A DNA stretch of 64,000 nucleotides. It comes from an uncultured bacterium (lineage in GTDB: Bacteria > Patescibacteriota > Microgenomatia > Levybacterales > UBA12049). A model generated the notes under the pieces. The model made no database searches. It had not been told where the DNA came from and worked only from the letters and a program-made list of their open reading frames with translations. The DNA is taken from positions 803,521-867,520 of the forward strand of contig CAWGXL010000011.1 in assembly GCA_963826535.1 (NCBI GenBank), read 5' to 3'. This document shows, in pieces, positions 1-64,000 of this stretch. Both the position numbers and the translations under genes were made by a program. Position 1 is the first letter of the stretch. Each line of letters starts with the position of its first letter.

Positions 1-2230
1 TGAAAGGAAGCATTAAGATAAATTCTTCCTCCTTTTCTCCGGGTAATCTCATAATCATATGACGGGGAGACATGACTGAAGCCGATTCGCCTTCGCTTAC
101 GGCAGAATCCGGCTGTTCCTGGGCAATTGATGGTATTTCCCATTGATCTTCTTTGTTGTAAAAGATTTGAGGGTCTTCCATATGATATGTGGTGTAGATT
201 GCTGTTTGTAACGTGAAGATATCTTCAGGGTAACGCACATGAGACATTAGGCTTTTTGGCATCTGGGAGATCGGACGGAAGGTTTTTGGGAAAATTTTAG
301 CATATGTTTTGATGATGGGGTCATCGGGATCTGCAAGATACAGTGTTACTTTTCCATCATAGGCGTCCACAACCGCTTTGACTGAATTTCTTATATAGTT
401 GACATCATTATCCTGAAGTGAAAGAGGTTGTGAATAGGGATAGCGGTCAGAGGATGTGTAGGCATCGACAATCCAATAGAGCTTACCTTCGGCAACTACG
501 AGATACGGATCGCGATCGTAAGTCAGAAATGGCGCAATTTTTGCTACTCTTTTTTTAATCTCCCGGTTATAGAGGATTCTGCTCGCGGAGGTTACATCGC
601 CGGACAAAAAGATTTTCATTGAGCTAAAATGCAAGGTGAAAAAGAGCCGTTTGAGTAAAGAGTCTATTTGCACTCCGCCGCTGCCTTTATAGTCGGAATA
701 AACGTTTTCTTCTCCTTTGGGGTAATCAAATTCTTTGGAGTTGGATTTAACTATTATAAAATCGTTGGCTAATTCTCCAAAGTAAATCTCAGGTCGCTTG
801 ACATCAAGTTCTTTGACAGTTGATTTCGGAGGTAAGTCTTTGACAAATAATACAGGTAAGCCTTCGGGTGTGACCTGGTTTACCGGACCAGCGGTAATAC
901 CGTAGCCGTGTGTAAAGGTCAGATGTTCATTGATCCAATTTTTGTTGGGAAGGCTTTCTGCGGCGAGTTCTCTTGGGGAAAGCATAATTTGGCGAATTTC
1001 CCCGTTGAGCGTGTAACGGTCATTATCAACAGAGGCAAATTCATAGTATGTTCTGATTTCCTGAATTTGTGAGAAAGTTGAGAGAAGCGGATCTCTATCC
1101 CAGAGACGGACATTTTTAATGGTCAGATTATTTGCCGCAATATCTGCTGCTGTGAGAGGCTTGTCCGAGTTTATGCCTCGTTTTTCTATATTTTCCAGGC
1201 TATATGCTTGCCTGGTTGCAGCTATATTGTGTTTAATAAACGGGGTTTCTTTGACTAATTCGTTTGGGGCAACAATTAATCTTTGAAAGATGGAGGGGAT
1301 TATAGCAGTGGCAGCTCCTATTAAAAACACCAGAAAGATTGTTCCGAATAGCGGCGAAAGCTTACCACTAATTCCGTAGAACAACGCCATAAGAGCTGCT
1401 ACGATATAAACAATGACTGAAATATGTATTAAGGGGATCATTACGTTTGCATCAGTAAAAGTAGCGCCGGATACCGGGCCGCTTTGAGCGGTTAGGAGAT
1501 CATATAAAGAGAGTTGGGTACCTATTGCAACCAGGGCAATGAACAGAAATAAAAGTATAGCAATATGCAGTCTGGCTCCCGGGTCAGTAATTTTGGACCT
1601 ATCAGGTTTAAGAAGTGAGTGGCCATTTTTACCAGACATATTGCTCAGATTAAATTTGGCTAATAATTCCGATAAATTTAATTTGCCCCGTAAAATATAG
1701 ATAATTCCGCAGCCTATAAGAGCGAGGAGGCATAGAAACTTGGCTATTCCTAATATCAGTGAATAAATCGGTAGTGAAAAGACATAGAATCCTATATCTA
1801 ATCCAAATAATGGATCCTTTTCTCCAAAAGGTACTGCTTCCATAAATTTCAAAATATCATGCCAAGCTGAGGAGACGATTAGTCCAATTAGGAATGCAAT
1901 TAATAAGCTTAGGATTATGCAAAGTCTTTTTACTAACCGACCACTTAGGCTTACGGGTTGGCCGGTGAGAGATGGCGGTAAAACCATAACCCATGGGATT
2001 TTCGAGCTGGCAGACAAAAGAAAATTTATTAGGAGGAATGTTAAAGCTACTATGGCGGCTATGATGCCAATAACAACTTTGACAGTTAATGATTTGATGA
2101 AAATTTCAGTGAATCCGACTTCGGAAAACCACCACCAATCTGTAACAAGGTCAACGATAGCAGAGGAGAAAATAAGAATTGCAATTATTATTCCTATGAA
2201 TGCCCATAAGAAGAGATTTGTAATTTTCAT
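1..2230 (-). CDS. Large polytopic membrane protein, probable UPF0182 family; C-terminal part runs off the window start
   Basis: Reverse-strand ATG at 2230..2228 (MKITNLFLWAFIGIIIAIL...). Read by eye, the frame appears open to position 1. Hydrophobic N-terminal segments precede a long soluble region. Absent from the ORF track because it leaves the window; overlapping + ORFs (e.g. 1917..2315) are shadow ORFs. Confidence 0.5.
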   Translation of the reverse strand, partial: MKITNLFLWAFIGIIIAILIFSSAIVDLVTDWWWFSEVGFTEIFIKSLTVKVVIGIIAAIVALTFLLINFLLSASSKIPWVMVLPPSLTGQPVSLSGRLVKRLCIILSLLIAFLIGLIVSSAWHDILKFMEAVPFGEKDPLFGLDIGFYVFSLPIYSLILGIAKFLCLLALIGCGIIYILRGKLNLSELLAKFNLSNMSGKNGHSLLKPDRSKITDPGARLHIAILLFLFIALVAIGTQLSLYDLLTAQSGPVSGATFTDANVMIPLIHISVIVYIVAALMALFYGISGKLSPLFGTIFLVFLIGAATAIIPSIFQRLIVAPNELVKETPFIKHNIAATRQAYSLENIEKRGINSDKPLTAADIAANNLTIKNVRLWDRDPLLSTFSQIQEIRTYYEFASVDNDRYTLNGEIRQIMLSPRELAAESLPNKNWINEHLTFTHGYGITAGPVNQVTPEGLPVLFVKDLPPKSTVKELDVKRPEIYFGELANDFIIVKSNSKEFDYPKGEENVYSDYKGSGGVQIDSLLKRLFFTLHFSSMKIFLSGDVTSASRILYNREIKKRVAKIAPFLTYDRDPYLVVAEGKLYWIVDAYTSSDRYPYSQPLSLQDNDVNYIRNSVKAVVDAYDGKVTLYLADPDDPIIKTYAKIFPKTFRPISQMPKSLMSHVRYPEDIFTLQTAIYTTYHMEDPQIFYNKEDQWEIPSIAQEQPDSAVSEGESASVMSPRHMIMRLPGEKEEEFILMLPF

Positions 2231-2317
2231 TAATGTAGAAACGAACTATACTATATCAAATTTTTTATATATTGACAAGTTATCTAAATTAGGTTACTGT
2301 TATTGTAGAGAATAAAT

Positions 2318-2794
2318 ATGAGTGAAACACACCCACATCCTACGCATCCAAAAGAGCACTTGAATCAATTGGAGACCTGGTTGGATCAATATCTGGTTAA
2401 AAAGGCTCCGGCATTACCAAAAGGAGGGAAAGAGTTTATTGTTAAGATTGCGCCCTGGCTTGTAATAGTAGGTGCTGTTTTATCGATTCCGGCAATTTTT
2501 GCGATATTTGGAGTTACTTCTATGATGTCAGCAGCTCCCGGAGGAACGGCAGTTGCAGTTGCGCTTGGCCCAACATATTATTTATCAATTATTTTATTGA
2601 TCGTAGTTATCGTCATGGAATTATTCGCGTTGCCAGGTTTGTTCGCACGGACGAAATCAGGTTGGAATTTAGTTTTTTATGCTACTCTAATTAGCGCTGT
2701 TTCTTCCCTGGTGTCGATGAATTTAGGAGCGTTGATAATAGGTACATTATTATCTTTATATCTTCTTTTCCAAGTGAGAGAATACTATAAGTAG
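2318..2794 (+). CDS. Hypothetical integral membrane protein
   Basis: 158 aa ORF with 4 predicted hydrophobic helices (VIVGAVLSIPAIFAIFGV, YLSIILLIVVIVMELFALPGLF...); no recognisable catalytic motif. Confidence 0.45.
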   Translation: MSETHPHPTHPKEHLNQLETWLDQYLVKKAPALPKGGKEFIVKIAPWLVIVGAVLSIPAIFAIFGVTSMMSAAPGGTAVAVALGPTYYLSIILLIVVIVMELFALPGLFARTKSGWNLVFYATLISAVSSLVSMNLGALIIGTLLSLYLLFQVREYYK

Positions 2795-2926
2795 TCCATT
2801 TCCACAGTAAAAATTAATAAAATTCTTACATTCTAATTAAACTTTTCACATTATATTCATATCATGTTAACCTATTGTTGAATTATAGTTATATGAATAG
2901 TAAGCGAATTATTGTAACAATTACAT

Positions 2927-3361
2927 ATGAATACTACAGGCAAGATAGAAGAATCAAAGAAAGAGCTAGTAGCTTTTGAAGCTACCAAGAGGGAGATAAT
3001 CCGGGGGCTTTTTATTTTCTTATTAGTGGGTGAAGTTTTCCTTTTTTTAAGGATTATTTTTAGGGCAATTGGAGCAAATCCCGGAACAGCGTTCGGGGGT
3101 TTTATTTATACAATTAGCGGTTTTTTTTTGTTACCGTTTTTTGGGATCTTTCCACAGTTACAAGATGAAATTGTGGCAGGAAAATCGGCATTGGATGCGC
3201 AAGCATTTCTTGCTTTTTTCTGTTACCTTGTTTTAATACCCCTGGCAATGGCAGTTGTTTCAATAGTTATAAATATGCTTAAAACCAGAAAACAAGCGGA
3301 CGAAATAATTGAGAAAGATAATCCTGTTGATCCTTCAGAAATTGATAATATGGTAAAGTAA
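2927..3361 (+). CDS. YggT-like integral membrane protein (weak)
   Basis: 144 aa; motif FLRIIFRAIGANP...FIYTISGFFLLPFFGIFP resembles the YggT/Ycf19 repeat (R..L.W...P.N....FIY.IT.P.L.PFR.I.P). Confidence 0.35.
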   Translation: MNTTGKIEESKKELVAFEATKREIIRGLFIFLLVGEVFLFLRIIFRAIGANPGTAFGGFIYTISGFFLLPFFGIFPQLQDEIVAGKSALDAQAFLAFFCYLVLIPLAMAVVSIVINMLKTRKQADEIIEKDNPVDPSEIDNMVK

Positions 3362-3375
3362 GGGAAAATGAACAT

Positions 3376-3957
3376 TCAAAAAGACCTTTTGTATGCTAAG
3401 CGTTTTTTGAGAAGATTTTCTCTATATCCGCCTTCTTTTTGATGTTTTAATTCAACGGCATTTATTTGGCGATCCAGTAGAAATCCACTTCTTTTAAGAA
3501 GATCAATGAGGTAGTTTACTGTCGCTTCTAATCCTTCCCGTCCTTCTAATCCCCCTAATTCTTTGGTGACAGAGGTGGTAGAGGGAATAGGGGGATTAGA
3601 AGGACTAGAATACCAAGAGGGATAACCTTCAAAAATTTGGTGGAGTTTGTAGAGTCGTGGATCATTCTTGCTCCAATAAGATAATCTTTCAATGCGGACT
3701 ATGTCTTCAAAGTCTTCCAAAGCTTCCATGCCTGACGCCTTTGCCACATCATATAGCTTGAGCTTAGAAGAGAGACTTCTTTCGGAAGAACCTTCTACAA
3801 TATTTTGTTTGTGAGATCTTAGGGCTTGTTTTATTTGGTCGCGTTGGCGTGAGTCCTCAAATTTTCTATAATATTTCGGTACAAAATCCCAGCCTAAATC
3901 AAAGGCAATTTGAGCCAGTTTGTAACTGATAAGACTTTTGTAACCAGCTTCTGCCAC
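3376..3957 (-). CDS. Four-helix-bundle protein (23S rRNA IVS / bAvd-like family) with ~90 aa C-terminal extension
   Basis: N-terminal 100 aa follow the pattern YKLA..I......FVPKY...RQ.DQI..A.RS...NIVEG......S.KLKL....A.AS..E...DFEDI, typical of TIGR02436 four-helix-bundle proteins. Confidence 0.45.
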   Translation of the reverse strand: MAEAGYKSLISYKLAQIAFDLGWDFVPKYYRKFEDSRQRDQIKQALRSHKQNIVEGSSERSLSSKLKLYDVAKASGMEALEDFEDIVRIERLSYWSKNDPRLYKLHQIFEGYPSWYSSPSNPPIPSTTSVTKELGGLEGREGLEATVNYLIDLLKRSGFLLDRQINAVELKHQKEGGYRENLLKKRLAYKRSF

Positions 3958-4024
3958 GTATTTAGAATAGCATATTTTAACTATTGTTTATTGTAGGAGT
4001 AAAAGTTGGTGTATAATAAAAACT

Positions 4025-4441
4025 ATGAATATGTTCAAAAAAACTACAGCAAAGACACCGGGTGAATATATTGCAGGTTTGGAAGAGCCTAGGAAAGGTC
4101 AAATTAAAAAGTTGCATGAGTTGATTGTCGCGACGGTGCCGAAATTGAAGCCTTTTATTATTGTTGGGATGATCGGTTATGGAACGTACCACTATAAATA
4201 CGCGAGCGGGCGGGAAGGGGATTGGGCTATTATTTCACTTGCGTCACAAAAGAATTATATTTCTTTGTATGTTTGCGGTGTAAAGAACGGAAAGTATATT
4301 GCTGAGGGTTATAAGGATAAACTTCCGAAAGCGAATATCGGAAAGAGTTGTATCAGGTTTAAAAAAGTGGAAGATATTGATCTAAATATTATTAAAACTA
4401 TTTTGCGGGAAGCAGAAAAAGCTCCGGCGTATTCGGCATGA
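4025..4441 (+). CDS. DUF1801 (YdhG-like) domain protein
   Basis: 138 aa; architecture of small DUF1801 proteins (PGEYIAGLEEPRKGQIKKLHELI...GMIGYGTYHY...ISLASQKNYISLY). Confidence 0.5.
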   Translation: MNMFKKTTAKTPGEYIAGLEEPRKGQIKKLHELIVATVPKLKPFIIVGMIGYGTYHYKYASGREGDWAIISLASQKNYISLYVCGVKNGKYIAEGYKDKLPKANIGKSCIRFKKVEDIDLNIIKTILREAEKAPAYSA

Positions 4442-4455
4442 AACGCCTTTTATTT

Positions 4456-4597
4456 TGCCCGGGGTCCTGTCGCTCTCTCGTCCCGTCCGATGTCCTCGGT
4501 CGCAAGCTCCCTGCGGGCACTCGACGGGCCCCTTCCACGCCTGTCAAGCAGGCGAGCTCCTTCGTCCGCTCCCTCCGGTCGCGCCACCCCTCGCGCT
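4456..4597. repeat. GC-rich intergenic element; longer copy of the element inserted in-frame in ychF at 27307-27398
   Basis: About 75 bp (ggggtcctgtcgctc[t/c]ctcgtcccgtccgatgtcctcggtcgca[a/g]gctccctgcgggcactcgacggg) match the ychF insert with 2 mismatches, plus a shared 3' tail ccctccggtcgcgccacccct. GC about 70% in an AT-rich genome; contains internal inverted repeats (gtcccgtc/gacgggac, gcagg/cctgc). ORFs 4438..4644 and 4490..4696 are just its translation. Confidence 0.6.
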
Positions 4598-4752
4598 ATT
4601 TTGAATTTTGTGGCTGGGATTCACCAAGTATTGAATATTGTTGAGTTTTGGTGGATAATATCGGCAAGGCCCTCCACATCTTACTACTCGCCTTAGTTCA
4701 TTTGAACTGCGGCTTGAAGAGCGATTGTTGGCGGGTAAAGGGGGTGGGAATT

Positions 4753-5178
4753 ATGATAGAAGTAAATTATTTGGCAGTTTTGGTTGCAGCGGTGGTTTCG
4801 ATGGCAATTGGTTTTCTATGGTATCATCCGGTTTTATTTGGAAAGCAATGGATGAAATTGAAAGGCTACACGTCTGAAAGTCTGAAAAAGGTTCAAAAGG
4901 AGATGGGGAAGTTATATGCGTTGAGCTTTGTTGTCGCATTAGTGACAGCATATGTCTTGTCACATGTAATGACATTTTCAGAGAACTATTTTGGTTATCC
5001 AATGTTGCAGACGGGGTTGACGACGGCTTTTTGGATGTGGCTTGGATTTATGATGCCGGTGCAGATTACAGCAACCATTTTTGGAGACAAAAAGTGGAAA
5101 CTTTTTGCTATTGATACAGGATACCAGCTTGTGTCGGTACTCGCGATGGGTGTTGTATTAGGCTTAATGATGAGTTAA
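4753..5178 (+). CDS. DUF1761 family membrane protein
   Basis: MIEVNYLAVLVAAVVSMAIGFLWYHPVLFGKQW... matches the N-terminal signature of DUF1761; start moved to the internal ATG after the GC-rich element. Confidence 0.5.
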   Translation: MIEVNYLAVLVAAVVSMAIGFLWYHPVLFGKQWMKLKGYTSESLKKVQKEMGKLYALSFVVALVTAYVLSHVMTFSENYFGYPMLQTGLTTAFWMWLGFMMPVQITATIFGDKKWKLFAIDTGYQLVSVLAMGVVLGLMMS

Positions 5179-5183
5179 TCCGC

Positions 5184-5876
5184 TTGCAATTGCAGAAGAG
5201 TGATTATATAATGATTTTAGGAATGAATAAAAATCTTCTTATCGGTATTGTAATTGTTTTGTTGATCCTAATTGGTGGGGGATATATGTTCCTAAACCGT
5301 TCTCAAAATCCTCAACCTTCTACAATTGAAACAACTGAAACTACCCAGGTTACAAATACAGCCGGGGTTGTAGAGAAAAAATCAATTAAGAGTCTTTTAG
5401 CTCTAGGCAGCAATCAAACATGTACTTTTGAAGATAAAGAGACAGGAAGTTCAGGTACGGTTTTTATAGACTCCGGAAAATTTAGAGGGGATTTTTCGTC
5501 AAATGTAAACAATGTTGTATCGAATTCGCATATGATCGCTGACGGTAAGGATGTCTATGTTTGGACGGATAATTCTAAAGAGGGATTTAAAATGTCTGTA
5601 GATTCTATAGAGAAAATTAATGAAGGCGGACCGAAGACTGTTGATATAAATAAAGAGGTTGATTATTCATGTACTCCGCAGGGAGCTGAAGTTTCAAAAT
5701 TTGTCTTACCAACAGACGTAGTGTTCTCTGACTTTAGCAAAATGATTGAGGATGCAGCAAAATTGAAGCAGAATGGCACCAGCAATACTACTCAGAGTCC
5801 ACAATCAAATTGCGGCGTGTGCGATAGTGTTCCGGCAGAATCTCAGGCGCAATGCAGAGAAGCGCTAAGGTGTTAA
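5184..5876 (+). CDS. Hypothetical membrane-anchored / secreted protein with Cys-rich C-terminus
   Basis: N-terminal TM/signal helix (LLIGIVIVLLILIGGGYMF), Thr/Gln-rich linker, C-terminal CGVCDSVPAESQAQCREALRC. Confidence 0.4.
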   Translation: MQLQKSDYIMILGMNKNLLIGIVIVLLILIGGGYMFLNRSQNPQPSTIETTETTQVTNTAGVVEKKSIKSLLALGSNQTCTFEDKETGSSGTVFIDSGKFRGDFSSNVNNVVSNSHMIADGKDVYVWTDNSKEGFKMSVDSIEKINEGGPKTVDINKEVDYSCTPQGAEVSKFVLPTDVVFSDFSKMIEDAAKLKQNGTSNTTQSPQSNCGVCDSVPAESQAQCREALRC

Positions 5877-5893
5877 TTATGCTCTATTCAATT

Positions 5894-6553
5894 TTATACC
5901 GTAACTTTTTTTAGCTTCTTAAAAGATCTTCGTTTGTAGTAGAACCATCCAATAATAATTAATAGAAGCGTGAAAATTCCTATTTGTATAAACGACTCAG
6001 TACTTTCTAATCCTCCAAGAATTGATTGATAATTGGATATACCGGTATAGCCAAAATATAGAAAAAGTAGGTTTCGGATTATAGAACCTGCAAAAGTTGC
6101 TATTAAGTAAGTAACAATGCTGAGTTTAATAATCCCGCAGCTTATAGAAAGTGGTGCACTGGGGATTATTGGTGTGGCCCTGGCAACAAAAAGTAATAAA
6201 TAATTTTTCCATCCGGTTCCAAATTTCTTGCCTAAATATTCAGTGTCCTCTTGTGTTAGAAAGAGTATTTTTCCATATTTACTGGTCACAATATTTTTTG
6301 TTTTTAGCGCAACAGCATAAAGCACCCAAGCTCCGCCTGTTTTACCAATTGCTCCGAGAATAGCCAGCAAGCAGATAGTTATTAGGGCGTGTTCCTGTGC
6401 TTTAGCAATTGAACCTGAGAGTGTTAAAACAAGAGGCGAAGGGATAGGCGCTATGACTTCTTCAATAAATGAACCGAAAAGTACGAATGGCTGCAGGGGT
6501 ATAGTTGTTGAAAAAGCTATGAATAATTCTGCTATGTCTTTAAATATTTGCAT
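5894..6553 (-). CDS. DedA/SNARE-associated family membrane protein
   Basis: 219 aa; DedA core motifs (GKTGGAWVLYAV..., FVARATPIIPSAPLSISCGIIKLS). Confidence 0.6.
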   Translation of the reverse strand: MQIFKDIAELFIAFSTTIPLQPFVLFGSFIEEVIAPIPSPLVLTLSGSIAKAQEHALITICLLAILGAIGKTGGAWVLYAVALKTKNIVTSKYGKILFLTQEDTEYLGKKFGTGWKNYLLLFVARATPIIPSAPLSISCGIIKLSIVTYLIATFAGSIIRNLLFLYFGYTGISNYQSILGGLESTESFIQIGIFTLLLIIIGWFYYKRRSFKKLKKVTV

Positions 6554-6639
6554 TGTTCACGTAAATTATATCAAATTCAGGTTTTTAGTTTTTTTGAGTT
6601 CTTGACCTTGACTTTGGAAATGTAATAGAATTAAATTAT

Positions 6640-7794
6640 ATGTTAAAAGCGGAACAACGAAAGTGGGTTGAGTCTACCGGGTGGTCGGAACCAATAGGCG
6701 GGAAACTAGGGTCAAGTCCACAGTTGGTATTTGTTTTTGGTGGCAGTTCCATTGTTAGTCTTCCTAAAACTTATGATGATTTAAAAGTCTTATATCCACA
6801 ATCTCATATTTTACTATGTTCAACAGCGGGGGAAATTCTTAATACTACTGTTACTGATAACTCGCTAGTTGCAACAGCAGTGTATTTTGAAAAAACAACT
6901 TTACAATTTAGCCAAACTGATGTTACGCAAGCCGAAGAGAGCTATGACGCGGGAGTCAAGTTGGCGACACAACTAGCTCATGAAGGATTAGTTCATTCTA
7001 TGGTGTTTTCAGATGGTTTACGCGTTAATGGTACTGCTTTAGTTAAAGGCTTGATTGAACACCTGCCGGTTAATGTTTCTGTAACGGGTGGTTTGGTTGG
7101 TGATGGAAGCGACTTCAAGCATACATATGTCGGATTAGATTCTGTGGCTCAGGAAGGAAAGATCATATTAATTGGTTTCTATGGCCAATCTTTAAAAGTG
7201 GGATACGGTTCAAAGGGAGGGTGGGATCCGTTTGGTGTTGAGCGATTAATTACTAAATCGAAAAATAATATACTTTATGAGCTAGATGGGAAACCCGCGC
7301 TGGCTTTATATAAAGAATATTTAGGCGAATTAGCGTCAGGCTTGCCCGGTACCGGCTTGCTTTTTCCTTTAAACTTAAGACTGAGTGATGATACCACAGG
7401 TAAGAATGTGGTGGTGAGAACTCTGCTGGCTATTGATGAGAAAGATCAGAGTATGACTTTTGCCGGAGATATGCCTGAGGGTGCTTTTACAAAACTTATG
7501 AAGGCAAACTTTGAACGGTTAGTTGACGGCGCATCTGAGGCGGCAAGTTTAAGTACTGAATCTATAGGTAGTCATAAATCAGAGTTGGCTCTATTAATCA
7601 GTTGCATTGGCCGTAAATTAGTGTTGAAGGAAAGGATTGAAGAAGAAACCGAATCAGTCCGGTCTTTACTTGGGGATCAAGCAGTAATAACTGGGTTTTA
7701 CTCTTATGGCGAGATATGTCCGACAGCTCCTAGCGAAAAGCAATGCCGTTTACATAATCAAACAATGACAATAACTACTTTCAGAGAAGATTAA
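6640..7794 (+). CDS. FIST domain sensor protein (FIST-N + FIST-C)
   Basis: 384 aa; length and composition typical of FIST proteins; immediately precedes a histidine kinase (1-nt gap). Confidence 0.55.
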   Translation: MLKAEQRKWVESTGWSEPIGGKLGSSPQLVFVFGGSSIVSLPKTYDDLKVLYPQSHILLCSTAGEILNTTVTDNSLVATAVYFEKTTLQFSQTDVTQAEESYDAGVKLATQLAHEGLVHSMVFSDGLRVNGTALVKGLIEHLPVNVSVTGGLVGDGSDFKHTYVGLDSVAQEGKIILIGFYGQSLKVGYGSKGGWDPFGVERLITKSKNNILYELDGKPALALYKEYLGELASGLPGTGLLFPLNLRLSDDTTGKNVVVRTLLAIDEKDQSMTFAGDMPEGAFTKLMKANFERLVDGASEAASLSTESIGSHKSELALLISCIGRKLVLKERIEEETESVRSLLGDQAVITGFYSYGEICPTAPSEKQCRLHNQTMTITTFRED

Positions 7795-7795
7795 T

Positions 7796-9199
7796 ATGCT
7801 GCATAAAATACTTCTTAGGCAATTAATTAAGCAGTATGGCTCGGAAGATCGCATTCCTACCGAATTAAATACTTTATTTGAATCGGTAAGCGCTGTATAT
7901 CAACATGCGGATGAAGACCGTAAGCTTATTGAAAGATCTTTAGATATCAGTTCGCGAGAATTAGAAGCTATTAATTTGCAGTTGCGATCCGAGCATGATC
8001 TGATAGAAAGTGAGGTTATAAAACGCACCCAAGAATTAGTAGCTGAAAGAAACAGGATTTCACTTACTTTAGCAAGTATTACCGATGCTGTTATTGCGTT
8101 AGATTTAGAGAATCGTATTATAATTTTTAATAAGGCAGCTGAAGTATTGTTGAATAAATCTTCTAAAGAAGTTCTGGGGCGAAAAATAGGGGAGATTATT
8201 AGAGTATATGATAATCATATAGAGATCACACCAGATGAGTATGCCCGATCAGTTGCCGAAAAGGTTACAGGCATTGTTTTTACGAAAAAAGCTTTGAAAT
8301 ATGTAAGTGGAGATAAAGTAGGGTATGTTAATTTTATAAGTGGCAATATAACGGATGGTCAACAGGCAAATATGGGTTGTATTATCAGTATGCATGATGT
8401 TTCTGAAGAAAGACAACTCGAAGAAATGAAAATCGATTTTGTTTCAATGGCGGCTCATGAACTTCGCACACCGTTGACAGTAATTCGCGGTTATGCTTCA
8501 ATGCTGCAAGATAAAAAGACACAAAATCTTTCCGCAGACCAGGAAAAATTTGTAGACCGGCTGGCAGTCAGTGCTGATACGCTGTCAAATTTAATCGATA
8601 ATTTGTTAAATGTCTCACGTATTGAGCATAATTTATTGAGATTAGACTTGAAAGTAGTTGATCTGGAAAAAAATATACATAAAATTATTGATGATTTAAG
8701 TAATTCTGCCAGAACTAAGGGACAAAGTTTAACATTTGTAAAAGAGAAAGAAAGTTTTCCATTAGTAAAAGTCGATAATTTTAGGATTGGGGAGGTGTTA
8801 ATAAATCTTATCGGTAACGCAATAACATACACAGAGGCCGGCGGGAGCATTGAAGTAAAGTTGGAACAAAAAGATAATATGCTCATAGTTTCTATAAAAG
8901 ATACCGGTCCGGGTATACCTCCAGAGGCGATTCCAAAATTATTTTCTAAATTTTTCCGGGTCGGGGGGGCTCTGGAACGAGGGTCAAAGGGAACAGGACT
9001 GGGATTATATATTTCGAAATCAATTGTTGAAATGCATGGTGGTCAAATAGGAGTTGAAAGTGAACCTGGCCATGGTGCGCGGTTTTATTTTAAGTTACCC
9101 ATAACGACTGAGAAAGAAGTAGCTCATGGAGAGGGGGGCTCTGTGGTCTTAACAGAAAGATCGGGATTTGTTTTAAACAATGAAAGACAAAACAGATAA
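7796..9199 (+). CDS. Sensor histidine kinase (coiled coil / PAS / HisKA / HATPase_c)
   Basis: H-box MAAHELRTPLTVIRGY, N-box LINLIGNAITYT, G-boxes DTGPGIP and GTGLGLYISKSIVEMHGG. Confidence 0.85.
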   Translation: MLHKILLRQLIKQYGSEDRIPTELNTLFESVSAVYQHADEDRKLIERSLDISSRELEAINLQLRSEHDLIESEVIKRTQELVAERNRISLTLASITDAVIALDLENRIIIFNKAAEVLLNKSSKEVLGRKIGEIIRVYDNHIEITPDEYARSVAEKVTGIVFTKKALKYVSGDKVGYVNFISGNITDGQQANMGCIISMHDVSEERQLEEMKIDFVSMAAHELRTPLTVIRGYASMLQDKKTQNLSADQEKFVDRLAVSADTLSNLIDNLLNVSRIEHNLLRLDLKVVDLEKNIHKIIDDLSNSARTKGQSLTFVKEKESFPLVKVDNFRIGEVLINLIGNAITYTEAGGSIEVKLEQKDNMLIVSIKDTGPGIPPEAIPKLFSKFFRVGGALERGSKGTGLGLYISKSIVEMHGGQIGVESEPGHGARFYFKLPITTEKEVAHGEGGSVVLTERSGFVLNNERQNR

Positions 9200-9214
9200 C
9201 TTGAATAAAAATTT

Positions 9215-9610
9215 ATGAAAAAGATTCTAATTGTCGAGGATGATTTTTATATTAGTGATATTTATGAAAGATCATTTAAAGCCGCAAGTTATGATGTCGA
9301 TACAGCCGGTGACGGAGAAGTAGCAATACAAAAAGCCAAGAATAATGAGTATGATTTAATATTGCTTGATATTATGTTGCCAAAGATTACAGGCATTGAG
9401 GTACTCCGGACGCTTAGATTAAAGGGCGCAAATACAGAAGAAACACTAATTTTTATGATTACCAATTTGGGTCAGGATAATATTATTAGTGAAGCATTTA
9501 AGATAGGCGCTGACGGGTATTTTATTAAAGCTCGACTTAATCCAAATGAAATAGTAAATGAAATTAACAAAATCTTTCAAGATAAGGAAATCTCCAGTAA
9601 ATCGCATTAA
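9215..9610 (+). CDS. Response regulator, stand-alone receiver (CheY-like) domain
   Basis: MKKILIVEDD...LILLDIMLPKITG...; phospho-acceptor Asp in LLDIMLP; no output domain. Confidence 0.8.
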   Translation: MKKILIVEDDFYISDIYERSFKAASYDVDTAGDGEVAIQKAKNNEYDLILLDIMLPKITGIEVLRTLRLKGANTEETLIFMITNLGQDNIISEAFKIGADGYFIKARLNPNEIVNEINKIFQDKEISSKSH

Positions 9611-9780
9611 AATAATGATTCTTCAAGACTTGATATATTCTAATAAAATAAAATTGTGGACAAAAAAGTAAATTGTAATTGATGTAAAATGTTGCCATTC
9701 TGTAAGATTTTATCTTCTTAATCAATTCTTACCTAACAATATTGATTTACACACGTCTACGTTGTTAGAATAGGAATCGT

Positions 9781-10611
9781 ATGAGCAAACAGTGGTTGGT
9801 GGGGGTTGTGATAATTATTATAGTTGTCGGTGTGGGGTATGTTCTGCTTCAAAATCAATCCAGTACTGTAGATCAGCCAAAAGAGACTGCTGATCCTCAA
9901 GTTACAAATGCGGCTGCGCTGGATGAGGGTGGAGATATTGCAGTGACTACGGAAGATGTGGGGTATTTTGAAAACAGCAAAGGGTTTTATGCTAGGCCGA
10001 CGGAAGAGGGAGATTATCCGGGTGTGGTCATGATTCATGAAAATCGTGGGTTGAGGCCGGAAATCAAGCAAACCGCCGAGCAGCTTGCGCGACAGGGTTA
10101 TTTGGTGCTGGCGGTAGATCTTTATAAAGGAAAAGTTGCGGAAGAACAGACTGAAGCCAGGGCGTTAACAACTAATTTTAAGCAGGAAACTGGAGTTGAG
10201 AATATGCGTGCCGCAGCAGCATATTTGCGCGCGCAGGGAGCTGATAAGTTAGCTTCCCTTGGATGGTGTTTTGGCGGAAGACAGTCTGTAGAGCTTGCAA
10301 TTTCGGGGGAACCACTTGATGCGACTGTGGTGTATTATGGTGGTAATATGGCGACGACTACAGACAGATTAGCTCCTATAAAGTGGCCAGTCCTTGGTAT
10401 TTTCGGTGATCAGGATCAGGCTATCCCGGTTACTACTGTGCGCGAGTTTGAGTCATCGCTCAACACACTTGGCGTTGAAAACGAAATTTATATATACCCT
10501 GGTGTGGGGCATGCGTTTGCGAATCCGTCGGGGCAAAATTATGCGCCGGCGGAAACAAAAGATGCATGGGGTAAAACCATCACATTTCTAGAAAAGCATT
10601 TGAAGAGTTAA
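9781..10611 (+). CDS. Dienelactone hydrolase family protein
   Basis: N-terminal TM anchor then DLH fold (PGVVMIHENRGL...GYLVLAVDLY...GWCFGGRQS...GVGHAF). Confidence 0.7.
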   Translation: MSKQWLVGVVIIIIVVGVGYVLLQNQSSTVDQPKETADPQVTNAAALDEGGDIAVTTEDVGYFENSKGFYARPTEEGDYPGVVMIHENRGLRPEIKQTAEQLARQGYLVLAVDLYKGKVAEEQTEARALTTNFKQETGVENMRAAAAYLRAQGADKLASLGWCFGGRQSVELAISGEPLDATVVYYGGNMATTTDRLAPIKWPVLGIFGDQDQAIPVTTVREFESSLNTLGVENEIYIYPGVGHAFANPSGQNYAPAETKDAWGKTITFLEKHLKS

Positions 10612-10624
10612 TATTAATATGGTC

Positions 10625-11377
10625 CTAAAAAATGATAGTATTGAGAGAAATTTTTTCTGCAAGATCAGGATGTGCCTGGCATATGGACTCCCTTAAAAAA
10701 GATTGGAATGTCATGGGGAATATCCCACTCCCGTTATAGCTTTGTTCTGTTATGTGTATTCTCTTGTTGGAATGTTGTTCTCGATACTTTCTTGTCATTA
10801 GTCTGCCTTTTTCGCTTTTAAGCGCATCAACGCCTGACGCAAAAATTGCATGCAGTTTAGGTTGAAGCCCATGTATTCTAACAATTTGATTTAATACTTC
10901 TCCGAGTTCTTCAAATTCTTCAGTGGGGTAAATATGCGAGTGGTTTAGATATCCATATTTATCTATGTGGACATCTATTTTTTTCTGAGGGATAATTGTG
11001 GCAAAGGCTATCATTTGATAAAGGGCAAATCCTCTTGTCTTATTCCAATGTTCATGCAATGTTTCATCAGAAATGTTAAATATCCCTGTCGCTGTACTTC
11101 TACTTGGTATGTCGAAAGCGGCATGTGTACGATCCATTGCAGTTTTGATATGTGAAAGTTGGCCGATGTTCAATTCGGAAAGAGCAAATTCTTTTGCGTC
11201 AAAATCCGGATCCCTGGTGAGGGCTTCAGCGGTGAGAAATGTTTTAGCACCAAAAGTTAGCGGGATAAGAGAATTTGCTTCTAAGTCAGCACGAAACCAG
11301 GTGTCTTTTACTACTGGTCTAGGATTTTCGATTTTTGCTCCTCGTGGAGGATTTTCGATTTCTAGCAATTGTTTCAT
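10625..11377 (-). CDS. Hypothetical protein
   Basis: 250 aa ORF with good coding look; N-terminus has duplicated IENP(P)RGAK motif matching a 22-bp DNA direct repeat at 11300-11370; no confident family assignment. Confidence 0.45.
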   Translation of the reverse strand: MKQLLEIENPPRGAKIENPRPVVKDTWFRADLEANSLIPLTFGAKTFLTAEALTRDPDFDAKEFALSELNIGQLSHIKTAMDRTHAAFDIPSRSTATGIFNISDETLHEHWNKTRGFALYQMIAFATIIPQKKIDVHIDKYGYLNHSHIYPTEEFEELGEVLNQIVRIHGLQPKLHAIFASGVDALKSEKGRLMTRKYREQHSNKRIHITEQSYNGSGIFPMTFQSFLRESICQAHPDLAEKISLNTIIF

Positions 11378-11459
11378 AGTCTTTATGTTTCAATCGCGCT
11401 TGTTATCTGCTCGCTTTCAGAATTCTTCTCAACTCTCCTTTCTTTGGTGTCTATCCCGC

Positions 11460-12635
11460 AATTATAACATAGGTTGTGTTGCCAGGTTTTTAGTGTTGTT
11501 TGTATAAGTTACGAAACATTTTAGACATTTCGTAACTATGGATCATTACGCAAAAGCATACCCAATCTTTAGTAGAATCAAAGGCATTGAGGAGGTGAAA
11601 GAGATGCTCAAAAGCCTTAAACGGTTCTCTAGGGATGAAGTCGCACAAGAACGATTACGCATCATTGAGTTTTATGACGAGTATGGAGAGCGTGCAACGA
11701 AAAAAGCTTTTCGAGTTGGAAGGAATACCCTTTGGGTTTGGAAGCAACGATTAAAAAACAATAAAAACAAACTATCGTCACTTATTCCTGATTCCACAAC
11801 GCCTAAATCCAAAAGACAAATGCAAACTCATCCAAAAGTACTTTCATATATCCGTTACTTGCGGGAGAAACATCCCCGTCTGGGAAAGGAAAAGATAAAA
11901 CCACTTTTAGATCAATATTGCAAGAAAGAAGAGCTAGTAGCAATAGGAGAATCAACTATCGGAAAGGTCATTAAAAGAAATAATTTCTATTTCCAAAAGA
12001 GTGGCAAGATCTATCATAATCCTTCACATAAATTTGCTAAGGCAAAAAGAAAGAAGCGGGACAGGATCAAGAAGCCGCCAAGACCGCAGTCTTTTGGCTA
12101 TATTGAAATGGATACAGTCATTAAATTTGTTGATGGAATAAAAGTATATTTTTTAACAGCCATAGATGTGAAGCTTAAATTTGCATTCAGCCTGCCCTAT
12201 GGCAAACTCAATAGCCGTAATACTGTTGATTTCTTCAAGAAGCTCCATTCAGTATATCCAATAACAATTATCACTGTGCAAACAGACAATGGCTTAGAGT
12301 TTCTTGGAGAATTTGAAGAATACCTTGAAAAACAAAATATACCACATGTTTTTATATATCCCAGATGCTGCAAAATCAACGGCACTATTGAACGGTTCAA
12401 TAGAACCATCCAAGAAGACTTTATTGATGAAAACTTACATATTATTGCAGACCGAAAACTATTCTCTTCCAAATTAATCGAATATTTGTTATTCTACAAT
12501 ACAGAGCGACCACATAAATCCTTGGGATTACAATCCCCATTGGGATATTTATTAAAACATGGAGGTATGTCTAAAAACTCCGTAACTTATACATTGTTTT
12601 GAATTAATAATTCTTTCTGTTATAATTCCCAATAA
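11460..12635 (+). mobile_element. IS481-family insertion sequence (single transposase ORF)
   Basis: DDE integrase-core transposase ORF flanked by imperfect inverted repeats: aattataacatagg at about 11463 and its complement ctgttataatt at about 12621. Confidence 0.55.
11538..12602 (+). CDS. IS481-family DDE transposase (rve integrase core)
   Basis: N-terminal HTH region, then DTV...TDNGLEF...YPRCCKINGTIERFNRTI...YNTERPHKSLG (rve-domain catalytic residues). Confidence 0.8.
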   Translation: MDHYAKAYPIFSRIKGIEEVKEMLKSLKRFSRDEVAQERLRIIEFYDEYGERATKKAFRVGRNTLWVWKQRLKNNKNKLSSLIPDSTTPKSKRQMQTHPKVLSYIRYLREKHPRLGKEKIKPLLDQYCKKEELVAIGESTIGKVIKRNNFYFQKSGKIYHNPSHKFAKAKRKKRDRIKKPPRPQSFGYIEMDTVIKFVDGIKVYFLTAIDVKLKFAFSLPYGKLNSRNTVDFFKKLHSVYPITIITVQTDNGLEFLGEFEEYLEKQNIPHVFIYPRCCKINGTIERFNRTIQEDFIDENLHIIADRKLFSSKLIEYLLFYNTERPHKSLGLQSPLGYLLKHGGMSKNSVTYTLF

Positions 12636-12662
12636 AGTAAATAGATTACTTGTTACCAACGA

Positions 12663-14253
12663 ATGTCAGTAGAATATATCAGTACCCGAGGAGGGGGTGA
12701 GAGGTGCCAATTTACCGAAACTCTTTTGAAAAGTACCGCTGGTGATGGCGGGTTATATGTGCCGGAAACTTTTCCACGGTTTTCTCCCGAAGATTTACAA
12801 AGTCTTACACCTTTTACTTATAGCGAGCGGGCAGCAATTATTATTAGTCGTTTACAGCCTAATTTGGACAAGGGGGCAATACTTGCGGATACGCGACTCG
12901 CATATGGCAATAATTTTGATCATCCAAGCATTGCACCGGTTGTTCAATTGAATTCCAATCCAAATAATTCTCTAAGTTACCTTCAGTATATTCAGGAATT
13001 GCATCACGGACCAACTTCGGCGTTTAAAGATATGGGGCTGCAATTGAAGCCCCGATTATTTTCTCGTGCAGTAGAACAAGTTAATTTAAGAAGAGACAGT
13101 GAAGGGAGGGCACCTCTACATTATCTAATTTTGGTGGCGACTTCGGGCGATACAGGGAAAGCAGCGCTTGAGGGGTATAGAGATATTCCAGGGTGTTCGG
13201 TTATAGTCTATTTTCCTGATAATGGTGTGTGGGATACAAAAATTATCAATGACTACTCAAGAAGGTGGAAATGTTTCGGTTCATCCAATGAGTGGGAATT
13301 TTGATCAAATACAAAAACGTGTGAAAGAAATGTTTAAAGATAAAAAAGCAGAATCGGAGTTAAAAGATAGAAACGTAGTATTGTCATCGGCAAATTCGAT
13401 TAATTGGGGAAGAATTGCTCCTCAAGTAGTGTATCACATAAACGCGTATGTAGAGCTTATGCGTCAAGGTGCGGTTCGTCCAGGGGATATGATTGATATT
13501 GCTGTGCCAACAGGTAATTTTGGTAATGCACTTGCAGCTTTTTATGCAAAGCAGATGGGGCTGCCGGTGGACAAGTTTATTTGTGCGACAAACGAAAATA
13601 ACGTTGTGACTCAATTTCTCAAAACCGGTGTCTATGACTTGAGAAATCGAGAGATTGTACCAACCCATTCTCCATCAATGGATATTTTAGTTGCTAGTAA
13701 TATTGAAAGGTTACTATATTCACTTACCGGTGATCCACAAAAGATAAGTAAGTGGATGCAAGAACTTGAGGCAAGCAATTATTTTGCTGTAGATCCTGAA
13801 ACAGCAGCCAGGCTCAAGGAAGAATTTTATACTGGATCAGTAAACAATAATAAAAGTTTAACAAATATCAAACGCGTCGTCGAAAAGACCGGGTATTTAA
13901 TGGATACACATTCTTCTGTTGCGCAAGCAGTTGCAGAAGAATATTTAGAAGTGACCGGATCTAATAAACCGGTTGTTGTTGCATGTACCGCACATTGGGC
14001 AAAGTTTGGCCCAAATGTACAGCGCGCTTTGACCGGGCGGCCGGGATTGTCAAAAGATGAAGCTCGCGCAGTTAATTTGGAAGATGAATTTGGGGCGATA
14101 GAATCGGTGATAGGAATGGTTCCCGGTGCATCTGTGCCAATAAATATTTTGGAGCTTGCACGAAAACCAGAGATACATCAAACTGTATTTGATACCACTT
14201 TGGCTGGTGTTAAAGAATCTGTGGATGTATACTTAAAGAGAAAAAAATTATGA
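12663..14253 (+). pseudogene. thrC: Threonine synthase (ThrC, long form with Thr_synth_N) interrupted by a frameshift near 13225
   Basis: ORF 12663..13304 (MSVEYISTRG...AFKDMG PLP-lysine motif...IVYFPDNGV) and ORF 13222..14253 (...IQKLSMTTQEGGNVSVHPMSGNFDQIQ...) are consecutive ThrC segments in frames 0 and +1. The shift falls inside the run ggtgtgtggg. Confidence 0.7.
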
Positions 14254-14283
14254 GAGGTTATTTAAGTTAGGGTTTTGCCGGAG

Positions 14284-14730
14284 TTATTTTTCTGATAGTT
14301 CTTTTAGTTTTTGTAGGGCTTTAGGCCATGTTTTTTGAAAGTAGGGTTTGAATTCGTCGTTTGATTCCATATCCACAGACAATTCAGTCTGATCACCTTG
14401 AGTTTTAAAAGAATAGTTTTCAAACCCAACCCAATTTTTGGCTTCCTTGCTTGTAGTATCTTCAACTCCGTTACTGACGACTCCTAGATGTTTTATGGAG
14501 ATGAAGTCATTTGGTGTGCTTTCCGCGATGGTGCTTACCATGCCACCTTCTTTACCTTTTTCATCAGGACCGAGAAATAGTATTTTACTACCCTTTTCCC
14601 AGTTTCCAACATAATATGATCCCGGCATAAATATTGCAGACCATTCACGATAGGACTTGTCATCAAACATTGTGTCCCAAACCTTTTCTTTAGGGGCGTT
14701 GATTTTTATTGAAAAATGTACTTTTTGCAT
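14284..14730 (-). CDS. SRPBCC / AHSA1-like (activator of Hsp90 ATPase homologue) family protein
   Basis: 148 aa; KEKVWDTMFDD..YREW pattern of AHSA1/START-like fold proteins. Confidence 0.55.
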   Translation of the reverse strand: MQKVHFSIKINAPKEKVWDTMFDDKSYREWSAIFMPGSYYVGNWEKGSKILFLGPDEKGKEGGMVSTIAESTPNDFISIKHLGVVSNGVEDTTSKEAKNWVGFENYSFKTQGDQTELSVDMESNDEFKPYFQKTWPKALQKLKELSEK

Positions 14731-14808
14731 GTGTGCTAATTATAACATTTGCTGGCAAATCTGAAAATGTGGTTGACTTTTGGAGTGTTATAAGATTTAA
14801 TATGGTTT

Positions 14809-15342
14809 ATGGAAGAGAAGAGTAAAGCTGCTGATACTGCTGCTCAGAGTAGTAAAGGCGGCATAGGTTGTTTTGGGACATTTCTCATTGGTCTTATTGT
14901 TTTACTGGCTTTGGGATTTGGCGGTAATGCAGCGATAGGTTTTTATTTTGAGGAGTGTGACGGTGATGAAGATATTATTGAATGTATAATGAGTTTGGGT
15001 GAGGACGAGCCGGAGCCTGAAGGAGCGGTTGTTGCAACAGGGACGTACAGCTATAAGGATTATTCTGTTGAGGTAACAGCTAATATTCCAATGGAAGGAG
15101 GAGCGGTGACAGGTTCTATAACGGGCGCATGTGATGGGAAGGTGAAAGGAAAATTCGATGGACAAAATAATGGAGTTATAAGTGGTAAGATAACCGGAAC
15201 TTGCGATCCTTTTGTCGTTAAAGTTCCGGCTAGCGCAGATTTTAGCGGGACAGTAAATAAAGATAATAAAAATGTGCCGATTCGTTTTACAGGTCGCGGT
15301 CCAGGATTTACACACGAGGGCTCAATGTCACTATCTTATTAG
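14809..15342 (+). CDS. Hypothetical membrane-anchored Gly-rich protein
   Basis: N-terminal TM helix (GTFLIGLIVLLALGF), acidic linker, repetitive GxITGxCDGKV segments. Confidence 0.4.
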   Translation: MEEKSKAADTAAQSSKGGIGCFGTFLIGLIVLLALGFGGNAAIGFYFEECDGDEDIIECIMSLGEDEPEPEGAVVATGTYSYKDYSVEVTANIPMEGGAVTGSITGACDGKVKGKFDGQNNGVISGKITGTCDPFVVKVPASADFSGTVNKDNKNVPIRFTGRGPGFTHEGSMSLSY

Positions 15343-15404
15343 TGTGTATTAAGATAAATCAACTTTAATGAATAATAGCTTCTAATGAAAGGGGGTGGAA
15401 ATTT

Positions 15405-15833
15405 ATGAAAATGAATCCAGTTGTACATTTTGAAATGCCGTATAAAGACCGAAAGCGTATGGCCGATTTCTATGCTAAATCTTTTGGTTGGAAGCCACAA
15501 ATGCTTGGTTCTGAAATGGGAAACTATGTGGTAGTTTCTACTTCCGAGATGGATGCGAAGACGCAATTTCCTAAAAAACCCGGAATGATCAATGGAGGTT
15601 TTTATAAGAGGACGAAGAAATCGCAATATCCTTCGGTGGTAATCGCAGTTGATGACATTCGGGTTGCGATGAAACAAGTAAAAAAAACAGGTGGTAAAGT
15701 ACTTGGCGGCCAGAAGCCCGGAGAGCCGGACGATATTCCCGGCATTGGATTGTATGTGGCATTTGTGGATACTGAAGGCAATCGAGTCGGTATGTTGCAG
15801 CCATCGCCAATGATGAAAGCGGGGTCTAAATAA
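15405..15833 (+). CDS. VOC (glyoxalase/bleomycin-resistance) family protein
   Basis: 142 aa; VHFEMPYKDRKRMADFYAKSFGW...GLYVAFVDTEGNRVGM typical of VOC fold. Confidence 0.6.
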   Translation: MKMNPVVHFEMPYKDRKRMADFYAKSFGWKPQMLGSEMGNYVVVSTSEMDAKTQFPKKPGMINGGFYKRTKKSQYPSVVIAVDDIRVAMKQVKKTGGKVLGGQKPGEPDDIPGIGLYVAFVDTEGNRVGMLQPSPMMKAGSK

Positions 15834-15883
15834 AAATAGTTTTGCACTGCTTGCTAGATTCTTTTTGGGCAATCTGGTAAAAT

Positions 15884-16123
15884 ATGTTTATGAAAAAGCA
15901 GATTAATCAAGATATTGTTGTTGATCCAAAAGTCCGATTCGGTAAGCCTGTTATTGCTGGTACCCGAGTGCCGGTTGAATTGATAGTTGGTAAAATTGCG
16001 GGAGGCATGACATTTGAAGAAGTTGCGAAAGAGTATGATCTAACAAATAAACAAATTCGGGCAGCGCTTCGATATGCGGCGGACGTTATTGCATCAGAAG
16101 GAGTCATTAGTATAGTAAACTGA
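15884..16123 (+). CDS. DUF433 domain protein (antitoxin-like)
   Basis: 79 aa; PVIAGTRVPVELIVGKIAGGMTFEEVAKEY matches the DUF433/COG2442 core. Confidence 0.55.
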   Translation: MFMKKQINQDIVVDPKVRFGKPVIAGTRVPVELIVGKIAGGMTFEEVAKEYDLTNKQIRAALRYAADVIASEGVISIVN

Positions 16124-16127
16124 AGAT

Positions 16128-16304
16128 ATGGGGAAAAGAGATAAAACAAAATTAGTAAAAGCATATACAAAATACCGCACAGCAAAGAAAAAACGTAATG
16201 TGTTGGAGGTTTTTCGTTCTTTTATGCCGGAGATAATTTTTCGTACTACAAAGCTTGAAGGGGAGTCGGTTACTCGTAAAATGATTTCCTCATTATTCAA
16301 GTAA
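16128..16304 (+). CDS. Small protein carrying a Fic inhibitory-helix motif (VbhA-like antitoxin candidate)
   Basis: 58 aa (MGKRDKTKLVKAYTKYRTAKKKRNVLEVFRSFMPEIIFRTTKLEGESVTRKMISSLFK). Contains [ST]xxxE[GN] (TTKLEG); ends 3 nt before the Fic gene in a different frame; below the ORF-track length cut-off. Confidence 0.4.
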   Translation: MGKRDKTKLVKAYTKYRTAKKKRNVLEVFRSFMPEIIFRTTKLEGESVTRKMISSLFK

Positions 16305-16307
16305 TAC

Positions 16308-16934
16308 ATGTACAATTCATCCACAAGACCTAAAAGCGCAACTTCATATAAGGAAACAGTATTTGGTATTATTCCACGATCAAAATTGCTAATACTTGAA
16401 ATTGAGGGAACGAAAAAAGGGCTTGAATATATAGGTGAATTGGTTAAAGAAGATAAAAATACTCCGATTACACCTGAACTGATTTGTAAATTGCATAATG
16501 TTTCCTTTGGTTGGATTTTTCCCGATTGGGCAGGGCAGTATAGGAAAATACAAGTTACATTTTCTGATAAAGAAGCTCCGCAATATTTTCAAGTATCTGA
16601 GCTTGTGACAAATCTGTGCGCAGACATAGCGGAGCGAATAAAACATTTGCCTGCTAAAGAAAAAGAGGAATATATTATTGATGTTGTTATGCTGCTTGCA
16701 TGGTTTCAGCATCGGTTTGTATTCATTCATCCATTTCAGGACTATAACGGACGAACGGCCCGGATGTTGACTATTCATATTTTGTTAAAACTCAATTTGC
16801 CGCCAATCGAGCTAAAAGCTGAAACTGAGGCAGACAGAGAACAATATCTTACTGCAATGCAAAAAGCTGATAAAGGGGATTTTGCTCTTTTAGAACAGTT
16901 GATAAGTACTGCACTTTCGGAGGCTTTGCAATAA
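16308..16934 (+). CDS. Fic family protein (AMPylation / filamentation induced by cAMP)
   Basis: Canonical Fic motif HPFQDYNGRTARML (HPFx[DE]GNGRxxR). Confidence 0.8.
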   Translation: MYNSSTRPKSATSYKETVFGIIPRSKLLILEIEGTKKGLEYIGELVKEDKNTPITPELICKLHNVSFGWIFPDWAGQYRKIQVTFSDKEAPQYFQVSELVTNLCADIAERIKHLPAKEKEEYIIDVVMLLAWFQHRFVFIHPFQDYNGRTARMLTIHILLKLNLPPIELKAETEADREQYLTAMQKADKGDFALLEQLISTALSEALQ

Positions 16935-16939
16935 CAAAT

Positions 16940-18172
16940 TTATTTCTTTGCGGTTATTGCGAGAATTGAAGGTTGATTGTTGTAAGATTTCCAATATTCA
17001 TTGCCATATTTTTTTATCCCTTCCTCTGAAACATTAGGTTCGGTAAAATCGACTGATGAAAATCCGGCTTGTAAAAGTGTTTTTGAGAGAGTTTCTTTTC
17101 CCCATCTAAAATTATAGAAGTGAAGGACCTCTTTAAAATTATTAAATAAAGATTGATAAATGGATATTCTGCGCGGTGCACCATCGGAATCCGGGATAAC
17201 GCCTTCATCAAAGCTTATACCAACTCCATATTTGGGGTCGGTAGGTACATGAATGTTTGGATGATCAAGTAGCGCGAAAAATACCGCGTTTTTCGAGAGT
17301 AGTTTGTATATATTTTGTGTGACAATTGTTAGTTCATCAATATTCATTGCGTGGTCAAGGAGAAATGCACCCAAAACAACGTCTGTATTGCCAATCAAAT
17401 TTGAGGGAATAGTCGAAAGAAAATCTTTGGAGTATGGATCGAGATTGAAAAACTCAATACCCATAGGATTTTGTAATTCTTCCATGCGGGCGATCTGAGT
17501 TTGTTTGTAGGAAATGTCAAAACTTGCTACTTTTGCGACCCCAATTTTTTTTGCCAGACGGGCACGATATCCACTACCGCCGTGAAGAACTATTGTATAA
17601 TCTTCTTTTGCGTGTTTTTTCAATGCGCTTATAACTGCAGGATCATAGATGTAAATTTGCGCCGGTGTTTGTTCGACTAATTTATATTCTATGGCTATTG
17701 GATCGTATTGCATTCTATTAATATCTCGAAAACGCAGTTTTCCCGAGAAATCTTCTTTAATTTTTTGAAATGTTTCTTCAAATGTGTCAAATATATAGTC
17801 GCAGTAGAAACGAACCCATGGATGTTTTTTTCTTGCCTTGTCCGGGATCACAGCGTAAGTTTTTTTATCAAAAAGTTCTTTTGCTATGGTAAGTTCGCAA
17901 GCGGCTCCTAATGAGATTTGAGAAAGATCAATGACAAATGCGTCAGCATCTTTAATAAAGTTTTTGTCTTTAGCCAGAATGAAGGATGGGTTGTAGTCCG
18001 GATTTTCAAAATCTTCTTTACCTTCATAGCCGATAAACTGTTCAACAATTTCCAAATTAAATGTATTTGCAAGGGCGTGTAAACTTTCACGTTCTTTTAT
18101 AACCTGCTCCCAAGTTTTTCCGGTGAAGGCTGCAGAAACAAATATTTTTGGAATTTGTAATGATTTTGACAT
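16940..18172 (-). CDS. Fusion: nucleoside 2-deoxyribosyltransferase-like (SLOG-fold) N-domain + class I SAM-dependent methyltransferase
   Basis: N-terminus PKIFVSAAFTG...DADAFVIDLSQISLGAACELTIAKELFDKKTYAV resembles NDT/LOG-like Rossmannoid proteins; C-terminal half has MTase motif I VLHGGSGYRARLA. Confidence 0.45.
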   Translation of the reverse strand: MSKSLQIPKIFVSAAFTGKTWEQVIKERESLHALANTFNLEIVEQFIGYEGKEDFENPDYNPSFILAKDKNFIKDADAFVIDLSQISLGAACELTIAKELFDKKTYAVIPDKARKKHPWVRFYCDYIFDTFEETFQKIKEDFSGKLRFRDINRMQYDPIAIEYKLVEQTPAQIYIYDPAVISALKKHAKEDYTIVLHGGSGYRARLAKKIGVAKVASFDISYKQTQIARMEELQNPMGIEFFNLDPYSKDFLSTIPSNLIGNTDVVLGAFLLDHAMNIDELTIVTQNIYKLLSKNAVFFALLDHPNIHVPTDPKYGVGISFDEGVIPDSDGAPRRISIYQSLFNNFKEVLHFYNFRWGKETLSKTLLQAGFSSVDFTEPNVSEEGIKKYGNEYWKSYNNQPSILAITAKK

Positions 18173-18295
18173 TTATTAAAATTATTTAAAATAGTTTATC
18201 ATAACCAATAAAGTTTTGCCTTGTGGTAAATTCATTGCCGGCTAAAATTTGAAGATTTGGTATAATAATATAGAATTCTTTTTAAGAACAAAAGC

Positions 18296-18673
18296 ATGAA
18301 TCCAAATAAGGAAAAACCAAAAAATATTAGCGAATATATAAATGCTGCGCCCGAAGAGGCTCAGGATAAACTGCGTGAAATGCTTGCCAGTCTACGTAAA
18401 GCGGCTCCTGGAGCCGAGGAAAGTTTGAAATGGGGACAACCGGCTTTATCTTACGAATGGATACTGTTCCAGTTTGCCGCTTTCAAGCATCATATAAGTT
18501 TATATCCAACACCGTCAGCAGTGAAAGCCTTTGCAAAAGATCTTTCGGGCTTTAAAACATCCAGCAGTACAATTCAGTTTCCATTGGATAAACCGCTGCA
18601 GTTATCTCTAATTCGCAAGATTGCTCTTTTTCGAGTTCGGGAAAGTGAGGAGAAAGGTGTGAAGTGGATGTGA
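18296..18673 (+). CDS. DUF1801 domain protein (second copy in window)
   Basis: 125 aa; same architecture as 4025..4441 (ISEYINAAPEEAQDKLREML...ISLYP). Confidence 0.5.
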   Translation: MNPNKEKPKNISEYINAAPEEAQDKLREMLASLRKAAPGAEESLKWGQPALSYEWILFQFAAFKHHISLYPTPSAVKAFAKDLSGFKTSSSTIQFPLDKPLQLSLIRKIALFRVRESEEKGVKWM

Positions 18674-18700
18674 CGAATTAGGGGGCACTTTGCTTGTTGA

Positions 18701-19855
18701 TTGATTTATTTACCCTTCGAATGTATAATTTGCTCCATGAATGAACTCCCAAGAATTTCTGCAGATCAAACAGGAGCTTTACAAAGGCCTGGAGCTGACA
18801 GTGGTAGACAAGAACAACGGTCAATTGCATTAGAGATTGTTGTTCTTAATGAACATACACTGGGAAATATTTTGAGTGATCCGTCCCGAGGCGTGAGCTT
18901 ATTTCGCAGTTTAGTTTTTTCTCCTTATAGCTTAGAGGGATTCGCAGATAATCCGGACGGACAGCAACATTTAGCTGACTTTTATATTAATACATTTGGT
19001 CTTAACAGACGCGGAGATTTATTGGATGTGGGTTTTGGAACGAATATCCATATTCCATATAGATTCGCAAAAAGGGGAATTACTGCATATGCACTCGATA
19101 GATATACGGTTGAACCTAAAGCGGAAACATGGCATGCTCCGCACGAAGAGACTTTAAATGTTCATGGTATTAGGCTGGTAAGCGGAGACATAGCCGGATT
19201 AGGGGAAAGAGATTCTACTCTTCGTGATCATAGATTTGGTACTATACTTTTCAATGGATCATGGGATGCAAGTGGAAATAATTTTACTGTTGGAGGAGAA
19301 GTTGCAGATTTTAAAAGAATGGAGCTTGGTGTAGAAGAGCCTTTTTTTGATTTTGTTGATCGCGAAAGGTCTACTATTTTACAGACATGTCGTGAACATT
19401 TAACAGATACTGGTATGATAGGGGTGGTTTCTCCCCGCTACGCATTTCATGGATCAGGGTATGACTTTGATCAATTACCCGAGGAAAAACTTACATTTAT
19501 TGATCTTTTTGGGAAATTCAAAGATCTTGGCGCAAAAAGAATCAATGTAATAGGGCTTTCACAGCAAGGCTTTGATCAACTAATGACTGTAGCACAAACT
19601 CAACTTGCTGATTATATAGCAAAGCATGGACAATCTGTGTTTTTTCAGCCAATTAAAAGAGGGGAGCAGCAGCTAGTAAGAGATCAATTGCTATCACCTT
19701 TACAAATTGACATTCAAGATCAATATAAAAATTGGCCTAAAGACTCAAATCCTCAAGGACAAGTGGAGCGAATAAGGTCATCAGTGCAAACTGCCGAACA
19801 ATTTCCAGCTTTTAGTCAAGTCGCACGCATTGATGCAATGTTTGCTGAGTTTTAA
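18701..19855 (+). CDS. Hypothetical protein with SAM-methyltransferase-like motif
   Basis: LLDVGFGTNIHIPYRFAKRGITAYALD resembles MTase motif I; start uncertain (internal ATG at 18737). Confidence 0.35.
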   Translation: MIYLPFECIICSMNELPRISADQTGALQRPGADSGRQEQRSIALEIVVLNEHTLGNILSDPSRGVSLFRSLVFSPYSLEGFADNPDGQQHLADFYINTFGLNRRGDLLDVGFGTNIHIPYRFAKRGITAYALDRYTVEPKAETWHAPHEETLNVHGIRLVSGDIAGLGERDSTLRDHRFGTILFNGSWDASGNNFTVGGEVADFKRMELGVEEPFFDFVDRERSTILQTCREHLTDTGMIGVVSPRYAFHGSGYDFDQLPEEKLTFIDLFGKFKDLGAKRINVIGLSQQGFDQLMTVAQTQLADYIAKHGQSVFFQPIKRGEQQLVRDQLLSPLQIDIQDQYKNWPKDSNPQGQVERIRSSVQTAEQFPAFSQVARIDAMFAEF

Positions 19856-19871
19856 CTGATATAATTTCTTT

Positions 19872-20450
19872 ATGATTATAGGTAAAGATGATTTGGTTTT
19901 GATTTTTGAGACTTCTGAGGAATTTTCCCAATGGCTGGAAAAGCATCATAAAACTGTATCAAGCATTTGGCTTCGGATGTATAAAAAGAAATCCGGGAAG
20001 AAATCTATAAATTATGGTCAGGCTCTGGACGAAGCACTTTGTTATGGATGGATAGATGGTATTGTAAAGAAATATGATGGGGACTCTTATGTGCAGCGTT
20101 TTACTCCGAGACGGCCAAAGGGGAATTGGTCTAAGAGAAATACAGAGCATATTGCGCGCTTACTAAAGGAGGGAAGAATGAAGCCATCGGGAATTGCAGA
20201 GGTTGAGGCTGCAAAGAAGGATGGAAGATGGGAGGCTTCGTATCCCTCTCCTGCAAACGCAAAAATTCCGGAGGATTTTCTTGACGAAATTGCGAAGAAT
20301 AAAAAAGCAAAAGCTTTTTTTGATACACTTAGCAAAACTAATCTTTATTTTATTGCGTATAGGTTGCTGACGGCTAAAAGGCCGGAGACTTTGGAGAGAA
20401 GGAAAGAGGTTATTTTGAAGATGTTAGAAAGGGGTGAGAAGTTTTATTGA
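19872..20450 (+). CDS. YdeI/OmpD-associated family protein (DUF1905-like)
   Basis: 192 aa; QWLEKHHKTVSSIWLRMYKKKSGKKSINYGQALDEALCYGWIDG signature. Confidence 0.55.
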   Translation: MIIGKDDLVLIFETSEEFSQWLEKHHKTVSSIWLRMYKKKSGKKSINYGQALDEALCYGWIDGIVKKYDGDSYVQRFTPRRPKGNWSKRNTEHIARLLKEGRMKPSGIAEVEAAKKDGRWEASYPSPANAKIPEDFLDEIAKNKKAKAFFDTLSKTNLYFIAYRLLTAKRPETLERRKEVILKMLERGEKFY

Positions 20451-20508
20451 GAAATTACATATCCTGGTATTATTTCTCTTGGTATAACCTCTTCATATAA
20501 AATTTTTT

Positions 20509-20730
20509 ATGCCGATTAAATTTTCTGTTCACGCAAAAAACCAATTAAAGAGACGGAGAATTCCTCAAAAGTTAGTAGTTGATACAATTCGCAATCCGGA
20601 AAATAAAAGTTCAAGTTTTAATAATAGAATATTGCGACGAAAGTCAGTTGGTGGTAAGATATTGGAAGTAGTAACCAAGACCGAAGGACAGAAAATTACT
20701 GTAATTACTGGTTATTATATAATAGAATAA
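20509..20730 (+). CDS. DUF4258 domain protein (putative toxin of DUF4258/DUF2283 pair)
   Basis: 73 aa; FSVHAKNQLKRRRIPQKLVVDTIRNPE; 3 nt before a DUF2283 gene. Confidence 0.5.
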   Translation: MPIKFSVHAKNQLKRRRIPQKLVVDTIRNPENKSSSFNNRILRRKSVGGKILEVVTKTEGQKITVITGYYIIE

Positions 20731-20732
20731 AT

Positions 20733-20933
20733 ATGAAAATTAAATATGATTCAAAAGTTGATGCTGTTTATATTGAATTGGCAAAGGGAAGGTACAAGGT
20801 TAGCCGAGAAATTTCGGACGCGGTTGTTGTGGATGAGGACAGACATGGAAAAGTATTAGGAATTGAAATTTTGGATGCTACGGAAAATATTCCTTCGTTT
20901 GATCCTAAAAAGATTTCAATTCAAACTGCTTAA
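20733..20933 (+). CDS. DUF2283 domain protein (putative antitoxin)
   Basis: 66 aa; YDSKVDAVYIELAKG...VVVDEDRHGKVLGIEILDA matches DUF2283. Confidence 0.55.
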   Translation: MKIKYDSKVDAVYIELAKGRYKVSREISDAVVVDEDRHGKVLGIEILDATENIPSFDPKKISIQTA

Positions 20934-21101
20934 TTTGATATAATTTCTTCATGAATTTGAGTGTTGGGGAATTCAGGTTATTTATCCAATTTTACAAGTT
21001 AGATTCAAATTAAAGGAAAATACAACTTATCGATAGCAGCATTTTTATATGGCTAAGATAAATAAAAACTATATAAAAAGTATAGAGGAGAATTTAAAAA
21101 T

Positions 21102-22406
21102 ATGAAATCTACTGTAAGCCATATGATTGAAATATTGCCTGATGAAAAAATTTCAGTTTTTAAATCAATTGCTGAAAAATTCGGAACACCGCTGTATGTT
21201 TATTTTGAAGATGAACTTATCAAAAAATTAGAGATATTTAAAGCCATTCCGGCTCCGTATGGTTTGATTGTGCGATACGCTATCAAAGCAAATTCGACAG
21301 CCGCGATAATAAGTTTGTTTGAAAAACAGGGAGCGCATTTTGATGCGAGTACTTTTAACGAATGTAGTCGTTTGATAAAAGGTGCGGGAATAACCGGTGC
21401 AAAAATTCGCTTAACCAGTCAGGAAGTACAGTCACCAGAACAGCTTAAATTTATCGCAAAAAATGGAATTCTCTACACAGCCTGTTCACCACTGCAGCTT
21501 GAGACATACGGAAAAGTAATGCCAAATACAGTGGTAGGCGTACGGTTCAATATCGGCATCGGATCGGGTCACATTCCACAAGTGTCAACAGGGGGAACTA
21601 ATTCATCATTTGGTATTTATCAGCAAAGAGATGAGATTGATGAGCTGCTTAAAAAATATAAACTAACAATCACTACTGCACATTTTCATATCGGTTCAGG
21701 GAGTGATCCTGAGAAACAGAAAATAGCAATTGAGTTGGGATTAAAAATTGTAAAAAACTATCCAACAGTTGACACCATTAATATGGGTGGTGGATTTAGA
21801 GTTGCGATAATGAATTATGAGAAAGCGACTGACGTTGAGGAGGTCGGGGAGAAAATGTGTAGTTCGCTTTCAAATTTTGAAAAAGAAACGGGAAGAAAAA
21901 TCAAGCTTGAAGTCGAGCCGGGGAAAGCTCTTGTGATGAACCCAGGATATATTGTTACAACTGTTGTAGATAAAGTTAGTACAGGGCCTAAAGGAGAAGA
22001 ATTTCTTAAAGTAAATGGAGGGATGAATATGAACGCGCGAATTCCAATGCATGGAGCTGCGCATCCGTTTGTTGTTATTCCAAAAAAAGATAATAAAAAT
22101 GTGCGAAAATATGTAGTAAACGGTATATGTTGTGAAAGCTCTGATATTTTGACAATACGTCCGCGGGAGACGGAAATTATTGAGCCTAGGGCAATGAAGG
22201 AAGCTGAGGTCGGGGATTTATTTATTGTTGGAGGGGCAGGTGGATATTGCTCTTCTATGGCTCCCGTAAATTACAATTCCCAGCAAATTCATCCGGAAAT
22301 TCTGGTAAGAAGTAATGGTAAACTTGATCTTATCAGGAGAAGACAACCCATTGCAGATATTTGGAAATATGAAAGAGTTCCGGAAGATCTTAAATTAAAT
22401 TTATGA
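21102..22406 (+). CDS. PLP-dependent Orn/DAP/Arg decarboxylase family protein (diaminopimelate decarboxylase-like)
   Basis: 434 aa; TPLYVYFEDELIKKL, RYAIKAN (PLP Lys), fold-type III decarboxylase length and order. Confidence 0.65.
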   Translation: MKSTVSHMIEILPDEKISVFKSIAEKFGTPLYVYFEDELIKKLEIFKAIPAPYGLIVRYAIKANSTAAIISLFEKQGAHFDASTFNECSRLIKGAGITGAKIRLTSQEVQSPEQLKFIAKNGILYTACSPLQLETYGKVMPNTVVGVRFNIGIGSGHIPQVSTGGTNSSFGIYQQRDEIDELLKKYKLTITTAHFHIGSGSDPEKQKIAIELGLKIVKNYPTVDTINMGGGFRVAIMNYEKATDVEEVGEKMCSSLSNFEKETGRKIKLEVEPGKALVMNPGYIVTTVVDKVSTGPKGEEFLKVNGGMNMNARIPMHGAAHPFVVIPKKDNKNVRKYVVNGICCESSDILTIRPRETEIIEPRAMKEAEVGDLFIVGGAGGYCSSMAPVNYNSQQIHPEILVRSNGKLDLIRRRQPIADIWKYERVPEDLKLNL

Positions 22407-22966
22407 AAAATGCATTTATTATTCATGGAGCATATGGAAATCCGGAAGAAAACTGGATTACGTGGCTAAAGCAGGAACTGGAAAATATTGGTATCGCAAC
22501 AATTGTCCCCAAATTTCCAACTCCCGAAGGGCAGAATCTTGAAAACTGGATGAAGGCTTTTGAACCTTTCAAAAAACAATTAAACCATGAGTCCATTATC
22601 ATAGGACATAGTATTGGAGTAGCATTTATCTTGAGAGTTTTGGAGAGTATCGACGTTAAAATTAAGGCAGCATTTTTAGTTGCGGGGTTTTTAAAGGGAA
22701 TAGGGGATGCGGAATTGGATGCTATGAACGAAACTTTTTACGGAAAACCTTTTGATTGGAAAAAAATCAGGAAAAATTGTCGAGAGTTTGTGTGCTACAG
22801 TTCGGATAATGATCCTTTTGTACCGCTGTGGCAGGGGCAGGAAGTGGCGGACGGGGTGGGAGTAGAAATATCACTGGTTAAAGGCGCGGGACATTTTAAT
22901 ACGAAAGCAGGATATACGAAGTTTCCGCTTTTGCTTGAGAGAATAAGGTCATTATGGAAGGAATAG
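22403..22966 (+). CDS. YdeN/RBBP9-like alpha/beta serine hydrolase
   Basis: 187 aa; FIIHGAYGNPEENW...IGHSIG (nucleophile elbow) ...GAGHFN. Confidence 0.55.
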   Translation: MKNAFIIHGAYGNPEENWITWLKQELENIGIATIVPKFPTPEGQNLENWMKAFEPFKKQLNHESIIIGHSIGVAFILRVLESIDVKIKAAFLVAGFLKGIGDAELDAMNETFYGKPFDWKKIRKNCREFVCYSSDNDPFVPLWQGQEVADGVGVEISLVKGAGHFNTKAGYTKFPLLLERIRSLWKE

Positions 22967-23021
22967 TAGGATGTGAGTCTTTTTGTTGTACTTACACCAG
23001 ATAAATTGTAGACTATACTAT

Positions 23022-23342
23022 ATGTCCCTTGGAGTCGTGGCTTCAAAGAATAAAGTCCCTATTCGTTTAACCGAAGAACGGTGGATTCATATAACTACAG
23101 CTCATCCGGAAATCGATCCTTCTGAGTCAACTTTTGCATTAGATATTGTTAAAAGTCCGGAGGCGGTTTTAGCAGGTGATAGAGATGAATTACTTGCCGT
23201 TAAGAAGAAGAATAGAAAGAAAGTATGGTTTGTGGTAGTATATAAGGAGATTAATAGTAAAGATGGGTTTATTTTGACAGCTTATTTAACTACTGATGAG
23301 AGGTGGTTGTTTAAGAGAAAGGTTGTATGGAGCAGAACATAA
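23022..23342 (+). CDS. Putative toxin-like small protein (DUF4258-like), upstream partner of DUF2283
   Basis: 107 aa from internal ATG; IRLTEERWIHITTAHPEI resembles the 20509 DUF4258 protein; overlaps next gene by 16 nt. Confidence 0.3.
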   Translation: MSLGVVASKNKVPIRLTEERWIHITTAHPEIDPSESTFALDIVKSPEAVLAGDRDELLAVKKKNRKKVWFVVVYKEINSKDGFILTAYLTTDERWLFKRKVVWSRT

Positions 23343-23569
23343 TTAAATCAACTACTGGCGTGATAAGTAATATTCTGGGTTTGGCGAAACTTGGGGATTC
23401 TAAGTTGTGGATTGATTATGATAAAGATGCGGATGTTTTGTATGTAAGTTTTGGTAAACCTCAAAAGGCTGATGATTCTATTCAAGGTGAGGATGGAATT
23501 GTCCGCAGGAAAAAGAAGAATAAGTTGATTGGTTTAACTTTCCTCAACGCAAGTAGGTTTGCAAAGTAA
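23327..23569 (+). CDS. DUF2283 domain protein (second copy)
   Basis: 80 aa; KLWIDYDKDADVLYVSFGKP...IGLTFLNAS. Confidence 0.5.
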   Translation: MEQNIIKSTTGVISNILGLAKLGDSKLWIDYDKDADVLYVSFGKPQKADDSIQGEDGIVRRKKKNKLIGLTFLNASRFAK

Positions 23570-23628
23570 TATGTATTAGTACTTTTTAGTTTTGTTTTTT
23601 TCACCCTTTTGGTATAATTAGCTCAACT

Positions 23629-23916
23629 ATGTTTAATAAAGAAAGCAAGAAGAATTGTCCGTATTGCGATTATGAAGATTCAGTAAAAAATTTTATGACT
23701 TGGGAAAACGATAACGAGAGAGGCGCGCTTGGTAAGACTCCAGATGGCTTCATAATGATTCTTTGTCCAAAATGCAAAAATCATATCAAATATGATACTT
23801 TGGGAAATTCTTTTTTGAAAAAAAATCAAAGAGCAAATAGTACTCTTGTATTCAATTCAATTTTCGTATTAGTAATATTGCTCGTACTTTATTTTCTAAT
23901 AAAAGTATTTTTTTAA
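23629..23916 (+). CDS. Zinc-ribbon membrane-anchored hypothetical protein
   Basis: CPYC...CPKC zinc ribbon plus C-terminal TM helix (VFNSIFVLVILLVLYFLIKVFF). Confidence 0.4.
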   Translation: MFNKESKKNCPYCDYEDSVKNFMTWENDNERGALGKTPDGFIMILCPKCKNHIKYDTLGNSFLKKNQRANSTLVFNSIFVLVILLVLYFLIKVFF

Positions 23917-23989
23917 ATATAATATTATTTTTCGGGTGGGATAGGTTGCCATTTCATTTTATTTCGTACTATTCCTAAATCTGATATAA

Positions 23990-24220
23990 TTGCACGAAAT
24001 GAAAAGTAATAAACTCATCCGTTGCCCAGCAGGACTTAGATTTCTTTATGGGGCGCTAATAACTTTTATTGAAGAGAAAAATATATTACGGAAAAATATT
24101 GCCGATTACCCTGAAAGACAATCTTCGAAATACAATAAAGTTACTATTGAAAAGCTTGATAGGGTAATCAAAAAGACAGAAATTTTAATAAAAGAAACTG
24201 AAAAAGATTTGAAAACGTAG
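23990..24220 (+). CDS. Hypothetical small protein
   Basis: 76 aa ORF; no homology recognised. Confidence 0.25.
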   Translation: MHEMKSNKLIRCPAGLRFLYGALITFIEEKNILRKNIADYPERQSSKYNKVTIEKLDRVIKKTEILIKETEKDLKT

Positions 24221-24249
24221 CTCTGTTCATTTCTTGGTAAAATCACATC

Positions 24250-24336
24250 TATGAATCTATCTGTGGGAATTGTTGGGTTGCCGAATGTTGGGAAGTCGAC
24301 TTTGTTTAATGCTATTGAAGAAGTAGGCGGGACTTG
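24250..24336 (+). pseudogene. Displaced/decayed copy of the ychF 5' end (first 28 codons, then stop)
   Basis: atgaatctatctgtgggaattgttgggttgccgaatgttgggaagtcgactttgtttaatgc encodes [21 protein letters not shown], identical in protein to the ychF N-terminus at 27117. About 75% nt identity with mostly synonymous changes; has its own TAAAAT -10 box 8 nt upstream. Confidence 0.65.
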
Positions 24337-24388
24337 ACAGGATAGCTAATAAGTTATAACATTGTTATAATATAATTTTGGAGGTGAT

Positions 24389-24628
24389 ATGCAGCAGAAG
24401 GTAATACAAATAGGGAATTCGTCAGGAATCACCTTACCGCGATCTATAAGACAGAATGCGGGATTGAAACCTGGAGATAAAGTCGAGGTCAATACAAAGG
24501 GCTCGGATATTATTATTTCTCCTGTTAAGAAGGTAAAAGTGGCGGGTGTAAACGCGAAATTTGTGAAAATGGTTGATGAGTTTATTAATGAACATGAAGA
24601 TGTACTCCGGGAACTCGCCAATAGATGA
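24389..24628 (+). CDS. AbrB/MazE/SpoVT-family antitoxin
   Basis: VIQIGNSSGITLPRSIRQNAGLKPGDKVEV swapped-hairpin motif; GGAGG RBS; overlaps the Doc gene by 4 nt (ATGA). Confidence 0.7.
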   Translation: MQQKVIQIGNSSGITLPRSIRQNAGLKPGDKVEVNTKGSDIIISPVKKVKVAGVNAKFVKMVDEFINEHEDVLRELANR

Positions 24629-25008
24629 AATACCTTACTCCTCAGCGTGTATTGGCGATTCATGATCAATTAATCAAGAGATTCGGAGGGTCATTTGGGT
24701 TGCGAGATTTGGGTCTGCTTGAGTCTGCGGTTGCAAGACCGAGGGCAAGTTATGGAGGGGAAGATCTCTACCGGACAATTTTTGATAAAGCCGCTGCTCT
24801 TCTTCATTCGCTTTTAAAAAATCATATGTTCGTAGATGGGAATAAGCGGACAGCTCTTGCTTCAGCGGGTGTATTTTTGAAATTGAATGGATACAAGCTT
24901 ATAAATAAACATAATGAAGAGTTGGAATTTGCACTTAAAGTGGAAAGTGAAAGTTTGTCTTTGGAGGAAATTGCGGAGTGGCTTGAGAAGAATAGTACTG
25001 AGGTTTGA
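24625..25008 (+). CDS. Doc (death-on-curing) / Fic-fold toxin
   Basis: Doc motif HMFVDGNKRTALASAGVFL (HxFx[DN]GNKR). Confidence 0.75.
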   Translation: MKYLTPQRVLAIHDQLIKRFGGSFGLRDLGLLESAVARPRASYGGEDLYRTIFDKAAALLHSLLKNHMFVDGNKRTALASAGVFLKLNGYKLINKHNEELEFALKVESESLSLEEIAEWLEKNSTEV

Positions 25009-25154
25009 AGCTGGGGGTTTAATGAGGTAGTATGCGTTGCGGCCAGTCCTACTGTCATCACCCAAGTCAAAAGACTAATTTAATCCTCAAATTAATCTTT
25101 TAATACACTTTGCCACTTGACAGCTTCATATACATGTGATATAAAAAGATTATC

Positions 25155-25994
25155 ATGATTAATGAATCCGTACAGTCAGATAAAAAGGAAACTCAAAGCG
25201 TAACTAATGCCTCATCACCTCAGAAAAGAAAGCGGGGAGCATTTCCTCGACTATCTCTTAAAAAGAGTTTGGAACTTTCTAAGGCTATATATAAGCTTGG
25301 ACAAGGTGAGCCAATTAGAAGGTTAAACATTTTTGATAGTTTAGGAAAATCGGCAGAAAGTGGTTCAAGCAGGAGTTTAGTCACTAATTCAAGCGCTTAT
25401 GGTTTAACAAAAGGAGGCTATCAAGCTGATTATTTGGAGCTGACAGAAAAAGGGAAAATGCTAATTTCTATCAATGAAGAAAGGAAGAAATATGAAGTCG
25501 CATACGATATTTTATTTGCCAATGATCTTTTTTCAGGTTTTATTGAATATTGGAAAAATAAACAGCTTCCGTCAGATGAAATAGCTCCAGATTGGTTTGT
25601 GAGAAATTTTCAACTTACAGCCTCAGATGCAAAAGCAGCTTGGGATGTAATAAAAGAGAATATAGACGATTGGAAGCTTACAGAATTGCTTTCGGGTAAA
25701 CAGGTAATTCTTTCTAAAGATATTGCTTCAGAGAGCTTGAAGAAAATATTTGGAAATTTACATGAAGCAGAAATACTTGAGGCAACCAGAGGTATCTCTG
25801 AGACGCTTACAAAAGTAGAAGAGAAAGAACCATCTCTGGTGCAGTCTAATACTATTGAACAAGGGTTAGCTGGATTTGAGAGAAAATATACATATGGCAC
25901 AGCCCGTATGATTTTTCCTGCAAAAATGAAACAAACAGAATTGGATAAGATGAAAATGGCAATTGATGGACTAGTAGAAGTTGTAGAACCATAA
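25155..25994 (+). CDS. Hypothetical protein (orphan) inside island block
   Basis: 279 aa ORF in an AT-rich region; preceded by TTGACA-17nt-TATAAA promoter at about 25108-25140; no recognised domain. Confidence 0.5.
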   Translation: MINESVQSDKKETQSVTNASSPQKRKRGAFPRLSLKKSLELSKAIYKLGQGEPIRRLNIFDSLGKSAESGSSRSLVTNSSAYGLTKGGYQADYLELTEKGKMLISINEERKKYEVAYDILFANDLFSGFIEYWKNKQLPSDEIAPDWFVRNFQLTASDAKAAWDVIKENIDDWKLTELLSGKQVILSKDIASESLKKIFGNLHEAEILEATRGISETLTKVEEKEPSLVQSNTIEQGLAGFERKYTYGTARMIFPAKMKQTELDKMKMAIDGLVEVVEP

Positions 25995-26001
25995 TTAATT
26001 G

Positions 26002-26122
26002 GGGAGCGTATCCAACGAGGCCGAAGGTAAGTAGTGTCCAAAGCTACTACGTCGATGCGATATATTTTGATATCAATATGCTCTGAGGCGTTCCGTCACA
26101 GGTTCGAATCCTGTCCTCCCCA
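26002..26122 (+). ncRNA. tRNA-like element (canonical T-arm + acceptor 3' strand; aberrant or fragmentary body)
   Basis: 3' end acaggTTCGAATcctgt-cctcccc-a gives a perfect T-stem/T-loop and an acceptor strand pairing with 5' ggggagc (1 mismatch). The intervening about 85 nt cannot be folded into D/anticodon arms by eye. Followed by a terminator. Confidence 0.35.
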
Positions 26123-26195
26123 GTGCTAAATCTATTAATAGTTGAAATTTTAGCTTCAATTTGCTATTATGATTGTGATATCAAAATGTACTAGC

Positions 26196-26218
26196 AAACA
26201 ACCTCCTTCTGGAGGTTT
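26196..26218 (+). terminator. Rho-independent terminator
   Basis: cctcc-ttct-ggagg followed by tttttt. Confidence 0.5.
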
Positions 26219-26246
26219 TTTGTGGGTAAAATTGCTATAATCCTAT

Positions 26247-26297
26247 TTATGAACTTATCGGTGGGGATTGTGGGATTGCCGAATGCGTGGGGGAGTT
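26247..26297 (+). pseudogene. Second decayed copy of the ychF 5' end (13 codons, then stop)
   Basis: atgaacttatcggtggggattgtgggattgccgaatgcg encodes [13 protein letters not shown]; own TATAAT box (gctataat) 8 nt upstream. Confidence 0.55.
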
Positions 26298-26356
26298 GAC
26301 TTTCTCTTATAAGATTATTACATGATATTGGAAATGTTCTATGGTATACTACAACT

Positions 26357-26821
26357 ATGGATAAGGTATCAATTTCTGTTCGAAAACTTAGAAGTAATCT
26401 TGAGAAAATTTTAGGCCTTAAAATTTCTATAGCTTGGAAAGGTTTTGGTTCTGCACTTTTTCTAGAATTGGGGAATCTTCATGAAGAATTAGCATGGGAA
26501 AAAGGAGGGAAAATTACTACTGCTAAAGTGGGCGAATGGACTTTATCAAGTGCTGGCGCCTGGAAATTACTTAGAAATGGAAGGATGTTGCTAGATGCTG
26601 AAAAAGCAAAAGAGTCTCAAATTGAAAAAGTGATTAAAGGTTTTGAAAATCTTACTATAAAGTCAGTAGATATCAGTGATAAGCTAGTATTGCGTTTATT
26701 AAATAATGAGATTATTGAGTTTAATAAAGCAGAATATGGGTTTTTCAATTTGTTATTAAATGAAAAGACGAATATAGGTTATGAGAATGATAAGCCGTAT
26801 ATTCAGCAGTTAAGTCTATAA
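26357..26821 (+). CDS. Hypothetical protein
   Basis: 154 aa ORF between the second ychF-fragment copy and ychF; no homology recognised. Confidence 0.4.
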   Translation: MDKVSISVRKLRSNLEKILGLKISIAWKGFGSALFLELGNLHEELAWEKGGKITTAKVGEWTLSSAGAWKLLRNGRMLLDAEKAKESQIEKVIKGFENLTIKSVDISDKLVLRLLNNEIIEFNKAEYGFFNLLLNEKTNIGYENDKPYIQQLSL

Positions 26822-26828
26822 ATAATAT

Positions 26829-27035
26829 TTATCTTCTTTTCGTTTTTTTAACGTCACCAGCTACTTCTAAAAATTCATTACCCTTTTCTAAAAGTTCCCG
26901 GAAAGAAAAGCTATTTGATTCCTTTTGGTAATATTTTCCAAGGTATCGATGGAATTTGTTCTTTTGACTTAGATCGGTAATGCCTAGCTTTTTGCAAATA
27001 CTCTCAAAATCTTTATTTTTATCTCTATTTGTCAT
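26829..27035 (-). CDS. Hypothetical small basic protein
   Basis: 68 aa; convergent with 26357 gene. Confidence 0.35.
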   Translation of the reverse strand: MTNRDKNKDFESICKKLGITDLSQKNKFHRYLGKYYQKESNSFSFRELLEKGNEFLEVAGDVKKTKRR

Positions 27036-27116
27036 AGTGAAACATTTTTAATTTGTCCTCATTATATCAAAGTTTTTTTATTTCGTTTCTTTTTGTAACT
27101 TGGTATAATCAGATGT

Positions 27117-28346
27117 ATGAATCTTTCTGTTGGGATAGTCGGATTACCAAACGTAGGAAAATCTACTTTGTTTAATGCGCTTTTGAAGAAGCAGCAGGCG
27201 TTGGCGGCGAATTATCCGTTTGCTACTATTGAGCCGAATGTGGGTGTGGTGGCGGTGGCGGATTCGCGGTTGGAGAGGTTGGCGGAGATTGTGGCAGAGG
27301 AGATGCGGGGTCCTGTCGCTCCCTCGTCCCGTCCGATGTCCTCGGTCGCAGGCTCCCTGCGGGCACTCGACGGGACACCCTCCGGTCGCGCCACCCCTTC
27401 TTTACCTCCGATAAAGCCGGCGATGATTTCTTTTGTGGATATTGCGGGGCTTGTGAAGGGGGCTTCGGAGGGGGCGGGGTTGGGGAATAAGTTTTTGTCG
27501 CATATTCGGGAGGTTAGGATTATTGCGCATGTTGTGCGGGCTTTTTCAGACGCGGATGTGGTGCGGGAGGGGAGTGTGGATCCTCAGAATGATTATATAA
27601 CTATAGGGACAGAGTTGATTCTTGCGGATTTGCAGACGGTTGAGAAGCAGCGGAAGAGTAAGGCGGTGAAGACTGATGTGGTGAAGAAGTTGGCGATTGA
27701 GAAATTGTATAAGGCATTAAATCAGGGAAATGCTGCGAGGGAAGTTGTATTGACAGATGAAGAAAAAGAATCAATTAGTGATTTATTTTTGTTATCAGGT
27801 AAGGCGGAAGTTATTGTTCTTAATGTTTCGGAGCAGGATTATACAAAAGATAAAATTCCTGAGATTATAAAAAAATATTCTGAATATTTTCAAGGTGGTA
27901 GTTCGTCGACCTCACCCCAACACTCTCCTAATAGGAGAGGGAGTAATTCTATGATTGTCATATGCGCGAAAATTGAGTCGGAACTTTCGGAGTTGTCGGA
28001 GGAGGAACAGAAGGAATATTTAAAAGGATTGGGTCTCACGCAATCGGGATTGGAGCGATTGATTCAAAAGGCTTATGAAACTTTGGGACTTATATCTTTT
28101 TTGACAGCGGGGGAGAAAGAGGTGAGAGCTTGGACTATAAGAAAAGGTATAAGCGCGCAAATGGCGGCGGGGGAGATTCATACGGATTTTATTAAGAAGT
28201 TTATTAAGGCGGAAGTTGTGGGATATGATGACTTTGTTGAAGTAGGCGGGTGGAAGAAGGCAAGGGAGCAAGGGAGGGCGAGGCAAGAGGGAAGGGATTA
28301 TTTGATGAAGGACGGGGATGTAGTGGAGTTTAAAATAGGAACTTAG
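27117..28346 (+). CDS. ychF: Ribosome-binding ATPase YchF (Obg-like GTPase family) with in-frame insertions
   Basis: G1 [18 protein letters not shown]3 [28 protein letters not shown]-terminal TGS domain. 409 aa versus about 363 typical: extra GC-rich segment 27307-27398 and palindromic segment around 27923-27939. Confidence 0.85.
27307..27398. repeat. GC-rich RPE-like element inserted in-frame within ychF
   Basis: Near-identical to 4461-4535 (2 mismatches over about 75 bp). Encodes [34 protein letters not shown] between conserved YchF segments EEMRG and [11 protein letters not shown]; no stop codons. Confidence 0.6.
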
Positions 28347-28717
28347 GGAGTTTGTCTAGATATAAGTCTTCTAAAAATTTGCCTTACCCTTCTTTCTCTT
28401 TTTGGAGTTTCTGCTTGAGGAGTTATTGCTGGAGGCTTGTCTAATTCTATGACTGTTGGTTTTCTTAACCCAGGCCATGCTCTTTCAATTTCGCTTCTAA
28501 CTAAGTTGAAATAGAAGTTTTTAGTTCTTTCGGAATATAGTCCTTCAAGTCCTCGCACAGCCTCATTTATTTGCTCTTCAGACAAGCCATGACCCTTTTC
28601 TCCATATATTTTTATCACGTCTTCCTTTTCGCGTGGTGATAGATGATTTAGTGCTGTAGGGGTATCTCTTTGTTCTGCTGACATAAGTTTTGGTATGATG
28701 CAAATATTATAATTCAA
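28343..28717 (-). CDS. Hypothetical protein
   Basis: 124 aa ORF convergent with ychF (4-nt overlap); likely start at internal MSAEQRD. Confidence 0.35.
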   Translation of the reverse strand: MNYNICIIPKLMSAEQRDTPTALNHLSPREKEDVIKIYGEKGHGLSEEQINEAVRGLEGLYSERTKNFYFNLVRSEIERAWPGLRKPTVIELDKPPAITPQAETPKRERRVRQIFRRLISRQTP

Positions 28718-28798
28718 ATATTTATAGTGTCAAGCTGGTGTGTCTTATAGTACAATTCCTCTTGAGAGCAAACGCGAGTCTATGTTACAATAGCAGAC

Positions 28799-29077
28799 AT
28801 GAGAAGTTATGATTTGGTAGTTGTTTTGCGGCCGTCATTGGATGATAAACTGAGAAAGAAATTGATTGATGGGTTTAAGACAATACTTAAGGACATGAAG
28901 TTTACCAAAGAGGAAGAGTGGGGACAGAAGCCTCTGGCATATGTTATAAAAAAAGAAGTTGCAGGTTATTATTACCTTTATAAATTTGAGACTGAGAACA
29001 CAATCCCGGCGGGGTTTGAGCAAAAGCTCATGGCGCAGGATAATATATTGAGACACTTATTATTGAGGACAAAATAG
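28799..29077 (+). CDS. rpsF: 30S ribosomal protein S6
   Basis: MRSYDLVVVLRPSLDD... canonical S6 N-terminus; rpsF-ssb-rpsR order. Confidence 0.85.
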   Translation: MRSYDLVVVLRPSLDDKLRKKLIDGFKTILKDMKFTKEEEWGQKPLAYVIKKEVAGYYYLYKFETENTIPAGFEQKLMAQDNILRHLLLRTK

Positions 29078-29196
29078 TTAAAAGTTCAAAGTGCAAAGTT
29101 AAAAGTTAAGGAATATTTTATAAACAGTCTTTCATTAATAATAATTTTGAATTTTTCACTTTTAATTTTGAATTTGAGCGACTGAAAGGAGCGATT

Positions 29197-29748
29197 ATGG
29201 CTAAGAGTTTGAATAGGGCACAGTTGATCGGGAATTTGACACGGGATCCGGAGTTGAGATATACGCCTAACGGAAAGGCGGTTTGTAGTTTTGCGATTGC
29301 AACCAATAGATCTTGGACAACAGAGACGGGTGAGAAAAGGGATGAAGTGGATTTTCATAATATTGTTGCTTGGGGTAAGTTGGCCGAGATTTGTAGTCAA
29401 TATCTTGTCAAAGGACGAAAAGCATATGTTGAGGGTAGATTGACCACGCGGTCATGGGCAGGACAGGACGGTCAACAGAAAACGCGCACGGAAATTGTTA
29501 TTAATGATATGCTTATTTTAGATAATAAGGGAGGGGCTGTCACAGGTCAGGGCACCGAAAGCCCCCCACAACGCCCACGCTCCGAGGGGCAAGCCGGTGA
29601 GGCGAGGCCCGCTTCCGCTAAAAGCATTGGCGATGCGAAGAAGAAAACTGTGAGTAAGCAGAAGGCTGAATCCGAAGAACAAGGCGAGGAGCAAGCTCCG
29701 GCTGAGAAATCGGAGGAAGAAGTGTCACCAGAGGATATACCTTTTTAA
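29197..29748 (+). CDS. ssb: Single-stranded DNA-binding protein
   Basis: LNRAQLIGNLTRDPELRYTPNGKAVCSFAIATNR... OB fold; acidic C-terminal tail ending DIPF. Confidence 0.85.
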   Translation: MAKSLNRAQLIGNLTRDPELRYTPNGKAVCSFAIATNRSWTTETGEKRDEVDFHNIVAWGKLAEICSQYLVKGRKAYVEGRLTTRSWAGQDGQQKTRTEIVINDMLILDNKGGAVTGQGTESPPQRPRSEGQAGEARPASAKSIGDAKKKTVSKQKAESEEQGEEQAPAEKSEEEVSPEDIPF

Positions 29749-29898
29749 ACAAATTTTAAGCACGAATATCGAAGCACGAAATTCGAAACAATGACAAAAA
29801 TATAAATGACCAAATTCTCGAAACGTTTTTGTTATTTGTATTTTGAACATTTGAATTTGTTTCGGATTTCGATATTCGAATTTCGAATTTTTTAGAAT

Positions 29899-30147
29899 AT
29901 GGCAGAGAGAACTAGGCAGACAAAAAGAAGAAGAGTTGTATCAGTACCACAGGAATGTTATTTCTGTAAAGAAAAAATAGTTCCTCTATATTCCGATATT
30001 TCTGTTTTGCAACGGTATACCACTGATCGTGGAAAAATTATGGGGCGGTCACGGAGTGGTACTTGCGCAAAACACCAGAGAAGGCTCACTTCGAACATTA
30101 AATATGCGCGTCATCTGGCTCTTCTACCATTCGTTGGAGGAGAATAA
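29899..30147 (+). CDS. rpsR: 30S ribosomal protein S18
   Basis: 82 aa; CYFCKEKI...DYKNVSLLQRY-type S18 core. Confidence 0.85.
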   Translation: MAERTRQTKRRRVVSVPQECYFCKEKIVPLYSDISVLQRYTTDRGKIMGRSRSGTCAKHQRRLTSNIKYARHLALLPFVGGE

Positions 30148-30235
30148 ATAAATTCAAAATTCAAAATTACAAATTCCAAATAATATCAAAATTCTAATTT
30201 CCAAAATTCAAAACGTTTTGGATTTATGAATTTAA
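30136..30235. repeat. AT-rich repeat shared with 51921-52015 (about 90 bp), part of a large imperfect palindrome centred on AAAACGTTTT
   Basis: aataaattcaaaattcaaa..aaattccaaataatatcaaaattc.aat...aaaacgtttt is near-identical at both loci; the 30250-30330 arm is the reverse complement. Confidence 0.6.
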
Positions 30236-30332
30236 ATATTTGTCCCGCAAGGGGATCAAGAAATTTATTGGAATTTGGTGCTTTGGATTTGAGATTTATA
30301 AGTTGGTTTATTTTTGAATTGTAAATTGAATC

Positions 30333-30890
30333 ATGACTTCCCTGCCTGTTATTCTTTCTTCCGGTGTTGAATCTATTGTCAAAGCAGGTGATATTGTCAA
30401 TGCAGGGCAGATAATCGCTAAGAAAGCAACTCGGACAGATTATATTGTTAATCTTGCTCACGAATTTTCCTCCTCTATAGAAAAAGTACGGAAAACCTTA
30501 CGAAAAAACCCGGGGGATAACGTAAAAGAGGGAGATGTACTGGCTGTCAAAAAGAATTTTTTTAACTTGAGTGAGGAAAAGCTGTTAAGTCGCGTTTCAG
30601 GAACCATTTTAAGATATGAGCGCGATACCGGTAATTTAATCATTTCCCGAATTCCTCAGGGAAATTTTCCGGATATAGTTTCACCTGTTGATGGAACTGT
30701 TAGTATATGCGATAATGATAAAATTGTCATAAGCACTGACAAAGATGTTTATTCAGGGAGAAAGGGTAGCGGAGGTAGTGTGACCGGCGAAGTTTTTATT
30801 CTGGATGGCGCTTTCTCGAAAGACGGGGATTCGGGGGGAGCGCGATATCTTTGTACTATGATTTGGATAGCCGCGCGGTTGAAAAAATAG
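30333..30890 (+). CDS. Hypothetical protein
   Basis: 185 aa ORF; overlaps next ORF (TTG start) in another frame - possibly one frameshifted gene. Confidence 0.3.
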   Translation: MTSLPVILSSGVESIVKAGDIVNAGQIIAKKATRTDYIVNLAHEFSSSIEKVRKTLRKNPGDNVKEGDVLAVKKNFFNLSEEKLLSRVSGTILRYERDTGNLIISRIPQGNFPDIVSPVDGTVSICDNDKIVISTDKDVYSGRKGSGGSVTGEVFILDGAFSKDGDSGGARYLCTMIWIAARLKK

Positions 30891-31123
30891 TTATTGGAAG
30901 AAATTTTCGCCGCGATCTACTAATTAAGTGCATTGGGATGGGAGCGATTGGAATAGTTGGTACCGAGATCAGAGATGAAGATATTGAATATCTAATTCAA
31001 CGTAACATGCGGGTACCCATCATAGAGGTAGACAATAATACAATAGAACAGACAATACAATGGAAAGGCAAGAGATTTTACCTGAACAGCCAAGAAAAAG
31101 TAATAATATTCCTTCACGCTTAA
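30851..31123 (+). CDS. Hypothetical protein (TTG start)
   Basis: 90 aa; GMGAIGIVGTE glycine-rich motif. Confidence 0.25.
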   Translation: MYYDLDSRAVEKIVIGRNFRRDLLIKCIGMGAIGIVGTEIRDEDIEYLIQRNMRVPIIEVDNNTIEQTIQWKGKRFYLNSQEKVIIFLHA

Positions 31124-32376
31124 GAGTGTTTCTTTTGGTTGTTATAGCAGGATTAATCGGGTATTATCTTGGTGTAACAAAGATAGCGATAGACCTCCGA
31201 AATTATCAGCCACATATTGAAGTCACCAGTAAAGCACCACCACCTTCTGCGAGTAATGTTGATTTTGGCCGCGTTTGGGCAGTTATGCAGAAATTGGAGT
31301 CTACCTACTATGATAAAAAAGCAATAGATGGGGAGAGGTTTCTTAATGGTGCGGTAGAGGGGGTAGTAAATAGTTTGGATGATCCATATACTGTGTATTT
31401 GCCGCCTGCGAAAAATAATGATTTCAAACAAGGGTTAGCAGGAAAGTTTGAGGGGATTGGCGCAGAACTTGGCATGAAAGGAAAACAGATTATTGTAGTC
31501 GCTCCGCTTGACGGCAGTCCTGCCCAAAAAGCAGGTTTGCAGCCCGGGGATGCGATTCTTAAAGTAAACGCGGAATTTACAAATGGTTGGACACTAAGCC
31601 AGGCGGTAGATAAGATCAGAGGTGAGAAGGGGACAGAGGTGACTTTAACTATTTTGCATCAGTCAGATGCAAAACCGAAAGAGATTAAATTGACCCGGGA
31701 TACTATAACTATCAAAAGTGTTACCACTTGGGTTAAAAGCGTAAAGGATATTGATGGAATAAAACCACAGGCAGCTGGGCTTAAGAATTTTCAGGATACA
31801 AAAGTTGTATATATTCGATTGTCACAATTTGGGGATAGCACAAATAAGGAATGGCAAAATGTAGCGACACAAGTTGACCGCACTCTTAAGGCAGATAAAG
31901 ATATTAGAGGTGTTATTTTGGACTTGAGGAATAATCCGGGAGGATATCTTACAGATTCTGTTTATATAGCATCTGAATTTATCCGGGACGGGACAGTTGT
32001 CAGTCAAGAAGACCGGAACGGAGATAGAACTTCGTATAAAGTAACAGGCCGCGGATTATTATTAGATGTACCGTTGATAGTTCTTGTTAATAAAGGATCG
32101 GCATCAGCAAGTGAGATTGTAGCAGGTGCTATGCAGGATCATACACGTGCAAAGTTGATCGGAGAGATTACTTTTGGAAAAGGAACTATCCAGCAAGCAG
32201 AGGATCTGGGTGGAGGGGCCGGTCTTCATATCACAATCGCGAAATGGCTCACGCCGGACGGAAACTGGGTACACTTGAAAGGCCTCACGCCGGATATCTT
32301 GGTCGATCCGGATAGTAAAGATCCATCTCATGATATACAGCTTGAGAAAGCAGTTGAGGAATTGGTGAAAGAATAG
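31060..32376 (+). CDS. S41 family C-terminal processing peptidase (CtpA-like) with PDZ domain
   Basis: N-terminal TM anchor; PDZ (GIGAELGMKGKQIIVVAPLDGSPAQKAGLQPGDAILKVN); S41 core (LDLRNNPGG, catalytic SASASE...GKGT). Confidence 0.8.
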   Translation: MERQEILPEQPRKSNNIPSRLRVFLLVVIAGLIGYYLGVTKIAIDLRNYQPHIEVTSKAPPPSASNVDFGRVWAVMQKLESTYYDKKAIDGERFLNGAVEGVVNSLDDPYTVYLPPAKNNDFKQGLAGKFEGIGAELGMKGKQIIVVAPLDGSPAQKAGLQPGDAILKVNAEFTNGWTLSQAVDKIRGEKGTEVTLTILHQSDAKPKEIKLTRDTITIKSVTTWVKSVKDIDGIKPQAAGLKNFQDTKVVYIRLSQFGDSTNKEWQNVATQVDRTLKADKDIRGVILDLRNNPGGYLTDSVYIASEFIRDGTVVSQEDRNGDRTSYKVTGRGLLLDVPLIVLVNKGSASASEIVAGAMQDHTRAKLIGEITFGKGTIQQAEDLGGGAGLHITIAKWLTPDGNWVHLKGLTPDILVDPDSKDPSHDIQLEKAVEELVKE

Positions 32377-32513
32377 TTTAAAGTTCAAAATGCAAAGTTC
32401 AAAATTAAAGTTAATAATTTAAAGTTATCCATCAATTTTGAATTTTAAATTGCAACATTTCATTTTAACTTTGAAGTTTAGATCCCCATTGGGGACACTA
32501 TTAATTTGTTTCT

Positions 32514-33671
32514 ATGCGAAGACTTATTATTTTAATTGTTATTCTTGTACTTATTTTAGGTGCAACGAGTGTGGTACAGAGGTATGTTCCTGCTTTGAAT
32601 AATTTAATCCGGGATAATTCAAAGATTGTTATACCTCAGAGAGAGGCTGTAAAAATAGTTTCCGAGGAATCGATAACCATTGGCATTGTCAAGAAAGCGG
32701 GTGAGTCGGTTGTGACTATTTCAGAAGAGCGCGAACCCAGTTCAAATTTAAATCCTTATTTTGATTTCGGTCCTTTTGGTTTTCAGATTCCCGGTCAAGA
32801 AGAACTGCAACCGCAACAACCACAGAGCATTGGTTCAGGATTTGTTATTTCAAAGGAAGGGATGATTGTGACAAATAAGCATGTTGTAAGTGACTTACAA
32901 GTGAAGTATTTTATTATCACAAGTAGTGATAAAAAATATACAGTGCAGAAAATTTACCGTGATCCATTAAATGATGTCGCGCTTATACAAATTGACCTTA
33001 ATGAAAACCCGGGAGCAATTCTTAAGCCCATTGATTTGGGCGACTCTACTGATTTACAGGTTGGTCAATATGTTGCGGCAATTGGTACAGCGCTTGGTGA
33101 ATTCCGTAATACAGTTACAACCGGGATAATTTCAGGTTTGGGGCGGGGGATTACAGCAGGTAGTTTTTATGAAGGATCTGTTGAGCGGCTTGATAATGTT
33201 ATACAAACCGATGCGGCAATCAATCCAGGTAATAGCGGAGGACCACTTTTGAATTCTACAGGTCAGGTGATTGGAGTGAATACAGCGGTTTCGGCTAGCG
33301 GACAGAATATTGGTTTCGCGATTCCTATAAATGTTATTAAGGATTCGCTGAATAATTTCAATCAGACAGGACAATTTAACAGGCCGTATTTAGGTATTGC
33401 ATATAGATTTATTTCCAAAGATATTGCAATATTAAATGATCTGCCTGAGGGAGCGTATGTCCAGAATGTCGTGCAGAGTTCGGCAGCGGATAAAGCCGGT
33501 GTGGAAACAGGAGATATAATTACTAAGATTGATGGGCAACAGATTGATGTGAGTAATCAGCTGTCATCTATTATTGCGAAGAAAAAAGTAGGAGACAGGA
33601 TAGCAATTTCTCTTTTCCGCGATGGAGAAATACAAGATATTCAAGTAGTGCTTGAATCGGTCACGGAATAA
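32514..33671 (+). CDS. HtrA/DegP family serine protease (trypsin-like + PDZ)
   Basis: TNKHVV (His), D in NDVALI, GNSGGPL (Ser), C-terminal PDZ (GDIITKIDGQQI). Confidence 0.85.
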   Translation: MRRLIILIVILVLILGATSVVQRYVPALNNLIRDNSKIVIPQREAVKIVSEESITIGIVKKAGESVVTISEEREPSSNLNPYFDFGPFGFQIPGQEELQPQQPQSIGSGFVISKEGMIVTNKHVVSDLQVKYFIITSSDKKYTVQKIYRDPLNDVALIQIDLNENPGAILKPIDLGDSTDLQVGQYVAAIGTALGEFRNTVTTGIISGLGRGITAGSFYEGSVERLDNVIQTDAAINPGNSGGPLLNSTGQVIGVNTAVSASGQNIGFAIPINVIKDSLNNFNQTGQFNRPYLGIAYRFISKDIAILNDLPEGAYVQNVVQSSAADKAGVETGDIITKIDGQQIDVSNQLSSIIAKKKVGDRIAISLFRDGEIQDIQVVLESVTE

Positions 33672-33737
33672 CAATTATTGATGGGTCTTGCAATTTTAGA
33701 TACTTAATATATAATAATATATAAGAAAGATATATAG

Positions 33738-33761
33738 ATTCCCGCCTTCGCGGGAATGACA
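33738..33761. repeat. 28-bp-family palindromic element, solo copy (ATTCCC-N8-GGGAAT core)
   Basis: attcccgccttcgcgggaatgaca; immediately upstream of the RBS of the 33772 gene. Confidence 0.6.
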
Positions 33762-33771
33762 GGGAAGGAAT

Positions 33772-34512
33772 ATGCCGAGAAAAACTGTAAACAATAATAC
33801 TACTAAAGAATCTAAAGCCGTATCTTCGAGTAAAGCTAAGAACTCAACCAATACTTTTGCAAGATCATCTCAGAAGCAACCGGTAAATAGTCAAGACAGT
33901 GAAAAAGCAACCGGTGGCAGGCGAGCAATAAGGGTTCATAGATCGTCTATTATTGTCGCCCTGGTTATTATTCTTTTGGGCGTGCTTTTGTATTTCGGGC
34001 GCGGATTTATAATCGCCGCGGTTGTGAACGGGCAGCCAATCAGCAGGTTCTCATTAATACAAGAGACAGAGAAAGCAAGCGGAAGACAAGCATTAGCTTC
34101 ATTGATCAGGAATGCATTGGTTGAACAGGAGGCTAGAAAACAAAATGTGACGATTAGTGAAAAGCAAATTAACGATCAAATTAAAACTATAGAAAATAAT
34201 TTATCAAAGCAGGGCCAGAAGATTGATCAGATGTTGGCTTTGGAGGGAATGACCAGGGATGATTTGCGCCGAATAATCCGTCTTGATTTATTAGTTACCA
34301 AACTGATTGAAAAAGATATTAAAATAACCGACAAGCAAGTTAATGATTATATTGAGAAAAATAAAGAAACATTACCCAAAGATAAAAGTGAAGCTCAATT
34401 GAAAAAAGAAGTTGCTGAGCAATTGAAAAAGGAGCAGCTTCCTCAGAAGGCGCAAGCATGGTTCGCGGAGCTTGAAAAAAAGGCAAATATTATGAAGTTT
34501 GTTGATTATTGA
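33772..34512 (+). CDS. SurA N-terminal-domain-like periplasmic chaperone (no PPIase domain recognised)
   Basis: N-terminal basic region + TM anchor, then LIRNALVEQEARKQNVTISEKQINDQIKTI... resembling SurA_N / PrsA N-domain. Confidence 0.45.
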   Translation: MPRKTVNNNTTKESKAVSSSKAKNSTNTFARSSQKQPVNSQDSEKATGGRRAIRVHRSSIIVALVIILLGVLLYFGRGFIIAAVVNGQPISRFSLIQETEKASGRQALASLIRNALVEQEARKQNVTISEKQINDQIKTIENNLSKQGQKIDQMLALEGMTRDDLRRIIRLDLLVTKLIEKDIKITDKQVNDYIEKNKETLPKDKSEAQLKKEVAEQLKKEQLPQKAQAWFAELEKKANIMKFVDY

Positions 34513-34588
34513 TTGAAGATTGAGTTATTTGTAATTTTTCCTCTAAGAATGTATACCCGAATAAAATCCAGTTGCCCTCACTCTTTTG

Positions 34589-34614
34589 TAATTCCCGCGA
34601 ACGCGGGAATCCAG
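34589..34614. repeat. Palindromic element, left copy flanking GIY-YIG gene
   Basis: taattcccgcgaacgcgggaatccag. Confidence 0.65.
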
Positions 34615-34637
34615 TAGAATATAAATAATTTTACCCT

Positions 34638-34922
34638 ATGTATTATATCTATATACTTGCATCAGCGAGAAATGGTACTTTATATATTGGCGTTACGAAT
34701 GACATAGTCCGTAGGGTTTGGGAACATAAAAATAATCTTGTTGAAGGTTTTACCAAAAAATATAGGATTCATACCCTTGTCTATTATGAATCTGTTGAAA
34801 ATAGTATAAGCGCTATTACACGGGAGAAACAACTTAAGAAATGGAATCGGTACTGGAAAATTAAATTAATCGAAGAAAACAATCCTGAATGGAAAGATCT
34901 TTATGATGAAATTATCAAATAA
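34638..34922 (+). CDS. Small stand-alone GIY-YIG nuclease family protein (UPF0213/YhbQ-like)
   Basis: YYIYILASARNGTLYIGVTNDIVRRVWEHK... GIY...YIG motif with Arg and Glu catalytic positions. Confidence 0.8.
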   Translation: MYYIYILASARNGTLYIGVTNDIVRRVWEHKNNLVEGFTKKYRIHTLVYYESVENSISAITREKQLKKWNRYWKIKLIEENNPEWKDLYDEIIK

Positions 34923-34944
34923 GAGGTTTGAATTATTATACCTT

Positions 34945-34972
34945 CTGGATTCCCCTGTCCAGGGGAATGACA
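34945..34972. repeat. Palindromic element, right copy flanking GIY-YIG gene (inverted relative to left copy)
   Basis: ctggattcccctgtccaggggaatgaca = reverse complement of the 39579 copy. Confidence 0.65.
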
Positions 34973-35015
34973 ATCTATTTGCTGCAAGCAGTGAGGAATT
35001 AAACTTTAAAATAGA

Positions 35016-35228
35016 TTAAACATGATGATGCCTATCGGTGTCCCAGGGATCCCGAGGCTTGTCTCCGGGTTCAAAAGGCTTAAGTTTTACTTTCGTGACT
35101 GGTTTAATTGGTGTCATTTCTTGTTGAGTTTTATGAGCGGTAACTGAAGGTAGAATATCTTTCCCGCGAGCCGCCTGACCTCTATCGGTTATGTGTCTAT
35201 CCATACCTGTTCTTCTTCCCGTTTCCAT
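35016..35228 (-). CDS. Hypothetical small protein
   Basis: 70 aa ORF, basic and His-rich C-terminus; weak. Confidence 0.25.
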   Translation of the reverse strand: METGRRTGMDRHITDRGQAARGKDILPSVTAHKTQQEMTPIKPVTKVKLKPFEPGDKPRDPWDTDRHHHV

Positions 35229-35416
35229 AATTGAAGAGAATATATCATAGATACAATCTGATTGTCAAACAATTTTTTATACTGTGATGCTATAGAGCAG
35301 GTTAGAATATATCAGACATCTTATTGCTTTTTATAAGCTCAAAGTGGTTTTTTAATTTGGTCTCTTGACAAAGCTCGGGTTGTTTTGTGTATTATATATA
35401 GAGAGGTGGTGATAGG

Positions 35417-35578
35417 ATGAAAAAAAAGAGAACGGTAAAATCAAATAGAGTTAAAAACGTTAAGAGTTATGCGCTGGGAGGAAGTAAAAAAAAGTTATAT
35501 GGAATAGATCATGATTTTATTTTAATTGTAGGAGGGGCATTTGTGCTGGTTATACTTGGTTTAATGTTTCTTTCTTGA
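35417..35578 (+). CDS. Small basic membrane peptide (53 aa)
   Basis: MKKKRTVKSNRVKNVKSYALGGSKKKLYGIDHDFILIVGGAFVLVILGLMFLS. Preceded by TTGACA-17nt-TATTAT promoter (35367-35397) and GAGAGGTGGTG RBS; below ORF-track cut-off; 3' end overlaps the convergent nuclease gene. Confidence 0.4.
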   Translation: MKKKRTVKSNRVKNVKSYALGGSKKKLYGIDHDFILIVGGAFVLVILGLMFLS

Positions 35579-37094
35579 GTTGAGGTTGAGTCAACCAATT
35601 CGCGGATAGGGTTTCTGTTGAGGTTATTTGATCTGAATTCAGAATCCTGACTTTTTTGTAATTTTGGGGTTGAGAGAGATATTGTTTGATAATTTTATAT
35701 ATATCCAGGTCAAAAGTGTAATCATTGCCCCATTGTTCGATTGCCCCATTGTTAAATAATTCAGCTAATGATTGATTTGATGGGTTATTAATATTTGTAT
35801 CTTCCTGTTCTATTTTTACATTACCTAAATAACACCATTTGTTAATTAAGATATATTCTTTTTTATGAACGTCGCTTTCTTCTATAATTATTTGTCCAGG
35901 AAAAGGCCAAGGTTTTATTTTTGAAGATGCGAATGCGGTTATAAATTTTAGATTGTGAACAATCGGCTTTTCGGTGCCAATACATGCGCCTTTGCATCTT
36001 CCCAGTCTGTTAGCAAAACAGCCATTTTTGGAACGAGAGAGACCGGTTGATTCCAGTCCTAGTAATTTTTCGCAAAGTGAATATTTTTTTACAATATCTG
36101 CAAGAAATGATTTTGCTTGTTTTCGGGATCTAAAAAAACCTAGAAAAGAGTCTAACATTGTAGGATCAATGATAGTGATTGCCTCAAGAAAACATTCCCG
36201 GTATCCATTTTTGTTTAATTTGCTTTTTAGCGCAATTAGTTCATGTTTGACGCGGGATTTTTTATTATATAGTGGCAGAAGTTTTTTTATCAGTTCTGAT
36301 TCCAGAAAAAGTGCTCCGAGTTCTCCTGCTGTGGGAATGGTTTCAATATGTTCAATTTGTTGAGAAATTTTCATCTCAGTCGAAGAGTGGATGTCGGATG
36401 CGAAGTGTGACAGCACGCGGTCTCTGATATTTTTGCTTTTGCCAATGTAAAGAGGGATGCCATTTTCTGAATAAAAAATATAGACTCCAGGCTGTTCAGG
36501 TAAAGTATCAATTTCAGCGTGGGGGATTTTCAAAGGTAGGGAAGGTTTTTTGAGTGCTTTTTTAACGGCATTCTCAACGTGCTCGAGCGGGAAATCCTGG
36601 AGAATTTTATTGTAAAAGCTGACGAGTACTTTCGCATCATCGAGTGCTCGGTGACGTTTAACGCAGGTAAAGCCATGTCGTTCAATAAGGCTATCTAAAT
36701 TGTGATGCAGAAACTGAGGATAAAGAAGGCGTGAGAGACGGACTGTGCAAAAGTGCTTGGAGGAGAAAGAGATGTCACGTCTAAGGAATTCATTTTTCAG
36801 AAAACTATAGTCGAAGCGGACATTGTGGGCAATGAATATGCAGTCATTAAGTATGTCGAGTATGTCGGTTTGGATTTGACGGAATGTCGGTGCTTTTTCC
36901 AGATCTTGCTGTGTGATGCCCGTTAGTTGAGTGATCTCAGGTGCAAAACGCGTCTGCGGGTCGATGAGTGAGTGGAATGATTTTGTGATTTTATTGTCTT
37001 CTACGCGAAGAATACCGATCTCAATAACCCGGTCATAGAGAGAGTGCATTCCGGTTGTTTCGATGTCGACGAAAGCGAGTTTGGATGGCAGCAT
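35550..37094 (-). CDS. DnaQ-like 3'-5' exonuclease (DEDDh) fused to UvrC/Cho-like GIY-YIG nuclease domain
   Basis: Exo I FVDIETTG, Exo II IAHNVRFD, Exo III HRALDDA; then GVYIFYSENGIPLYIGKSKNIRDRV (GIY-YIG). Same architecture as mycobacterial Rv2191-type proteins. Confidence 0.75.
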   Translation of the reverse strand: MLPSKLAFVDIETTGMHSLYDRVIEIGILRVEDNKITKSFHSLIDPQTRFAPEITQLTGITQQDLEKAPTFRQIQTDILDILNDCIFIAHNVRFDYSFLKNEFLRRDISFSSKHFCTVRLSRLLYPQFLHHNLDSLIERHGFTCVKRHRALDDAKVLVSFYNKILQDFPLEHVENAVKKALKKPSLPLKIPHAEIDTLPEQPGVYIFYSENGIPLYIGKSKNIRDRVLSHFASDIHSSTEMKISQQIEHIETIPTAGELGALFLESELIKKLLPLYNKKSRVKHELIALKSKLNKNGYRECFLEAITIIDPTMLDSFLGFFRSRKQAKSFLADIVKKYSLCEKLLGLESTGLSRSKNGCFANRLGRCKGACIGTEKPIVHNLKFITAFASSKIKPWPFPGQIIIEESDVHKKEYILINKWCYLGNVKIEQEDTNINNPSNQSLAELFNNGAIEQWGNDYTFDLDIYKIIKQYLSQPQNYKKVRILNSDQITSTETLSANWLTQPQLKKETLNQV

Positions 37095-37233
37095 AATTTA
37101 GCAAATGGCTAATAGTTTATCAGATGTTGATTTTAGACTATTTTGGCTTGATATTCAATGAGGCGAAATTTATAAAGTTTCTTTTGATGCTCTCTTTTGA
37201 TGTCTTGATCGGTATTTAGGATAATGTTAGAAT

Positions 37234-37584
37234 ATGATCATGAATAAGTTAATTCCGATTAGTAAATTTTATAAAAACGCGAAACAGATTACCCATCTTT
37301 CTCAAACGTCCGTAGTTATAGATGAAAAAGGTAATCCAATAGGCTTTGTTTTCGGAAGAGACGCATTTATATCCGCCTTGGAGCATTTTGATGAAGCTTT
37401 TGAAGAAATGGTAAAAGACCAAAAATTGGCATATAATAATCCGGCGGGAAAATTAATTGACATTATTGAGGAAAAACTTCCTTTAAACCCTAATTTTGTG
37501 AAGGGGCTTAAAAAAACTGTAAAAGAGACAAAAAAGCATGAGTGGATTCCTTTTGAGGAAGTCGTGCGTTCTTTACATGTATAA
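37234..37584 (+). CDS. Putative antitoxin of RelE/ParE pair
   Basis: 116 aa; directly upstream of and overlapping (8 nt) a RelE/ParE toxin gene. Confidence 0.5.
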   Translation: MIMNKLIPISKFYKNAKQITHLSQTSVVIDEKGNPIGFVFGRDAFISALEHFDEAFEEMVKDQKLAYNNPAGKLIDIIEEKLPLNPNFVKGLKKTVKETKKHEWIPFEEVVRSLHV

Positions 37585-37834
37585 TGTTGTATTTACACCT
37601 CACGCAAAAAAGGATTTGATAAAGCTCCCCAAAAATGTTCAAAATAGAATAATCAAAAAAATTAAATTTTTTACAAATAGCGAAAATCCGTTAGCATTTT
37701 CAAAACCATTGATAAATTTGCCTCCTCTTACCCACCGTTTCAGAGTCGGAGATTACAGAGTTGCCTTTTATATTACGGAAAATATCATAACAATTGACCG
37801 AATCGAGCATAGAAAAGATGTCTATTTGAATTAA
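37577..37834 (+). CDS. RelE/ParE family toxin
   Basis: MYNVVFTPHAKKDLIKLPKNVQNRIIKKI...FRVGDYRVAFYITENIITIDRIEHRKDVY - classic RelE/ParE core. Confidence 0.7.
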   Translation: MYNVVFTPHAKKDLIKLPKNVQNRIIKKIKFFTNSENPLAFSKPLINLPPLTHRFRVGDYRVAFYITENIITIDRIEHRKDVYLN

Positions 37835-37836
37835 GC

Positions 37837-39540
37837 ATGGAAAAAATATTTTTTGAAATAACTGTAGTTATATGTATTGCTGCGGCACTAGCTATTGTAT
37901 TCAGGTTTTTTAAACAGTCTGAGATTCTTGCTTATATATTGACCGGGATTATTCTGGGGCCACTTGCATTTGTCAAACTTGATAGCGGGGAAGTGATGCA
38001 TTCTTTGGGACAAATCGGGATTACTTTACTACTATTCATGTTGGGTTTGGAGCTTCGGGTGAGTGAGATCCGGTCGGTTGGGAAAGTGGCTCTAATAACC
38101 GGGACAGGGCAGATAATTTTTACTACCGGCGTTGGTTTTCTGCTGTGTATTGTTTTGGGCTTTTCGTCTTTGACTTCGTTATATATGGCTATTGCATTGA
38201 CATTTTCAAGTACGATTATTATTGTAAAACTTCTTTCAGATAAGAAAGATCTGAATAGCCTTTATGGGAAAATATCAATTGGAATTTTACTCGTTCAAGA
38301 TTTTGTGGCGATTATGGCTCTTATTTTTCTTTCGGGATTTCAGAATGGCGGTGAGTCCGGCCTGCCTGCCGGCAGGCAGGTCTCTCCCCTCAGTTTCGGA
38401 TTTTTAATACTTAAAACAGTTGTGCTTTTTGGAGTGGTTATTCTTTTAAGTAATACGATTTTGCCAAAACTTATTAATAAAATTGCGAGGTCTTCGGAAA
38501 TACTTTTCTTATTCAGTCTGGCATGGGCTTTTGGCATGTCAGCGCTTGTCAGTTCGCCTCTAATTGGATTTTCTATAGAAATAGGAGGATTCTTGGCCGG
38601 GCTTGCGCTGGCTAATTCAATGGTGAATTTTCATATTGTGGCAAAAGTAAAAGCGCTTAGGGATTTTTTCATCACAATCTTTTTTGTTACTTTGGGTATG
38701 AGTCTGGTTTTTGATGATATATCCAGAATTTGGATCCCTGCAGTTATATTGGCACTTTATGTACTTATTGGAAATCCAATTATCATGACGTGTATTTTGG
38801 GTTTTTTGGGATACAGAAAAAGGACATCGTTTCTAGTCGGATTGACAATTGCGCAAATTTCAGAGTTCAGTATGATCTTGGTTTTTATGGGAAGTAAATT
38901 AAATCATGTAAGTGACGAGATTGTATCTATTATTACATTAGCCGGGACAATTACATTTGTATTTTCACCTTATATGATTATGAACGGTAATTTAATTTAT
39001 AAAAAAATGTCTCCATATTTATCCATTTTTGAACGGAAAAAAACGCAGGAGCAAACTATTGAAACAGAAAATTTTAATAATCATGTTATTATGGTCGGAG
39101 CTAATAGAATGGGGGAAAGTATTCTGGATGCATTTATAAAGAATGGAACGGATGTACTAGTTGTAGATTTTGATCCAGATGTGATCTCGCGCTTATCTAA
39201 GAAAAAAGTCCGTAGTCTTTACGGAGACATTGTGGACATTGAGATTCAGGAAAAAATAAATCTTAACAAAGCCCGGCTTGTTGTTTCAACCGTTCCTGAT
39301 GTTGATGATAATTTAATTCTGCTTGAAAGTCTACGGATCCAGAATAAAAAGGCACTGGTTGTGCTTTGCGCTATGGAGAAGGAAGATGCAACGGTTTTGT
39401 ATAAAGCAGGCGCGGATTATGTTGTATTACCGCATTTGGCGGGCGGGAGGCATTTGGCAAAAATATTGGTTGATAAGAATCATCTTGAGATTATTGAGGA
39501 CTATAAAGCCCGAGACCGTTCGGTTCTTCTAACGGGGTAA
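37837..39540 (+). CDS. Monovalent cation:proton antiporter (CPA2) with C-terminal RCK/TrkA-N domain
   Basis: 12-13 TM helices then Rossmann HVIMVGANRMGESILDAF; contains a perfect GC palindrome in-frame at 38361-38380. Confidence 0.8.
   Translation: MEKIFFEITVVICIAAALAIVFRFFKQSEILAYILTGIILGPLAFVKLDSGEVMHSLGQIGITLLLFMLGLELRVSEIRSVGKVALITGTGQIIFTTGVGFLLCIVLGFSSLTSLYMAIALTFSSTIIIVKLLSDKKDLNSLYGKISIGILLVQDFVAIMALIFLSGFQNGGESGLPAGRQVSPLSFGFLILKTVVLFGVVILLSNTILPKLINKIARSSEILFLFSLAWAFGMSALVSSPLIGFSIEIGGFLAGLALANSMVNFHIVAKVKALRDFFITIFFVTLGMSLVFDDISRIWIPAVILALYVLIGNPIIMTCILGFLGYRKRTSFLVGLTIAQISEFSMILVFMGSKLNHVSDEIVSIITLAGTITFVFSPYMIMNGNLIYKKMSPYLSIFERKKTQEQTIETENFNNHVIMVGANRMGESILDAFIKNGTDVLVVDFDPDVISRLSKKKVRSLYGDIVDIEIQEKINLNKARLVVSTVPDVDDNLILLESLRIQNKKALVVLCAMEKEDATVLYKAGADYVVLPHLAGGRHLAKILVDKNHLEIIEDYKARDRSVLLTG
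38361..38380. repeat. Perfect 20-bp GC palindrome inserted in-frame in the antiporter gene
   Basis: cctgcctgccggcaggcagg (encodes ...LPAGRQ...) within a locally GC-rich about 45-bp patch in an AT-rich gene; related gcctgccggcaggc at 58019-58032. Confidence 0.6.
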
Positions 39541-39578
39541 TAAATGGAATAAGTTACTCAAGTTATAAAAAAATGATT

Positions 39579-39606
39579 TGTCATTCCCCTGGACAGGGGA
39601 ATCCAG
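39579..39606. repeat. Palindromic element, left copy of an empty pair
   Basis: tgtcattcccctggacaggggaatccag. Confidence 0.65.
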
Positions 39607-39661
39607 AAGATATAAATATTTCTACATTAAAAAAGTAAATGGAAAAACTTATTTTTACCTA

Positions 39662-39689
39662 CTGGGTTCCCGCGTTCGCGGGAATGACA
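39662..39689. repeat. Palindromic element, right copy of an empty pair
   Basis: ctgggttcccgcgttcgcgggaatgaca; reverse complement of the 34589 copy type; 55-bp AT-rich spacer between the two. Confidence 0.65.
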
Positions 39690-39712
39690 ATAAACTGGGT
39701 AGCACGAGCAAG

Positions 39713-40585
39713 TTATTTCTCTTCGAATGGGTGTTCGTTGGGGATTTCGCCGTCCAGTATATTCGGGAGGTTTTTCCAGGATTTGTTGATGCGGTGGTCG
39801 GTGAGGCGGTCTTGGGGGAAGTTGTAGGTTTTAATTTTTTCTGAGCGCATACCACGGCCTACTTGTGTAGCTCTGAGAGAAGCGATTTGGGTCTGCTGTT
39901 TTTCGAGTTCTATTTCCCAGAGTTTGGCGCGGAGTAATTTCATAGCGATTTCGCGATTTTGTATTTGTGAACGCTCGGCTTGGGCTGTTACAACAAGACC
40001 GCTGGGTTTATGACGGATGCGCACGGCAGTTGAGACTTTGTTTACATTTTGCCCGCCATGGCCTCCGCTACGAAATGCTTCGAACTCAATGTCATCGGGG
40101 TTAATATGTAAATCTATATCTTCAAGTTCAGGGAGAATAGAAACAGTGCTGGTTGAAGTATGAATGCGGCCTTTTTTTTCGGTTGCAGGTGTTCTTTGGA
40201 CTCGATGGACACCTGCTTCAAATTTAAATATATTAAATGCGCCTTTCCCTAATATTTTAATTATGTATTCATCCAGTCTTTCGACTGTGAAGCCTTTTTT
40301 TTGCGCGAAACGGGTGTACATACGCAGGAGTTCTTCCGCCCATAATTTGGCCTCGTCACCGCCGGCTGCGCCTTTGACTTCAAGAATGATATTGCGTTCA
40401 TCGAAATTATCCTGCGCCTTTGTTTGGGAATTTTTTAGACTATCTTCAATCACTTTTTTTTCTTCTTCAAGATTAGTTAGTTCTTGCTGGGCTAAGGTTA
40501 TTAATGCAGGATCGGAAAGTAAGGTTTTTGTTTCCTCGATTTTTTGTTCAAGCTCCTGAAGTTGTATTAATCGGTAGTCGGACAT
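39713..40585 (-). CDS. prfA: Peptide chain release factor 1 (short form)
   Basis: GGQ motif [12 protein letters not shown]; PAT tripeptide ([14 protein letters not shown]) marks RF1 rather than RF2; no frameshift site. Confidence 0.8.
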
Positions 40586-40588
40586 TTG

Positions 40589-40888
40589 CTATTTTAGGCC
40601 TATGAGCATTTCTCGGAGTGTTTTGGGGCCTTCTTGTGATTTTTTCTTTTCTTCAATTTTTTTCACTTTTTTCTGTTGGTATTTTTGAGCATTTTCTTGT
40701 TTGGTCTGGAATTTTTTAATTAATGATCCGGAGTCTACAAATTTTTGCTGTCCGGTGTAGAATGGATGGCAATCGCTGCAGAGTTCTATGTGAATTGTTT
40801 CCCGGGTAGATCCGGTGGTAAAACGATTACCACAGACACAAATGACTTGAGCGTTGTCGTAAAATTTAGGATGAATATTTGCTTTCAT
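40589..40888 (-). CDS. rpmE: 50S ribosomal protein L31 with C-terminal Lys-rich extension
   Basis: MKANIHPKFYDNAQVICVCGNRFTTGST...HIELCSDCHPFYTGQQK. Confidence 0.85.
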   Translation of the reverse strand: MKANIHPKFYDNAQVICVCGNRFTTGSTRETIHIELCSDCHPFYTGQQKFVDSGSLIKKFQTKQENAQKYQQKKVKKIEEKKKSQEGPKTLREMLIGLK

Positions 40889-41012
40889 TATACTTATTAT
40901 AGCCTAATTTTGAATGCTTAGCAAGTGAAAAGTAGGAAGATTATTCTGCACAGATGTAAAAATCTCATTAAAAATATCTAGCGAGCTTCTGCGCGTCAGT
41001 GCAAAATAGTGT

Positions 41013-42395
41013 TTATTGAGTTTGGGGTAGTTCGGCTTTGATAAGCTCTTCGGTTCCTTTCGTAGTAGTTTCAATTGCAGCAGCAGCAATTGCCCCCAAT
41101 AAAAATAGTAACACTTTGCCCAAAGTCAATTTATTTTTTTCTTCTGGCGTTAGATTGTCTCCTTTATTTTCAAGTTGATTTATTTCTTGTTTAAGATTGT
41201 TTTGTTCTGTTGAAATATTTTCAGGTTTAATATTTTTTAATGTATCTGCTGTTGAAATAATCGTATCTGGATTTTGGCTTAATTTTTTAATAATCTCCGC
41301 TCTTTTATCCGGAGATACTTTCATATCGGCCAATTGTGCTCCGATTTCACCCATAGCATTTAACTGTTTTTGTTCTTGGGATAATTCATTTTTCTCGGCA
41401 GATTCTGCAGGAGGTTGTGCTTCCGTTGCTTGCGTAGCAGGCTTATCTTCAATTTTCGTTGTAGGTTCAATTGCTTGAACTTGAGGTTGCTCGGGAGCCG
41501 GGTGTTCAACCTTGGCCGTGTCCGGTAGTGGTGATTCACCAGAGGGTGGGGGAGAACTTGATTCAGCAGTTACAGGTTGGGATCGTTCTCCGCCTGATGA
41601 TTGGTTTTTAGTTGCCAGGCGTGCTGCTTTTTTCATATCTAGTTCCGCGTTTTTGTCCTTGACCCATTTAGCCTTTCTGTCAGCTAGTTGTTGGGCTGAT
41701 TCCGTAACAGGCTTCTCAACTCTGGTAGTATCTGCATTTGGCGTTTCGGAAACGGGTGGAGGTTTGGGTTGTCCGGATTTCGCTTTTCCTAACTTGCCTT
41801 GGACCCAGGCTTTCAAGTTCTTTTTGTAATTTTCTGCCCGGGTACGCTCATCATTTTGTAAGGCTTGTTCAGTAACAGGAAGTTTAACATTAGCTTGTTC
41901 GGCATTCGGTGTTTCGGCAGTTTGTGGGGGAGAGGTTGCTTCTGCTGTTGGAGTAGTTTGTTCGGGAGCCGTCTGTGTTGTTTTAGTTTCTGTTTGTTGT
42001 TCCTGCGATGGTTTTGGAACAGAGGGTTCAACTTGGACCGTATCGAGTTTTGTTACTTCATCTGGTTGTCGGGACGATTTTGCTTCAGCTAAAGGCTTAA
42101 CACTTGCAGCCGCTTTTGTATCTAGGGTGTCTTGATTTTTGCTATTGTCGGTGGATGCATTTTGTTTGTATTCTATCTGCGGTTTATCTTTGCCTGTCTT
42201 AAAAAACATTTCCATTATACCCCTAGCATCTTTGCCTTGGCCTATTTTAATAGTGTCAAGTACTCCTTGTGCTTGTGCATCTTTTGGCTTAGGAGTTTCC
42301 GCTGGTTTTACAGACTGACTCATCTCTGCTCCTTTTTCCCGTATTGATGGAGTTGTTTCACTGCTTGTCGTATTCATTATTAGTACTTTTACCAA
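41013..42395 (-). CDS. Low-complexity Pro/Thr/Glu/Lys-rich protein with single C-terminal TM helix (tail-anchored)
   Basis: 460 aa, PEQTTPTAEATSPPQTAETP repeats; C-terminal LGKVLLFLLGAIAAAAI. Confidence 0.45.
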   Translation of the reverse strand: MVKVLIMNTTSSETTPSIREKGAEMSQSVKPAETPKPKDAQAQGVLDTIKIGQGKDARGIMEMFFKTGKDKPQIEYKQNASTDNSKNQDTLDTKAAASVKPLAEAKSSRQPDEVTKLDTVQVEPSVPKPSQEQQTETKTTQTAPEQTTPTAEATSPPQTAETPNAEQANVKLPVTEQALQNDERTRAENYKKNLKAWVQGKLGKAKSGQPKPPPVSETPNADTTRVEKPVTESAQQLADRKAKWVKDKNAELDMKKAARLATKNQSSGGERSQPVTAESSSPPPSGESPLPDTAKVEHPAPEQPQVQAIEPTTKIEDKPATQATEAQPPAESAEKNELSQEQKQLNAMGEIGAQLADMKVSPDKRAEIIKKLSQNPDTIISTADTLKNIKPENISTEQNNLKQEINQLENKGDNLTPEEKNKLTLGKVLLFLLGAIAAAAIETTTKGTEELIKAELPQTQ

Positions 42396-42462
42396 GTCAT
42401 GCTTTTATGATTTTTTTATTCTTAATAAACATTTATTTAAAATATTTATTTTATATTTGGCT

Positions 42463-43437
42463 TTAGATGTTTTCGGTTTTTTGGTGATCAATAACATTTA
42501 TGTTCTGATTGGCGATTTGCGCTTGTGGTCTGGGTCTTAATAGATGGAAGGGGTGGTAGTGGATGCGGCCTTCGGAGATGAAGATGCCTATAAATATTAG
42601 CGCTGCGCCCAAAAGAAATGTGGTTGTAATAGTTTCTCCCAGTAAAGGTTTGGCAATGAGTATGGCGATAAGCGGATCAGCATAGGAGAAGACAGCGACT
42701 TGATTGGCAGATATATATTTCATGGCAAATGTGTGAAGAGTATAGGCAACTGTTGAACAAAGTACGGCACCAAATAAAATGCCTATAATGCTTTTTAAGT
42801 CAAAGCTGAGTAGTTGGCTTGTATTTCCGGCTTCAAGAAAAACTAGAGGCAGGAAACTGATAGAAGTTATAGTAAAAATCCAGAATGTTAAGGTCAATGG
42901 ATTATATTTGGGAGCAATTTCTTTAAGCATAAGTGTGTAAAAAACCGAAAGTCCCATTGAGACAATGAATAATAAATTGCCAATTAGCGAGCTGTCCATG
43001 CCGTTTTCAAACAGTGGACGCATAACAATTATTACGACCCCAATGAGGCTGATAATTGTACCTTGGACCATTTTTTTCTTCAATTTTTCATGTAGAAAGA
43101 TTGTTGAACCAATGATTAAGAAGATTGGGGCAGCTGATGCTATTACAGGTACATTAATACTTGGTGAGAACTTTAGTCCAACATAATAATAGGCGATATG
43201 GAAGGTTAGTCCGATTACCGATATAAACATGAGTATTGGCCAATCCGCGCTATGTATTTTAAGTTTTTTGCGGATAAAGGGATAAAGAATAGCTGCAGCA
43301 AGCGAAAAGCGAAGAAAAGCGAGAGTAAAAGGTTGGATTTCGTCTAAAGACCATTTAAAAATAGGCGGCGCCGCGCCCCAAATAAGGTTGGCAACGATTA
43401 AGGAGAGTACTGCGAGTTGAATCTTGGACAGTTTCAT
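42463..43437 (-). CDS. EamA/DMT superfamily transporter
   Basis: 10 TM helices, two EamA repeats (LIVANLIWGAAPPIFK...). Confidence 0.7.
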   Translation of the reverse strand: MKLSKIQLAVLSLIVANLIWGAAPPIFKWSLDEIQPFTLAFLRFSLAAAILYPFIRKKLKIHSADWPILMFISVIGLTFHIAYYYVGLKFSPSINVPVIASAAPIFLIIGSTIFLHEKLKKKMVQGTIISLIGVVIIVMRPLFENGMDSSLIGNLLFIVSMGLSVFYTLMLKEIAPKYNPLTLTFWIFTITSISFLPLVFLEAGNTSQLLSFDLKSIIGILFGAVLCSTVAYTLHTFAMKYISANQVAVFSYADPLIAILIAKPLLGETITTTFLLGAALIFIGIFISEGRIHYHPFHLLRPRPQAQIANQNINVIDHQKTENI

Positions 43438-43470
43438 TGTGTAGACTTATTCTACTATATCATATTTTTA

Positions 43471-44745
43471 TTACTTGAGCGCTTCCAGGAGTTTTTCGAG
43501 GGTGTATTGTTTTTGCAGACGGGTTTTTAGGTTTTTTAGGGTTACTACATTTTTTTCTAATTCTTCAGGACCAATTATAATCACATTTGGAATTCCTTTT
43601 TGGTCTGCATATTTGAGTTGTTTTTCCAGAGGATTTTTTTCTTTTATTTCACCGAGATATATTTCAGTGTTGATATTGTCCGAACGAAGAATGGAGGCGA
43701 TTTGTAGAGATTGTTTCATGAGTTTTTCATTAAACACTGTTATCAGTACTTGAGCTACTTTTGCTTTTATATCAGGAATTTTATTGAATTGTTTGAGCAA
43801 TTCTTGTATAGGCATATCTCCCGGCGCCATTCCAACTCCGGGAATTCTTTCTCCCCCAATTGTTGCTGTTAAATTATCAAACCTGCCACCACCAAAAATT
43901 GCCCTTTTCAATCCTTGAGTTTTATCCCATGCTTCAAAGACAGTACGAGTATAGTAGTCAAAACCTCTAAATATTTTGGGATCAAATTCTATATATTGCT
44001 TAATATCAGAGTAATTTTCTAATGAATTAAATACTTTTTTCAGCCATTCGGATTTTGTGTAATCCTTGTTATCTATGAATTCAAATAGTGATTCTATTTG
44101 ATTTTCAGATAAGTCAGAGGTCTTTTTTATTTTTGCTAACAATTCAACTCTAGGAAGTTTATCAATTTTGTCGAGTAATCTAATTAATGTAGGACGATCC
44201 TTTATGGCAATATTTTGTTTATCACAAAAATCTTCAAAGAATGATCTGTCGCTTACTTTGATTACTACTTCATCAGGCGTAAGATTCAGTTCTTTAAAAA
44301 ATTCGGCTGCAATTGCCAGGATTTCTGCGTCGGCTTCCGGTGTTTCGGGACCTAAGATATTGATTTCCCATTGGAAGAATTCCCGGCCTCTCCCTTTTTG
44401 GGGCTGTTCATATCTCCAACCGCGGCCAAACATAAACCATCTAATTGGTTTTAATAGTTCCTGAGATTTTTGAGCGACCATACGAGCGACAGTGGGGGTG
44501 AGCTCGGGACGCAAGACAAGCAGATTGTTGTCTTTGTCTTTTAGTGTAAAGACTTGTTCTTTCAAAATTTCTTCATTTGTTTTATTTGCGTATAAGTCAA
44601 GATATTCAATTTCCGGTCCGTCATATTCTTGATAACCAAATTTTTCAGATACTTTTTTCATTTTTTGGTACAACCAATTGCGGAGCGCTAAATCATCCGG
44701 GTAAAAATCTCTGGTTCCTTTAACTGGCGATATTGTTTTATTCAT
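43471..44745 (-). CDS. hisS: Histidine--tRNA ligase
   Basis: Class II motifs: KGTRDFYP (motif 1 region), FRYEQPQKGRGREFFQ (motif 2), GGGRFD (motif 3); C-terminal anticodon-binding domain present, so HisS rather than HisZ. Confidence 0.8.
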   Translation of the reverse strand: MNKTISPVKGTRDFYPDDLALRNWLYQKMKKVSEKFGYQEYDGPEIEYLDLYANKTNEEILKEQVFTLKDKDNNLLVLRPELTPTVARMVAQKSQELLKPIRWFMFGRGWRYEQPQKGRGREFFQWEINILGPETPEADAEILAIAAEFFKELNLTPDEVVIKVSDRSFFEDFCDKQNIAIKDRPTLIRLLDKIDKLPRVELLAKIKKTSDLSENQIESLFEFIDNKDYTKSEWLKKVFNSLENYSDIKQYIEFDPKIFRGFDYYTRTVFEAWDKTQGLKRAIFGGGRFDNLTATIGGERIPGVGMAPGDMPIQELLKQFNKIPDIKAKVAQVLITVFNEKLMKQSLQIASILRSDNINTEIYLGEIKEKNPLEKQLKYADQKGIPNVIIIGPEELEKNVVTLKNLKTRLQKQYTLEKLLEALK

Positions 44746-44827
44746 AATGGTGTTTAATCATGAGTTTATTATACATTGAAAAGTTGAAAGTTTAAAGCGC
44801 AGCTAAAAATATAAAAATTGTACCTCA

Positions 44828-45538
44828 CTACATCAGTCTCCTTTTTTGTTGGGCGATAGTTATTTTATCTCTTATATCATCAAGAATCTGCTTGTCTCTT
44901 TGGCTCATTTTTTCTTCAGATTCAATCAGCCGTGTAGCGACTTGGTGAAATCTTTCAAGTTCTATAATATTGTTTGCCGCAATTGTCCGGCCTGAATCAA
45001 CCACATCAATTATTCCGACACAATCGTTAAATACATACTGTATTGCTTCTGTTTTTCCGGGAGATTCAAATATCGTAATTTCTTTTACACCTCTTTCATT
45101 TAAAGTTTCTTTGGAGATATTGGGAAATTTTGTGACAACCATTTTATTTTTTAAATCAATTACTCCAATTGATCCGTTTCTTATTCTTGTTTCTTGTTCA
45201 AATCGTTTAGTTACGCCTATAAAAAGAGCAGGTCTAGTTATGTCTGGGAAGAGTTCGTATATCGGAAGTGCTTCGCCTGCATTGGCGTTGAGTCCGGCTT
45301 CCCATAAGATGTCACTTCCGGTTATCCCTGCTTTTAAATTTGAGCGGGTGTCTTTTAGAATGCGCGGTATATCGCTTGCCCGCATAACGATAAGATCAAG
45401 CGGCATATTTTTTACCGGAACAAGATACTGCTTGCCGCAGTCCGTAAAATCCAGACCAACTGCTTTTAACAGTTTGTTAACATTTGTTTGTAGTTCTCCG
45501 CCGGGAAGAGCTATTCTTGTACGTTCGATATCTTTCAT
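44828..45538 (-). CDS. hisG: ATP phosphoribosyltransferase (HisG-like)
   Basis: TRIALPGGEL (cf. RIAIPSKGRL), DIPRILKD...GITGSDIL, C-terminal DVVDSGRTIAANNI (cf. DLVSTGATLRANGL). Confidence 0.65.
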   Translation of the reverse strand: MKDIERTRIALPGGELQTNVNKLLKAVGLDFTDCGKQYLVPVKNMPLDLIVMRASDIPRILKDTRSNLKAGITGSDILWEAGLNANAGEALPIYELFPDITRPALFIGVTKRFEQETRIRNGSIGVIDLKNKMVVTKFPNISKETLNERGVKEITIFESPGKTEAIQYVFNDCVGIIDVVDSGRTIAANNIIELERFHQVATRLIESEEKMSQRDKQILDDIRDKITIAQQKRRLM

Positions 45539-45639
45539 AAAAAAACATTTTTTTCAACAAAAAAACCTCACGTTCGTTATTTACCATTTGGCCTATATGA
45601 ATAGGTAATGGTGAAATAAGGAACGAGAGGTATTCGACG

Positions 45640-45900
45640 AGCTCATACTCATGAGCAATATCCTCCATACCTTAGCATTCGCCTTTTAGTACTATTCGTA
45701 CACGGCTCATGCTGCGGTATTCGGAGGATGATGAGATCGTTGTCCCATCAAAAAAGGACCTCTCGCGGTCCCATCCTTGATTCCTAAAGGCATTTTTCCT
45801 TTAGGCTCTTCGGCCGACTCCGCGTTACGACATCGACTGTTGTAGTTTACGGTTCAACTTCCGTAAGGCATTTTTGCCTTCAGCTTCCGGATCGTGACTC
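45640..45900 (-). promoter_or_regulatory. Candidate T-box riboswitch leader (tRNA-His-sensing) upstream of hisG-hisS
   Basis: On the minus strand: strong stem cctaaagg-aaaaatg-cctttagg (Stem III-like), then aaucaAGGAUGGGACCGCGag matching the T-box consensus AGGGUGGNACCGCG (12/13). Bulge UGGG implies discriminator C73 (tRNA-His). Then ggacc-gcgaga-ggtcc + UUUUUU terminator. Confidence 0.45.
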
Positions 45901-46074
45901 CGGTCAGACGCTTTATAAATCTTTAATTGTTCTGTTATTTTAGCATAAAAGAATATTTTGTCAAATTTTGTAGGCTATTTTATCAGCTTTCGTAGAGGTT
46001 GTGAAGTGCTTTTGTTACTGGATACGTTTATTTGCTATTTGTTTAAAACCGATAGAAAATCAGCAATTTTAGTT

Positions 46075-46911
46075 TTATTTAGCTTGTATATATTCTTTTT
46101 GGGCAACTTGATTAAGTATTAGTCTAAAATCGCTAAATACTTCAAGTCCATTCTCCTTCCCAAATGATCCACTAGGGCCTCTAGCAACACCTAGTACTTT
46201 TCCTTCATTATCTACCAAAGGCCCACCGCTATTGCCTGGTAAAACTCTTCCATTATAGTAAAGATGTAGGTCTTTTGTCTCAGTTACCCCTTGCCTTTTC
46301 ATCAAAGCTTGCATATAAGGAGTGTGGTTGGGAGGCTCTTTAGTAGAAACTTTGCCTATACTTATTAAAGGTCTTTGAGAGTCAGCCCAAGCTTCTTTAA
46401 ATTCACCGGGAAACCTAATGGCTGCAGCATTTTGAGTTGTATCATGGCGCACATTCTGTTCGGATATCTCAACTCCTTCATTATCGCCTTCAAATGGAAA
46501 TATAGCTGCATCAGTTGCATGCATGCCATTAGATTTAGCGGTGATGCTATCATAAAGCAAATCAGGATTTTTCATCACCCCTTCTATCATTTCTCCTTTA
46601 TTATCTCTGTAGTGATACTTCAGTGATTTTTCAGGATGAGCTAACATTTCGTCTATTACATGTGTTGCTGTTACTAAATATTTATTCCCCTCATAGGAAA
46701 TGATTACTCCACTGCCACCAGGTTCTGAAGGGTTTTCACTTACAAGTACGGTTGCATTAACAGCTTGTTGTAATTCTGGAATAACACCTTGTTCAGATTT
46801 AAAATAATGAGTCCTATCTTGAAATGTAGGATTTTGGAATGTTGCTGTGTCTAATGAATCCCTAACTTCAGTAGCTGGTCTATACCCAGTTTCTATAAAA
46901 CCTGCATCCAT
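46075..46911 (-). CDS. Trypsin-like (S1 family) serine peptidase, no signal peptide
   Basis: His in YLVTATHVI, Asp in ATDAAIFPF, Ser in GNSGGPLVDNEGKVLGVA. Confidence 0.7.
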   Translation of the reverse strand: MDAGFIETGYRPATEVRDSLDTATFQNPTFQDRTHYFKSEQGVIPELQQAVNATVLVSENPSEPGGSGVIISYEGNKYLVTATHVIDEMLAHPEKSLKYHYRDNKGEMIEGVMKNPDLLYDSITAKSNGMHATDAAIFPFEGDNEGVEISEQNVRHDTTQNAAAIRFPGEFKEAWADSQRPLISIGKVSTKEPPNHTPYMQALMKRQGVTETKDLHLYYNGRVLPGNSGGPLVDNEGKVLGVARGPSGSFGKENGLEVFSDFRLILNQVAQKEYIQAK

Positions 46912-47076
46912 ATTTATTATTAGTATATCAAAAATGTGGCAAAGAAGAATGCTATTGTTTAGCTTTAATTTCGGATTGAGGGAGTTATTAGATTTCTATA
47001 AGTTGTTTTGGGGATTTTTTGTTAGCTATTGAGATGCATGGGTAAATAAGGAAGATTTTATTATTTTGATATGTAT

Positions 47077-47883
47077 TTATTCTTTTTGGGCAACTTGTTT
47101 AAGTATCTGTCTAAAATCGCTAAATATATTATTCTCACCAAATCCACTAGGGCCTTCAGCAACACCTAGTACTTTTCCTTCATTATCTACCAAAGGCCCA
47201 CCACTATTGCCTCGTGTAATTTTTCCATTATAGTAAAAATATAGATCTTCTATCTCATTTACCGTTTGTATTTCCAAAGCATGCATGTAAGTATTGTATA
47301 TAAGAGGCTTGTTAGGAAAGGCATTTCCTATACTAATTAAGGGTCTTTGAGATTCAACCCAAGCATGTTTAAATGCACCAGGAAATCCTATGGCTGCAGT
47401 ATTTTGGGTTACATTATGTAGCAAACTCTTTTCAGATATTTCAACTCCTTCATTGCCGCCTTCAAATGGAAATATAGCTGCATCAGTAGATCGCAGACCT
47501 TTAGATATAGCTGTAATGCTATCATAAAGCAAATCAGGATTTTTCATCACCCCTTCTTTTATCTCTCCTTTACTATCTCTGTAGTGATATTTAAGTGACG
47601 TTTCAGGATGAGCTAACATTTCACCAATCACATGTGTTGCTGTTACTAAATATTTATTCCCCTCATAGGAAATGATTACTCCACTGCCACCAGGTTCTGA
47701 AGGGTTTTCACTTACAAGTACGGTTGCATTAACAGCTTGTTGTAATTCTGGAATAACACCTTGTTCAGATTTAAAATAGATAATTCTATCTAAAGGTGTA
47801 GGATTTTGGAATGTTGCTGTGTCTAATGATCTCCTTACCTCAGAAGTTTGTCTATATAGAGCTTCTACAGCATTTGAAACCAT
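47077..47883 (-). CDS. Trypsin-like (S1 family) serine peptidase, tandem paralogue
   Basis: Same triad motifs. About 150 bp (47640-47790) are 100% identical to 46661-46810 of the neighbour, with identical upstream catatttattattagt; C-terminal halves diverge. Confidence 0.7.
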   Translation of the reverse strand: MVSNAVEALYRQTSEVRRSLDTATFQNPTPLDRIIYFKSEQGVIPELQQAVNATVLVSENPSEPGGSGVIISYEGNKYLVTATHVIGEMLAHPETSLKYHYRDSKGEIKEGVMKNPDLLYDSITAISKGLRSTDAAIFPFEGGNEGVEISEKSLLHNVTQNTAAIGFPGAFKHAWVESQRPLISIGNAFPNKPLIYNTYMHALEIQTVNEIEDLYFYYNGKITRGNSGGPLVDNEGKVLGVAEGPSGFGENNIFSDFRQILKQVAQKE

Positions 47884-47990
47884 ATTTATTATTAGTGTAG
47901 CAAAAAAGTTTTGTAAATCAAGCTCATTTATTAAGATTGGCATTAACTAAGGAGAGGGTGGTTTGTATGAAATTTTGAGTGAGGGGAATA

Positions 47991-49109
47991 TTAAATTTCT
48001 ATAAGGTTTTTGGGGGATTTGGTTAGTTGGATAAGTTTATTGTTTTGGATTGTAAAGAGGTCTTCGGTGCGGACGCCGAATTTATCAGGCAGGTAAATTC
48101 CCGGCTCTATTGAGAAGACCATTCCATTTTGGAGTTTATCTTTTGATTTTGGTGAGAGTCTGGGGGCTTCGTGGACTTCAAGGCCAATCCCGTGTCCGAG
48201 TCCGTGGGGGTAGGCAGGATAACCCTTGGAAACTATATAAAATCTTGCAGCATTATCTAAATCTAGTGTTTTTATTACTCTAGATTGTTTTATTGTTTCA
48301 TTGTTATATTGTTCAATTGCTTTTTGTTGGGAGGCGAGGACGGTTTCATAGATACGTTTTTTTTCAGGTGAAACTTTTCCGAAATGTATTGTCCGCGTCA
48401 TGTCGGAGCAGTAATTTTCGTATTTTACGCCAAAGTCTAGAAGTATAAATTCGTTGTTTTTTAATTTGCGGGTTCCTGTTTTGTGGTGGGGAATGGCGGC
48501 GTTTTCTTCGAATGCAAGGATTGTCGCGAATGAAATGTCGGAACCTTGTTTTCTTATGAAATGTTCGAGCTCAAAAGCAATATCTTTTTCTGCCATTCCG
48601 ACTTTTATAAAGGACAGGATATGAGTGAAAGCCTTATCGCCAATCTGACATGCTTTTTTAATTTTTTTTATTTCTTTTTGAACTTTGATTATTCTGAGTG
48701 ACGATAGGTCGATGTGATTAATTTTTTTAATTAATTTTTTATTATTATTTAGGCGAGATAAAATTTTTTCATGCTCGTATACAGTGAGGTTATGTGCGTC
48801 AATTCCGAGGGACTTAATATTTTCTTGCTTTAAAATTTTTTCTAATTCTAATATTTTTTCATGACTTGTTGTTTCAGAACCTACTAAAAGTTTGAAGTCT
48901 TTAACATGTTTTTTTACAGCGTGCACGTACCTTCCATCGGTAATTATATAATTGTTATTTTTTGTAATAAGCAGAAAAGCTTCTCTTTCCATGTTTGAGA
49001 AATAAGAGAAATCTGTTAGATAGATAATATCTGGGACAGAGGAGATGAGGGCCGCGTCTAAAGACTTAGTAGAAAGTAATTTTTTAAATTTTGATAGACG
49101 AGTGTTCAT
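47991..49109 (-). CDS. M24 family Xaa-Pro aminopeptidase / prolidase
   Basis: HGLGHGIGLEVHEAPRL and other metal ligands (D...D...H...E...E pattern) of the creatinase/prolidase fold. Confidence 0.8.
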   Translation of the reverse strand: MNTRLSKFKKLLSTKSLDAALISSVPDIIYLTDFSYFSNMEREAFLLITKNNNYIITDGRYVHAVKKHVKDFKLLVGSETTSHEKILELEKILKQENIKSLGIDAHNLTVYEHEKILSRLNNNKKLIKKINHIDLSSLRIIKVQKEIKKIKKACQIGDKAFTHILSFIKVGMAEKDIAFELEHFIRKQGSDISFATILAFEENAAIPHHKTGTRKLKNNEFILLDFGVKYENYCSDMTRTIHFGKVSPEKKRIYETVLASQQKAIEQYNNETIKQSRVIKTLDLDNAARFYIVSKGYPAYPHGLGHGIGLEVHEAPRLSPKSKDKLQNGMVFSIEPGIYLPDKFGVRTEDLFTIQNNKLIQLTKSPKNLIEI

Positions 49110-50011
49110 TGTTTATATATTTTCAGAAAATTTTCCACTGCTTCGGCGGACATGGCTTCGTCGGCTTCTTTGGAGAAGCCGCCGATGTGGGGAGTTAGAA
49201 TAACGTTGGGAAGTCCAAGAAATTCTTTTTTGAAATTTGGTTCATTTTCAAAGGTGTCTAGTGCGGCGCCGTTTATGTCCCCGTTTTTTAGCGATTTAAT
49301 GAGATCTTCCTCATCGATAATGCCGCCGCGAGAGGTGTTGATAATACACGCACTTTTTTTGATTAAGGCAAGTTTTTCTTTATTAATTAAGCCGCGAGTT
49401 TCGGAATTTAGGGGGAGGTGGAGAGTAATAATATCAGAATTTTTCAATACTTCATCAAGTTCGCATTTGCGCGCGCGGCGCTCTTTTAAAGTTTTTTCGT
49501 CAAGGTATGGATCGTAGGCAATTATTTCTTTGATGCCAAAAGCGATTAGTTTTTCTATAGTTAATTTGCCGATCGCACCGCAACCTAAAAAGCCTATGGT
49601 TTTATTTTTTAGTTCGGAGCCTATTTTTTCTTGGCTTCGCCAGCTACCTTTTATCAGTAAGTCCATTTGTAGCGGAATTTTCCTGATCAGCAAAATCATA
49701 AAACAGACGACAAGTTCGGATACCGCGTTCGCATTTGAACCGGGGCTACTTATGACTTTTATCCCTCTTTTTTCGCAAGCTTTTATGTCAATATTTTCCA
49801 GTCCTACGCCTGCACGGAGAATATATTTTAGGTTGGGGTATTCATCGAGTAAAGTAGAAGTAACTTGTGTATAAGTTCGAATGAAAAATGCTCCGATTTC
49901 TTTTTTATTTCCTGCGTTTCGTATTTCTGTTTGTAACGTAAAGCCATTCTTTTTTAACAAAACTAGCGCCTTTGGATGGATTTCCGGGTCTTCGAAAATT
50001 AGGAATTTCAT
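49106..50011 (-). CDS. D-isomer-specific 2-hydroxyacid dehydrogenase family protein
   Basis: NAD-binding GFLGCGAIGK, catalytic RG...E...H arrangement. Confidence 0.75.
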   Translation of the reverse strand: MKFLIFEDPEIHPKALVLLKKNGFTLQTEIRNAGNKKEIGAFFIRTYTQVTSTLLDEYPNLKYILRAGVGLENIDIKACEKRGIKVISSPGSNANAVSELVVCFMILLIRKIPLQMDLLIKGSWRSQEKIGSELKNKTIGFLGCGAIGKLTIEKLIAFGIKEIIAYDPYLDEKTLKERRARKCELDEVLKNSDIITLHLPLNSETRGLINKEKLALIKKSACIINTSRGGIIDEEDLIKSLKNGDINGAALDTFENEPNFKKEFLGLPNVILTPHIGGFSKEADEAMSAEAVENFLKIYKQ

Positions 50012-50017
50012 ATGAAT

Positions 50018-50857
50018 TTATTCTATTGCGGGTTTAGTGGGAGTAATTTTTTTAGTAATATTTGGCGATGGAGATAAATCTTCAGTTATGGTTGGTTCGG
50101 GAATAATTATTTTCGGATTTGTGGGTAGTTCGGCTAGATCCAGAATTCGGCTGGCGACGAGAAGAGCAGGATCAATTTTATCCGGGAAACCTGTAACCAT
50201 GACCCTATCGCCAATATTTAATTTTGAAAAACCAAATTTGGTAACACCATCATCTTTGGTATATGAAGAGATATTTGTTATGGTTTGGATATCAACTTTT
50301 GTTTGTTTTTTATTATCGGAAATTACTGTAATAGTGAAATTTTTACTATCCAGCTCGGCAATCCGGCCTGAAAGATATGTTGGCGTGATTAGAGAATCAA
50401 TAAATCTAGCAAGGATTCTTTGGGATTGCTTATTGTAAAGGCCCAGGACGCTGATTTTTGTACCTTTTACTAGGTCAGATAATCCAAAGCTACTTTTTGC
50501 CGAAGGAGAGGAAAATTTGGTTATTTCATCCACATCTAAAAATCTGGTTTTTCCTGTCATATCGGTGAAAGTGACTTGGTTGCCAGAGGAATCGGTAACA
50601 TTGCCAATAATTCCTCTTTTTTCAACAAGATTTAATTCTGCTACACGTGAGGCGATGCGATCTTTGAGTTGATTTATCTGTTTGTTTAATTTTTCTCCTA
50701 CAATATTTTGGGTGGAAGATGAAGTCGCGGATGGGGCGGTCGTTGCTTGAATTTGCGCAGTTTTTTTGGTTGGGACTGGAGTAGCGGCTATTATTGGACT
50801 AACAATTAGATTTATTAAAAGTATTGCTGATAAAAATGCGAAAAATAATTTTTTCAT
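50018..50857 (-). CDS. Hypothetical secreted protein
   Basis: Signal peptide MKKLFFAFLSAILLINLIVSPIIAAT; no recognised domain. Confidence 0.45.
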   Translation of the reverse strand: MKKLFFAFLSAILLINLIVSPIIAATPVPTKKTAQIQATTAPSATSSSTQNIVGEKLNKQINQLKDRIASRVAELNLVEKRGIIGNVTDSSGNQVTFTDMTGKTRFLDVDEITKFSSPSAKSSFGLSDLVKGTKISVLGLYNKQSQRILARFIDSLITPTYLSGRIAELDSKNFTITVISDNKKQTKVDIQTITNISSYTKDDGVTKFGFSKLNIGDRVMVTGFPDKIDPALLVASRILDLAELPTNPKIIIPEPTITEDLSPSPNITKKITPTKPAIE

Positions 50858-50864
50858 ATTTTAC

Positions 50865-51299
50865 TTAAAAATTTTCTGTTGAGTAGGTTACTGTCCTTAT
50901 TACTTTCTTTTCTTCACCGTCCGGAAACACAGCAGTAATTTGAATCATATTTGTTCCATCACTTATCGTATCACTTAAAGTAAAGTCCCCATTGGATGCA
51001 GGGACTACAACTTGATCACTGGTTTCAGTGGAGACTATTATTGTAGCTTTGGGGCTTGTTTTTCCAGTTATAGTGATTGTTTTGGTATTTACGACTGATT
51101 CATCTTTTGGGTTTTCAACAGTTAAGAAATTTTCATTATTGGGTGTGGGTGTTGGAGTAATTTGGGTTTTGACGGTAAGTGGTTGGTTTTTTGCCAGGGG
51201 AACTGTTTTTGTCATTTGATAGAGGTAAAATGCCACTCCGGCAGCAATCAGACCTACGATTACCGCAACTAATGATAAGATAACTTTTTCCGCTTTCAT
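50865..51299 (-). CDS. Hypothetical membrane-anchored Thr-rich protein
   Basis: N-terminal TM (ILSLVAVIVGLIAAGVAFYLY), TPTPTP linker, beta-rich C-terminus. Confidence 0.45.
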   Translation of the reverse strand: MKAEKVILSLVAVIVGLIAAGVAFYLYQMTKTVPLAKNQPLTVKTQITPTPTPNNENFLTVENPKDESVVNTKTITITGKTSPKATIIVSTETSDQVVVPASNGDFTLSDTISDGTNMIQITAVFPDGEEKKVIRTVTYSTENF

Positions 51300-51315
51300 A
51301 AGATTCTATATAAAG

Positions 51316-51921
51316 ATGAGGCAAGTACGGCTTCATAATACGATAAAAGCAACCTCTTGTCAATATTGGCGCGCATATGCTAGGATGGGGTACATGGAAA
51401 TTGCTCTTCTCCCTAAAGACTCATTAAGAATAAAGGGGAAACGCGCGTCTTTCGCTGTGGATCCTCCCTCCTCGGAGGGCAAGCAAGATAAAAATCCGTA
51501 CTCTGCGGCAATTGTTTTAACACGATCAATTGATCAGTTACAAATCCAGCATGATGCTGTTGTTATTAATGGTCCAGGTGAATACGAGATTGGAGGAATA
51601 AAAATGAACTCCAGTAGCAGTGAAGAGGATATTATTTATAATCCGAATGTGGATGGGGTGGACATTCTTTTGGGAAAACTTACATCCATTGAGAAAATGC
51701 AGCATAAGTTAAAAGAACAACATATTATTTTAGTGTATGTTGATTCAATATCAAACGTTTCATTTGTAAATTCTCTTGCCTCTAATGTGGTTATATTTTA
51801 TGGAGAACTTGCCTCTAAACTTGTTGAGTCGTTGGGGAAAGGAAATGTTGCCACTATGTCGAAATATTCAGTTACACTTGATAAGCTTCCTCAGGAAGTT
51901 GTGACAGTGATACTTGAATAA
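51316..51921 (+). CDS. Hypothetical protein (start probably at internal ATG about 51376-51385)
   Basis: ORF upstream of dnaB; no homology recognised. Confidence 0.35.
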   Translation: MRQVRLHNTIKATSCQYWRAYARMGYMEIALLPKDSLRIKGKRASFAVDPPSSEGKQDKNPYSAAIVLTRSIDQLQIQHDAVVINGPGEYEIGGIKMNSSSSEEDIIYNPNVDGVDILLGKLTSIEKMQHKLKEQHIILVYVDSISNVSFVNSLASNVVIFYGELASKLVESLGKGNVATMSKYSVTLDKLPQEVVTVILE

Positions 51922-52015
51922 TAAATTCAAAATTCAAAGCACCAAATTCCAAATAATATCAAAATTCAAATAATTAAATCCAAAACGTTTTTAATTTAGA
52001 ATTTTGATATTGGGA
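51921..52015. repeat. AT-rich repeat, second copy of the 30136-30235 element
   Basis: ataataaattcaaaattcaaagcaccaaattccaaataatatcaaaattcaaataattaaatccaaaacgttttt. Confidence 0.6.
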
Positions 52016-52060
52016 TTTATTTGTGATTTGTTATTTTGGATTTGGAATTTGATTTTTATT

Positions 52061-53380
52061 ATGGCTATACGCACCCTTCCGCATAATGATACTGTAGAGC
52101 AGAATATTCTAGGCGCAATACTAATTGATAAAGACGCCATTATTTCGGTGTCGGAAATTCTTCTCCCAAAAGATTTCTATAGCGATATGAACGGTATTAT
52201 TTATGAGGCAATGCTTGTCTTGTATGAGCAGCGTGCGCCTATTGATCTTCTTACTTTAACTGAGGCACTTAAAAAGAAAAAACAACTTAAAAAAGTGGAT
52301 TCGGGATATTTAACCGACTTAGTTGAAAAAGTGATGACTGCAGTAAATGTGGAATCATATGCGAAAATTGTGAAAGAGAATGCCACAAAGCGAAATCTTA
52401 TTCATGCCGGAAATGAGGTAGCAGAGCTTGGGTATGCTGAGGAGAAGGAAGTGAAGGAGATTTTGGATAGGGCAGAAGGAGCAATTTTTTCCATTTCTCA
52501 AGGACATATGAAGGGCGGGTTTGTGCCGATTAAGTCTGCACTTACTGAGAGCTTTGACAGGATTGATGAGCTGCATAGAAAAGGGGAAGGAATGAGAGGT
52601 GTCAGAACCGGTTTTATTGATTTGGATAATATTCTGTCGGGAATGCAGAAGTCAAATCTTTTGATTTTGGCTGCCAGACCGGGACAGGGCAAGACAGCGC
52701 TTGTTTTAAATATTGCACAACATATTGCATTAAAAGACAAATTACCAGTCGGGATTTTTTCTTTGGAAATGAGTAAGGAGGAGCTTGTTGACAGGTTTCT
52801 AATCTCACAATCAGATGTGGATGCTTGGCGTCTGAAGACAGGACGTTTGTCGGAGGACGATTTTACTAAAATATCTCAAGCAATGGGGGAGTTGGCAGAA
52901 GCGCCTCTTTTTATTGATGATACACCCGGGCTTACAATTGTTGAGATGCGCAGTAAGGCACGAAGGTTGCAGATGGAGCACAATTTGGGTCTTTTGGTGG
53001 TTGATTATTTGCAGCTCGTCGATCCGGGTCGTAGATATGATAATAGAGTACAGGAAGTGTCGATGGTTTCGCAGGCTTTGAAGAATTTGGCGAGGGAGTT
53101 GAATGTACCGGTTCTTGCGGCTTCGCAGCTATCGCGGGCTGTTGAACATAGAGGGGAGAGACGGCCGCAACTCGCTGATTTGAGGGAGTCAGGTGCAATT
53201 GAGCAGGATGCTGATGTGGTGATGTTTATTTACCGGCCGGATAGTGAAGTGAGACAAGGGCAAATCCCGATAAAGATGCTTATTGCCAAGCATAGGAATG
53301 GTCCGACGGGGGAGATAGATATGTTGTTTTTTGGAAATAGGATTAGGTTTGGAAGTGTTGAGAGAGCTAGACAGGAGTGA
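52061..53380 (+). CDS. dnaB: Replicative DNA helicase DnaB
   Basis: N-terminal domain NDTVEQNILGAILID; Walker A ARPGQGKTALVL; Walker B/arginine finger region; no intein (normal length about 440 aa). Start set at MAIRTLPH. Confidence 0.85.
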   Translation: MAIRTLPHNDTVEQNILGAILIDKDAIISVSEILLPKDFYSDMNGIIYEAMLVLYEQRAPIDLLTLTEALKKKKQLKKVDSGYLTDLVEKVMTAVNVESYAKIVKENATKRNLIHAGNEVAELGYAEEKEVKEILDRAEGAIFSISQGHMKGGFVPIKSALTESFDRIDELHRKGEGMRGVRTGFIDLDNILSGMQKSNLLILAARPGQGKTALVLNIAQHIALKDKLPVGIFSLEMSKEELVDRFLISQSDVDAWRLKTGRLSEDDFTKISQAMGELAEAPLFIDDTPGLTIVEMRSKARRLQMEHNLGLLVVDYLQLVDPGRRYDNRVQEVSMVSQALKNLARELNVPVLAASQLSRAVEHRGERRPQLADLRESGAIEQDADVVMFIYRPDSEVRQGQIPIKMLIAKHRNGPTGEIDMLFFGNRIRFGSVERARQE

Positions 53381-53752
53381 ACTTTATTAAATTAAAATTT
53401 ATTAAGAGGTATCACTGATAATTATACTAAGGATGAGTAAGTTATTTTTGAGTTTGTTTTTAGTTCGAGATTCATAGCGTTTTTGAGTAGTTTGACAAGT
53501 TTCCCCTCAATTCTGAGATTTTTCATATTCATTAAGTTTTTCAAGATTAAATTTGAGAAGTAAAACATTGTATTTAGTAATAAAAAAGAGTTCTGTAAGT
53601 TGTCTTGGTTTGACAGGATAGTATTCATTATTTCAGTTCATTCGTATATTGCGCATTTTTAAAGTAATTGGTGAGGTATTTACTGATTGACAATTTTTGT
53701 AAAGTTTGCTGTACTTAGTTGTAGAGTTATATAAATCAGTGCTAAAAAGTTC

Positions 53753-55816
53753 TTGGAAGATAATGATTTTATGAATTTTAAGAAAACAATTCCAAATATT
53801 TATAAAAGTTGGGGTATGTACTTAGTAGTATTAATGTGTCTATTCTTCCTGGCGATTACTTTCTTTACTGTTAACTCACTGCAAAAAGAAAAAACTAATT
53901 ATATAAGTAAGGCTCAATCATCCTTGGTACTTACAGCCTTTCCGGGTGCTGAAGGATTTGGTGCTAAGGCAACGGGCGGACGCGGGGGGGCTGTCATCAA
54001 AGTTACTAATTTGAATACATCCGGAATGGGTAGTTTACAGTGGGCAGTCGATCAACCTGGAGCGCGTGTAATAGTTTTTGGGGTTTCGGGGGTTATTCCC
54101 GGTGATGTTCGTATTTCCCACGGCGATATCACTATTGCCGGCCAAACAGCACCCGGCGCGGGTATTACGATCAACGGGCATCTGTCTACCCAGTATGGAA
54201 CCACGTTTGGCAATATAATCGTTCGTCATATTCGCGTACGACCACCGGGATTATCAGCCAGTTGGCCTGCCGGTCAGCATGACTCTATTCAGTTTTCTAC
54301 GAACAATACTATGATCTTGGATCACGTTGACATGTCCTATGGCGTTGATGAGACGGTGGATATGTGGGGAGGAGCGCGGGATATTACTGTACAGTGGTCA
54401 GCGATCACTTTTCCCGATACAGCGAGTTCGCATAATGTCGGATTCATCAATGGACCGGGAGGAGGCCGAGTTTCTATCCACCACAATCTTTTTGCGCATA
54501 GCAGATCCCGCAATCCGGCGCTTTCAGATGGGCCTTCCGATACGGTCAATAATGTCGTATACAACTTCCGTGAAGGGTTCGTGCACCACAACCCTGTAGC
54601 CGGAGACTTCAACATTATCGGGAACTATTTTAAATCTGGAAGTAATGCAGCAACCTCACCATTATGGTTTGACCCGGAAAATACACCAACCTCGCGGTAT
54701 TTCGTCTCTGATAACTACGTCGATCATCCCGGGAAATTTGTGGGTATTGTCAATAATCCATACACAACAGCCGGCTTTAGCACGTACTCCTTTGCGTGCT
54801 GCGGCATAACCTCTGCTCACTTCAATTATTCTACCGCTTTCGATTACAGTAGTTTTACGGGGTATGCACCCCTTACCGTGAATTCGCCCCAGACGGCCTA
54901 TACTACTGTATTGGATAAAGCAGGTACGTGGCCGCGTGATATTGTAAATCGGTGGGCAGTGGATGATGTTAAGAACCGCACGGGAGTGTGGGGGGCGCGT
55001 CGGCCTGCAAATTTCATGGATGGGTTAAATCCCGGTGTATATCCTGCCGATGTGGACAATGATGGTATAGCGGATAGTTGGGAAGCATCTCACGGCCTCA
55101 GTTCTTCTAATCCTAATGATTATAATTCTCTCCGGCCTTCCGGGTATACGGCGATCGAAGAATACATTAATGAACTGGCTGATTCTTTGACCGGTGCTAC
55201 TACCACACCCCCTCCATCACCAAGCGAACCCACTCCTACCAGCATTACAACCCCTACTTCGACACCATTACCGACATTTACCCCTATCCCTACACCAACA
55301 CCGACTCCCATTTTTACACCAACACCTACTCCTACATCTGTGCCTACTCCAACTCCAACAAAGACTCCGACACCAACTCCCGTCCCCACAGGCAATGGAC
55401 TGACAGGCTTATACTTTCCCAATAGAACCCTAAGCGGTGCACCTACTCTTGCCAGGATTGATCCTGCAGTCAATTTCATTTGGGCAACCGGTGCGCCCTC
55501 TCCCGCTCTTCCCTCCAATAACTTCTCTGTACGCTGGACAGGATATGTAATGCCACAATACTCCCAGCAATATACCTTCTATACTCAAAGCGATGATGGA
55601 GTAAGAGTGTGGGTAAACGGAATAAGGATAATCAATAATTGGACTGATCATGGGTCAACAGAAAATAGCGGAAAAATAAACCTCACAGCCGGAGTAAAAT
55701 ACACAATCAAACTAGAGTACTATGAAAAACAGGGCAATGCTCTTATCCAATTACGCTGGAGCAGTCCCTCCCAAGCAAAAGTTATTATTCTTCAGAGCAG
55801 GTTATATAGTAATTGA
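53753..55816 (+). CDS. Secreted right-handed beta-helix (pectate-lyase-like) protein with Pro/Thr linker and C-terminal PA14 domain
   Basis: N-terminal TM/signal; GAEGFGAKATGGRGG...WAVDQPGARVIVFGVSG pectate-lyase-type start; PTPTPTP linker (55200-55390); PA14 signature GLYFPN...FSVRWTGYV...YTFYTQSDDGVRVWVNG...KYTIKLEYYE. Confidence 0.7.
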   Translation: MEDNDFMNFKKTIPNIYKSWGMYLVVLMCLFFLAITFFTVNSLQKEKTNYISKAQSSLVLTAFPGAEGFGAKATGGRGGAVIKVTNLNTSGMGSLQWAVDQPGARVIVFGVSGVIPGDVRISHGDITIAGQTAPGAGITINGHLSTQYGTTFGNIIVRHIRVRPPGLSASWPAGQHDSIQFSTNNTMILDHVDMSYGVDETVDMWGGARDITVQWSAITFPDTASSHNVGFINGPGGGRVSIHHNLFAHSRSRNPALSDGPSDTVNNVVYNFREGFVHHNPVAGDFNIIGNYFKSGSNAATSPLWFDPENTPTSRYFVSDNYVDHPGKFVGIVNNPYTTAGFSTYSFACCGITSAHFNYSTAFDYSSFTGYAPLTVNSPQTAYTTVLDKAGTWPRDIVNRWAVDDVKNRTGVWGARRPANFMDGLNPGVYPADVDNDGIADSWEASHGLSSSNPNDYNSLRPSGYTAIEEYINELADSLTGATTTPPPSPSEPTPTSITTPTSTPLPTFTPIPTPTPTPIFTPTPTPTSVPTPTPTKTPTPTPVPTGNGLTGLYFPNRTLSGAPTLARIDPAVNFIWATGAPSPALPSNNFSVRWTGYVMPQYSQQYTFYTQSDDGVRVWVNGIRIINNWTDHGSTENSGKINLTAGVKYTIKLEYYEKQGNALIQLRWSSPSQAKVIILQSRLYSN

Positions 55817-55891
55817 ATTAACTAAGCGCAAATTTAATTTGCCGGAATTTACCTCAACAAACACTGATTTCTGCTACAATTAGGGTAGAAA

Positions 55892-57217
55892 ATGATAGCG
55901 ATATTCAAAAAGTATTTATATTTTCCGGTTGCTTGGTATTTCCGGTTCTTTGCTGGTATTAGGTTGCGCCGTTGGTCTCCGCGGATTGTGGTTGTAACGG
56001 GTTCCAATGGAAAGACAACGCTGCTTCATTTGCTCGAGGCGCAATTTGGAAGTAAGGCTAAGTATTCACATCATGCCAATAGCAGCTTTGGGATTCCCTT
56101 TGATATTCTTGGTCTGCGAAGGACTAAATTATTTAAGTCGGAATGGATAGGATTATTTTTTCGGGCGCCATTTAGAGCTTTTTTATCTCCTTTTCAAGAA
56201 AAAATATATATAGTTGAAGCTGATGTTGACAGACCGGGAGAAGGGAAATTTCTTGCTTCATTTTTAAAACCTGAAGTTGTATTGTGGATTAGTTTGGGGA
56301 GGACACATGGCATGAATTTTGAAAAACTCGTAAGACAGAAAAAATTTCAAACTGTTGAGGAAGCTATTGCTTTTGAATTTGGATTTTTTTTGGAATATTG
56401 TCAAAAACTTGCGTTAATTAATGGAGATTCACCATTGATAGTTAAGCAAACTAAAAGATTAAGAGTTGATGCAAAAATAATTAAAAAAAATGAACGTTTT
56501 GTAAAATATGAAGTGGATCTGGCCGGAACAAATTTTCAAATTGATGGAAGTAGATATATATTTGAGGGATTACTACCGGAAGAGATATTTTATTCGATTG
56601 TTATGTGCAAAAGCGTACTGGAGTATTTTGATCTACCGTTTGATCAATCATTTTCAAAATTAGTATTACCACCTGGAAGAAGTTCGATTTTTCAAGGAAT
56701 TCGTGGGGTTACAATTGTGGATAGTAGTTATAACGCAAATCTCTCATCAATGAATACAATTTTGCTTATGTATGATAAATTTCTCGCAACTCATAAATGG
56801 GGAGTGCTTGGAGATATGTTGGAACAAGGAGAAGGTGAGCAGAAAGAACATGAGAGATTGGCTGAATTGATTGGGCTTTATGATTTTGAGAGAATTATTT
56901 TGATGGGGCCGAGGGTGAGTAAGTATACATATCCGGTATTAATTCAAAAGTCAAAAGTCAAAAGTCAAAATCACAACTCAAAAGTAAAAAGTGATAACGA
57001 CAAGAGGGAAGATCTAGTTATAGAGAAGTTTTTGGGGCCGAGGGAGACGTTGGATTATTTATTGGCGAATTTGCGAGGAGGGGAGACGATACTTTTTAAG
57101 GGTGCGAGATTTATGGAGGGAATTATTGAGAATTTATTGTTGGATAAAAAAGATAAAGTGAAGTTGTCCCGACGGGAAGAGGTTTGGGAGAAAAGGAGGA
57201 AGGGATGGGGATTATGA
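55892..57217 (+). CDS. Mur ligase family protein (MurF-like)
   Basis: P-loop VVTGSNGKTTLLHLLEAQFG; contains in-frame heptamer-repeat insert SKVKSQNHNSKVKSD (56946-56995). Confidence 0.65.
   Translation: MIAIFKKYLYFPVAWYFRFFAGIRLRRWSPRIVVVTGSNGKTTLLHLLEAQFGSKAKYSHHANSSFGIPFDILGLRRTKLFKSEWIGLFFRAPFRAFLSPFQEKIYIVEADVDRPGEGKFLASFLKPEVVLWISLGRTHGMNFEKLVRQKKFQTVEEAIAFEFGFFLEYCQKLALINGDSPLIVKQTKRLRVDAKIIKKNERFVKYEVDLAGTNFQIDGSRYIFEGLLPEEIFYSIVMCKSVLEYFDLPFDQSFSKLVLPPGRSSIFQGIRGVTIVDSSYNANLSSMNTILLMYDKFLATHKWGVLGDMLEQGEGEQKEHERLAELIGLYDFERIILMGPRVSKYTYPVLIQKSKVKSQNHNSKVKSDNDKREDLVIEKFLGPRETLDYLLANLRGGETILFKGARFMEGIIENLLLDKKDKVKLSRREEVWEKRRKGWGL
56946..56995. repeat. Heptamer tandem repeat (AAAAGTC x3 + degenerate units) inside Mur ligase gene
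   Basis: aaaagtcaaaagtcaaaagtcaaaatcacaactcaaaagtaaaaagtg. Confidence 0.6.
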
Positions 57218-57954
57218 TTAGTTCAAAGTTCAAAGTTCAAAGTTCAAAGTTAAAAAATGAAAAAATTTATATTTTGCATGGGTGGGCGTATACTACTGAT
57301 AAGTGGCAGCCGTTGATTGAAAAACTTAGGAAAGAGGGAATTGAGGCTGTAATGCTTAAGATACCCGGGCTTACTGCACCACTCAATGAGGTTTGGAATC
57401 TCGATAATTATGTTGGCTGGTTGAAGGAAATATTGGATAAAGAAAACGATAGGGTGATTTTACTTGGGCACTCAAATGGCGGACGTATAGCTCTTACTTT
57501 TACTGCTAAATATCCTGAAAAAGTAAAACAATTAATTCTTATCGACAGCGCCGGAATTTATCATAACGAACTACCTATACAGATAAAGCGGTTTGTATTT
57601 GGGAATATCGCTAGGGTAGGACGCAAATTTACTAATTCTCAAACTTTGCGAAAATTACTCTATAAATTGACAAGAGAAAGTGATTATGAGAGAGCTAATC
57701 CATTGCTTCGAAAGACTATGCAGAATTTAGTTCGTACAGATATATCGGATTTATTTCCGCATATTCACTTACCTGTAACGATTATTTGGGGTGAGCTGGA
57801 TGAAATGACATCACTCTCTGATGGGAAAATTATGCATCAGAGCTTAAAGAATTCGACATTTCATGTTATTCGTGGGGCAAGACATTCACCCATGTTTACC
57901 CATGTAGAAGAGGTGGGGGAGATAATAATAAAAGTATTAAGTATTAAGTATTAA
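57184..57954 (+). CDS. Alpha/beta hydrolase fold protein
   Basis: YILHGW...LLGHSNGG (nucleophile elbow GHSxG)...GARHSP; N-terminus has heptamer repeat SSKFKVQSSKLK; C-terminal 7 aa and stop are encoded by the GTATTAA repeat. Confidence 0.65.
   Translation: MGEKEEGMGIMISSKFKVQSSKLKNEKIYILHGWAYTTDKWQPLIEKLRKEGIEAVMLKIPGLTAPLNEVWNLDNYVGWLKEILDKENDRVILLGHSNGGRIALTFTAKYPEKVKQLILIDSAGIYHNELPIQIKRFVFGNIARVGRKFTNSQTLRKLLYKLTRESDYERANPLLRKTMQNLVRTDISDLFPHIHLPVTIIWGELDEMTSLSDGKIMHQSLKNSTFHVIRGARHSPMFTHVEEVGEIIIKVLSIKY
57220..57251. repeat. Heptamer tandem repeat (AGTTCAA x4) at 5' end of hydrolase gene
   Basis: agttcaaagttcaaagttcaaagttcaaagtt. Confidence 0.65.
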
Positions 57955-57974
57955 GTATTAAGTATTAAGTATTA
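57934..57974. repeat. Heptamer tandem repeat (GTATTAA x5.9) spanning stop codon of hydrolase gene and abutting DegT start
   Basis: gtattaagtattaagtattaagtattaagtattaagtatta followed directly by ATG of next gene. Confidence 0.8.
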
Positions 57975-59224
57975 TGGCGATTTTTAATTCATTGGGATCA
58001 AATTATAGTTTTGGCCTTGCCTGCCGGCAGGCGGGTTTTGCAATACTGAGTTTATTCGCGAATGACAGTAAGAAGTGTGGTTTAAAACTCAGTAAATTTT
58101 TGGAGGAAAAATATGGCGGGCAGGTTTTATTGACATATAAAGGGCGAGAAGCCCTTCGACTGGCTTTTAGGGCAATTAATCAGAAGGGTGCCGAGGTTGG
58201 TATTTGTGGATTTACTTGTTATGCGGTATACGAAGCGGTTACTTTGGAGGGTTACAAGGTACGGTATTTGGATATAGCAGAGGGAGATTTGAATTTTTCT
58301 TTTGCTAATCTCGTGCAAGGCATTAAAAAATATCCATTAATAAAAGTGATTATAATTCAGAATACTCTTGGTTATCCTTGCGAGATAGAGAAGATTGCGA
58401 AATATTGTAAAGAAAAAGGGATTATTTTAATTGAGGATTTGGCGCATTCGATTGGAGCAAAATATGAAGATGGAAGGGAAGTAGGAACTGTTGGTGATTT
58501 TACGGTGTTGTCTTTTAGTCAGGACAAGATGGTTGATGGAATTTCAGGGGGAGCGGTAATAGTTAAAAGTTCAAAGTTCAAAATTCCCCACAAGAGGACT
58601 ACCTTCTTCGAAGGGTCGCAAAGTTTGGAACTTGGAGAATTACCTATGAGTCAACAGACAAGGGATAGATTTTATCCGTTATTTACTTGGATTATTAGAA
58701 AGACTTATGAATTTGGATTGGGGAAATTGTTGCATGCTTTTCTAAAAAAATTTAATTTGCTTTCCCAGCCGATGAGCAATTTGGATAAAGACATAATTTA
58801 TGGATTGCCGGATTGGTATTGCTGTTTAATTTATAGGCAATTTAGAAGCATGGAAGGTGATTTGAATCATCGAAGAAAGATAGCATCAGTGTACGCGGAT
58901 AGACTCAAAAAGGATGTTTTGTCTAGTATACTAGTCAGAAAAATACCTAAGGCGGCGAATTTGCGTTTTCCGATTTTTGTTGCGAATAGGAGTAATCTTG
59001 TTGAATTTTTGAAGAAGAAATATATTTTCGTATCAGATATTTGGTATGATGCACCGATTGCGCCGAAAAAATATTTACATATGACAGATTATAAAAATCA
59101 GTGTCCAAATGCGGAAAAAATTTCTAAAGAGATATTAAATCTGCCGACACATAGGAATGTGAGCGAGATGGACGCGAAATTTATTGCTGAAAAAGTGAAT
59201 GAATGGGTGGAAGGAAAAACTTGA
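57974..59224 (+). CDS. DegT/DnrJ/EryC1/StrS-family PLP-dependent aminotransferase (divergent)
   Basis: IILIEDLAHSIGAKYEDGREVGTVGDFTVLSFSQDKMV (PLP-Lys region); contains GC palindrome gcctgccggcaggc (58019-58032) and AAAGTTC repeat (about 58560-58582) in-frame. Confidence 0.6.
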   Translation: MAIFNSLGSNYSFGLACRQAGFAILSLFANDSKKCGLKLSKFLEEKYGGQVLLTYKGREALRLAFRAINQKGAEVGICGFTCYAVYEAVTLEGYKVRYLDIAEGDLNFSFANLVQGIKKYPLIKVIIIQNTLGYPCEIEKIAKYCKEKGIILIEDLAHSIGAKYEDGREVGTVGDFTVLSFSQDKMVDGISGGAVIVKSSKFKIPHKRTTFFEGSQSLELGELPMSQQTRDRFYPLFTWIIRKTYEFGLGKLLHAFLKKFNLLSQPMSNLDKDIIYGLPDWYCCLIYRQFRSMEGDLNHRRKIASVYADRLKKDVLSSILVRKIPKAANLRFPIFVANRSNLVEFLKKKYIFVSDIWYDAPIAPKKYLHMTDYKNQCPNAEKISKEILNLPTHRNVSEMDAKFIAEKVNEWVEGKT

Positions 59225-60251
59225 AATGTCGAGTATAACTATAAAACCAGTAGAAAATGAGAAGGAGTGGGAAAATTTTCTTGATAAACATGATGAGGCT
59301 AATTTTCTTCAGTCATGGTATTGGGGCGAATTTCATAGGAAGTTGGGAAAAGATGTTGTCAGACGCGGATTTTATCGTGATAAGCAACTAGTTGGCGCGA
59401 TGCTTTCAATAGTTGAAAATGCTAAGAGGGGGAGATATTTGACTGTGCCGGGTGGGCCGATTATTGATTGGGAGGATGAGTTATTGGTTGATGCTGCATT
59501 TGTTGAAATGAAGCGGGAGGCACTCGAGATGGATTGTGTTTTTGTCCGTATACGGCCGCAGCTTGTCACAGATGATTCAGTAAAAAAGAAATTTAGGCAG
59601 TATGGATGCAAAGATTCGCCTATGCATTTACACGCAGAGCTTTCGAATATATTGGATATTACTAAATCAGAAGAGGAGTTGTCGGCACAGATGAGAAAGA
59701 CTACAAGATATGAAATAAGAAAGGCTCAAAATTTATCAATAATGATTGAGAAAAGTAAAGATGAAAAATCCATAAAAGCATTTTATGATCTACAGATTGA
59801 AACCGCCAAGCGGCAGAAGTTTGTGCCTTTTTCATTTTCTTTTTTTCGGGAGCAATTTAAGGTATTCTTTGAATCGGATCGCGGGCTTTTATACACTGCT
59901 TTATATGATGGGAAAGTATTGGCACAGGCATTTATTATTTTTTACGGTGCTGAGGCGGTTTATCATTATGGGGCGAGTACTGATGAGGGGAGGAAGTATC
60001 CGGGAGCTTATCTTCTCCAATGGGAAGCGATTAAAGAGGCGAAGCGGCGAGGGATGAGGCGATATAATTTTTGGGGAGTAGCTCCCCTTGAGGCAAAGGA
60101 TCACAGGTTTTATGGAGTGTCGGTGTTTAAGAGAGGGTTTGGAGGACAGGATGTTTCGTATTTGCACGCGCAGGATTTAGTAATTGATAAGTTTCGGTAT
60201 TTGATTAATTATTTGGTTGAGATGGTTAGGAAGAGAATAAGGAAGGTGTAA
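59199..60251 (+). CDS. FemAB-family peptidoglycan bridge aminoacyltransferase (FemX-like)
   Basis: 350 aa; WEEFL..H....FLQSWEW N-terminal pattern; tandem GNAT-like halves; TRYEIRKAQ motif. Confidence 0.65.
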   Translation: MNGWKEKLEMSSITIKPVENEKEWENFLDKHDEANFLQSWYWGEFHRKLGKDVVRRGFYRDKQLVGAMLSIVENAKRGRYLTVPGGPIIDWEDELLVDAAFVEMKREALEMDCVFVRIRPQLVTDDSVKKKFRQYGCKDSPMHLHAELSNILDITKSEEELSAQMRKTTRYEIRKAQNLSIMIEKSKDEKSIKAFYDLQIETAKRQKFVPFSFSFFREQFKVFFESDRGLLYTALYDGKVLAQAFIIFYGAEAVYHYGASTDEGRKYPGAYLLQWEAIKEAKRRGMRRYNFWGVAPLEAKDHRFYGVSVFKRGFGGQDVSYLHAQDLVIDKFRYLINYLVEMVRKRIRKV

Positions 60252-60266
60252 GTAGGCGTAAAATAT

Positions 60267-60737
60267 TTAATATAAATCGTCTTTTTCTTGAGCAGGTTGT
60301 TCTTTTTTGTTCATACATGTCATTGAAGCAAATCCTACTAAAAGTCCTCCTACAGCAAGGGCCGAATCTAATAGAAATCTAGGCATATTTTCTGATCTCG
60401 CTTTCGAAGATTCTCTGTCGTATGCTATAGTATCTCTTACTCTTTTTAGAATTCCACTTTTTTTAGTTTGTGATAAAACAGTTTCTTCGTGTGCCCCACC
60501 TGCGCATATTTCTAGTCCTTTTCCTAATTCTTTTGCAGAAAGTGGATCATATTCATTACGTAGTTCTATATCTCTATTGATAAGATTATTCGTAGTAATA
60601 ATGCTGTCAACTGTACCTCCTAGCGCAAGCGCTGCTCCTGCACCAAGAGTAATTTCTAAAAAATCCCTTCGGGATTGAGATTTCAATCCATTTGATTCGT
60701 TTGGATTGGGTTGTCTACCGCCTTCTGGATTTGACAT
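60267..60737 (-). CDS. Hypothetical Tat-signal protein with C-terminal TM helix
   Basis: SRRDFLEITLGAGAALALG twin-arginine motif; C-terminal ALAVGGLLVGFASMTC. Confidence 0.4.
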   Translation of the reverse strand: MSNPEGGRQPNPNESNGLKSQSRRDFLEITLGAGAALALGGTVDSIITTNNLINRDIELRNEYDPLSAKELGKGLEICAGGAHEETVLSQTKKSGILKRVRDTIAYDRESSKARSENMPRFLLDSALAVGGLLVGFASMTCMNKKEQPAQEKDDLY

Positions 60738-60839
60738 GATGAGATTTTAGACAATGGTTGTGTGTTTGTCAATGATTTATAGTTACTATTTTATTTAAGC
60801 GATTTTTGAAAAAATGATATGTAGTATAATGTTTTCTAT

Positions 60840-61433
60840 ATGAAATTGATTGTGCTTGCTTCTACATCTTCGAGAAGGAAAACTTTGTTGAAACAATTGG
60901 GTTTGGAATTTATTGTTATATCGAGTAAGGTTTCGGAAAAATTAAATCCGCGGTTGAAACCGAAAGGTCAGGCAGAGGCGTTGTCGCTGCAGAAGGCCAT
61001 GGCGGTCGCAGATATTTATAGACACACAAAAAATGGTGGGTCGCCGCTTATTATTGGGGCAGATACAATAGTTTCGATTGACGATGAAATATTGGGAAAA
61101 CCAAAATCCGCGCGAGAAGCAAAACGGATGCTTAAGAAACTAAGCGGAAAGATACATTGTGTTATTACGGGTTTTACAATTATTGATATGGGTTCTAGAA
61201 AAATAGTAACAAAGTCAATTGAAACTGTTGTGCATTTTAAAAAATTAAACGTGTTGGAAATTAGTGAATATATAAAAAAGGAGAAATTTTTGGATATAGC
61301 AGGTTCTTACGCGATACAGGGATTAGGTGCGGTTTTTGTTGAGAAAATAGATGGTGATTATTTTAATGTGGTTGGATTGCCACTGCATGCATTGACAGTG
61401 GAACTGCGGAAGTTTGGGGTGGAGGTTTTATAG
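60840..61433 (+). CDS. maf: Maf family nucleoside triphosphate pyrophosphatase
   Basis: LIVLASTSSRRKTLLKQLGLEF...GADTIV...E. Confidence 0.8.
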   Translation: MKLIVLASTSSRRKTLLKQLGLEFIVISSKVSEKLNPRLKPKGQAEALSLQKAMAVADIYRHTKNGGSPLIIGADTIVSIDDEILGKPKSAREAKRMLKKLSGKIHCVITGFTIIDMGSRKIVTKSIETVVHFKKLNVLEISEYIKKEKFLDIAGSYAIQGLGAVFVEKIDGDYFNVVGLPLHALTVELRKFGVEVL

Positions 61434-61464
61434 ACGTAAGACTTAAGACTATGATGTAAGATTT

Positions 61465-62235
61465 ATGATTGGTAAAAAGAAAGAATATAAGGCGTTGATG
61501 TTGGATTTGGATGGGACAACTATTCCTAATAAACGAGATGGGAGACCTTCTAAGAAAGTTATTGAGGCGGTTACGAAGGCACAAAGGAAACTTCATGTAG
61601 GGGTGGTAACTGGTAGGCCATTTCCTTATGCAAAGCAGATTGTTCGTGAATTGGGACTAACTGGGCCTTCAATAATGGCAAGCGGAGCAGAGATTATTGA
61701 TGTTGAAACGGGTAAGCTATTATGGTCGAGAAAGATTTCTGCGCAGGCAACTAAAGCAGTTCTAGATTTATTTGAGAAGAGGGCCTTGAAACTGTCTATC
61801 TATGATAGTGATCGCTATAAGAATCAAGAAGAGTTTGATCCGAGAAACCCTCCCAACGTTCCTTTTGTAATCTCTGTTCAAGATTTACCTTTATCATTGA
61901 GTGACAATATTTTTGCAGATCTAAATCATCTTACTGATATTGCAGTGCAAAAAATAGTTGGATGGAAGCCTGATACGGTTTGGTTATCAATTACTCATAT
62001 AGAGGCAACTAAGCAACTTGGTATTTTTGAGATTGCAAAAATATTGGAAATTGAGACGCATGAAATTATTGGAGTAGGTGAGGGATATAATGATTTTCCA
62101 TTACTGATGGCATGCGGATTGCGGGTCGCGATGGGGAATGCGGTTGAGGAGTTGAAAGAGATAGCGGATTATATAGCACCGTCTGTAATGGACGACGGAG
62201 TGGTTGATGTTATAAATAAATTTGTTTTGAGGTAG
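61465..62235 (+). CDS. HAD-IIB (Cof-type) hydrolase
   Basis: Motif I LMLDLDGTT; Cof-like cap; C-terminal GDGYNDFPLL (motif III-IV). Confidence 0.75.
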   Translation: MIGKKKEYKALMLDLDGTTIPNKRDGRPSKKVIEAVTKAQRKLHVGVVTGRPFPYAKQIVRELGLTGPSIMASGAEIIDVETGKLLWSRKISAQATKAVLDLFEKRALKLSIYDSDRYKNQEEFDPRNPPNVPFVISVQDLPLSLSDNIFADLNHLTDIAVQKIVGWKPDTVWLSITHIEATKQLGIFEIAKILEIETHEIIGVGEGYNDFPLLMACGLRVAMGNAVEELKEIADYIAPSVMDDGVVDVINKFVLR

Positions 62236-62258
62236 ACTATTGTAAATCAAATAAAGGT

Positions 62259-63842
62259 GTGGTAGAAGTGGAAGATATGAAGAAATCTATAATGATTACG
62301 GATTTGGATTTGATAAAGCAAGACGCGGCAAATATTGTAATGGACGCAATACGCGCTAATCTCGTTTCTTATGTTGATGTCAGAATAGAAGCATCGGAAG
62401 GGGCCGGTTCTTATGTTGAGGATGATAATCCACGGCAAACAAGTAAGGATTGGGGTTTGTCATTGGGCGTTCGGGTAATTGGCGGAGATAAGTTTCACTC
62501 GTCAGGATTTTATGGAAGAGGTTTAGGTGTTGTTGATTTTCAAAATTTTACTACTGTGCTGCTTGAGGCATTAGAGATTGCTAGAGATCGTGCGATTTTA
62601 AATGCGAAATATAAGAGTGTTTTTAAGGATTCATACAAACTTTTTGGGAAAACGGTTCAGGCAGTAAAGCTTGCTCCAATCGAAGTGAATCATACAGTCG
62701 TGGCTCCGGAATTTGAAATTGATCCGCGTAAGGTAACTCCAAAACAAATTACTGACTATGCTATGCAGGCGGCACAAGCAGCGAAAAACCATCATTCATT
62801 TGTGAAGAGGGTTGAAGTCGCGATAAATACCTCGATAAGCCGGCAAATGTTTATTTCTTCTGAGGGGGCAATGATTGATCAAGGCACATGTAGTAGTGGA
62901 GGGACAGTTTTTATTGTAAGCGCAAACGATTCGGGTGATAAGCCGGTTGATCTTTATCATCACACAGGTAATCAATTGGGATTTGAGGCATTAACAAAGG
63001 GGAAGAATGCACATGGACTGACATTTGAAAAATTTGCAAGACATATAGCAGATGAGACAGTACAGCTTTGTAATGCTAAACCCGCACCTGCGATAGATAA
63101 GCCTGCGACAGTTGTACTTGATCCTGATCTTGTAGCACTTTTTGCACATGAGATTATCGGGCATCCATCGGAATTGGATAGGGTACTTAAATGGGAAACA
63201 GGGTATGCAGGAAGGTCCTGGTTTTTTAAAGATTTAGAGAATAATATGATTGGTCAACAGGTCGGTTCTCCAATTCTCACTGCATTTTCCGATCCGACTC
63301 TAAAGGGTGGCTACGGACATTATCTTTATGATGATGAGGGAACTAAGGCAAAACGTGTGTATCATATAAATAATGGGGTATATCAGGATTTTATGAATAG
63401 CCGGCAGACAGCGGCAGTTTTGGATGTTGAGCCGAACGGGCATTATAAAGCGAATGATGCATCAGTAGTACCACTTATCCGTATGTCAGTATCGGCAATT
63501 GCAGCCGGTAAATCTGATCCAAAGAAAATTATCTCGGAAGTAGAACATGGATATTATGCAGTCGGTCATAGAATCCCATCTATTTCCGAGTCACGGGAGA
63601 ATTTCCAAATTGCGCCGCGTCTGATTTACGAGATCAAAAATGGACAAATTGGGCAGGTATACCGGAATGGTCGCATAACCTCCGATTCAAAAAACTTTTT
63701 TATGTCAATTGACGCGCTTGGAAATGACTTTAATATTTTTCCTATACCTAACTGCGGTAAAGGTCAGCCTATGCAAGCGAAGCAGGTCGGAAATGGGGGT
63801 CCGACAGCGAGGGGAAAAGCTAAAATCGCCAGAGGGGATTAG
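62259..63842 (+). CDS. tldD: TldD/PmbA family metallopeptidase
   Basis: 527 aa; HEIIGHPSELD HExxxH zinc site in the position conserved in TldD; next gene is its paralogue partner. Confidence 0.7.
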   Translation: MVEVEDMKKSIMITDLDLIKQDAANIVMDAIRANLVSYVDVRIEASEGAGSYVEDDNPRQTSKDWGLSLGVRVIGGDKFHSSGFYGRGLGVVDFQNFTTVLLEALEIARDRAILNAKYKSVFKDSYKLFGKTVQAVKLAPIEVNHTVVAPEFEIDPRKVTPKQITDYAMQAAQAAKNHHSFVKRVEVAINTSISRQMFISSEGAMIDQGTCSSGGTVFIVSANDSGDKPVDLYHHTGNQLGFEALTKGKNAHGLTFEKFARHIADETVQLCNAKPAPAIDKPATVVLDPDLVALFAHEIIGHPSELDRVLKWETGYAGRSWFFKDLENNMIGQQVGSPILTAFSDPTLKGGYGHYLYDDEGTKAKRVYHINNGVYQDFMNSRQTAAVLDVEPNGHYKANDASVVPLIRMSVSAIAAGKSDPKKIISEVEHGYYAVGHRIPSISESRENFQIAPRLIYEIKNGQIGQVYRNGRITSDSKNFFMSIDALGNDFNIFPIPNCGKGQPMQAKQVGNGGPTARGKAKIARGD

Positions 63843-63898
63843 TAGTTAGCTGTCAGCTTTCAGCTATCAGCAATTAGATTTTATTTTAAACGAAGTTT

Positions 63899-64000
63899 AT
63901 GGTTGATTTGAAAAATTTACAAAAAGTTACAAAAGAGGGATTGGATATTCTAAAGAAAGAAAAGGGATTGATAGAAGGTGTGGTTTATGCTTCGGCGAAT
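63899..64000 (+). CDS. TldD/PmbA family paralogue (PmbA/TldE-like), N-terminal fragment running off the window
   Basis: MVDLKNLQKVTKEGLDILKKEKGLIEGVVYASAN resembles PmbA/TldD N-termini; partner arrangement. Confidence 0.4.
   Translation, partial: MVDLKNLQKVTKEGLDILKKEKGLIEGVVYASAN

What the first reader, a model, noticed from the sequence alone, without database searches (positions are those of the whole stretch)
46075..47943. Tandem cytoplasmic trypsin-like protease paralogues with a 150-bp tract of 100% identity (gene conversion) and divergent C-terminal halves
Two adjacent S1-family peptidase genes, both without signal peptides, share an identical upstream motif and an N-terminal region that is nucleotide-identical over about 150 bp (46661-46810 vs 47640-47790). 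The substrate-facing C-terminal halves have diverged. This implies ongoing recombination homogenising one part while the specificity region diversifies. Both sit next to an M24 aminopeptidase.
Basis: seen in the sequence. Interest (0 to 1): 0.5.

Follow-up and report, generated by a model that had tools for sequence, protein, structure and literature searches.

The report
Duplicated protease genes with conversion tract
Two neighbouring copies of a small, uncharacterised cytoplasmic serine-protease gene in a tiny-genome (CPR) bacterium arose by a local ~1-kb duplication and later swapped a 149-base stretch by gene conversion.

Summary
Genes A (46075-46911, -) and B (47077-47883, -) are 85% identical in DNA and share a perfect 149-nt run (46658-46806 = 47630-47778; permutation P<1e-5). 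Outside it dS is about 0.31. Inside it there are no synonymous differences (P~4e-5). Orthologues show no extra synonymous conservation there, and the tract has no unusual RNA fold. Interlocus gene conversion is therefore the best explanation. The spacer between the genes holds a decayed copy of the M24 gene's last codons, which proves an in-situ head-to-tail duplication of about 990 bp. Both proteins are PF13365 trypsin-like proteases. Both have an invariant His84/Asp134/Ser228 triad and a DegS/Deg5-like fold. Neither has a PDZ domain, signal peptide or membrane segment. They belong to a very small family seen mainly in Microgenomates-type CPR genomes. The "diversifying C-terminal half" reading is not supported. 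Divergence is mosaic: the N-terminal 35 residues and two loops have omega~1, and the core has omega 0.38. Copy B is simply the faster, AT-drifting copy. M24 adjacency is not conserved in orthologues. This is a new member of known kinds and of low interest. In passing: a sub-threshold, reduced-Stem-I, apparently His-specific T-box-like leader lies just downstream, in front of hisG-hisS.

The parts
46075..46911 (-). Gene A: 278-aa PDZ-less, signal-less trypsin-like (PF13365) serine protease. Catalytic His84, Asp134, Ser228.
   Evidence: ORF. Pfam E=3.6e-12. Triad invariant in 41 family members. AF2 model pLDDT 85.8, pTM 0.85. DegS/Deg5-like fold.
47077..47883 (-). Gene B: 268-aa paralogue, 75% aa identity to A. 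The ORF runs on to an in-frame ATG at 47943, but the homologous start is 47883. It is the faster-evolving copy, with a 4-residue deletion in a family-conserved loop.
   Evidence: P0002, 268 aa; model pLDDT 84.3, same secondary structure.
46658..46806 (.). Copy in gene A of the 149-nt perfectly identical tract. It covers codons 36-85, which form part of the N-terminal extension and the first strands of barrel 1, up to the catalytic His84.
   Evidence: longest run, P<1e-5. (no synonymous differences inside the run).
47630..47778 (.). Copy in gene B of the same 149-nt tract.
46183..46227 (.). Second-longest perfect run, 45 nt, equal to 47158-47202 in B. It covers GGPLVDNEGKVLGVA just after Ser228. 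It may be an older or shorter conversion tract, or it may reflect constraint.
   Evidence: P=0.005 after removing the first tract. dS for codons 219-278 is only 0.09.
46956..47071 (-). Relic of the 3' end of the M24 gene and of the M24-protease spacer, lying between B and A. It reads ...KKSPKQLIEI** against ...TKSPKNLIEI* in the real gene. It marks the head-to-tail duplication junction, possibly at a TACA microhomology near 47071.
   Evidence: repeat family D5: 46956-47017 vs 47959-48020, 74%..
46912..46930 (-). Duplicated core promoter and very short leader of A: extended -10-like TGATATACT, then AATAATAAAT, then ATG. The B copy lies at 47884-47902 (TGCTACACT...). There is no Shine-Dalgarno sequence.
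   Evidence: Orthologues carry an extended -10-like element (TGnTAnAnT or a near variant lacking the TG) 6 nt before the ATG. Function is inferred.
47991..49109 (-). Neighbouring M24 Xaa-Pro-type peptidase gene. Its last ~20 codons formed the upstream end of the duplicated unit. It is not a conserved partner of the protease.
   Evidence: Orthologue contexts.

Best explanation
A segment of about 990 bp was duplicated head-to-tail in this Microgenomates-type CPR lineage. It held the last ~20 codons of the M24 peptidase gene, the spacer with the core promoter, and the whole gene for a free-standing HtrA-like (PF13365) serine protease.

The duplication came after the split from all sampled relatives. 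The copies then diverged to dS of about 0.3. Later, homologous recombination between the two direct repeats (non-reciprocal interlocus gene conversion, presumably RecA-dependent and seeded in flanking 30-40-nt identical runs) overwrote at least 149 bp of one copy with the other. This reset codons 36-85 to identity. Shorter identical runs, such as the 45 nt after Ser228, may be older events.

Both products keep the His-Asp-Ser triad and the predicted chymotrypsin/HtrA fold. Both lack any export signal. They are therefore most likely active cytoplasmic endopeptidases, each transcribed from its own copy of an extended -10 promoter with almost no leader.

Copy B (upstream) is under weaker constraint. 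It has more derived residues, drifts towards A+T, and has lost conserved residues of the loop after the last-but-one strand (L2 / 220-loop position). It is either shifting in specificity or slowly decaying.

Status of each step:
- Shown: the duplication anatomy, the tract statistics, family membership, and absence of hydrophobic segments.
- Inferred: the recombination mechanism, expression, activity and cellular location.
For: Tract and gene conversion:
- The 149-nt perfect run has P<1e-5.
- dS is 0.31 outside the tract and there are no synonymous differences inside, P~4e-5.
- About 14 aa differences were expected in the tract from family variability and none is seen, P~4e-8.
- Orthologues show no extra third-position conservation in the tract: ~0.45 inside vs ~0.52 outside.
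- The tract RNA fold gives z=+1.05.

Duplication:
- An M24 C-terminal relic lies between the genes.
- Repeat families are spaced 972-1003 nt apart.
- A and B are each other's closest relatives even outside the tract: 69% vs <=56%.
- Only these two family members lie on the 894-kb source contig.

Protein family and fold:
- PF13365 scores are above cutoff.
- The triad is invariant.
- The AF2 models have pLDDT 85.8 and 84.3.
- Maximum hydropathy is 0.63.

Selection and asymmetry:
- Core omega is 0.38 and variable-part omega is 0.97.
- At differing columns A matches the outgroup majority 25 times and B 12 times (p=0.047).
- GC-to-AT changes from A to B number 57 against 36 in the other direction (counts).
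Against: - No reads or independent assembly are available, so exact identity of the tract cannot be verified. A 32-mer from the tract found nothing in the metagenome collection.
- No close relative genome carries the locus, so the classic test (the tract tree groups paralogues while the flanks group orthologues) cannot be run. The nearest hisG is 58% identical. Only three of these distant hisG contigs were inspected, and none carries M24 or the protease beside hisG.
- Promoter assignments are consensus matches only. The scan found no more sites than in shuffled sequence.
- Protease activity, cytoplasmic location and any difference in specificity are untested.
Confidence: 0.78

Rival explanations
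1. Adaptive diversification. Gene conversion protects a shared catalytic or oligomerisation core, while positive selection drives the substrate-facing loops of the two copies apart to give two specificities.
For: - Differences concentrate in the insert before Ser228 (residues 190-215, 65% different) and in the loop at 244-256 (46% different, plus a 4-residue deletion in B). By topology these sit at the HtrA L3 and L2 / chymotrypsin 220-loop positions.
- Both copies keep intact ORFs, the triad and the fold.
Against: - Omega in the variable parts is 0.97, not above 1. The binomial test against neutrality gives p=1.0.
- The first 35 residues also diverge strongly (43% different), and they are not the specificity region.
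- B departs from family-conserved residues (K252, E253, G255, E257, T197, P198). This looks more like loss of constraint.
- B drifts towards A+T.
- Two sequences give little power to detect site-specific positive selection.
Confidence: 0.2
2. Assembly or polishing artefact. The two copies really differ in the tract, but bubble-popping, repeat collapse or short-read polishing of mis-mapped reads made them identical. The tract length is close to a 150-nt read.
For: - The tract length of 149 nt is close to a common read length.
- The sequence comes from a single metagenome-derived contig with no second assembly.
Against: - At the background divergence about 20-26 differences would be expected in 149 nt (119 differences in 804 nt; outside the tract about 18%). 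Assemblers do not merge such divergent paths, so an artefact could erase a few differences at most (inference).
- Both full units, each with its own diverged flanks and the M24 relic, are laid out consistently in tandem.
- Other shorter perfect runs give the mosaic pattern typical of conversion.
Confidence: 0.07
3. Nucleotide-level purifying selection. The tract holds an embedded functional element (a structured RNA, a binding site or an antisense gene) that forbids even synonymous change in both copies.
For: A 149-nt stretch with no change at about 35 synonymous sites.
Against: - Orthologues show ordinary or even lower third-position identity in the same codons: ~0.45 vs ~0.52 outside.
- No RNA structure signal (z=+1.05).
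- No Rfam match.
- No antisense ORF of 50 aa or more covers more than a small part of the tract; one 83-aa and one 61-aa ORF each overlap only its ends.
Confidence: 0.03
4. The proteases are effectors of a defence or toxin-type module, and duplication with loop divergence reflects an arms race.
For: - PADLOC gives domain-level hits to the retron type XI RT-protease (E~1e-9 to 4e-10) and to a Lamassu LmuA protease model (E~1e-6 to 4e-8).
- Several orthologues lie beside AbiEii, Fic, GIY-YIG, resolvase or ParE/Phd genes.
Against: - The PADLOC hits cover only the generic protease domain and are no better than the Pfam Trypsin_2 hit.
- No RT, LmuB/C or any conserved partner is present. The neighbours differ in every genome and are housekeeping genes in the window and in L011/L013.
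- Viral fold hits are generic chymotrypsin folds.
Confidence: 0.08

Closest known systems
HtrA/DegP/DegS family (MEROPS S1C) protease domain; PDZ-less Deg5 of chloroplasts
   Same: - Chymotrypsin double-barrel fold.
- His...Asp...Ser order with TATHV and GNSGGPL motifs.
- Best sequence matches in the PDB are HtrA proteins.
   Different: - No PDZ domain, no signal peptide and no membrane anchor.
- About 20% identity, and sequence similarity limited to the His and Ser motifs.
- All NCBIfam HtrA/DegS models score far below their cutoffs (about 35 bits vs 416).
- A 60-residue N-terminal extension and a helix-containing insert before the Ser loop.
- A canonical HtrA with a PDZ domain is encoded separately at 32514-33671.
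Interlocus gene conversion / concerted evolution of duplicated bacterial genes (e.g. tufA/tufB, from general knowledge; surveys in PMC6053082; M. tuberculosis repeats in PMC12046097; mosaic divergence in tandem paralogues modelled in bioRxiv 10.1101/2025.10.29.685298)
   Same: A stretch of identity, synonymous sites included, embedded in otherwise diverged paralogues. The overall pattern is a mosaic.
   Different: A single short tract in a recent, lineage-specific pair. There is no evidence of long-lasting concerted evolution, and the gene family is not a core pathway component.
Staphylococcus aureus spl operon (tandem SplA-F trypsin-like proteases) and V8/glutamyl endopeptidases
   Same: A tandem array of paralogous chymotrypsin-fold serine proteases. 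SplC, SplE and V8 are among the top structural matches.
   Different: The Spl and V8 proteases are secreted with signal peptides and activated by N-terminal processing (general knowledge). A and B have no signal peptide and share only 16-20% identity with them.
Protease domains of the retron type XI RT-protease and of Lamassu LmuA (PADLOC models PDLC02959/60 and PDLC03855)
   Same: Cytoplasmic trypsin-like domain. PADLOC E-values run from 1e-6 to 4e-10.
   Different: Only the protease domain matches. There is no reverse transcriptase, ncRNA or LmuB/C partner and no conserved neighbour.
Multi-domain Trypsin_2 + TPR proteins
   Same: They are the next-best hits of the family profile beyond the family itself (E~1e-12 to 1e-10).
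   Different: They are 500-1400 aa long with two or three Trypsin_2 domains and long TPR arrays. Only the generic domain is shared.

Membership tests
Pfam PF13365 Trypsin_2 (clan PA serine peptidases) | Whole-protein score above the Pfam gathering threshold (27.6 bits) | tested here: met
   A scores 47.7 bits and B 42.9 bits.
Clan PA(S) / family S1 serine peptidase | Catalytic triad in the order His, Asp, Ser, with a GxSGG oxyanion/nucleophile motif, on a two-barrel chymotrypsin fold | tested here: met
   - H84, D134 and S228 are invariant in 41 sequences, and the motif reads GNSGG.
- Enzymatic activity was not tested.
HtrA (S1C) family in the strict sense | At least one C-terminal PDZ domain | tested here: not met
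   No PDZ hit in A or B. The proteins end about 50 residues after Ser228. The canonical HtrA at 32514-33671 does have PDZ_2.
HtrA (S1C) family in the strict sense | Signal peptide or N-terminal membrane anchor (periplasmic or extracytoplasmic location) | tested here: not met
   Maximum 19-residue hydropathy is 0.63 and the N-terminus is hydrophilic. No dedicated predictor was available.
HtrA (S1C) family in the strict sense | Score above the curated NCBIfam cutoffs for the DegP/DegQ/DegS/HtrA models | tested here: not met
   The best score is 35 bits against cutoffs of 250-800.
Interlocus gene conversion | An identical tract significantly longer than expected from the overall divergence | tested here: met
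   149 nt. The permutation maximum was 114 nt in 1e5 trials.
Interlocus gene conversion | Synonymous sites homogenised as well, which excludes protein-level selection | tested here: met
   No synonymous differences in about 35 synonymous sites, against pS 0.25 outside (P~4e-5).
Interlocus gene conversion | No independent nucleotide-level constraint on the segment | tested here: met
   Third-position identity among orthologues in the tract is not raised. The fold z-score is +1.05. There is no Rfam hit.
Interlocus gene conversion | Phylogenetic incongruence between tract and flanks, using a relative that carries both copies | not testable with these tools
   No close relative was found. The nearest protease homologues are <=59% identical and the six orthologue groups whose contigs were inspected are single-copy. 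The hisG anchor search found nothing closer than 58%.
Tandem segmental duplication | Flanking non-gene sequence duplicated with the gene, and a recognisable junction | tested here: met
   The relic of the M24 3' end and the spacer are repeated between the copies. The junction lies just after the stop codon of B.
Retron type XI (RT-protease) | Reverse transcriptase domain fused or adjacent, plus msr/msd ncRNA | tested here: not met
   Only profile positions ~327-490 (the protease part) match. A and B have no RT domain. The neighbours are M24, a 2-hydroxyacid dehydrogenase, hisG and hisS.
Lamassu (LmuA-protease type) | LmuB (SMC-like ATPase), with or without LmuC, encoded alongside | tested here: not met
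   No such neighbour in the window or in the orthologue loci.
Diversity-generating retroelement TR/VR pair (considered because of the tract size) | Differences restricted to adenine positions of one repeat, a nearby RT, and a repeat confined to the 3' end of the target gene | tested here: not met
   The genes are homologous over their whole length. The substitution spectrum is ordinary (68 transitions, 51 transversions; A at 36 of 119 differing sites).

The most novel reading that the evidence does not exclude
A and B co-assemble into hetero-oligomeric, cytoplasmic, PDZ-less HtrA-like proteases. These would be specific to Microgenomates-type CPR bacteria. Recurrent gene conversion would keep the N-terminal barrel and extension identical in both subunits, because in HtrA proteins that region forms the oligomer interface. 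The L2/L3-type loops would be free to differ, giving one particle two substrate or activation specificities. The module could serve cytoplasmic quality control or act as a defence or toxin-type protease.
Probability: 0.08. Interest if true: 0.5.

Novelty: new member of a known kind. Interest (0 to 1): 0.2.

Why it matters
The case is a clean, well-delimited example of duplication followed by interlocus gene conversion in a streamlined CPR genome of about 0.9 Mb, a group in which paralogues are scarce. It also flags a very small, uncharacterised family of free-standing, apparently cytoplasmic HtrA-like proteases. Only about 35 clusters at 50% identity were found among 1.84 billion representatives. 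The mechanism is textbook, and nothing here points to a new principle. Two practical points follow. The 149-bp direct repeat makes the locus prone to collapse into a hybrid gene and hard to assemble from short reads. The family is a cheap target for biochemical characterisation. The adjacent T-box-like leader may be the more interesting object in this neighbourhood.

Tried and rejected
- **Genome-collection scan with the family alignment.** It was swamped by the generic GNSGGP pattern and returned only distant HtrA relatives. It gave no information on tandem pairs elsewhere.
- **Metagenome scans.** One used hisG as a synteny anchor and one used a 32-mer from the tract. Both found nothing, so there is no close relative and no independent assembly.
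- **Exact look-up of protein A's contig and cluster members.** These gave no record name or accession.
- **AFDB fold library.** It was unavailable.
- **Embedded RNA or other nucleotide-level element in the tract.** Rejected.
- **DGR-like template/variable repeat.** Rejected.
- **Defence-system membership.** Rejected as unsupported. The PADLOC hits are domain-level only and there is no conserved partner. The PHROG and viral fold hits are generic.
- **Functional link to M24.** Rejected (orthologue contexts).
- **Comparative analysis of the structured spacer.** It failed. The hisG genes of relatives have no long leader, and the spacer has no match in the window, in the fetched loci or in phage records.
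- **Literature search for CPR HtrA-like proteases.** It returned nothing.
Full report
**Observation**

- The window holds two adjacent minus-strand ORFs, A (46075-46911, 278 aa) and B (47077-47943 as the longest ORF).
- The start of B that is homologous to A and to every family member is the ATG at 47883 (268 aa). This is also the gene model in the protein database (P0002).
- A codon-guided alignment gives 804 aligned nt with 119 differences (85.2% identity).
- The longest perfect run is 149 nt, at 46658-46806 in A and 47630-47778 in B.
- In 100,000 permutations of the differences, the longest run averaged 33 nt and never exceeded 114 nt.
The second interval is about 10 nt off.
- After removing this tract, the next run is 45 nt (46183-46227 = 47158-47202) and is still unusual (P=0.005).
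- Further runs of 42, 33 and 31 nt give a mosaic pattern.

**Why the tract is gene conversion rather than selection**

- Nei-Gojobori counts give dS 0.31, dN 0.18 and omega 0.59 outside the tract.
- Inside the perfect run there is no difference at about 35 synonymous sites, P about 4e-5 at the outside rate.
- From the variability of the same columns in the rest of the family, about 14 amino-acid differences were expected in these 50 codons. None is seen.
- Six orthologue genes from other genomes show no excess third-position identity in these codons: about 0.45 against about 0.52 elsewhere.
- The tract as RNA folds no better than shuffles (z=+1.05).
- Rfam finds nothing there.
- The substitution spectrum between the copies is ordinary and not adenine-specific, so a DGR-type repeat is excluded.
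- The remaining alternative is an assembly or polishing artefact, which cannot be tested without reads.
- At background divergence about 20-26 differences would be expected in 149 nt. Such an artefact could remove a few differences but not create the tract (inference).

**Anatomy of the duplication**

- Repeat families with spacings of 972-1003 nt cover the genes and both flanks.
- The 165-nt spacer between B and A contains a decayed copy of the end of the M24 gene and of the M24-protease spacer. One frame reads KKSPKQLIEI**, against TKSPKNLIEI* at the true M24 C-terminus.
- The duplicated unit was therefore about 990 bp. It ran from about 20 codons before the M24 stop to just past the protease stop. 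The junction lies immediately after the stop codon of B, possibly at a TACA microhomology (tentative, because the sequence is AT-rich).
- B's stop codon TAA corresponds to TAT in A.
- The relic is 74-82% identical to its source. This matches the synonymous divergence of the genes and supports an old duplication with a recent conversion event.
- A and B are each other's nearest relatives even outside the tract: 69% aa identity against at most 56% to any other sequence.
- They are the only family members on the 894-kb source contig. The duplication is thus lineage-specific.

**What the proteins are**

- Both pass the Pfam Trypsin_2 (PF13365) threshold.
- His84, Asp134 and Ser228 (motifs TATHV and GNSGGPL) are invariant in 41 family members.
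- AlphaFold models are confident: A has pLDDT 85.8 and pTM 0.85, and B has pLDDT 84.3 and pTM 0.85, with the same secondary structure.
- They have no PDZ domain and fall far below all curated HtrA/DegS model cutoffs.
- They have no hydrophobic segment at all, with maximum 19-residue hydropathy 0.63.
- A canonical HtrA with a PDZ domain is encoded elsewhere in the window, at 32514-33671.
- The family has three distinguishing features: a well-predicted extension of about 60 residues at the N-terminus, an insert with a helix before the Ser loop (residues 190-215), and a conserved GPxGTxGKExGxExF loop after it.
- The family is very small. A word-indexed search gave 43 hits. An exhaustive profile search gave 23 clusters at E<=1e-30 and about 35 full-length clusters among 1.84 billion representatives.
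- Named members come from Candidatus Blackburnbacteria and Daviesbacteria.
- Beyond the family, the profile finds only generic Trypsin_2 domains in large TPR proteins.

**Selection on the two copies**

| Segment (residues) | Amino-acid differences |
|---|---|
| 1-35 | 43% |
| 36-85 (the tract) | 0% |
| 190-215 | 65% |
| 244-256 | 46%, plus a 4-residue deletion in B |
| rest of the core | about 21-27% |

- The variable parts together have omega 0.97, which is not different from neutral. The core outside the tract has omega 0.38 (p=0.004 against neutrality).
- At columns where the copies differ, A keeps the outgroup majority residue 25 times and B 12 times (p=0.047).
- B departs from residues conserved in at least 85% of the family at P12, T197, P198, K252, E253, G255 and E257. 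A departs at G87, L130, G166 and K192.
- B has also drifted towards A+T (57 against 36 GC-content-changing differences, counted).
- Purifying selection therefore acts on the core of both copies. The loops evolve at a neutral-like rate. B is the less constrained copy.
- There is no positive evidence for diversifying selection, although two sequences give little power to detect it.

**Genomic context**

- In six other orthologue groups the gene is single-copy and its neighbours differ every time:
  - DUF5680 and AbiEii
  - Fic and GIY-YIG
  - resolvase and ParE/Phd
  - murB and an aminotransferase
  - glycosyltransferases
  - hypothetical proteins
- None is next to M24. The M24 adjacency here is incidental, apart from having lent its 3' end to the duplicated unit.
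- PADLOC hits (retron XI RT-protease, LmuA) cover only the protease domain and have no partners.
- Each orthologue carries an extended -10-like element (TGnTAnAnT or a near variant lacking the TG) 6 nt before its ATG and no Shine-Dalgarno sequence. A and B each retain a copy (TGATATACT and TGCTACACT) 10 nt before the ATG.
- The 'identical upstream motif' is thus the duplicated core promoter and short leader. Independent, nearly leaderless transcription is inferred, not shown.

**Verdict**

- The gene-conversion reading is well supported.
- The adaptive-diversification reading and the M24 link are not supported.
- Interlocus conversion between duplicated bacterial genes is well documented (for example PMC6053082 and PMC12046097; mosaic divergence in tandem paralogues is modelled in bioRxiv 10.1101/2025.10.29.685298).
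- The proteins are new members of the trypsin-like clan and resemble HtrA protease domains. They fail the defining HtrA features of a PDZ domain and export.
- Interest is low.

**Seen in passing**

- The 536-nt spacer downstream of A (45539-46074, minus strand) lies in front of hisG-hisS.
- It has a strong sigma-70-type promoter match at 45964-45937.
- The RNA that follows is highly structured (z=-9.3).
- A targeted Rfam scan finds an end-to-end but sub-threshold T-box match at 45751-45917 (27.8 bits against a gathering score of 93; E=2e-4).
- In that match Stem I is reduced to a 5-bp stem with the 7-nt loop GUCACGA, which carries CAC, a His codon.
- The bulge reads UGGG+ACC. This fits the UGGN+ACC rule described in PMC7583486. 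The G would pair with a C73 discriminator (tRNA-His; from memory).
- No homologous leader was found in relatives.

Noticed in passing
window 45751-45917 (-), within the spacer 45539-46074: Sub-threshold but end-to-end T-box leader match (RF00230, 27.8 bits against a gathering score of 93, E=2e-4 in a targeted scan) upstream of hisG-hisS. Stem I is cut down to a 5-bp stem with the 7-nt loop GUCACGA (CAC is a His codon). The T-box bulge reads UGGG+ACC, and the G would pair with a C73 discriminator as in tRNA-His. The terminator GGGACC-GCGAGA-GGUCC-U6 lies at 45772-45755. A promoter match TTGACA-16-TAAAAT lies at 45964-45937. It looks like a minimal His-specific T-box in a CPR genome.
   Followed up: partly
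window 45559-45750 (-): A second structured segment of about 200 nt lies between the T-box-like terminator and the hisG ATG. It ends in a long near-perfect hairpin plus U7 (45637-45559; picked up spuriously as mir-1). The whole 397-nt leader folds with z=-9.3. Its function is unknown. No homologue was found in the window, in the fetched loci, in phage records or upstream of hisG in relatives.
   Followed up: partly
window 32514-33671 (+): Canonical HtrA-type protease (Trypsin_2 plus PDZ_2, 385 aa) encoded 13 kb away. The genome therefore has a standard HtrA in addition to the PDZ-less pair.
   Followed up: partly
window 44828-45538 (-) and 43471-44745 (-); locus L059 5001-7055: hisG (ATP phosphoribosyltransferase) sits directly upstream of a full-length HisRS with an anticodon-binding domain. 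The same hisG-hisS pairing recurs in a distant relative (L059). This is curious for a reduced CPR genome. Whether other his genes exist was not checked.
   Followed up: no
loci L001, L005, L008, L013, L015 (60 nt upstream of each orthologue); window 46912-46930 and 47884-47902: Family members carry an extended -10-like element (TGnTAnAnT, or a near variant lacking the TG in L008 and L013) ending 6 nt before the ATG, with no Shine-Dalgarno sequence. This suggests leaderless mRNAs. In the window copies the spacing is 10 nt.
   Followed up: partly
window 53753-55816 (+): A 687-aa protein with a C-terminal PA14/GLEYA domain coincides with a local GC rise (0.45-0.49 against about 0.38) and a reversed GC skew. 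This may be foreign DNA or a compositionally distinct surface protein. A PA14/GLEYA gene also lies near the protease orthologue in L005.
   Followed up: no
window 47884-47943 (-): An in-frame ATG 60 nt upstream extends the ORF of B by 20 codons (MPILINELDLQNFFATLIIN). This part has no counterpart in A or in any homologue and overlaps the promoter-like region. It is almost certainly not translated.
   Followed up: yes
window 41013-42395 (-): A 460-aa ORF with a TTG start and no Pfam match at E<=1e-3.
   Followed up: no

Follow-up and report, generated by a model that had tools for sequence, protein, structure and literature searches.

Heptanucleotide tandem repeats within and between the genes of a conserved Mur ligase, hydrolase, DegT and FemAB operon in Microgenomates

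The REP and BIME elements of enterobacteria are intercistronic palindromes. In many bacteria, no other long simple-sequence repeats are as over-represented as heptamers, for which polymerase slippage has been blamed (Mrazek 2007, via PMC4692102 and PMC4679880). According to PMC4692102 (with Mrazek 2007 cited there), the STRR of Calothrix and Nostoc, the Nostoc GGGGA(C/T)T repeats and the Xanthomonas GGGAATC repeats are heptanucleotide LSSR. TAACTGA repeats occur in marine Beggiatoaceae and in some Cyanobacteria and Bacteroidetes as 2–6 copies directly upstream of start codons. Since this unit has stops in all three frames, its forward orientation is limited to junctions, and copies within ORFs are in the stop-free orientation only; a role in translation has been suggested but not shown (PMC4679880). 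Heptamers in Haemophilus influenzae include (ATCTTTC)n in the promoters of hmw1A and hmw2A, (AATTTTG)14 inside hmw1a and (AACAACC)n at a TonB-dependent receptor gene; the proven tracts have 8–38 units and vary between strains, and frameshifts have been seen (PMC2651432, PMC8262952). In the Borg archaeal extrachromosomal elements, perfect recent tandem repeats arise independently in ORFs and create disordered protein regions (bioRxiv 10.1101/2022.05.18.492195). No report of heptanucleotide LSSR-type arrays in a CPR lineage was found in the literature searched.

The window (the whole stretch of DNA analysed, 64,000 nucleotides from an uncultured Microgenomatia bacterium) includes a Mur-Hyd-DegT-Fem operon. 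This gene order is conserved in 75 of the 80 related Microgenomates loci (1.27 Mb in total, designated by L numbers) that formed the comparison set. The genes are listed below.

55892–57217, + strand: MurF-like Mur ligase gene (441 aa; Pfam Mur_ligase_M and Mur_ligase_C), which carries array 1
57205–57954, + strand: alpha/beta hydrolase gene (Pfam, junction comparison and Shine-Dalgarno scan), which carries array 2 and ends in array 3
57974–59224, + strand: DegT/DnrJ/EryC1-type aminotransferase gene (416 aa; Pfam), with array 4 at the start of the interdomain linker
59199–60251, + strand: FemAB-family gene (Pfam), the fourth gene of the conserved operon, array-free in the window

Four 7-nt tandem arrays had been noted here, in and between four consecutive cell-wall genes. 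All four were confirmed in place by TRF and an exact-run scan, each with three or more head-to-tail units, but only three genes are touched, FemAB being free of arrays. For array 4, the repeat itself was recovered, but with 3.7 copies by TRF in place of the ~2.5 units originally noted.

56944–56992, + strand: array 1, unit TCAAAAG, 7.1 copies, 86% match, inside the Mur ligase ORF 55892–57217 (TRF and exact-run scan); its perfect part is 56944–56970, 3.9 copies (exact-run scan)
57220–57255, + strand: array 2, unit AGTTCAA, 5.1 copies, 96% match, 4.6 copies perfect, hydrolase codons 6–17 (TRF and exact-run scan)
57932–57974, + strand: array 3, unit AAGTATT, 6.1 perfect copies, hydrolase/DegT junction (TRF and exact-run scan)
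58561–58586, + strand: array 4, unit AGTTCAA, 3.7 copies, 89% match, inside DegT (TRF)

Array 1 is located in the hypervariable loop of the C-terminal domain of the Mur ligase, a loop of 28–72 aa in 64 orthologues. The array is translated as QKSKVKSQNHNSKVKS within a Lys/Ser-rich 17-aa insertion that it gives to this loop. The best solved relatives of the ligase are MurF proteins, and the best-scoring alignment (MurF 3zl8) ends at residue 353, at the start of array 1.

The candidate start codon of the hydrolase is ATG 57205, with a conserved MG(T/I) start and an AAGGAGG Shine-Dalgarno motif 5 nt upstream; the alternative ATG 57214 has an ATGA overlap with the Mur stop. Array 2, translated as SSKFKVQSSKLK, belongs to a 42-nt in-frame insertion (6 units, 14 codons) between the start codon and the first β-strand, and gives the hydrolase an unstructured N-terminal extension of 14 codons. 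AlphaFold (mean pLDDT of the model 84) gives a low-confidence coil for residues 1–15, and the first strand begins at residue 16. The Mur stop is separated from the ILHGW motif by 53 nt in the window, as compared with 11 nt in most species.

Array 3 encodes the last seven residues of the hydrolase, KVLSIKY, and its TAA stop (57952–57954). Past the stop, it runs on as a spacer of 19 nt, in which there is no Shine-Dalgarno motif, up to the DegT ATG at 57974. Relatives usually have an ATGA overlap at this junction (spacer −4); the new C-terminus, stop and spacer have uncoupled the hydrolase/DegT overlap. The operon is tightly coupled, with ATGA as the ancestral form of its overlaps. Array 4 is translated as KSSKFKI immediately C-terminal to a conserved GGAVIV, and rewrites the start of the DegT interdomain linker, which is hypervariable (3–45 aa, mode 24). 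Alignments to solved structures are interrupted at both intragenic sites, the Mur loop and the DegT linker, those of DegT being broken between residues 198 and 272.

Among periods 4–15, exact tandem runs in the window were found for period 7 only. Under a criterion of 4 units and 80%, seven period-7 segments were found in the window, as compared with 0.0 in shuffles, and zero segments for periods 5, 6 and 8–15; altogether, the window has at least nine period-7 loci. The 80 loci contain 87 period-7 arrays versus 15, 13, 7 and 3 for periods 5, 6, 8 and 9, respectively, with 0–1 in shuffles, and the density of heptamer arrays declines with GC content (9.2, 4.1 and 0.6 per 100 kb). The operon is no hot-spot (0.78 arrays per 10 kb versus 0.65 outside); all three coding arrays of the window belong to it. 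Fifty-seven of 94 arrays lie within stop-free frames (not curated genes) of 150 aa or more, and 36 of these are 120 nt or more away from both ends; several arrays were confirmed in verified genes. Arrays were not found to be concentrated in contingency genes (surface or restriction-modification), and flank rpsF, ssb, rpsR and dnaB.

Outside the operon, heptamers make up the following elements of the window.

29074–29165, + strand: rpsF-ssb palindrome, in which an AAAGTTC-type array (29074–29110) from the rpsF TAG stop pairs with an inverted array (29142–29165); weak fold, z = −1.5
29748–29893, + strand: ssb-rpsR palindrome, TRF units TTTCGAA and the 14-mer AAGCACGAAAATCG; RNA fold −38.6 kcal/mol, z = −4.7
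30143–30299, + strand: palindrome after rpsR, AAATTCA arrays, centre AAAACGTTTT; fold z = −4.1
32373–32479, + strand: AAAGTTC-type palindrome starting at the TAG stop of an S41 peptidase gene; fold z = −2.6
51923–52050, + strand: palindrome upstream of dnaB, AAATTCA arrays, 68-nt arms, centre AAAACGTTTT; fold z = −3.9
63840–63877, + strand: post-stop heptamer array, unit family (T/C)AGCTNT, starting at the TAG stop of ORF 62259–63842

AAAGTTC had been regarded as the building block of the AT-rich palindromes near the ribosomal protein genes; this is the case after rpsF and the S41 peptidase gene, but 30143–30299 and 51923–52050 consist of AAATTCA and 29748–29893 of other units. Four of the five palindromes fold better than shuffles (z −2.6 to −4.7). 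Like REP and BIME, the elements at 29748–29893, 30143–30299 and 51923–52050 are imperfect palindromes located right after stops in operons, with folds significantly above shuffles. Unlike REP and BIME, the intergenic elements are built of heptamer arrays and are AU-rich, with arms of up to 68 nt. No REP-like hairpin was found for the four operon arrays, which lack an inverted partner and whose folding does not surpass that of shuffles (z −0.3 to −1.1).

The arrays share with LSSR and STRR a tandem 7-nt unit, many dispersed and recurring loci, an excess of period 7 over other long periods, the pairing of some arrays as inverted, hairpin-capable copies, and, among related species, a common intergenic position with variation in sequence and length; for LSSR and STRR, too, the proposed origin is polymerase slippage. 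In contrast to LSSR and STRR, the units in the window and its relatives are A/T-rich, many different ones stand side by side, and ~60% of the arrays lie in long open frames, with translation in all three phases. LSSR are mostly intergenic in Xanthomonas, Nostoc and Beggiatoa, which is not so here, but this is a trait of distribution and not a defining property. As with the TAACTGA repeats, heptamers occur at start codons and in-ORF copies are stop-free; however, TAACTGA is a single unit conserved across phyla, for which horizontal spread is suspected, whereas here there is a diversity of units, which follow the local sequence. Like the Borg repeats, the in-ORF arrays add low-complexity segments, but the 7-nt unit imposes three-frame reading and 21-nt steps.

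Unit gain or loss was simulated at each array and the protein products were compared. A change by ±1 or 2 units truncates the Mur ligase to 362–369 aa (array 1), the hydrolase to 13–20 aa (array 2) and DegT to 222–233 aa (array 4), and a change by three units preserves the frame in all three proteins. With −2 to +3 units in array 3, the hydrolase and DegT proteins are unaltered and the stop-to-ATG spacer ranges from 5 to 40 nt. Thus, the original prediction that unit changes shift the frame or alter the C-terminus or the spacing holds for the three intragenic arrays and for the junction spacer, but the C-terminus at the junction stays as it is.

None of the 17 translated operon arrays of the window and its relatives is out of frame, and no frame break was found at any array in the 80 loci; of the three breaks seen, one is an N-run, one a non-repeat indel and one a DegT gene that is split but has no array. 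As successive 7-nt units fall in each of the three frames, an in-gene array has to be stop-free in every sense-strand phase, with a net length that is a multiple of 3. A junction array, unlike an in-gene array, may itself carry a stop codon. The N-terminal hydrolase insertion is exactly 42 nt in the window and +27 or +75 nt in relatives.

Twenty-four of the 25 operon arrays are located at six recurrent sites, of which four are gene boundaries and two are hypervariable loops; the units vary by species. The Mur loop is 52 aa in both the window and its nearest relative, L001, in which the array is degenerate, and the 3′ part of the array 1 region is shared with L070 and L055. Orthologous arrays of equal length were found in the pairs L046/L052, L070/L072 and L060/L070, identical length being kept despite ~30% nucleotide divergence between species. 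In two related species, imperfect arrays were unvarying among independent assemblies (6 of one species and 3 of the other). A search for a second assembly of the species of the window gave a protein cluster with one member and 0 hits in a metagenome scan. The hydrolase/DegT junction has AAGTATT ×6 in the window and AAGAATT ×5 in L001, both perfect. Being unconstrained, only the junction array would be free to change its unit number, and it is there that turnover is visible.

The four tracts are probably local heptanucleotide simple-sequence repeats of AT-rich Microgenomates (CPR/Patescibacteria), made by slippage and surviving where extra sequence is tolerated, with no dedicated ON/OFF switch. 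Replication slippage on A-rich native sequence would create such arrays in place; the unit at the hydrolase end matches the native K-V-L codons in the window and the K-E-L codons in L001. The arrays persist only at tolerant sites, namely gene boundaries, the MurF C-domain loop and the DegT interdomain linker. They are potential frameshift hot-spots, yet seem to behave as long-lived, frame-preserving sequence.

It is unlikely that the arrays serve as mRNA cis-elements, either as unstructured A/U-rich initiation or coupling spacers without a Shine-Dalgarno motif or as periodic binding sites of the S1 or Csp type, the number of junction units being an expression rheostat for the downstream gene. 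Junction arrays are located 0 nt from the start codon in the window, L001 and L021, many window genes without a Shine-Dalgarno motif start straight after A/U-rich array sequence, and the operon arrays are unstructured, as judged by the fold scores given above. The TAACTGA repeats that precede start codons in Beggiatoaceae have been interpreted in the same way, and each CspB monomer binds a single heptamer (PMC4679880). Furthermore, the junction array is identical at 35 of 37 nt in L046/L052 and at 30 of 30 nt in L060/L070, as compared with ~75–80% for the coding flanks, which hints at sequence constraint and not mere tolerance. However, the variation of units by site and species argues against a sequence-specific binder, a plain ATGA overlap without an array suffices in most species, and two of the four arrays lie deep within ORFs, distant from starts. 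No candidate factor was found.

A possible slipped-strand switch had been proposed at these arrays. The arrays would then be contingency loci, at which slipped-strand mispairing switches the hydrolase, the MurF-like ligase and DegT reversibly and at a high rate, with a polar effect on FemAB, so that cell-wall structure varies in the population. The frame arithmetic of this proposal stands for three arrays, as the unit length is indivisible by 3 and small changes truncate three proteins; array 2 lies five codons past the start, which is the classical position. The genes are envelope-related (Pfam), relatives have arrays in pilin leaders and PilD, the perfection of arrays 2 and 3 suggests that they are young, and the junction array differs from that of L001 in both unit and number. 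As in H. influenzae, in which heptanucleotide phase variation is proven and one tract lies within an ORF (PMC2651432), the unit is 7 nt and its number alters the expression or frame of surface-related genes, here in simulation. In contrast to H. influenzae, the tracts have 3.7–7.1 TRF units (at most 6.1 perfect) as against the 8–38 of the proven cases, no OFF allele was seen among the translated arrays, lengths are equal across species, and arrays occur genome-wide and lineage-wide, also between housekeeping genes (rpsF, ssb, rpsR), without enrichment in the operon. The constancy of imperfect arrays among assemblies also speaks against switching, as does array 3, the longest and most perfect, which is incapable of a frame shift. 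Hence an effect of unit number on frame and spacing was found, whereas the coexistence of ON and OFF alleles, the tract length and the concentration in contingency genes of a phase-variable locus were not, and such a switch is quite improbable.

There is likewise little likelihood that the arrays are dispersed copies of a propagating element, spread by microhomology-mediated template switching or ectopic conversion and seeding at TAG-TT, e.g. at stop codons, with the intergenic palindromes as the full form, like REP or MITE. The 19-mer ATAGTTAAAAGTTCAAAGT is identical at 29074–29092 (rpsF stop) and in DegT (58559), the variant first unit included, and TAGTT begins all four AAAGTTC arrays. Six intergenic arrays start precisely at a stop codon, the same centre is common to two palindromes (30143–30299 and 51923–52050), and AATTC(A/T)T arrays recur in nearly identical form at several loci and in several genomes. 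Units are shared at 20% within genomes versus 11.5% between genomes (permutation p ~0.002), a statistic that is biased upwards because it includes hairpin partner arms and paralogous pilin genes. The common TAGTT starts, the two-locus 19-mer and the within-genome sharing are all unpredicted by purely independent slippage in place. However, ATAGTT in DegT represents the native codons for I-V of GGAVIV, so that the match may be a seed plus a common unit. The junction units follow local native codons, and target-site duplications, defined ends and a transposase are all absent.

Equally doubtful is a compound scheme of active, lineage-specific copying between loci, seeding at stop codons or TAG-TT microhomologies, in which the junction copies would have been recruited as coupling spacers that lack a Shine-Dalgarno motif, with a unit number that tunes, or switches by frameshift, the expression of a peptidoglycan-modifying operon. 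If this were true, ultra-small episymbiotic bacteria could vary their envelope and split, fuse or extend genes; the DegT gene of L028, which is split exactly at the array site, would be a case in point.

In relatives, arrays were also found, in both orientations, in a prepilin peptidase gene, in pilin leader peptides and in a MurD-like loop. TAGC/CAGC arrays resembling 63840–63877 are present in L013, L058, L070 and L073, and an array at the junction of DegT and Fem in L060 and L070. The position of the DegT linker is occupied by arrays of other units in L002, L003, L010, L050 and L060.

The four-gene block was assigned by Pfam to a Mur ligase, an alpha/beta hydrolase, a DegT/DnrJ/EryC1 aminotransferase and a FemAB-family protein, and all four heptamer tracts of the original prediction are present in it. 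Copy numbers below include imperfect units, and perfect copies are exact units only.

55892–57217, Mur ligase, with MurF proteins as the closest solved relatives
56944–56992, array 1 inside the ligase; unit TCAAAAG, 7.1 copies, 86% match, 3.9 perfect
57205, start ATG of the alpha/beta hydrolase; the conserved start, MG(T/I), preceded at 5 nt by the Shine-Dalgarno (SD) motif AAGGAGG
57220–57255, array 2, translated directly past the hydrolase start; unit AGTTCAA, 5.1 copies, 4.6 perfect
57932–57974, array 3; unit AAGTATT, 6.1 perfect copies
57974–59224, DegT/DnrJ/EryC1 aminotransferase
58561–58586, array 4, located 3' of the conserved GGAVIV motif in DegT; unit AGTTCAA, 3.7 copies
59199–60251, FemAB-family protein, which has no array

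Array 3 encodes the final seven residues and the TAA stop of the hydrolase and continues up to the DegT ATG. An alternative hydrolase start, ATG 57214, forms an ATGA overlap with the ligase stop. An AlphaFold model of the hydrolase, with a mean pLDDT of 84, shows the array-coded residues 1–15 as low-confidence coil preceding the first strand.

The tracts had been proposed to form a slipped-strand switch, in which gain or loss of one unit shifts the frame or alters a C-terminus. When changes of −3 to +3 units were simulated for each array, this frame arithmetic held for arrays 1, 2 and 4: a change of one or two units in either direction truncated the ligase to 362–369 aa, the hydrolase to 13–20 aa and DegT to 222–233 aa, and a three-unit change retained the frame. 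It failed for array 3, where changes of −2 to +3 units left both proteins unaltered and shifted only the stop-to-ATG spacer, from 5 to 40 nt.

For comparison, a scan of the genome collection gave 80 related loci from different species (1.27 Mb; designated L001, L002 and so on, L001 being the nearest relative), 75 of which retain the four-gene order. The next relatives of the hydrolase are at most 74% identical, and all are Microgenomates (Patescibacteria), among them Levyibacteria and Daviesbacteria. In these species, 24 of 25 operon arrays lie at six sites:

ligase C-domain loop
ligase/hydrolase junction, 11 species
hydrolase/DegT junction
DegT linker, 5 species
DegT/FemAB junction
immediately 3' of FemAB

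The units vary by species, those of the DegT linker being AAAATTC, AAAAATC, AAAGATC, AAATTTC and AAGTGAG. These six sites are where the operon varies. Length is 28–72 aa for the ligase loop and 3–45 aa for the DegT linker (mode 24, usual sequence RNKKY...), and alignments with solved structures stop or break at both intragenic sites. Both upstream junctions were ancestrally overlaps (KWGL*/MGT...KKIYILHGW and ...ATGA...). The insertion at the hydrolase start in the window is exactly 42 nt, i.e. 6 units or 14 codons, and is in frame; other species have +27 or +75 nt there, read through from the same start, and in the remaining species with an array at this junction stops lie within the array and a new ATG follows.

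All 17 translated arrays of the operon are in frame. A tblastn search of the four proteins against the 80 loci revealed no frameshift at an array; three frame breaks were found, all elsewhere: one is a masked N-run, another a non-repeat indel and the third a split DegT in L028. In the latter (L028, 10665–11763), DegT consists of two ORFs (188 and 180 aa) that overlap and differ in frame, and the split falls exactly at the interdomain linker, which is an array site in other species; L028 itself has no array there.

An out-of-frame ATG at 57257 was considered as a displaced ancestral hydrolase start and was rejected, as the comparison placed the conserved start at the MG(T/I) codon at 57205, with the insertion in frame. 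The segment ATGAAAAAATTTATATTTTGCAT (57257–57280), just 3' of array 2, resembles the usual ATGA-overlap start of the orthologues (MKKIYILH); it has an A-run of 6, as compared with 4 or 7, and is off-frame relative to the hydrolase body.

In L001, whose nucleotide identity with the window is about 72%, the ligase loop is 52 aa long, as in the window, and contains the array in an unchanged register and in degenerate form; the 3' part of array 1 is also common to L070 and L055. As judged by this sharing, the tract is old and its length stable. Equal-length arrays are also shared by L046/L052, L070/L072 and L060/L070, in which they are at least as conserved as the flanking coding sequence (identity of 35/37 nt and 30/30 nt, as compared with about 75–80% in the flanks). 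The hydrolase/DegT junction, which is unconstrained, behaves differently: its array is AAGTATT x6 in the window versus AAGAATT x5 in L001; both are perfect, and their register matches the native K-V-L or K-E-L codons, respectively. From the sequences, this difference would be the signature of contraction and re-expansion.

Copy-number variation was sought directly. No second assembly of the host species was present in the collections searched (protein cluster, exact-protein contig look-up and metagenome contigs); the protein cluster of the hydrolase contains no other sequence, the nearest relative being 74% identical, and a gapped DNA pattern spanning array 3 gave no match in metagenome contigs. 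No array variation was seen in two related species (6 and 7 assemblies) or in a second contig of the L070 species, these arrays being imperfect and the assemblies nearly clonal; the comparison is a weak one. None of 14 multi-member hydrolase clusters had a terminal array.

The excess of heptamers extends well beyond the operon. The window has 38% GC and a strongly positive GC skew. Among periods 4–15, tandem runs that are exact over about two units or more occurred there with period 7 only; by a 4-unit, 80% criterion, period 7 gave 7 segments, as compared with 0.0 in shuffles, and periods 5, 6 and 8–15 gave none. The same detector found 87 period-7 arrays in the 80 loci, as compared with 15, 13, 7 and 3 for periods 5, 6, 8 and 9, respectively, and 0–1 in first-order shuffles. 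Array density per 100 kb was 9.2, 4.1 and 0.6 in loci of <40%, 40–45% and ≥45% GC. The excess is thus lineage-wide, and AT-rich Microgenomates regularly contain heptanucleotide repeats. The operon is no hot-spot, with 0.78 arrays per 10 kb versus 0.65 outside it. Stop-free frames of at least 150 aa contain 57 of 94 arrays.

Translated arrays in relatives also occur in prepilin peptidases, type IV pilin leader peptides, a MurD-like C-domain loop and a signal peptide. In the prepilin peptidases they lie at two sites and are T-rich in the sense strand, giving FSIFNFQ-type hydrophobic segments; in five related species such PilD-like genes carry one or two arrays that encode hydrophobic segments of 7-residue periodicity, e.g. 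NFQFSIF and FTIYHLP:

L055 266–1123, PilD-like prepilin peptidase
L060 2195–3073, PilD-like prepilin peptidase
L072 618–1478, PilD-like prepilin peptidase
L056 1881–2783, PilD-like prepilin peptidase
L037 1356–2207, minus strand, PilD-like prepilin peptidase
L018 547–1047 and 3298–3798, type IV pilins with an array in the leader peptide, adjacent to PilD-like genes
L060 1130–1711, type IV pilin with an array in the leader peptide, adjacent to a PilD-like gene

Intergenic arrays in the window begin at the stop codons of rpsF, ssb, rpsR, the S41 peptidase gene and others, and pair with inverted arrays to form long AU-rich hairpins. These imperfect palindromes are situated in the spacers of the rpsF-ssb-rpsR cluster, 3' of the S41 peptidase gene and 5' of dnaB:

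29074–29165, palindrome
29748–29893, palindrome
30143–30299, palindrome
32373–32479, palindrome
51923–52050, palindrome

The fold z is −2.6 to −4.7 in four of the five (−3.9 to −4.7 for 29748–29893, 30143–30299 and 51923–52050) and −1.5 in the element between rpsF and ssb. The centre AAAACGTTTT is common to two of the palindromes, and in many cases the T-rich arm adjoins the next ATG. Arrays 1–4 of the operon have no inverted partner and no RNA structure (fold z −0.3 to −1.1), and a hairpin or attenuator reading was therefore dropped for them.

Other repeats were noted. At 63840–63877, a post-stop array whose units form a second family, (T/C)AGCTNT, runs from the TAG stop of the ORF 62259–63842, and L013, L058, L070 and L073 have related TAGC/CAGC arrays at several positions. 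An inverted repeat at 39578–39690, with 41-nt arms (TTGTCATTCCCC...GGGAATGACAA) and GC-rich sub-hairpins inside, separates convergent ORFs; similar palindromes of the GTCATTCC...GGAATGAC type are found in the L053 ligase/hydrolase spacer, and a related GGATGACA form in a relative of L008.

The arrays are best read as heptanucleotide simple-sequence repeats arising from slippage and filtered by tolerance. Slippage would generate the repeats, and those with a unit free of stops in the sense strand, a net length divisible by 3 and a place at junctions or in variable loops would be retained, to persist for long, with turnover at unconstrained sites. In other bacteria, heptamers are the most over-represented class of long SSR, polymerase slippage has been proposed as their cause, and they keep position between related Xanthomonas genomes (PMC4692102, PMC4679880); the reading agrees with these findings. 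The pattern in the window also matches that of Beggiatoaceae, whose heptamers lie just upstream of start codons and occur in ORFs only in the stop-free orientation (PMC4679880).

Passive slippage does not fully explain three observations. Conservation of the junction arrays exceeds that of their flanks. The 19-mer ATAGTTAAAAGTTCAAAGT, including a variant first unit, is identical at the unrelated loci 58559–58577 (DegT linker) and 29074–29092 (rpsF stop), and TAGTT opens all four AAAGTTC-type arrays of the window. Units are shared more often within a genome than between genomes (20% versus 11.5%, p about 0.002). Two rivals are therefore alive: the arrays may act in cis in translation, or they may be copied from locus to locus. 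Many genes of the window lack an SD motif and start directly past A/U-rich sequence of the array type. A dedicated switch is unlikely, because the tracts are short compared with the 8–38 units of proven heptamer switches (PMC2651432, PMC8262952), the search turned up no OFF allele, and array lengths are stable. Slippage at useful rates is likewise unlikely; if it occurred, it would make these the first CPR envelope genes with a described contingency-type mechanism. Heptad (coiled-coil) protein repeats were rejected as the cause, since the periodicity is one of 7 nt, not 21, and extends to non-coding DNA.

Genomes of CPR/Patescibacteria are tiny and tightly packed, and the sources of their variation are poorly understood. 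A literature search found no account of such heptamers in CPR. The repeat type itself is a known one; what is unusual is the high in-ORF share and the recurrence at the same protein sites across species. In AT-rich Microgenomates, heptamers occupy gene junctions, form intercistronic hairpins and encode 7-residue periodic linkers, leader peptides and loop insertions, which accounts for a class of unusual low-complexity segments and of uncoupled gene overlaps there and calls for caution in annotating starts and stops at heptamer tracts.

The GC skew of the window is +0.1 to +0.34 nearly throughout and dips only at 44–48 kb, inside a run of minus-strand genes (about 39.7–51.3 kb), and at 54–56 kb, in the PA14 gene, which is GC-rich and lies on the plus strand; other Microgenomates have also been reported to show unusual strand disparity (PMC7143001). 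Directly upstream of the operon, a 687-aa PA14-domain protein has a Pro/Thr-rich linker (TPTPTP...) at 55315–55380 with 12- and 18-nt periodicity, which is the sole GC-rich part (47%) of that region.
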